Source: Chiloscyllium plagiosum
Taxonomy: Eukaryota
NCBI RefSeq assembly: GCF_004010195.1
Contig: NC_057757.1
Location: forward strand, 5,432,430-5,464,048
DNA: 31,619 nt
Direction of reading: 5' to 3'
The notes under the pieces were generated by a model that saw only the letters and a list, made by a program, of their open reading frames with translations, had not been told where the DNA came from and searched no databases. Shown here in pieces: positions 1 to 31,619 of the stretch (within the stretch, counting starts at the first letter, position 1; each line of letters begins with the position of its first letter). The position numbers and the translations under genes were made by a program.

Positions 1-148
1 TTGGGAGGGGAATCTGCAATTTTTACCTGCTCTGGCCTACCCGTGACTCCAGACCTAGTGATGTGGTTACTCTGGATTACCCTCTGGGCAATTAGGGATA
101 GGCAGTAAATTGTGGGCCTAGCCATTGTCCTGTGAATGAATTAAAAGA
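1..148 (+). mobile_element. Second tRNA-headed SINE family, 3' part (family name not assigned)
   Basis: gtgactccagacc...gggcaattagggataggc...tgaatgaatt; reverse complement of the copies at about 8315 and 12948. Confidence 0.65.
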
Positions 149-290
149 AATAATAGGCGGGGCGGGGGGAGCGGAGAACCTACTGTGGTCTGCCATTTTG
201 TTTTGAAAAAAAATTAATTGATGTGAAATATTAACTGCTCTCGTGCTCTTCCACCCCGCCGGTCACTCATTGTGGTACAACCCACTAAAT

Positions 291-311
291 TTCCTTTACG
301 AGTGGCTACAG
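291..311 (+). promoter_or_regulatory. Putative U12-type (minor spliceosome) branch point and 3' splice site
   Basis: TTCCTTTAC (291-299) resembles the U12 consensus TTCCTTAAC, lies about 12 nt upstream of the exon start, and has no polypyrimidine tract between it and the CAG. Confidence 0.7.
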
Positions 312-455
312 TTATGATCAGCCGTACACTGGGCCCGGAGTTTGGTGGGAGCATCGGTCTGATGTTTTTCCTGGCCAATGTCTGTTCCTGTGCGGTCTAC
401 ATCCTAGGCTTGGTGGAGGCCATTTTGGATGTGTTTGGAGAGGTCCCCAATGCAG
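312..455 (+). CDS. SLC12A9: SLC12A9 coding exon (F)[47 protein letters not shown]
   Basis: CAG acceptor 309-311; GTGAGT donor at 456; 144 nt, phase 1 to 1. Confidence 0.93.
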
Positions 456-465
456 GTGAGTCAAC

Positions 466-529
466 CCACCCTCCTCCCCCCCTCCCCCCCCCCCCCCCCC
501 CCCCCCCCCCTCCCCTCTTCCCTTCCCCC
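466..529 (+). repeat. Poly-C tract immediately downstream of a splice donor
   Basis: Long C runs; gives the spurious poly-Pro in the ORF track. Confidence 0.9.
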
Positions 530-626
530 AAAAGAAAAGGTTGGTTGTCTGAGTCTGATGTCTAACAACTTTTTAAACTTTGGTGCTAGGGGTTCTGGGG
601 TTCAAAATCTTTTTCAACATTAAATG

Positions 627-930
627 GGGCAGCACAGTGGCTCAGTGGTTAGCACTGCTCCCTCAGTGCGAGGGACCTGGGTTTGATTTCACCCTCTGGT
701 GACTGTGTGTGGAGTCCTCCCATTCTCCCCGTGTCTGCGTGGGTTTCCTCCCACAACCCGAAGATGGGCAGGTCAGGGTGGGTTGGCCACGTTAAATTGC
801 CCCATAGTGTTCAGGGATATGTAGGTTAGGTGCATTGGTCAAGGGGAATGTCAAGTAATGGGGTTGGGGAATGGGTCGGTGTGGGCCCGTTGGGCCAAAG
901 GACCTGTTTCCATACTGTAGGGATACTATG
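627..930 (+). mobile_element. HE1/V-SINE-type tRNA-derived SINE
   Basis: A box TGGCTCAGTGG, degenerate B box GGTTTGATTTC, central tctccccgtgtctgcgtgggtttcctcc domain, CR1-like tail gggccaaaggacctgtttccatactgtag. Confidence 0.85.
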
Positions 931-1370
931 ATAATTTGGGGCAGGACTGAACCGTTAATTGTCTAATTCAAGTGCTATTTTCCTGCACTTCCCCATATCC
1001 CCTTTTTTGACTTTTTTTTTAAAAACTTTTTTTAAATATTGAAATAGAAGCTCCTATCCACCACGCTGCTGTCTGTGGGATTTTGCTCTGCACTTGTCGG
1101 GTTGCCAGGTTTCCTGTATTTATAACCAGTGGTGCCACTGTATGTTTTGGTGGGGAAAGCCTAGTCAGTGCCTTCAGGAAAAGCACTGTTTTAACCTGGG
1201 CTATCCCTAGACCTTTTTTTGACCTGTCTTGCTTGGTTATGGTGCGTGACTCGTCTGTGATACGGGAATGAGTTCCATCACTGGCGACGATGCTTTAAAA
1301 AAATGACCAGAATCTAATTGGACTCCACTCCATCTGCCAGTCCTCAGATGAAGACTGATTTGGGGATGCT

Positions 1371-1514
1371 GGTGTTGGACTGGGATGGACAAAGGTTAAA
1401 AATCACACAACGCCAGGTTATAGTCCAACAGGTTTATTTGGAAGCACTAGCTTTTGGAGCGCTGCTCCTTTATCAGATAGCTGTCATCACAACCACCTGT
1501 TGAAGGAGCAGCTC
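1371..1514. mobile_element. Penelope-type terminal fragment (family B) with decayed hammerhead; partial second copy at about 2695-2760
   Basis: ggttatagtccaacaggtttatttg...ttttggagcgctgctcctt is shared with about 2700-2759; short inverted continuation cctgttgaaggagcagc. Confidence 0.6.
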
Positions 1515-1904
1515 AACAAATGTGCACATGTAACAGGGTCTTGGGCTGGGTCTAAAAAATAACCAAAGATTTCTGAACAGGGGAGCACTTAAAAACATGG
1601 AACCGAGGGTGGAAAAAAAGTCAGCAAATCAGACTGGAGTGGTAACACCATATAGAACCTTAGTCCCTCAGCACATGGAGCATGTTGAAGGGATGATGCT
1701 TTTGGAGGTTGCTATGCAAATACACACATTTTTTTTGATTTCCACCAGGTGATGAAGGGATACAGGGGCTGGGAAATCTGCTTTTTTTTTTTGTTTTTTG
1801 TTTTTTTTTTTGTCCCAGTTCTTCATAACCTACTTCTTATTTTGTGGAAGCTACAGATTACAAACATAATTCTTTGGAAACAAGAATTTTGAGATTTGCT
1901 TTCT

Positions 1905-2042
1905 CTCCAGGTGGAGGAGATTATGGGTGTTTTTTTTTTAAGATTAGATTCCCTACAGTGTGGAAACAGGCCCTCCAGGTGGAGGAGATTATGGGTGTTT
2001 TTTTTTTTAAGATTAGATTCCCTACAGTGTGGAAACAGGCCC
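1905..2042 (+). repeat. Tandem duplication, 68-bp period, spanning a SINE 3' tail junction
   Basis: ctccaggtggaggagattatgggtg(t)n-aagattagattccctacagtgtggaaacaggccc starts at 1905 and again at 1973. Confidence 0.9.
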
Positions 2043-2328
2043 TTCGACTCAACACCAACCCTCCGAAGAGTAACCCACCTAGACCCATTGCCCTAACCTG
2101 TATTTACTCTCTGACTAATGCATCTAACACTATGGACAATTTAGCATGGCCAATTCACCTGAGCTGTGCATCTTTGGACTGTGGGAGGAAACTGGAGCAC
2201 CCGGAGGAAACCCACGCAGACACTGGGAGAATGTGCAAACTCCACACGGACAATTGCCCGAGGCTGGAATAAAACCTGGGTCCCTGGCACTGAGGCTGCA
2301 GCACTAACCACTGAGCCACTACACTGTC
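2008..2328 (-). mobile_element. HE1/V-SINE-type SINE
   Basis: Reverse complement of the same head, core and tail. Confidence 0.85.
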
Positions 2329-2774
2329 ATATTGCCGAGAGATTTTGCAGGAGGGTGGAGGAAGAAACTCCGACAAAAGCAAAGTTTGTTTCCTTTCTCA
2401 AGCTGGTATTCTTGCATTTTGGTTCTGATGGCTTCAACTGCATCTCTGACCTCTACGTTGCCTCCTTTTGGGCCAGTGTCTCTAATATTAAAGGAAGCTA
2501 TGTGGACTCTTGCTCCCCCTGATGGCAATGGTCTGCACTGCGGGAAGTAGGTGGGAAAAGGGGGATGCTGCTCTCCATGGTAGCAAAGCAGCTTTGAGGG
2601 GCTGAATGGCCTACTCCTCCTAGACTAGGGTTGATCCTAGTGGCAAAATTTGACGGGGTGATCTGATTGCTTAAGCTAAAGGTATCGTCTGACTTCCAAC
2701 AGGGTTATAGTCCGACAGGTTTATTTGAAATAATGAGCCCTTTTGGAGCGCTGCTCCTTAGGGAGGTGTTGGGT

Positions 2775-3342
2775 ATAGAGTCATACAGCACGGAAACAGA
2801 TCCTTCGGTCCAACGCATCAGTGCTGACCGTAATCCCAAACTAGACCAGTCCTGTTTGCCTGTGGTTATCCTGTATCCCTTTTGCTATTCATGTACTTAT
2901 CCAAATGTCTTTTAAATGTCGTAACTGTCCCAGCATCCTCCCCTTCCTCTGGAAGGTCACTGCACAGACGCACCACTTATTTTAAAAATAGTTGTCCCTT
3001 AAGTCCCCTTTCAAACCATTTGCCTCTGGTCTTGAACTCCCCCCACCCTGGGGCAAAAATCTTTGCTATTTACCTTATCCATGCCCCTTGTGACCTTGTA
3101 AACCTCTAAAAGATTACCCCTCGATCTCCTACACTCCACAGAGGAAAATTTCAGCCTCTCCCTGTAAATCAAACCCTTCGTTTCCAGCAACATTCTAGTA
3201 AATCTTCTCTGAACTCACACTCCTTCAGTTTAATAACAGGGTGACCAGAACTGGACACAGTGCTCCAGGAGACACCTCGCTTCACCAGTTTCCTGTACGT
3301 GTCCCAATTTCTATTCTCAATGATCTGAACAATGAAGGCAAG
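2775..3342 (-). mobile_element. CR1/HER1-type LINE 3' fragment
   Basis: Begins with the tail agagtcatacagcacggaaacagatccttcggtcc; RT C-terminal remnants. Confidence 0.8.
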
Positions 3343-3846
3343 AGTGCCCGACAGTATAAAGGATTGACAACTGATGAGCCGGTTTCTGAGTGAGGAACCC
3401 CAAAGGACGGGGCAATTATAAAACTTGGTGATTGGCCATATTGGAGAATACGGACAAATATACCTCTTTAGAAATTTCAGTCAAATGGCTGATCCATTTT
3501 TCTTTCTGTAAGAGAAGACTTGATCAATTACTATCTAGTTGAATGCAGGGACGTCTGTGTCCCCATTCCTCCCCGGGGGAAGAAGCGAGGAGGGTTGGTG
3601 GGCCAGTATGGGTGCAGATGGGCTGTTGGCCTCCACCTTGTATCATTCCCCACCCCCCCCCCCCCTCCACAATAAGGGGACAGTGGCCAATGGAGGCTAA
3701 GTAGTCTGTGGTATGAATGTGGTGCTATTTTTCACTGAATGTTGGCAGGGGTGTGTTGGTGGGCTTGTTTCTTTGGTCCGTTCCTAAATAACCACTTGCC
3801 CCCCTCCTCTTGTCTTACCACCCTCTCCCTGACCGTGGTCCAGCAG

Positions 3847-4143
3847 ATACCCAGTCCAGTGGCATTCACGTGCTCCCACAGAACTACCTGTACGATGTCC
3901 TGTATGCCTCCAGCATCCTGCTGCTCTGTCTCCTGGTGTGTCTAGTTGGAGCTCAAATCTATGCCAAGACCAGCTTCCTGATTTTTCTGGTGGTCCACGT
4001 TGTCCTGCTCACCATCATGGTCAGCTTCTTCGTGGTGAGCCCCAAGACCATGGTCATTGTGAGGCAGGTGGGGAACGAGAGCCAGTCCATCTACACCAAC
4101 TACACCGGCTTCAGTATGGCCACGCTGCGGGAAAACCTCTGGG
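3847..4143 (+). CDS. SLC12A9: SLC12A9 coding exon DTQSSGIHVLPQ...MATLRENLW
   Basis: CAGCAG acceptor 3841-3846 (alternative start 3844); GTAAGT donor at 4144; 297 nt; hydrophobic TM segments. Confidence 0.92.
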
Positions 4144-4187
4144 GTAAGTCCACACGGGTTCTCGTACCTGCTGTTGCGTGAGATTGT

Positions 4188-4653
4188 GGTCATAGTCATA
4201 GAGATGTACAGCATGGCAACAGACCCTTCGGTCCAACTCGTCCAGGTATCCTAACCTCCTCTACCCCCACTTGCCAGCACTTGGCTCATATCCCTCTAAC
4301 TCCTTCCTATCCATCGACCCAATCCAGATGCCTTTTAAATGCTGTAATTGTACCAGCCTCCTCCACTTCGACAGCTCGTTCCATACACACACCACCCTCT
4401 GTGAAAGTTGCCCCTTAGGTCTGTTTTATACCTTCCCCCCTCGCCCTAGACCTATGCCCTCTAGTTCTGGACTCCATGACCCCAGGGAAAATACTTTGTC
4501 TATTTACCCTATCCATGTCCCTCATGATTTTATAAACCTCTCAGGTCACCCCTCCATCTCCATGGAAAACAACCCAACCTGTTCAACTTCTCCCTATAAC
4601 TAAGACCTCTGACCCTGACTACATCCTTGTAAATCTTTTCTGAGCCCTTTCAG
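4188..4653 (-). mobile_element. CR1/HER1-type LINE 3' fragment (duplicated at 4879-5340)
   Basis: catagagatgtacagcatggcaacagacccttcggtcc...ccttgtaaatcttttctga. Confidence 0.8.
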
Positions 4654-4834
4654 GCCAAGACCAGCTTCCTGATTTTTCTGGTGGTCCACGTTGTCCTGCT
4701 CACCATCATGGTCAGCTTCTTCGTGGTGAGCCCCAAGACCATGGTCATTGTGAGGCAGGTGGGGAACGAGAGCCAGTCCATCTACACCAACTACACCGGC
4801 TTCAGTATGGCCACGCTGCGGGAAAACCTCTGGG
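4654..4834 (+). pseudogene. SLC12A9: Duplicated partial SLC12A9 exon (pseudo-exon) AKTSFLIFLVV...RENLW
   Basis: Matches 3963-4143; preceded by tttcag (ending 4653) and followed by GTAAGT (4835). Confidence 0.85.
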
Positions 4835-5340
4835 GTAAGTCCACACGGGTTCTCGTACCCGCTGTTGCGTGAGATTGTGGTCATAGTCATAGAGATGTAC
4901 AGCATGGCAACAGACCCTTCGGTCCAACTCGTCCAGGTATCCTAACCTCCTCTACCCCCACTTGCCAGCACTTGGCTCATATCCCTCTAACTCCTTCCTA
5001 TCCATCGACCCAATCCAGATGCCTTTTAAATGCTGTAATTGTACCAGCCTCCTCCACTTCCTCTGACACACACCACCCTCTGTGAAAGTTGCCCCTTAGG
5101 TCTGTTTTATACCTTCCCCTCTCGCCCTAGACCTATGCCCTCTAGTTCTGGACTCCATGACCCCAGGGAAAATACTTTGTCTATTTACCCTATCCATGTC
5201 CCTCATGATTTTATAAACCTCTAAGGTCACCCCCTCCATCTCCATGGAAAACAACCCAACCTGTTCAACTTCTCCCTATAACTAAGACCTCTGACCCTGA
5301 CTACATCCTTGTAAATCTTTTCTGAACCCTTTTCAGGTTT

Positions 5341-5690
5341 CACAGCATCCTTCCAATAGGAACCTGAAAGGGTTAATGCTGTAGACTGTTAAGCTCCACC
5401 CCATCTTGTCGTAATCATGGGAAGAAAGAAGTCTCTTTTTATCTCCTGGAAATTGCAGAAACCTAGAGTGTGGAAGCCACCTCATCCCTGTAACCCTGCA
5501 TCTGCTGTGGCTGACCCACCTAGCCTGACCACTATGGGACAACTTAGCACAGCCAATCCACCCTAACCTGCACGCCTTTGGACTGTGGGAGGAAACCCAC
5601 GCAGGCACACGTGAGAATGTGCAAACTCCAGAGGGTGGGATCAAACCCAGGTCCCCGACGCTGTGAGGCAGCGGCGCTAACCACTGAGCT
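5341..5690 (-). mobile_element. Composite element: HE1-type SINE + unique spacer + CR1 junction
   Basis: Reverse complement aligns by eye with 27235-27670, including the non-SINE spacer. Confidence 0.75.
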
Positions 5691-5704
5691 GACCCAATTA
5701 TATA

Positions 5705-6422
5705 CTGGCAATGGAGGCAGTCCAGAGAAGGTTCATTAGTTTAATCTCTGGTACAGAGGGATTGTTATGAGGAGAGGTTGAATGAGTTGGACTTGTACTC
5801 ATTGCAGTTAAGGAAAGGTGAGAGATCGCTTTGGATTCACAGGAGACTTGTCAGAGCAGATACAGTGAGGTTGTTCCCCACTTCTCTTCCACCACTCTCC
5901 TCTTCCACCCCCCCCACCCCCCCAAACCTTGTGCAAGAGTCTGGGACCAGAGGGTGATCCTTCTGGGATAAAGGTTGGGGGTGTAGACCTCACCTTGAGG
6001 GAAGTAAATCTGTAGATTTCTTTGCTGCCGTCATTGAGAATATTCAAGGCTGCGATACTTTTTTATATCAGGAAGGGGAGCGAGGGTTGTGATGGAGGGA
6101 AATGGGAGTTGAGGATTATCTGATAGTCCAGTCTCATTGGTCCAACTCTCCTCCTTGTCTTGTGGTCTTTACAGGATACGTGGTAGTCAGGTTTAAGGTG
6201 GGGGGTGGGGAGGGGGAGGGAGGTGGCTAGCTTAAAAGGGACCTAAGGGGCAACTTTTTCACGCAGAGGGTGGTACATGTATGGAACGAGGTGACAGAGG
6301 AAGTGGTGGAGGCTGGTACAATGACAGCATTAAAAGGCATCTGGATGGGTATGTGAACAGGAAGGGGTTAGAGGGATATGGGCCGGGTGCTGGGAAATGG
6401 GGCTAGATGATTTTAGGATATC
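5705..6422 (+). mobile_element. Degenerate CR1/L2-type LINE 3' fragments
   Basis: tggaggcagtccagagaaggttca...; ggggcaactttttcacgcagagggtggt...gagggatatgggcc. Confidence 0.65.
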
Positions 6423-7107
6423 ACCTGATTGGCACCGAAGCGCCTTTTTTTTTTTCAGCTCTCCAACTCACTTGGAATATCTTGGGTCAGTTTGGTGCTA
6501 CCTGTGCTCCTTGTGGTGTTAGTGAGGTGGGGAAAGACCTCCACATGTAGGAGCAGTGAAGATTATCTTTGAAGAGCTAGTATTTAATTGCCAGTTACAC
6601 TATGCCAGAGTCATGTGAGAGACATCAGTTATATTTAAGAGTAAATATACATTCTCATTAGTGGTGTGGACGAAGACTTGACCAATTTTGGATCTCTTGT
6701 GATTTTATCTACCAGTGTATACAATTTAGTCACTCCCGCCCCCCCCCACCCCACTGCAAGCATCAGCCTTTCCTACAGTCACCTAGCGTCCATTAACTCC
6801 TCTTCCAGGAATTAAACTCTCTCTCGTACAATTCTCTCTTGTATGTTGTAACAAACGACCAACCCCAACTTTCTAAATGGTAACCAGGTGATTTTGTTCC
6901 TCTCCACCCCTCCAGGCCTGGGAGAAGGTGTTTGAGGCTTTGAGGCCTACCCTATGGTGTAGCCTGGGAATAAATTATCTTTGTGTCCCAGTTTAGTGGG
7001 CAGGGGAATGGGGGCATGAGCACGTTGGGAAGGGGTGGAAAGGGAATGAGATGGTGTGTGTATCTCTGGAGTAATGTGTTTTTTTTTTATTATTTTTGTT
7101 TTTCCAG

Positions 7108-7215
7108 ATAATTATTCTGTGGATTACACCACCAAATACATGATGACCTTTGCGACAGTGTTTGCTGTCATGTTTAATGGTTGTACTGGTATCATGGCTG
7201 GTTCTAACATGTCTG
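7108..7215 (+). CDS. SLC12A9: SLC12A9 coding exon (D)[35 protein letters not shown](G)
   Basis: T-rich tract plus CAG at 7105-7107; GTAAT donor at 7216; 108 nt; TGIMAG motif. Confidence 0.95.
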
Positions 7216-7899
7216 GTAATGCTCTCCTCTTTCTTTTTTAAAATTTCCCCCCCACCCCCCCTATCCCAGGGCCAATACCTACCCCCCTGCTGTGGGACAG
7301 GCCACGTACAGATACTGGCATTTGAACAAAAACTCAGGATTCACTCCCTAAGGGGTGTGGGTGATGGAGTGTGTTCAAATCCCAGCACACCAACTAGGGC
7401 GAATTTGAGTGCTAATCTAGAATAAAATATTTGACTTTTTGTTTACATCAGTTGAACCACCTCCAGACCAGCCTTTTATTATCTGCAAACATCTGAATTA
7501 TGCAAAACACTGACCAACAGGTTCAAGAACTGCTTCTTCCCTGCTGTTATCACACTTCTAAGGGGCCTCTCATTAGAGTTGCTGTTTTCCTGCACTTCCT
7601 CTGTAGCTGTAACACTATATATTCTGCATTCTGTTCCATTGCCCTTGTACTTGCATAACATGTGATTTTTACCTGGATAGTAAGTAAAACAATACTTTTC
7701 ACTGTATCTCGGTAAATGTGCCAATCAATCAAAACTCACCCTTTTTTTTCTATATATCATAGAATCCCTACACACACCATTTCATTCCCTTTCCACCCCT
7801 TCCCAGCACATTGCTCTCTTCCTCCCACCAAGCCCACTAAACTGGGACACTGAGATAATCCACTCCCAGGCTGCACCATAAGATAGGCCTCAAGTATAC

Positions 7900-8190
7900 A
7901 CTGACCCTCTGAAGAGTAAACCACGCAGACCCATTTCCCCCCATTACTCTATTACCCCAGATTTACCCTGACTAATGCACCTAACCTACACTCCCCTGAA
8001 CACTATGGGGCAATTTAGTGCAGTCACACCACCCTAACCTGCACATCTTTGGACTGTGGGAGGAAACCACAGCAACCTGGACGAAACCCATACAGACACA
8101 GGGAGAATGTAAGCTCCACACAGGGTCGAGTTGAACCCAGGTCCCTGGCACTGAGAGGCAGCAGTGCTAACCACTGAGCCACCATGCCTC
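7900..8190 (-). mobile_element. HE1/V-SINE-type SINE
   Basis: gcagtgctaaccactgagccacc head and tttggactgtgggaggaaacc core. Confidence 0.85.
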
Positions 8191-8252
8191 CCAGATCTGT
8201 GGATAAGCATTACCAGTTTTATTTGTTTCAGGTCCTGCAGCATCCTTGTGAT

Positions 8253-8284
8253 CACGGACGGACGGACGGACGGACTGACTGACT
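8253..8284 (+). repeat. Compound microsatellite (ACGG)n(ACTG)n
   Basis: Read directly. Confidence 0.9.
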
Positions 8285-8314
8285 ATTACTATCCTCGTGT
8301 TTCCTTCGTAAAAT

Positions 8315-8660
8315 TATTTCACGGGATGAGGTGATTGCTGGCTGAGCCCAGCAGTTCTTGCCCATCCCTAATTGCCCAAAGGACAGTTTAAGAGTCTACT
8401 GCATTACTGTGGGTCTGGAGTCATGTGTAGGCCTGAACAGGTAAGGATAGTGGGTTTCCTTCCCTAAGGGACATGGAAAAACCCATCTGGTTCACTAACA
8501 ATCAGCAATGGATTCATGGTCATCATTAGACTCTTTAATTTCAGATTTTATTTTTGAAATTGAATTCAAACGCCATGGTGGGATTTGAACCAGGGTCCCC
8601 AGAACATTAGCTGAGTTTTTGGGTTAACAGTCCAGCAATAATACCACTGGGCCAGCACAT
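8315..8660 (-). mobile_element. Second tRNA-headed SINE family, near full length
   Basis: Minus-strand A box (TGGCCCAGTGG) and B box (GGTTCAAATCC); body gcccatccctaattgccc / gggtctggagtc. Confidence 0.7.
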
Positions 8661-9301
8661 CTCCTCCTTGTGTGGCAAACACTGGGTGCACCAACTGGAT
8701 TAGGCCATTCAGCCCCCTGACCGTGTTCTGCTATTCACTCAGATCGTGGTTAACCATCCATCTCGACCCTATCTTCCCGCACTCTTAAAGAGGGACGGAT
8801 GTAGGCCATTCGGCCTGCTGTCAGCTTTTATATCTCCTGATGTCTGGAACTCTAGACCTGTCTCAAACACACACTGTATGACTGAGCCTCAATCGGCCCA
8901 ATTCTAGAACCGGGGCAAATGTATTCTGTTTGAAGAAATTTCTCTTCACATCTGTCCCAAATGTCGCTTTATGTTCTGCAACAGTGTCCCTGCTGTTTTT
9001 TGCCCCCCTCGGTGAACAGCACCTTCCAAACCTGCGACCACACCCCCTGGTTTCCCCCATTGCTGGGGATACCCTTGTGCCCTATAGAACTGTCCAATTG
9101 TGATAGGCTAGCTCCCCAACGCAACCTCTGGGCAGTTGGGGACGGGCAATAAATGTTAGCCCAGCCAGCGACATCAACATCTGTGTTTTGAGAAAGTGGT
9201 AAGGGCTGTGCACACACTTAGTCGGGTTAAGACCGTCTGGCCTCTTAAAAATGGCGGACCACGGCCCGGGGAGTTCTGCTGATGGCCGTTTCTCATTCCA
9301 G

Positions 9302-9413
9302 GAGACTTGAAAAACCCGAGCTACGCAATTCCCAAAGGCACGGTCATCGCTGTCATCTACACCTTCCTGGTCTACCTACTGCTCTGCTTCCTCGTGAGCT
9401 TTACCTGCGACAG
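9302..9413 (+). CDS. SLC12A9: SLC12A9 coding exon (G)DLKNPSYAIPKGTVIAVIYTFLVYLLLCFLVSFTCD(R)
   Basis: ttccag acceptor ending 9301; GTGAGT donor at 9414; 112 nt. This frame is absent from the ORF track. Confidence 0.95.
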
Positions 9414-10182
9414 GTGAGTCCCAGTCAAGCCCATCCTGAGCCTTCTGTGGGGGGTCCCTTGGGAGAATGTGCGCCAAACTGCAGGGGTGGGGAGGGGCAA
9501 GTGAGGAGGATGTCATGGAGCTGTCGAGGACCACTGGAATGTGAGGCAGGGGCAAGGAGATGGGGACTGGAAGGTGGAGGTTCCCATCATGCTTTGCCAG
9601 GGACGTGATGGGGGATGGGAGGGGAAAAAATGGCCAACTTTTGGGCATTGCTGGTTAGGCTGCCCTCTGAGAAGGTGGGGCTGAGCCGCCATCTTGAACC
9701 ACTGCAGTCCCATGTGCCATAGGGCCCCCCCCACGGCAGCATTAGGGAGGGTGTTACATGATTCGGACCCAGTGATACTGGAGGAATGACTGATGCATTT
9801 CCACCTCTGGTTGGGGAGGAGGACCTGCAGGGGTGGTGTTCCCCTATGCTTACACTCGCCCTTCTCGATGGTAGAGGTCATGCCCTTCATAGGTGGTGTA
9901 GCTCTTTGTTCCCAGACCCCTATCCGAATGATACAGGAACCAAAGCAGTGCCCCCTGTAGCCAGTAGGAAGCTGATCCATACTTCCCCCCCTCCCCCTCC
10001 TCTAGCAAATGTTGTGTTAAACTGGTACGTTTGAAATCTTAGAAGCAGAACGTGGGTTCAATGTGAAAGAGTTTGGATTTAGGGGTGAGGAGCAGCTCTG
10101 GATTGGGGAAATTGGAACTCTTCTTTTGAGAAGATTGAGTAAAATCTTGTCTGTATCATGAGGGGGGGGTCAATCAAGGAGG

Positions 10183-10478
10183 AGGCACAGTGGCTCAGTG
10201 GTTAGCACTGCTGCCTCAGCACCAGGGACTTGAGTTTGATCCCATCCTCCAGTGTCTGTCTGTGTGGAGTTTGCACATTCTCCCCGTGTCTGTGTGGGTT
10301 TCCTCCGGGTGCTCCAGTTTCCTCCCACAATCCAAAGGTGTGCAGGTTAGGGTGGATTGGCCATGCTAAATTGTCCTGTAATGTCCAGGGGTGTGCAGGT
10401 TAGGGTCGGCCATGGGGAAGGAGGAGGGGGGGGCGTTGGGGCCAAATGGCCTGCTTCCACCCTGCTAGCATTCTACAG
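10183..10478 (+). mobile_element. HE1/V-SINE-type SINE
   Basis: ggcacagtggctcagtggttagcactgctgcctc head with full core. Confidence 0.85.
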
Positions 10479-10601
10479 AAAGCTGCAGAGTGCAAGGGCA
10501 AGGATTTGAGGGGGTTAACCCTTTAATGCAACCCTGGGTTATGTAACTGATCCTTTCTTTTTCTTTTCTTCGCCCCCCCCCCCCCCCCCACGCTGCGTCA
10601 G

Positions 10602-10759
10602 GATGCTGCTGAAAGGAGATTACATGTTTTTCCGTCAGATCAACATCTGGCCCCCGTTTGTGGTTATTGGTGTGTACGCGGCATCGCTGTCTGCTTCGAT
10701 GAGTACCCTGATTGGTGCCTCAAGGATTCTCCATGCCCTGGCCTGCGATGAACTTTTTG
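10602..10759 (+). CDS. SLC12A9: SLC12A9 coding exon MLLKGDYMFFRQINIWPPF...GASRILHALACDELF(G)
   Basis: CAG ending 10601; GTGAGT donor at 10760; 158 nt. Confidence 0.95.
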
Positions 10760-11179
10760 GTGAGTTATCCAGCCACTGGTTAAAAAGCAGCGGTGTTACC
10801 GAGTAACCCTGGCCCTCTCTGTGCCGGAATGGGACTATTTGGCACCACTCATTACTTTGGCGCTGAGCTGTTTTGGTGCCAATACATATAGATAACCATC
10901 GTGTGAAAAGTTTGGTTTGTCTCTCTCTTGCTTAGAATGTTTTCAGCTATTTCTGGTATGGGCTCTACAAGAAAATAGAAAGATAATTGTATTACAGCTT
11001 TCCAATGTGAAAACAGAGGGGCTTAAGTATCATCAAGGCAGTAAATGACTATTAACAATTGTTAAATGAGAAAATGATTACAAAACGAGATTTGAATCTA
11101 CAGCAGATCATTACAGCTTTGACTATCAACTCTTGCTAGTTGAGAAAACTACATTGGGTCATCCTCTCTAAGTAGGGAG

Positions 11180-11535
11180 TGGCACAATGGCTCAGTGGTT
11201 AGCACTGTTGCCTCGCAGCGTCAGAGACAGCCCCCAGCCCTGTCCCTGTACCTCAGATCCTCCAACCCTTGCAATGTCCTTGTAAATCTTTTCCCCTAAA
11301 GGGACCCACGGGGCAACTTTGTCATGCAGAGGGTGGTACGTGCATGGAATGAGCTGGAAGTAGTGGAGGCTGGTACAATTGCAACACTTAAAAGGCATCT
11401 GGATGGGTGTATGAATAGGGAGGGCTTGGAGGGATATGCGCTGGGTTGCTGGCAGGTGGGATTAAGTTAGGTTAGGATATCTGGTCAGCATGGGCGGGTT
11501 CGACCGAAGGGTCTGTTTCTCTGCTGTATGACTCT
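11180..11535 (+). mobile_element. Chimera: SINE head + inverted CR1 piece + CR1 3' end
   Basis: SINE head 11180-11225; minus-orientation CR1 piece to about 11292 (ccttgtaaatctttt); plus-orientation CR1 tail about 11298-11535. Confidence 0.65.
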
Positions 11536-11844
11536 ACAGCCTTGTGTTGCTCTCCACCATTTGGAGTGTGTGTAAATGTTGTTGTTGTTGGTTGAGGTAG
11601 GAACCATTCTCCATATCTGTCAGAGGGCTGGCTTGGAACCCTTCTCCTGAGGCAGAGGTCCCAGGGCCATCAGCAGTGGAACAGGCCAGGAATACTGCTA
11701 TCTTGGGATAATGAGGTGGTGTGTGATGACCCCTCGGGGTGGATCTGTGGGAGCAGGGGTTAGCGAGGTCTCCACAGGAGACAGTGCCTCGGAAGGCTGC
11801 AGAATTCCAGCTGCTAACCAGTTTGGTTTGGTTTTGTAATACAG

Positions 11845-11927
11845 GTGTAATACTGGCCCCTGCGAAGAAGACATCTAAGACAGGAAACCCCTGGGTCGCA
11901 GTGCTCTACACCTGGTCAATGGTTCAG
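11845..11927 (+). CDS. SLC12A9: SLC12A9 coding exon VILAPAKKTSKTGNPWVAVLYTWSMVQ
   Basis: ACAG ending 11844; GTAAGA donor at 11928; 83 nt. Confidence 0.94.
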
Positions 11928-12158
11928 GTAAGAACAGTACCACCTCGGTTATGAAATGTTCACCTGTTTTTAAGAACTCTGTGGGACCACTCTGTCCACC
12001 CACCTTACCCTGGGCTGTCATCTGACTTCCCTCCTGCATGGCTTAGTTAATGTTAGTTTTGTGTCGGTGTTCCCATGGTGACTGCTGAAGGCCTCCATTG
12101 GCGCATTGTCTTGGTGGAACATTCCAGACCCTAATCCCACTCGCTGTTTGAGGGCCAT

Positions 12159-12230
12159 TGTTTGTTTCTGTCTCCATGTTTGTTTCTGTCTCCATGTTTG
12201 TTTCTGTCTCCATGTTTGTTTCTGTCTCCA
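12159..12230 (+). repeat. 18-bp minisatellite x4 (TGTTTGTTTCTGTCTCCA)
   Basis: Read directly; explains the METETN and RQKQTW repeat ORFs. Confidence 0.95.
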
Positions 12231-12429
12231 ATCTGACTCCTCTTTATTTATTTTCTCTCCCCCCCCCCCCCCCCCCCCTTCTGTTCCCACTAGTTGGAGT
12301 GGTTTCTCCTGACCTCCCATGTAGGCCCCGATCTAACCTCCCGGTCCTTGCTCCAGCTGCCATCACTCCCCCTCGGCATTTTGTGTGGCACCCTTGGCTA
12401 ATCCTCCCCTTTCCTTACCTGCTGTCGGG

Positions 12430-12713
12430 GGGGTGGGGGAAAAGATGTGTTTTTTTTTAGCATTTGTCCCAAGATAATGATGAAGGCCTACTCCATACCC
12501 CCAACCCTGGCCAATAATGGGAAGTGCCGACAGACTGGTGTTAACTCGAAGACATTGTCCTCAAGGCGTGAGGGGTGGGGGAAAAGATGTGTTTTTTTTT
12601 AGCATTTGTCCCAAGATAATGATGAAGGCCTACTCCATACCCCCAACCCCGGCCAATAATGAGAAGTGCCGACAGACTGGTGTTAACTCGAAGACATTGT
12701 CCTCAAGGCGTGA
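12430..12713 (+). repeat. Tandem duplication, 142-bp period
   Basis: ggggtgggggaaaagatgtg...tcaaggcgtga occurs twice with two substitutions seen. Confidence 0.92.
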
Positions 12714-12947
12714 AAGAAAGTTCCTGGAATTCTGGCAGCATCTGGAGAAAGTGTGTTAGGCCCTGCAGCTCCGTAAAAGCGGCCTGGTGTGTCAACAGTC
12801 TCTCTGCCAATGGCCTCCCCTCCACTGAATTAGGAGATGGGTTTGGTTGAGGGGAGCTCTTTGATTTGAGGTGTTCCCTCAATCCTGTGAATGCTCACCC
12901 CCCTCCACTCCAAATTCCCTTGGGGGGTGAATGTGGGGTTGATTGCT

Positions 12948-13482
12948 TTATTCACTCACTGGATGTGGCCATCGCTGGCTAGGCCCAGCATTTATCACCC
13001 ATCCCTAATCGCCCCAGGCAGTGGTTAAGAGTCAACCCCTTTGCTGTGGGTCTGGAGTTGCGTGAAGGCCTGACTGGGTCAGGACAGCAGTTACCTTCCC
13101 TGAAGGGGCACCAGACAGGGTTTTCTGACAATGAATTCATGCTCATTTCAGATTTAAAAAAAAAATTGAATTCCAGTCCCACCATCTTCCAGGTCCCCAG
13201 GACATTCTTTGAGTTAACAAGGCAAAAGTGAGGTCTGCAGATGCTGGAGATCAGAGACAAGATTAGTGTGGTGCTGGAAAAGCACATCAGGTCAGGCTGC
13301 ATCCGAGGAGCAGGAAAAATTGATGTTTCAGGCAAACTTTCTTCAGGAATTGGGTTTTTGGCCGAAATGTTGTTTCCCCTGCTCCTCTGATGCTGCCTGA
13401 CTTTCTGTGCTTTTCCAGCGCCACTCTAATCCTGTGTCTGGGTTAATATTCCAGTAAATAGTACCACTAGGGCCATTGCCTC
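12948..13482 (-). mobile_element. Second tRNA-headed SINE family, interrupted by a palindromic Penelope-type element
   Basis: Homologous to 8315-8660 over 12948-13219 and 13439-13482. Confidence 0.7.
13222..13436. mobile_element. Palindromic Penelope-type element (family A)
   Basis: Arms gtggtgctggaaaagcacatcaggtcaggctgcatccgaggagcagg and cctgctcctctgatgctgcctgactttctgtgcttttccagcgccac. Confidence 0.75.
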
Positions 13483-13593
13483 TTGGGGGAAGATTTCTGT
13501 AACAACAAAGTGAACCCATGCTCCATTTTTAAACTTTGCCTCCCATCTCACCCCGTTTCTATTTATTTCTCCCCCCACCTTCCCCGTTGATAG

Positions 13594-13718
13594 TGTGTGC
13601 TGTTTGCCGGCAAGTTGAACACCATCGCTGGGGTAGTCACCATCTTCTTCCTGATGGCCTATGCTGCTGTTGATCTCGCTTGCCTGGCCCTGGAATGGGC
13701 CTCTGCCCCCAACTTCAG
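13594..13718 (+). CDS. SLC12A9: SLC12A9 coding exon [41 protein letters not shown](R)
   Basis: TAG acceptor 13591-13593; GTAAT donor at 13719; 125 nt. Not in the ORF track. Confidence 0.95.
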
Positions 13719-14029
13719 GTAATGCCCACCCCCTCCCAATAGGGGAAGGAGCTCGCTGTGTTTAGATATAACTGTCAGGCGTTACTGCAGTGACCTAGCC
13801 GGAGGCAGGACAAGACTGCATGTAGATGAATGAGTGATGCGTGACTTCCCCTGGCCATGTGAAGCAGGCCACTCGGCCCCTCTGCTGCACCAATTATAGT
13901 TGCCGTCCTGGCTCCCCATTCTTCACCCTTCAACCCCCACTCCCAGCTCGATTTTAACCAGAGATTCCCGACTTGGAGTGGATCAGTGGTTCAGGGTGAG
14001 CTTGCCAATTTGATACAAACTTCAGCTTG

Positions 14030-15022
14030 AGAGTGATGGGAGGGTTGGTTTTTTTGGATTGGAGGCCTGTGACCAGTGGTGTTCCACAGGATTGATAGAG
14101 TCCACTTTTGTTTGTCATTTATATAAACAAACTGGATGAGAATATGGGAGGTATAGTTAGTAGGTTTGCGGATGACACCAAGATTGGTGGTAGAGTTGAC
14201 ATTGCAGGAGGTTATCTGATATTACAAAGATGTCTTGATTTATACAACTAATGGTGGGGCCCCAGGTCGTGTTGCAGAACAGACTGAGGGGAATTATGTA
14301 CTGTAAGGTACATAATTCGTTTGAAGTTTGCATCACATGTACGCAGGTTAAGGCATTTAGCACACGTGCCTTCATTGCTCAGACCCTTGTGTTGGGACGT
14401 CATGCTCAGGTTGTACAGGACGTTTGATTTTACTGCTCCTCGGATGCCGCCTGAACTGCTGTGCTCTTCCAGCACCACTAATCCAGAAGGACGACATTGT
14501 GAGGCCTCTTCTGAAATACAGTGTGCAATTCTGGTCACCCTGTTATAGGAAGGATATTATTAAACTGTAGAGGGTTCAGAAGAGATTTACCAGGATGTTG
14601 CTGGGAATGGAGGATTGGAGTTATAAGGAGAGGCTGGGACTTTATCTCCTGGAGGAAAGGAGGCCGAGGGGTGACCTTAGAGATTTTATAAAATCGTGAG
14701 GGTTAGAGAGAAGGTAGATGGTAGATGTCTTTTCCCTAGGGTAGGGGATTTCAAGACTAGGGGTATAATTTTAAAGGTGAGAGGAGAAAGACTTTTAAAA
14801 GACCAGTGAATTTATTTAGTGGTTTGTGCATAGAATTAACTTCCTGTCAAAGTGGTGGATGCTGGTATAGTTACAACACTTAAGACATTTTGGATAAGTC
14901 CATGACTAGGAAAGGTTTGGAGGGATATGGGCCAGTAGCAGGCAGCTGGGACTAGTTTAGTTTGGGATTATGGTCAGCATGGACTGGTTGGGCCGAAGGG
15001 TCTGTTTCCGTGCTGTATGACT
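14030..15022 (+). mobile_element. CR1-type LINE fragment (RT domain remnant to 3' tail) with a nested Penelope-type fragment at about 14420-14487
   Basis: gtgaccagtggtgttccacagg (VTSGVPQG) and tttgcggatgacaccaagattgg (FADDTKIG); tail gggccgaagggtctgtttccgtgctgtatgactc. Confidence 0.88.
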
Positions 15023-15241
15023 CGAAAGAATGGATGGACTCTCTCTTTTTTCGGTATAAAATGTTCCGTGGGCGGTAGTTCCTGAGACTGTGTCTCTTGG
15101 AGAAACCGTTGAAGTTTCCCTTTCGAGGGGGGTGTGGGGTGAACTGTAGGAGGGATGCGGCCTAAAATGGCCCCCTTGGCTCTCCAAATGGGGAGTGTCG
15201 TTTGTGAGGTGTTTGTAACGGTGGTGTCTCCCCTCACTCAG

Positions 15242-15434
15242 GCCGACCTTCCAGCTCTTCAGTTGGCACACGTGCCTGCTGGGCATCATCAGCTGCTTGG
15301 TGATGATGTTCCTGATCAATCCAGCCTACGCCTCGTGTGGAATTGTCCTCATGCTCGCCCTCCTGGTGGTGATCCACTACCGATCTCCGACCAGCAGTTG
15401 GGGCTACATCAGCCAGGCCCTCATCTTCCACCAG
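15242..15434 (+). CDS. SLC12A9: SLC12A9 coding exon PTFQLFSWHTCLLG...SSWGYISQALIFHQ
   Basis: CAG ending 15241; GTGAGC donor at 15435; 193 nt. Confidence 0.95.
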
Positions 15435-16046
15435 GTGAGCGTTTTTGTGTGGGGTGGGCGGAAATCTGCTATTGGCCCCCTTGAGCTATGTTGGCTTGCT
15501 AGCTCCTGATTTGCAAGGGAGCATTTGAGAATTGGCCACTTTGCCCTGGGTCTGGAGTCACCCATGCCCGTTGAGGGTTAGTGACGGTTACTGTAGCCAC
15601 CAATAGCTTTGATTCTGGATTCCAAGTTGAATTTGTCTTCCTGCCGGTGGGATTGGAACCAACTGAGTTCTCCTGGTGTTACTAATAATGGTAACATCAC
15701 TGTTTTGGTGGGGGCGGGGGAGAATGGGGGAGGGAGGGTAACACCCTGCTATCTTCTCCCCTCCACTGTGAACATTGACCCCAGGATACTGGGGGCAGTG
15801 GAATTCGGGGTCAACACAGGATCTTGCTCAGCCTCTGGGGTGGGGGGGGCCTCTGTTTTAGCATCTCAACTGAAAAGGTGACTCTTCGGTCAGAGCAGGC
15901 TGTCGTCATGGTGGACCCCAGACAGCGTCGGCCTGGATTACAGGCTGCAACTAATCCTGCATGCGGAATGTGACGCGGTGACCTACAGGCCTGAGGCCTG
16001 GAAGCTGGGACGTCACGGGTCAGGTTGTCTTTATTCCTGTTTCCAG

Positions 16047-16221
16047 GTGCGGAAGTATTTGTTGCTGCTGGATGTCCGGAAAGAGCACGTCAAATTCTGG
16101 AGGCCTCAGATCCTGCTGATGGTGGCCAATCCACGGACCAGCGCCCAGCTCATAACCTTCATCAACGACCTCAAGAAAGGGGGGCTCTTTGTGCTGGGCC
16201 ACGTGCAAATCGGGGACCTTG
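16047..16221 (+). CDS. SLC12A9: SLC12A9 coding exon [24 protein letters not shown]...GHVQIGDL
   Basis: ttccag ending 16046; GTAAG donor at 16222; 175 nt. Confidence 0.96.
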
Positions 16222-17009
16222 GTAAGATGGCGCCTTTCTTCCGGTCGGAGAGGGTGGAGGTCGGTACGAAGTGACCTATACGTGACATTTTATGACTAGT
16301 TGCCGAAACACAGCTTCTCTTGGGTTGCCTGGCCAGATGACTAATCAAGCAAAGCCATCACATGAGCCAAATGTCGGTGGGGGGAGGGTGTGGGCCACAA
16401 AAATAATGTGGCCAATATAACAGTATTGCTTTATTTTCTGGTTTCTGTCATTGATTTGGGGCTTTGCTGAGGTCTGGGGCATGAGGGGTTCTGGGCTGTG
16501 GGGGCGGGCCCTCCTGACAGTTTCATTTAGTTTTAAACATAATTTGAAATGAAAAGCCCCCTCCGCTCCCAACAAAATCAAGAGGTTGCTATCAAAATTT
16601 TATAGGACCGGTTTGATTTTGGTGTCTCGTGATGACTATAGTTTTGGTGATGGGTGTAACGTTCTAGATTGGCTACATGTGGATGCCAACTGTACCAACC
16701 CAGAGGAGTGCGGATGAGGTGCCCAGTCCTATAATGTGACACCTGGGGGGGGGAGAAATCAATTAGCATTTTTTTTTGAAAAGATTATCTGGCACTCCCT
16801 CTTTCCATTTTCCTTTTTTAATCACCCTGTGCGACCCAACTCCCTAAAGCTGCAATTCAGCTGCAGAGGCAACTTTTTAAAATTTTATTTGCACAGCTGA
16901 CCTGGAATCTCGCCTCTTGCCATCTGTGGCTTTTAAAATTTCTTTACCACGTTTCACAACTGTGAAGTGGGATTCGGACCTTTTTCCTCCCCTGCTCCAG
17001 AGGTTTTAT

Positions 17010-17315
17010 TTCCTGGGATGTCATTGTCGTGGCCATCCCTAGTTGCCCCTTTAATGGGTTGCTTGCTTGGCCATTTTTGGTGTGCATGGAGTCACGTGTA
17101 GCATGGACTAGGTAAACAGTTCATTTCCTCTTCTTTAACCCCCCCCCCTCCACCTGACTCCTTAAAGGGGTATTAGCCCCTGATTTTTTGAGGGGCTTTG
17201 TATCGATGACCAACTTATTGAGAGTATTTCCAATTCTGGGTTTTACGAATTAGATTTAAATTCCACCATTTGCGCAATGAGCCACAGACCGTGGGTTATG
17301 AGCCTGGGCCACACA
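17010..17315 (-). mobile_element. Degenerate copy of the second SINE family
   Basis: gggatg...ccatccctagttgccc...ggagtcacgtgtag...atttaaattccacc. Confidence 0.5.
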
Positions 17316-17508
17316 ATGATTAGAACAGGAATGTTGCAACAGCGCAAGCCTTCCCTTGGTGGTTTGTGTTAAAATACAGGAGCTTTTTGGATGTTTGTTT
17401 TGTGAAGGAAGTGCCTTTTTTTTTTGTTTGTCGCGTTTTTGAGCTGCTTTCTGTGGGGAGTGTCAGCACTCTGAACTGATTCCCTCTTCCCCTCTTCCCC
17501 TCTTCCAG

Positions 17509-17655
17509 ACACACTTCCCATTGATCCCATCCAGCCCCAGTACAACTTCTGGCTGAGTCTCGTGGACAAGTTGAACGTCAAGGCATTTGTCGATCTGACT
17601 CTGTCCCCGACAGTGCGGCAGGGTGTGCAGCATCTACTCCGTATCACCGGGCTCG
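17509..17655 (+). CDS. SLC12A9: SLC12A9 coding exon (D)TLPIDPIQPQYNFWLSLVDKLNVKAFVDLTL...RITGL(G)
   Basis: Pyrimidine tract plus CAG ending 17508; GTAAG donor at 17656; 147 nt. Confidence 0.95.
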
Positions 17656-17769
17656 GTAAGAGGTCAAATCGCCCGGGGTGGGGTGCAGCAAGAGATCCGG
17701 TGATCGGCTTTGAGAAGCTCGGTGGGCGATGGAATGTTGGGATCCTCTTGAAGACTCTTTTTTTTTTTG

Positions 17770-18253
17770 GAGAACTGTGTCCAGTGTTGGCCGCCCTGTT
17801 ACAGGAAGGATGTTATTAAACTGGAGAGGGATGAGAAAGGGATTTACTGGGATATTGCAGGGAACACAGGGTTTTTACACTGGAGCATCTGAGGCTGAGG
17901 GGTGACCTAATGGCGGTTCATAAAAATCATGAAGGGTATAGATAAGGCGAATGGTAGTTGCCTTTTCTCCCCTCTCCTGGGTGTGAGATTAAGACCGGAG
18001 GATGTATTTTCAATGTGAGGAGAGATTTTTTTTAAAATACAGGCAATATTTATTTTACACTCTCACTTGTATATGGAATGAACTTCCAGAGGAAGTGGTG
18101 GATGTGGGTGTAGTTAGTGATTTAAAAGACACTTTTGGATAAGTTAATGGTTTGGAAATGTTTGGAGGGATATGGGCCAGGAGCAGGCAGGTGGGACTAG
18201 CCATCTGGGATTATGGTCAGCATGGACTAGTTGGGCTGAGGGGTCTGTTTCCT
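17770..18253 (+). mobile_element. CR1-type LINE 3' fragment
   Basis: aggctgaggggtgacctaat...gagggatatgggcc...gggtctgtttcc. Confidence 0.8.
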
Positions 18254-18899
18254 GACCGACCGACAACAGGAGGCCATTCAGCCCCATTCTAATCAATAAG
18301 ATTGTGCCTTCAATCCCACATCCCCTTCTGCCCAAAGTTTGAAACATCTGCTCCCTTGGATGGATGAATTAAATCCTGCCCCCCCCCCATTCCCTTTAAT
18401 ATTCAACAACCCTCCTCATCTCTCTCTTCAGTGGAGTGTCCCCTTCATTTTAAACTGTTGGCCATTGTTCTAGTCTCTTCTTTCTTGTCTTCCCCCCAAA
18501 ACCAACCAAAGGAGTCATTTGCCTTCAGCAATTGCCCTAATCCAGTGCTGGCACGTTGGGCAGAATGGCCTCCCATCATGCTGTGATTTGCAGAGTGTCC
18601 TCTGGATCTGAGCTGGTTGTACAGACTCTATTTCTGCTTCCGTTCTCCCCGCTCACCCAACTCCTCTACGTCTTTGATCAAAGTTTTTTTTTTTAGCTTT
18701 GAATATATCGGACAGCCCAGCTTTCACTGCTTTTTCCACCCCCCCCCAGTGAAGGGGGAGAGAACTACAAACACTGGCAATTGGGGGGGGGGGTGTAAGA
18801 ACAGGGAGTCCTCATTCCTAACATCAATGGAAACCCCCATTTGATCAGAGCGGCCTCCTTCCTGTTTATACAGCGAGCTCTGAGTTAGACACTTGACTC

Positions 18900-19705
18900 T
18901 CCAGAGTCCCACACAGACAGGATAGTGAAGGAGTTTCCTTTATTGGTCAGTGCATAGTGTATAGGAGCTGGAGGATCGTGTAAAAGATATTGAAGTTACT
19001 GTTGGAACATTGGGTGCAATTCTGTTCTCCCTCCTATAGGAAAGATGTTGTGAAACTTGAAAGGGTTCAGAAAAGATTTACAAGGATGTTGCCAGGGTTG
19101 GAGCTACGGGGAGAGGCTGAACAGGCTGTTTTCCCTAGAGTGTCGGAGGCTGAGGGGTGATGTTTTATAGAGGTTGATAAAATCATGAGGGGCATGGATT
19201 GGGTAAATAGACACAGTATTTTCCCTGGTGTCGGGGAGTCCAGAGCTAGAGGGCATAGGTTTAGGGTGAGAGGGGAATTAGGGTGAGGGGAGAAAGATTT
19301 AAGAGACCCAAGGGGCAACATTTTCACACAGAGGGTGGTGCGTGTATGGAATGAACTGCCAGAGGATGTGGTGGAGGCTGGTACAATTGCAACATTTAAG
19401 AGGCATTTGGATGGGTGTATGAATAGGAAGGGTTTGGAGGGATATGGGCCAAATGCTGGCAACCGGAGCTAGATTAGGTTAGGATATCTGGTCAGCATGG
19501 ACAGGTTGGACCGAAGGGTGTGTTTCCGTGCTGCGTGACTGACTCTGCCAGAGGAAGCGTTCGGGGTGGGTGTAATGACAATATTTGAAAGGCAGGTCCA
19601 TTGTGGATAGGGAAGATTTAGAGGGATATGGGCCAAACACAAATGAATGAGGCTTACAAGTTGGGGAAGCATGGGCTGTTTGGGCCGAAGGGCCTGTTTG
19701 TGGAC
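18900..19705 (+). mobile_element. CR1-type LINE 3' fragments (two adjacent tails)
   Basis: gatgttgtgaaacttgaaagggttcagaaaagatttacaagg...; tails end near 19540 and 19705. Confidence 0.82.
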
Positions 19706-19784
19706 TGTCTGCCCGTTGTTGTTGTTGTCGTCGTCGTCGCTGAGGAGCTGACGCGTGATTGTTTTCTCTGTCTCTGTCTCTCAG

Positions 19785-20584
19785 GTGGGATGAAGCCTAA
19801 CACGTTGGTCCTTGGATTCTACGACCACTCCGTTCCTGATGACTACTTCCTGCATGACCCGGCCTTCAGGGACGCCAGAGACAACAATGACCACTTTGGT
19901 GTGGACCTTGCCTCGCTGCAGGCCCACTTCCCCCCCGTGCGGGACGGCGAGACCCCCAAGAACCTGTCTGAGCAGGAGTACGTCGCTATCATCTCCGACG
20001 CGCTCAAGATGCAGAAGAATGTGTGCCTGGCGCGGGGTTTCTTTGCCATGGACCGGAAGGGGCTGCTGCTGTCCAAGACGCGGCCGGAGAGGGTGTCCAT
20101 TGACGTGTGGCCTCTGAACCTTCTGAGGCCTGACAGCACTGACTACGTGGACGTGTGCAGCCTCTTCCTGCTGCAGATGGCCTGTGTCCTGACCATGGTG
20201 GCCTCCTGGAAGGCCGCACGCCTGCGGATCTTCCTGTGCATCGAGCCCGGCGACGGCAGCTGGGTCCGGAAGGAGGAGAAGCTGCGCCGGCTCTTGGACC
20301 AGCTGCGCATCAAGGCCACCATCAAGATTGTCACCTGGGAGGCGGTGGGGCCTAGCGGGCAGGCCTCAGCCGACCATGTCTCCGATGGATATCTGCGGGC
20401 GGTCAACCGTATGATCCTAGACCAGGGTTTCCACACGGCTGTCCGGTTCCTCTACCTGCCCAGGCCTCCTGCTGAAACCACCCACTCCCAACGCTACCTG
20501 GAGCAGCTGGCTATCCTGACTGAAGATTTGGGGCCTACACTCCTGATCCACGGCCTAACTCCAGTCACCTGCACCGACCTATGA
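19785..20584 (+). CDS. SLC12A9: SLC12A9 terminal coding exon (cytoplasmic C-terminal domain) GMKPNTLVLGFYD...VTCTDL*
   Basis: (TC)-rich tract plus CAG ending 19784; 800 nt to TGA at 20582-20584. Confidence 0.96.
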
Positions 20585-20681
20585 CAGGCTCCACCAGATA
20601 TCCCCGGCTCCCTTTAAAAACAGAAAGCCCTGATGGGCACAGACTCTGAACTCTAACTGACCATCTCGTCTGGTCAGCAAA

Positions 20682-20912
20682 AATAAAACCGTGCCTCGGA
20701 CACTTTATTTAAAAAGAGAGAGAGAAAAAGGGTGGGGTTCTTGCTCATCGCTGTTATTTATACTTAAATAAATGAAGAATGGGGTAGGGCTTTGAGGGGA
20801 AAGGATTGTGTAATTTGGATTTAAAATGTTTTTTTTCCAGAAGTGAGGGTGGGATTCTAACTTATTAAAACGTTAAACAATATTTGTTCCGCGTTTTTTG
20901 TTTGGTTTTTCC
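20682..20912 (+). terminator. Candidate SLC12A9 polyadenylation signals
   Basis: AATAAA at 20682 and 20767; ATTAAA at 20864 followed by a GT/T-rich tract at about 20891-20912. Which one is used is unknown. Confidence 0.5.
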
Positions 20913-21227
20913 GACTGACTCCGTGTCAGTCCGAGATCTTCCTGTGTAGTGATTTGGTGAGGTGTTGCCATGGTAATGACAGCCCAGGCCCTCCAGCCAA
21001 CTCCCAACATTGTCTCTGTCAGACCTTCCCAACCAGGGCCTGGGGGCTACCCCACGCAGACCATCCTGACGATGGCCTCTGCCTGTAGGGAAGGCCCAGA
21101 TGGATCTTGAGCCTCCCTCTGTTTCCAGGGAGTGAGTTCCTGGTTTGGAGCCAGTCCACTACTTTTTCTCTCCTCCCTTCAACCCCCCCCCCCCCCTTTC
21201 CTTTTTTCTTTCTCTTTCCCTCCTTTC

Positions 21228-21718
21228 ACTTCTGTACAGACTGGGACCAGGCCTTCCAACTCCTGTACTCAATACTCTGACCAATAAAGGAAAGCATACC
21301 AAACACCGCCTTCATTATCCTATCTACCTGCAACTTCACTATCAAGGAGCTATGAACCTGCACTCCAAGGTCTCATTGTTCAACCCTCCCAGGGCCTTAC
21401 CATTTTAAGTGTATAAGTCCTGCTAAGATTTGCTTTCCCCAAGATGCAGCACCTCAATTTAACTAAATTAACCTCCATCTGCCATTCCTCAGTCCATTTG
21501 ATCACGGTCCCATTGTACTGAGAAAATCTTCACTGTCCACCGTGCCACCACTTTGGGTGTCATCTGCAAATTACCTCCTGCCTTCACATCTAAATAATTT
21601 ATATAAACGAAAAGCAGTGGACCCGGCGTTGACCCTTGTGGCACACCGCTGGTCACAGGCCTCCAGGCTGAAAAGCAACCCTCCAGCACCACCCTCTGTC
21701 TCCTTCCTTCGAGCCAAG
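21228..21718 (-). mobile_element. CR1-type LINE RT fragment
   Basis: ORF 21489-21692 contains [26 protein letters not shown], followed by a frameshifted FADDT (tgtcatctgcaaa on the + strand). Confidence 0.88.
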
Positions 21719-22386
21719 TTTAAACCCCTCCTGAGCATTGACCCTTTTGTGCACCTCGTACCCCACACCAGCCAGACTGCTGTTCTAAAGCAGTTACGTG
21801 TCACCATCAGAGGTCAGTGTTTTGAGGTGGTCAGAGTCCATCTCAAATGTTGCGTGGACCTAAGACCTCTCCTGTATTTTGTTTTGGATTTTTTTTTTGC
21901 CAATGCTGAGGATTCCAGATAATCCTTCTCAATCCCAGATCTTCTGAAAAAGCACTTCTGTTTATTCAAGGGAGATGCTCCATTACCCCTCTTCTTTTTT
22001 TTTTTTCCCAGCCAAGTTGGTGATTTTTGTAAACTATCTTTGCTATATATTTTTGGGTCCCCTATATCCTTCTAGTTTATCATCATTTTTATGTGAAAAT
22101 GGATACACCATATTTGCTTAATGAGTCTTTACCTGTCTGTTTTCATTCATATTCACCCTCTGTTGCTTTTCCGAGCTGTCCCTGTTTTGCTGGGTTTCAA
22201 AGTTATTTTGGCTAGATGACCTTTTTTTTTTTTTTCCCCTCCTTTCAGGTTTCCTGGTCTATCATGACCGCATTCTGCTGGGTGCATAACTTGATCGTGC
22301 TGTACACAAAAGTAGGCTTCTCAATTTCAAATTAAAAGACCATATCTACACTCCATAATTTCTTGCCCATCAGGCAACCCGTGGGA

Positions 22387-22583
22387 TCGAGAGTGTGGTG
22401 CTGGAAAAGCATAGCAGATCAGGCAGCATCTGAGGAGCAGGAGAATCGACGTTTCGGGCAAAACGCCTTGTTTTGGGAAAGACCCTTCATCATCAACTCT
22501 CCTGCTCCTTGGCTGCTGCCTGACCTGCTGTGCTTTTCCAGCATCGCGCTCTTGACTGTGATCTGCAGTCCTCCCTTTCACCT
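22387..22583. mobile_element. Palindromic Penelope-type element (family A)
   Basis: Same arms as 26310-26503; degenerate minus-strand hammerhead at 22448-22493. Confidence 0.75.
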
Positions 22584-22587
22584 AACC

Positions 22588-23118
22588 TGTGGAGCATCTG
22601 AGGCTGAGGGGTAACTTTTTTTTTATATATAGAGGTTTACAAAATCGTGAGGGGCATGGATAGGATAAATAGACAGTCTTTTCCCTGGGGTGGGGGAGTC
22701 CAGAACTAGAGGGGCATAGGTTTGGTGTGAGAGGGGAAAGGTATGAGACCTAAAGGGCAACTTTTTCATGCAGGGGGTGGTGAGTGTATGGAATGAGCTG
22801 TCAGAGGAAGTGGTGGAGGCTGGTACAATTGGACCACTTTAAAAGGCATTTGGGTGGGTATATGAATAGGAAGGGTTGGGGGGGGGGAGGGGGAGAGAGG
22901 AGATATGGGCCGGGTGCTGGCAGGTAGGACTAGATTGGGTTGGGATATCTGGTTGGCATGGACCGGCTGGACAGAAGGGTCTGTTTCCATGCTGTACATC
23001 TGACAGATTTGGTCACTGTTATCACCATTACATTTCTTTGGTATATATTTTTGTACCAGGAGTAATACATGGGTATCTAAACATGGACTGGTTGGGCAGA
23101 AGGGTCTGTACTGTATGA
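22588..23118 (+). mobile_element. CR1-type LINE 3' fragment
   Basis: ggagcatctgaggctgagggg...gggtctgtttccatgctgtacatc. Confidence 0.8.
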
Positions 23119-23269
23119 CCCTATGCTGTAAGGGCTGTCTGTTGCCTCACTCAGACTGTCTTGCTGTTGAAGTGAGCATCCTGTTGGAAATGTTCTATTG
23201 TATGCTTTGTAGCTTTTTCCTCTTTTACAATCTGTAAGATGACTGATAGAGTAGGGAGACCATGTCTGA

Positions 23270-23420
23270 GATGCTCAGCCTTAAGTGGAGTCGCAGGTAG
23301 ATAGGATAGTGAAGGAGGTGTTTGGTATGCTTTCCTTTATTGGTCAGGATGCTCAGCCTTAAGTGGAGTCGCAGGTAGATAGGATAGTGAAGGAGGTGTT
23401 TGGTATGCTTTCCTTGGTCC
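23270..23420 (+). repeat. Tandem duplication, 78-bp period, at the 5' junction of a CR1 fragment
   Basis: gatgctcagccttaagtggagtcgcagg...gctttcctt starts at 23270 and again at 23348. Confidence 0.9.
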
Positions 23421-23995
23421 GTACGGAGTACAGGAGTGGGGAAGTCATGTTACAGCTGTACAGGACATTGGTTAGGCCACTGTTGGAATATTGTGTGCAA
23501 TTCTGGTCTCCTTCCTATCGGAAAGACGTTGTGAAACTTGAAAGGGTTCAGAAAAGATTTACAAGGATGTTGCCAGGGTCGAAGGGTTTGAGCTACAGGG
23601 AGAGGCTGAATAGGTTAGGGCTGTTTTCCCTGGAGCATCGGAGGCTGAGGGGTGACCTTTTATAGAGCTTTATAAAAGCATGAGGGGCACAGATAGGATA
23701 AATAGGCAAAGATTTTTTTTCCCTGGGGTCAGGGAGTCCAGAACTAGAGGGCATAGGTTTAGGGTGAGAGGGGAAAGGTATTAAAAAACCTAAGGGGTAA
23801 CATTTTCAGAGGGTGGTGAGTGTATGGGATGAGCTGTCAGAGGATGTGTTAGAGGCTGGTACAATTACAACGTTTAAGAGTCATCCGCTTGGGTATATGA
23901 TTAGGAAGGGTTTGGAGGCATATGGGCCGGGTGCTGGCAGGTGGGACTAGATTAGGTTAGGCCGAAGGGTTTGTTTCCGTGCTGTACGTCTGTGA
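23280..23995 (+). mobile_element. CR1-type LINE 3' fragment
   Basis: ORF 23363-23665 LYRTLVRPLLEYCVQFWSP...LERVQKRFTRM...LFSLEHRRLRGDL is the CR1 ORF2 C-terminus. Confidence 0.9.
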
Positions 23996-24414
23996 CTGAG
24001 GCCAAAGCTGGAGTACTGTGTGCACTTCTGTGCCCCTACCCTACAGGAAGGATGGGATTGCACTGGGGGGGTGGGGTGCGGAGTAGATCAGCCTGGGGCG
24101 GGGTGTTTCAGCGACTGAGTGAGGCTGGATAAGCTCAGGTTGTTTTCTTCGGAGCAGAGAAGGCCGAGGTGGATAGGAAACGGTTCCCTGCACTCGAGAG
24201 GTCACTGTTTAAAGTGAGGGGGCAGCAGGGTTCAGTGAGGAAATCTGCATTCACCCAGAGGCTAGAAAGCTCTGCCTAGTAGGCTAATAGGGATAGGGAA
24301 CCTTCTTGGGGAGGGGGAAATAAAGTACTTGGATGAGCATTTAATGTCAACTGTGGGCCCAGTGGAAATGGGCTAGCACAGACTCAATGGGTCAAAGAGT
24401 ATGCATAAAAAGGC

Positions 24415-24600
24415 CCTATGTGCAGGTTAGGGTGGATTGGCCATGTTAAATAGTCACATAGGCATGTGCAGGCTAGGTGGGTTAGCCATGGGGAGGGGTT
24501 ATTAGGATAGGGGTGGGGGTTGGCGGGTGGGATGCCCTTCAGAGGGACAGTGTGGACTCAATGGGCTGAATGGCCTGCTTCCACCCTCTCGGGATTCCGC
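24415..24600 (+). mobile_element. HE1/V-SINE-type SINE, 3' part only
   Basis: tgtgcaggttagggtggattggccatg...gggctgaatggcctgcttccac. Confidence 0.7.
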
Positions 24601-25237
24601 ATACCCTGACAAATTGCCCTTTTCCCTCAGTGCAGCACCCCCCCCCCCCCCCCCGGTCAGAAACACTGCCATCTCCTCATGAGCAAGGGCTTGGTCTGTC
24701 CAGTTTTAACCATTTGCTGTTGTTTCCAAAAGCAGCGTCTGGTCTGGAGGCATGTGTTTTTCCCCCCTGAGCTCCTACTATCCACTGGCCTGACCACCAA
24801 GATCCCAGTGGGGTCTTGCTGTGCACACTTCCCAATTTCAAAGGTGGGACATCTCTGCTTAACGCTCTATGTTGAGGGGCAGGGGAATGTTTTATTTTTG
24901 CAGCAGATGCTATATAAATGCCCCATCTCTCTCCAGATTTGGAGGTGCTTGCTGTTCTGTCTGTGTGCCAGGAGATGGCGCCCATTCCTCTGTGCCACTT
25001 GACAACCACCACAACAACAACTTTGTATATTTAGATAGCATTGTTAACTTGGCACCTGCCAAGTTTATGAAACGAATGATCCTTTGTTTTCTTTTTCAAA
25101 ATCAGAAAAGGTTAAGATCCAAAGAGCCTTTGATCTGAGGGGCTAAGGGAGGGAATTCCACAGCCTGTACCCCATGTATAAGATGCCCCCAGGGGGTATG
25201 GTGCTGGAAATGCACTGAGCTCTGCTGGAGGTGTTAG

Positions 25238-25503
25238 GTGGGTCAGTGGTTAGCACTGCTGCCTCACAGCGCCAGGGACCCAGGTTCGATTCCAGCCTCA
25301 GGCGACTGTCTGTGTGGCATTTGCACGTTCTCCCTGTGTCGGCGTGGGTTTCCTCCCACAGTCCAAAAATGTGCAGGTTAGGGTGGACTAGCCATGGGAA
25401 ACGCAGGCTTAGAAGGATAGGGTGGTAGAGTGGGATGCTGTTTGGAGGGTCGGTGTGGACTCAACGGGCCGCATGCCCTGCTTCCATGGGTATAGAGATT
25501 CTG
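25238..25503 (+). mobile_element. HE1/V-SINE-type SINE
   Basis: B box GGTTCGATTCC, core and tail present. Confidence 0.85.
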
Positions 25504-26309
25504 CCATTGCGGAGAGGTTTTAGAATAGGTTTTAAAAGCAGCTCCCAATCAAGCAATGCCTTTTTTTAAAAAAAAATCAATCAGCTCTGGCCAATGCTGA
25601 GTCAAGATGCCAGCAGTAGAGTTTTAAACCAACTCAAGTTGGCAAGAGGAGTGCGGATGCGGGAAATGTGTTTGCAGTAGGTAGGAGCAACCATTTTGCA
25701 AAGGTTCAAGCAACAGACAAGGCACTGCTACAGACAGAATCTCTTCCTCCTCTTTACTGTCAAGCAAGAGGCCATTGTGGTCAACAACGCAATGGTGGAG
25801 GTTTGGGGGGGGGAGGGGAAGCTTCAACAAGATTTGTGAGTTGGGAGAAGTAATGTTTACGAGGCGTTTATACAGACACGTGAACGGGCAGAGAATAGAG
25901 GGATATGGTCCCAGTGCAGGCAGCTGGTTTCAGACATCATGGTTAGCACAGCCACAGTGGGCCGAAGGGCCTGCACCTGTGTTGTACTGTTCAAGTGCAA
26001 CGTGGGTATTTGTTTTTATCTTCTGCTCTGCCTCTCTTCAACAGTCTGCAACCCAATCATCTAGTAGCACCCCCCATTTAAGGTCAGGCATAGAAGCTAG
26101 GTTGGCCATTCAGCCCCTTTAGTCTGTTCCGCCCTTCGAGGTGGTACCTGATGCTCCACTGTGCATTCAGCAGCACGTGTAGAATTGAGACTCCTTTCTT
26201 GAAATGAAACTTGTGCGCTTTAAGTTTGTCCCCCTCTGGCCACCCCATGGGCTGAATACTCTGTTTCTGCACTGCATCCTTTCGGAGATGCCGTAAGGTT
26301 CCAGGAAGG

Positions 26310-26503
26310 AGAGAGTAGGGACTGCAGATGCTCGAGATCAGAGTCGAGAGTGTGGCGCTGGAGAAGCGCAGCTGGTCAGACAGCATCCGAGGAGCAGGAG
26401 AATCAACGTTTCAGGAATTCCTGATGAAGGGCTTATGCCTGAAACGTCGCTCCTCGGATGCTGCCTGACCTACTGTGCTTTTCCAGCACCACACTCTCGC
26501 CCT
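26310..26503. mobile_element. Palindromic non-autonomous Penelope-type element (family A)
   Basis: Inverted arms cgagagtgtggcgctggagaagcgcagctggtcagacagcatccgaggagc (from 26345) and gctcctcggatgctgcctgacctactgtgcttttccagcaccacactctcg (to 26499); candidate TSD 26297-26309 / 26504-26516. Confidence 0.75.
26421..26448 (+). ncRNA. Minimal type I hammerhead ribozyme core
   Basis: CTGATGA-A-GGGC-TTAT-GCCT-GAAAC-GTC: both conserved boxes, a helix II hairpin, palindromic ACGT in place of helix III, and a GUC cleavage triplet. Helix I is weak in this copy. Confidence 0.65.
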
Positions 26504-27234
26504 GATTCTAGGAAGGCCCTAACTTCTCTGTATACAGACCCGTGTGTGTGTGTATGTATATAGGGGTGGGGTGGGCACAGAGCATCTGTACTGCTGCTGT
26601 GCAGAGGCTATTCTGCCCATCTGTGTCTGTGCTGGATCTCGGAAAGCTTTTCACCACTTCTGCTTACCCCCCACCCCCCCCCCCAAATCTCTCCTCCCTG
26701 CTGTACAGGCAAAGGGGACCAGTACATGGGAACTGACACCACCCCTAAGCCTGGAGCAGTGATGTACCTTTTTCCTTCACTTCTCCTCCAAAACCTGAGC
26801 ACTGTTCACTACCGCTTGCCAAGTGTCCCACTCCTCTGAGTGTTCCTTCACCTCGTACTGTTGGGTTAGAGTTGGTGTGACCTGACTACCGTCAGGGGTT
26901 GGTTGGCAATGGTCACAGACCCACCCTTCCCCCACCCCAGGGCAACAGAGGATGGCCAATAAATGCCCTTCCAACAACAACTCTGCATTGGACATGCTGT
27001 TTTCATCAGCTCAATGCTATTGGAGCTGGTAACGGGGTATCCTCCTCCCCAGTCCCTTGATCTAAATGTTATCCCCTCCCCCCCCGCTCTAGAACAAGAT
27101 CATCATGCCGCCCCAAAGCGCTCTGCTAGGCCTGGGGTACAGCAAGATCCCACACTGTGATGCCAAGTAAATAGCAATGAGGTTGGGGCGGGGAGGGGCG
27201 AAACACAAGTTGCAACGGAGGGTGGATCTTGGAC

Positions 27235-27722
27235 GGATGGCTCAGTGGTTAGCACTGCTGCCTCACAGCGCCAGGGGCCCAGGTTCAATTCCAGCCTCGG
27301 GTGACTGTCCGTATGGAGTTTGCACATTCTCCCCGTGTCTGCGTGTGTTTCCTCCAGGTTTCCTCCCATAGTCCAAAGATGTGTAGGTCAGGATGGATTG
27401 GTCATGGGAAATTGTCCCATAGTGGCCAAGGATGTGCAGGTTAGGGTGGATTGGCCATGCTAAATTACCCCATAGTGTCCAGGCTCGGTGGGTTAGCCAC
27501 AGCAGATGCAGGGTTACAGGGATAGGGTGGCTTCCACACGGCCAGGATTCTGCAATTTCCTTTAGATAAAAGAGACTCTTCTTTCTGCCCATGATGACAA
27601 CCAGATGGGGTGGAGCTTAACACCATCTACAGCATTAACCCTTTCAGGTTCCTATTGGAAGGATGTTGTGCAGGTTAGGGTTGATTGACCATGGGAAATG
27701 CAAGGTTACAGGGATAGGGTAG
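27235..27722 (+). mobile_element. Composite element: HE1-type SINE + unique spacer + start of CR1 segment, then a SINE-core fragment
   Basis: Second, inverted copy of 5341-5690. Confidence 0.75.
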
Positions 27723-29172
27723 GTTCCCTCCCCTCCCCTTCCTCTCTTCTACTCCTCTCCTGAAAAATGGACCCAAGTCTCCTTTCCCCTCACTCCCCCT
27801 CCCACATCATTGGGGAATGATGTTTGTATCACCCCCCCCCCTGACCTGGTGTATGGGGGCAGGGGTATGTGGTGGGGGGCAGGGTAACTGGTTGGCAGGT
27901 TACCTTCACCAACCCCTGCCCACCTCGCCAACCACTCGTGCTCTTTTGTCCCAAGCTGTATGCGCACAGCCCACCTAGGTCCAACATCCAAGGGTGATGG
28001 TGGTGATGAGGAGAATAGTGTGGGTTTCAGGATTTCCCCACTCCCCAACAGGGGCAGTTGTTCCCATTCCCCCGTTTGATAGAGGGATTCTGATAGACTA
28101 AGTACTTCTCCCCACCCCCATCCTTCCATCCCCAAAACAAAAGGTGAAAGGAGTGAGGAACTACCACTGGGTCCTTGTTAGGAGAGGTCAGAGGTGAAAA
28201 GGTTAACCTCTGGAAGATCAGAGACTGAGCAGCTAACATGAGGCCTGCCGTGCTGACAGTCTCCTCCCACCCACAGCTCGAAACTGGCGTTGGAAAACCG
28301 GCCTAGTATTTGTAAGCTTTTGCAAAGCCTCACCACCCCCTCCCCCCCACTTCCTGGGGGGAGGAGTGGGGGGTGTTTGGCTTTCAGTCAAAAGGTCTTG
28401 CCCATGACCAGGGCCCTCATGTGACTGTGGCAGGAAAGGTGACCCCTCCCCCACTTGGGGGAACTGCTCGGCTTAGTCAGTGTATTTGCTGCCTAATGCT
28501 TTTCTTTACAATAAAAATACATAAAACATGAGAGAGCGTGAACACCACAGGGAACCGTGACACACTCACAGACGCAGAAATCCTAACACGAGGTGTTCCG
28601 AGAGAGTGTGATCCTATGCTTTCCCCTCCCTCACAACACCGTTGACTGCGCTATCCCCTCAGCTCCGAGAGAAATCCTTCAGTTCCACCGTTTCCAACAT
28701 GGCCGGCGCCATGACCGACTCCTCACACCAAGCCCCACCACCTCTGGTCACGGGATCTTGTTCTGTGGAAATCGAGGCTTCGGGCCTACCTGGGAAATGA
28801 TTCTAAGAACACAGGGTTGCAGAGCTTTCCTCTGGGGTTGGCACCCAAACAAAAAAATTGGCATTCATCTCCTTGCCAGGGTTGAGCGTCAGGTTAAAGG
28901 TCACCAGTAGGGCATCACCAGAAGTGGCAGAATGGTTTGCATGGAGCCAAGAACAAATTGAGGTAAATTCACGCATAGTGTTTGTCCCATTTTCTTCTCC
29001 CCTTCTCATCCCCAAACGAAAGCAGTCCAGATAAAAGCAGCACCGCCCGATTTCCTGGTTGCCATGGTTATGCTCTGTGTTTTGAAGCCTGCCAACAGGC
29101 CTCTGCTAGGCCGGAGTGAGCATTGTCACTCATTTGTAGGCCCCTGCCCTACTCTAGCACCGTCCCGGCCTT

Positions 29173-29357
29173 TCAGAGGGAGGTGTTCACCTTCTTGGCA
29201 ACCGCCCCGTCCTGGACCTGATGCTGCGCTGCCTGTAGGAGGCGGTACCGCTCCCTCAGGTTACGCCTGCGCACGTGCTCGTTGGTGATCTCCTGCACGT
29301 TCGCACTCGGGAACCAGCCCTTCTGCCCGGTTGACAACTTGCAGCCTTCGTACCAAC
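29173..29357 (-). CDS. ARHGEF15: Ephexin-family RhoGEF terminal exon: WYEGCKLSTGQKGWFPSANVQEITNEHVRRRNLRERYRLLQAAQHQVQDGAVAKKVNTSL*
   Basis: Minus-strand T-rich tract plus ccccag acceptor; 185 nt to TGA; SH3 GW..G...GWFP motif. Paralogue assignment rests on recalled similarity of the EHxRRRxLR tail to ARHGEF15. Confidence 0.82.
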
Positions 29358-30231
29358 CTGGGGACAGAAAAATAAAAAAAAAGGGCAGAATAGTGAAGCA
29401 GCCCGTAGGTTGCAATGATAGCCCACTGCTGAAACAAACTGCCTCACTCCCTCTCGGCTCTACCTCTGCCCCTCACCACTTCGTCTCAAATCCTCTCCCG
29501 ACAATTACCGCATTCCCTTTTTAAAAAAATGCACAATTGACAAATCGACAAATTAAAAAAGGTTTCCCATGCTCCCTCTGGTTGTATCTGACCCTCGTGT
29601 CTACTGATTTAAAAATTGGCACCCTCTGGAACCTTCTGCGAGACCTGTCAAACTTAAAAAAATCTTTAGGGCGAGGCGGTTTGTGTTTCTTTTATATATT
29701 AAAAAACAAATCCCTGACAGGGCCCTCGTTAAATATTTGAGTTAAGACTCTGATAAAAGGTTTCGGCCTAAGATATCAGGCTACTGGGACATCAGAAGCA
29801 GGAAATAAAAGAATTATTTTTGTTTGCAGTACCAAAAATGGAGCAATCCCAAATAATCCCACAAGGTTTACCTCGGAGGTTATTCCTATCTACTTCTGCA
29901 CTGGCTTTTACAGTTCACTCTGTACCAACGAGGCACCCTGGTCACAGGATCATCTCACCAAAACAATACTGTTGCTCACTACTCACTGAGCAGTGATTGC
30001 ATTAAAACTAGTTCTGTCTGTAAGATCCTGACAATACTCGTAGGTCTTCACTCCCTCCCAAACCTTATTCCCAAAACTAGAGACCTCACCCCCTCACATC
30101 GCTCAAAGTGTGCATCTTACAAAGCTGATATTTCAGATTTATGTGAGTGTGCCAGTATTTACAAGGTGGGGGAAGTTTGTGAGTATTTACTGGGCGGGGG
30201 TTCCCGGGGGGGAGGGGGGGAGTGTGTCAGT

Positions 30232-30302
30232 NNNNNNNNNNNNNNNNNNNNNNNNNNNNNNNNNNNNNNNNNNNNNNNNNNNNNNNNNNNNNNNNNNNNN
30301 NN
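30232..30302. other. Assembly gap (71 N) within a G-rich degenerate minisatellite (gtcagtattt...Gn, about 30145-30395)
   Basis: N run flanked on both sides by similar G-run units. Confidence 0.97.
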
Positions 30303-30433
30303 TATGTCAGTATTTAGGGGGGGGGCGAGGGGGGAGTATGTCAGTATTTTCAGGGAGGTCAGGATGGTGAATATTTTCTGGGGGGGAGGGGGGGTACGTG
30401 GCTAATCGCTCGGTCAAAGTGAAGCTGCCTCAC

Positions 30434-30538
30434 CCTCCGGCGATTTCCTGGTGATGTTGATAACGTCGGCCGGCTCCAAGCTGAGTTCATCCGTCTGCTG
30501 GGCCATGTAGGCAACCAGGCACTGGACCTGGGGGCAGT
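30434..30538 (-). CDS. ARHGEF15: Ephexin-family RhoGEF exon, SH3 N-half: (D)[34 protein letters not shown](G)
   Basis: Minus-strand acag acceptor after a (TC)n tract; GTGAGG donor at 30433; 105 nt; CPQVQC...Y.A...DELSL is the ephexin SH3 signature. Confidence 0.85.
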
Positions 30539-30546
30539 CTGTATCC

Positions 30547-30750
30547 GAGAGAGAGAGAGAGAGCGTGAGAGCGAGTGTGAGAGAGCGAGCGTGAGAGCGA
30601 GCGAGCGTGAGACACATACACATACACGCACACAGGGCCACAGACACACAGACTGAGGGACAGACACACACAGGGACACAGTGAGGGACAGACAGAGGGA
30701 CACACACACAGACGGACACTCAGATACACACACAGGGACACACAGAGTGA
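30547..30750 (+). repeat. (GA)n / (CA)n / GGGACACA low-complexity tract
   Basis: Read directly; the (GA)n part forms the polypyrimidine tract of the minus-strand exon starting at 30538. Confidence 0.9.
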
Positions 30751-31397
30751 ACAACTGACAATTCCTAACAGTCCACAGTTCCCTACACTAACTCCCGATT
30801 ACAACACACCTTGGCTCCCAGCCCTTTCCCACTCGCTCCCTGACCAGAGTCCTGATCCCTTCCCTCCCCAGTAGGTTCGGAGTTGTAGCGTCGCTGGAGA
30901 CAGAGCGTTTGGAAACAACGTGACCCAGTGCACAGTACGCTCTCCCAGCGGATCACCAGAAACCAGAGCAGGAGCGGACTGTTCGGCCCATCGAGCCAGC
31001 TCCGCCATTCCATACTAGCACAGAATGGTCGAGGTGTCTGATCTCAGTGTTCAACACCCGCCCGCTCCCCCATGAGATCAAACATCGATCGATTCCAGTC
31101 TCAATGACGGGGGGGTCTGCGTGTGTGTGCGCATGTGGGGCAGGGGGAGGGGGAGGCAAGAGAATTCCAGAGATACGCCAGCCTCCCAATTTTCTCCTCA
31201 TCGCAGTCTGGAAACAGTCAGTACCTTATCCTGAGATGTCCCCAATCAGCAGAGACCACCCCACCCCAGAGCCCACAATCCAATTTGCCCCGCGTGGGGT
31301 GCTACGTAAACGCAAGTTAGCTCCACCCGCACCCCCCCCCTTCGCTGGGCCAGCAGGAGAAGCTGCGCTGTGCAGGAAACCACAAACGTGATCTTAC

Positions 31398-31489
31398 CCC
31401 AGCGTTCGTAGATTTTGTCGTTGTCGGAATCTTCCAGAAGGTCCCGTTTGCCGGACATTAAGGCATCCACCCAGCGGTGCAGGTCAGAC
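31398..31489 (-). CDS. ARHGEF15: Ephexin-family RhoGEF exon, end of PH domain: SDLHRWVDALMSGKRDLLEDSDNDKIYERW
   Basis: Minus-strand ctcag acceptor and GTAAGA donor at 31397; 92 nt; RW..A motif typical of the PH terminal helix. Confidence 0.8.
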
Positions 31490-31619
31490 CTGAGGGCGGA
31501 AACGGGAGGAGTCGGGATACAATCAGATTGAAGACTGAGGGAGGGGGAGGAGACGGAGATGGAGACGGAACGGGGGGGGGGGAAGAGGGAGAGGAGACGG
31601 GGAGAGGGAGAGGGGGAGG

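Follow-up and report, generated by a model that had tools for sequence, protein, structure and literature searches.

A hammerhead-bearing palindrome of Chiloscyllium plagiosum, probably a stub inserted by the enzymes of a Penelope-like element

A hammerhead ribozyme core lies within a palindrome of about 200 bp in the genome of Chiloscyllium plagiosum, and the question raised by this locus is whether the palindrome is a mobile unit in itself or a fragment left behind by another element. We examined it in a stretch of 31,619 nucleotides (contig NC_057757.1, positions 5,432,430 to 5,464,048; hereafter the window, numbered from its first letter). SLC12A9 exons, recognized by Pfam SLC12 and by named homologues, run on the plus strand up to 20584, an SH3 exon is found on the minus strand near 30414-30563, and the palindrome of interest, called copy A, lies between them in a window rich in LINE/SINE fragments. 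The last SLC12A9 exon reaches at most 64% identity to the 120 proteins listed (62-64% to those of snakes, 50-55% to frogs, and 45-55% to ray-finned fishes, among the named ones). Also, we noticed a near-perfect duplication repeating part of an SLC12A9 exon (3963-4262 and 4654-4953, 300 nt at 100%; 4385-4552 and 5066-5233, 168 nt at 99%), which is either a recent duplication or an assembly artefact, as well as two-copy tandems of 69, 142, and 78 nt with 98-100% identity (1905-2043, 12430-12713, and 23270-23415), which together with a run of N near 30230 suggest assembly joins. The parts of copy A are as follows.

26297-26309, plus strand: left copy of a probable target-site duplication, 11/13 identical to the right copy; its last 3 nt possibly belong to the end of the element as well
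26307-26337, minus strand: one-sided extension ("tail") of about 30 nt on the left, inverted arm, marked by family depth and without a partner on the right side
26337-26414, minus strand: left arm, an inverted, 5'-truncated 3' end of the element that begins within helix II
26415-26420, no strand: 6-bp palindrome at the head-to-head junction, overlapping the 5' strand of helix I
26421-26448, plus strand: minimal type I hammerhead core, matching the consensus in Fig. S3 of PMC4209133
26448-26449, plus strand: site of a 9-nt deletion, by which the 3' strand of helix I is gone in copy A
26449-26505, plus strand: right arm, the 3' end of the element without a tail, with the highest family depth
26504-26516, plus strand: right copy of the probable target-site duplication

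Copy A is composed of two copies of one sequence, the 3' end of a single repeat, joined head to head. In the sense of the ribozyme, each arm has part or all of the hammerhead, then about 55 nt, and then optionally the extension of about 30 nt; the whole core is in the right arm only and the extension on the left arm only, and the left arm keeps GAAAC-GU together with the 9 nt missing from the right arm. While the original prediction had put the hammerhead at the centre of the palindrome, the core actually sits at the 5' end of the right arm, and the axis is the 6-bp palindrome at 26415-26420. The predicted hairpin itself is real (-125 kcal/mol, z -9.96, 0/200 shuffles), with 51 of 59 alignment columns identical between its arms, but its extent is 26337-26506 rather than 26345-26499. 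We assign 26307-26337 to the element and not to the flank, because family depth begins at 26307 (about 0.5-0.9 million over these positions vs 4-16 in the unique flank, with loose ends before 26307); loose ends at 26492-26499 in the right arm run into unlike sequence. The 13-bp direct repeat noted earlier around the palindrome was confirmed at 11/13 (its best core being 11 bp with one mismatch), and its score was equalled by 2 of 300 random position pairs. No empty target site of copy A was seen in the four sequencing runs. Both of its junctions are bridged by contigs of organism B (the left one by X13 record 1, the right one by X16 record 16), and copy A is therefore common to two organisms.

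The core CTGATGA...GTC is present on the plus strand exactly as first given. It consists of box 1, an extra A after A9 (A26428), a 4-bp helix II, and GAAA, with a predicted cut after 26448, and helix III is replaced by a palindromic CG (C26445-G26446, positions 15.2-16.2). The features expected of a minimal type I hammerhead of the Penelope-like element (PLE) kind were found, namely the CUGANGA box, helix II, GAAA, U-H, the nucleotide after A9, and the palindromic 15.2-16.2, and this class assignment agrees with both a generic descriptor and the published consensus. Indeed, the descriptor (box 1, helix II of at least 4 bp, and GAAA-NN-U-H) had its sole match in the window at 26421-26448, with one match in 3 of 300 dinucleotide shuffles, and a looser core pattern gave two matches, both in this repeat family (6 of 100 shuffles reached two). 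An Rfam scan with E up to 1, suggested before as a check, gave three matches, none of which was to a hammerhead family. The Rfam result and the 3/300 shuffles could be taken to mean that the string arose by chance within some unrelated repeat; we consider this highly improbable, given that the core fits the consensus in PMC4209133, that elsewhere this core shows covariation and follows endonucleases of the PLE type (see below), and that the listed family variation spares the boxes. Among the differences listed, to which 16 weaker rows would be added, those within the core are at 26425 (N7), at 26435 (loop II), T26440C, and at the CpG 26445-26446; rarer changes may thus occur in the boxes. The closing pair of helix II (10.1-11.1) is G-U in copy A, as originally described, and G-C in the family majority; T26440C, carried by 444 of 696 X21 reads, restores the G10.1-C11.1 pair.

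Whether copy A could cut is another matter. Helix I, expected to have 2-5 bp, does not form in copy A (pair probabilities of 0-0.02, with 9 nt deleted), and at the family level it is short and weak, with two pairs and a mismatch as judged by eye from loose ends. When copy A is folded whole, helix II has a probability of at most 0.01 and helix I of 0, and the hammerhead fold within the full hairpin costs 10.4 kcal/mol; in the right half alone, helix II forms (0.91) and helix I does not. The earlier caveats of a poor helix I and a core sequestered by the arms are thus borne out, and the modeled folds indicate that the ribozyme of copy A is probably dead, since its helix I strand is deleted and the hairpin buries the core. 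Moreover, in a head-to-head transcript the single sense ribozyme would be base-paired with the antisense copy of itself, and hence no dimer partner would be supplied. No pile-up of RNA ends was found in run X21, a poly(A) single-cell library that is insensitive to such ends.

Family depth was examined by matching four of the 24 runs listed, X5, X16, and X13 (contigs) and X21 (raw RNA), to 26150-26660 at 80% likeness. The family matched 58,289 contigs in X5 and 60,483 in X16, in keeping with the predicted abundance, and summed contig depth, which is not a copy number, was 0.5-16 million across 26312-26509 vs 4-10 in the left flank; these results support a very abundant family. It is also non-coding. 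The 9 nt of the 3' strand of helix I are present after 26448 in 186 of 667 X21 reads, and loose ends at 26449 occur in all four runs (1213 in X5, 1537 in X16, and 460 in X21). Depth at 26413-26416 relative to box 1 was 2-4% in X5 contigs and 9-12% in X21 raw RNA reads, and most family copies therefore lack the centre of copy A, although contigs can under-represent palindromes. As for RNA, 3125 of 12,955,460 X21 records (about 2% of the run) matched the family, on both strands; with regard to copy A itself, no X21 record matched at 99% likeness or fell on the unique flanks, so that these reads do not show it to be transcribed, and there was no RNA among the listed holders of 19800-29500. We also noticed that X21 reads over 26338-26376 carry several variants rare in DNA contigs (e.g., at 26344, 127 of 349), which points to strong expression of a single copy, or of a small number, from a different subfamily. 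RNA editing was considered as the source of the RNA-only T-to-C differences in X21 and rejected in favour of another subfamily, because other RNA-only changes accompany them.

The window also contains relatives of copy A, which had been expected at 13222, at 22387, and near 14420, and which were indeed found (matches at 13219-13427, 22387-22564, and 14424-14478).

13219-13440, no strand: copy B, a palindrome with its tail on the left, with a decayed core on the minus strand at 13325-13346, in an SLC12A9 intron
22385-22583, no strand: copy C, a palindrome with its tail on the right and a rearranged core on the minus strand
14423-14487, plus strand: copy D, a solo arm without a tail, flanked by 6-bp direct repeats and embedded in a LINE fragment

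A head-to-head inverted, 5'-truncated partner is found in three of the four copies (A, B, and C), and all three palindromes have the one-sided extension of about 30 nt, on the left in A and B and on the right in C. The arms are identical in 54/63 columns in copy B and 49/58 in copy C, and together with the value for copy A this indicates that the insertions are old. Copy B interrupts a repeat whose uninterrupted copy sits at 8594-8654, and both of its arms come from another subfamily than copy A; one end variant occurs in both arms of B and another in both arms of A. The best flanking repeats are 11-13 (A), 8-10 (B), 9 (C), and 6 bp (D), of which that of copy B was matched by 87/300 random pairs and that of copy C, with one mismatch, by 27/300, i.e., within chance. 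The centres differ among all three palindromes, and the junction of copy B has five of the six palindrome letters of copy A. At the junction of copy C (22451-22496, minus strand), the helix II-GAAA part of the core is locally duplicated, like a template slip. The copy B hairpin (13262-13431) gave the three Rfam matches mentioned above, which are weak matches to microRNA precursors, far below the cut-offs; hairpins like it could be misannotated as microRNA genes or could be a source for small-RNA silencing.

These copies allow us to weigh the MITE-like mobile unit of the original prediction. Like MITEs (PMC8969392), the copies are short, non-coding, nearly all inverted repeat, and high in copy number. 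A palindromic master might be mobile itself, transferred intact by a transposase or in the form of hairpin RNA, with its centre eroded later; three of the four window copies are indeed palindromes of about 200 bp, the junction is partly common to A and B, and the target repeat surrounds the whole of copy A. We nevertheless regard such a master as improbable. Unlike MITEs, the window copies have no symmetric ends and no constant target duplication, with the tail on either side, three different centres, and a solo arm (D). Furthermore, subfamily variants are common to both arms of one copy, the centre of copy A is present in at most about 4% (X5) to 12% (X21) of the box-1 sequences, and the ribozyme would be blocked within the hairpin RNA. 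The MITE-like reading is accordingly disfavoured.

Where, then, did the family come from? No PLE reading frame was found in the window by tblastn with eight locus frames, only LINE-type reverse transcriptase fragments being matched, and a search for read-through into a PLE frame by way of longer proteins containing the element's translation gave 0 of 68 candidates, which is weak evidence. The predicted link to Penelope frames was seen, instead, for the same core in other animals. By searching metagenome contigs for the core pattern, we obtained at least 121 stretches, of which 120 loci, some of them near duplicates, were used; neighbouring Pfam matches identify them as animal host DNA. The arm sequence of the copy A family was absent from all 138 loci compared, which are hence analogues, and the arm motif had no match in viral contigs and none in prokaryote genomes. 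The core pattern also hit 18 loci in viral contigs, none with a GIY-YIG match; these are mostly chance and were set aside.

In the analogues, helix I, which lies outside the search pattern, pairs at 0.89, 0.83, 0.67, and 0.52 over the 120 loci listed, with 46 distinct combinations, while pairing falls to 0.11-0.43 when slid by one and was reached in 0 of 2000 shuffles (the relatedness of loci being uncorrected). Pfam GIY-YIG was matched by 4 of 90 analogue frames, one of them below the curated cut-off, and these frames show by eye the C-C-H-H pattern that PMC8557442 gives for the endonucleases of PLEs. In 29 of the 120 listed loci (three being the queries), a GIY-YIG end precedes the core on the same strand at a distance of 42-678 nt, and in three it lies elsewhere. 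Among the 105 listed loci with enough flank, 28 have an inverted partner upstream, with a centre gap of 6-842 nt over 32 rows (51 nt or less in 18). The analogue arms mostly end 69-95 nt from C3 (79 in copy A), and a flanking repeat of 11-16 bp together with a one-sided extension of 27-45 nt was noted in 5 of 22 inspected loci, by a repeat scan without a null. In view of these endonuclease ends, inverted partners, and extensions, families with a visible PLE link share the layout of copy A, and we infer by analogy that the copy A family would be of PLE origin. We additionally observed longer head-to-head PLE units in other animals (L060:1492-2244, L069:2227-2677, and L072:1283-1617), two with endonuclease sequence between the hammerheads, which are intermediates between full elements and the window stubs. 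In another locus (L073:556-1140), a C-x4-C-x2-C linker precedes the endonuclease end, a Neptune-type mark according to PMC8557442.

Published PLE insertions are described in much the same terms. According to PMC3846280 and PMC8557442, they consist of head-to-head pseudo-LTRs with an optional tail of 30-40 bp at one end and target duplications of 8-10 bp, and their inverted junction carries a palindrome for which self-priming has been proposed; compared with this layout (Arkhipova et al. 2013; Craig et al. 2021), both copies here are shorter than 130 nt and no reading frame is left. For Poseidon of Anolis (Frangieh et al. 2024, PMC11167929), it is reported that two in vitro start sites of reverse transcription downstream of the hammerhead explain the tail, and that the ribozyme cut, shown in vitro, needed protein and was dispensable for insertion. 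Poseidon and the family described here are also alike in having no RNA-seq ends at the cut site; copy A is known from sequence only.

We thus consider it probable that copy A is a dead-on-arrival insertion made by a PLE reverse transcriptase and GIY-YIG endonuclease, with fold-back in the same event. Reverse transcription would use either of two start sites, which lie about 55 and 85 nt beyond the hammerhead on its downstream side and would account for the end of the arm and for the tail where there is one. It would end at the hammerhead or slightly upstream of it. The same event would then produce an inverted second copy, joined head to head to the first, for which a short palindrome probably served in fold-back priming, and a short target duplication would enclose the finished unit. 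The hammerhead would be a passenger from the pseudo-LTR; in the parent, it would cleave precursor RNA made of tandem units, acting as a dimer or aided by protein. The PLE enzymes assumed for the copy A family, the priming steps, and any cleavage are our reconstruction. Against this explanation, we count the negative search of the window for a PLE frame, the absence of the arm sequence from the analogues, the short and mismatched helix I of the family, the flanking repeats of B and C, which are within chance, and the A/B junction likeness, which would also be expected from a common palindromic master with later central deletions.

The nature of the template is less clear. All seven window arms start within about 40 nt by eye, from about 8 nt upstream of C3 to the cut site, and copy D starts within about 3 nt of the predicted cut. 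This range would suit a dedicated, SINE-like mini-element of about 130 nt that has a transcript of its own, beginning a little before the hammerhead, is copied in trans by PLE enzymes, and forms palindromes at insertion. Loose ends before 26417 agree poorly with one another (0.41 over 349 X21 reads and 0.38 over 37 X13 contigs), as if the copies soon reach unlike flanks. An equal pile-up would, however, result from reverse transcriptase stalling at a structured ribozyme in a full-length RNA, and many analogue copies continue into the endonuclease (29/120 listed loci); we therefore hold the mini-element to be possible but rather doubtful. It is mostly compatible with insertion and fold-back by PLE enzymes as proposed above, the template alone being different. 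Likewise, we only tentatively suggest that the copied RNA, rather than being truncated at random, begins at the hammerhead, either shortly before box 1 or, in a minority (to judge from D and the right arm of C), at the cut site, with fold-back at a preferred short palindrome there. Copy D (14423-14487) and the right arm of C (22490-22500) both start no more than about 3 nt from the predicted cut site; the two arms may derive from cleaved RNA, or their position may be due to chance in view of the short palindrome there.

Several components of this picture are already in print, namely the ribozyme class, the PLE link, the opposite-strand pairs, and the inverted, tailed layout. The minimal hammerheads of metazoan PLEs were described by Cervera and de la Pena (2014, PMC4209133), who report thousands of solo motifs per genome and whose consensus shares with our core CUGANGA-H, G10.1-C11.1, GAAA, the palindromic 15.2-16.2, a short helix I, and opposite-strand pairs. 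Their pairs are about 100-700 bp apart, unlike copy A; the copy number of the copy A family looks higher, and copy A lacks the 3' strand of helix I. No cartilaginous fish was noticed among the species in their Fig. S3. Non-LTR retrozymes (Li, Clavereau and Pollet 2026, bioRxiv 10.64898/2026.07.22.740005) are non-coding hammerhead derivatives of PLEs in vertebrates, including one chondrichthyan, and form head-to-tail tandems in which every unit carries its hammerhead, whereas copy A is head to head and its fold blocked; none of the 21 tandem rows in the window covers a copy. We found no description of the sequence of the copy A family in the literature searched, the scope of which excluded repeat databases (Repbase/Dfam) and subscription papers.

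In conclusion, copy A matters little as a single locus, being a decayed stub, while its family shows that in a vertebrate genome the end fragments of PLEs can belong to the most frequent repeats, and that they can be taken in error for MITEs or for the hairpins of microRNAs. If the copied RNA does start at the hammerhead, this huge family would be a dedicated, ribozyme-headed mini-element, and its many insertion junctions would preserve in nature the way in which PLEs carry out priming and inversion and the use they make of the hammerhead.
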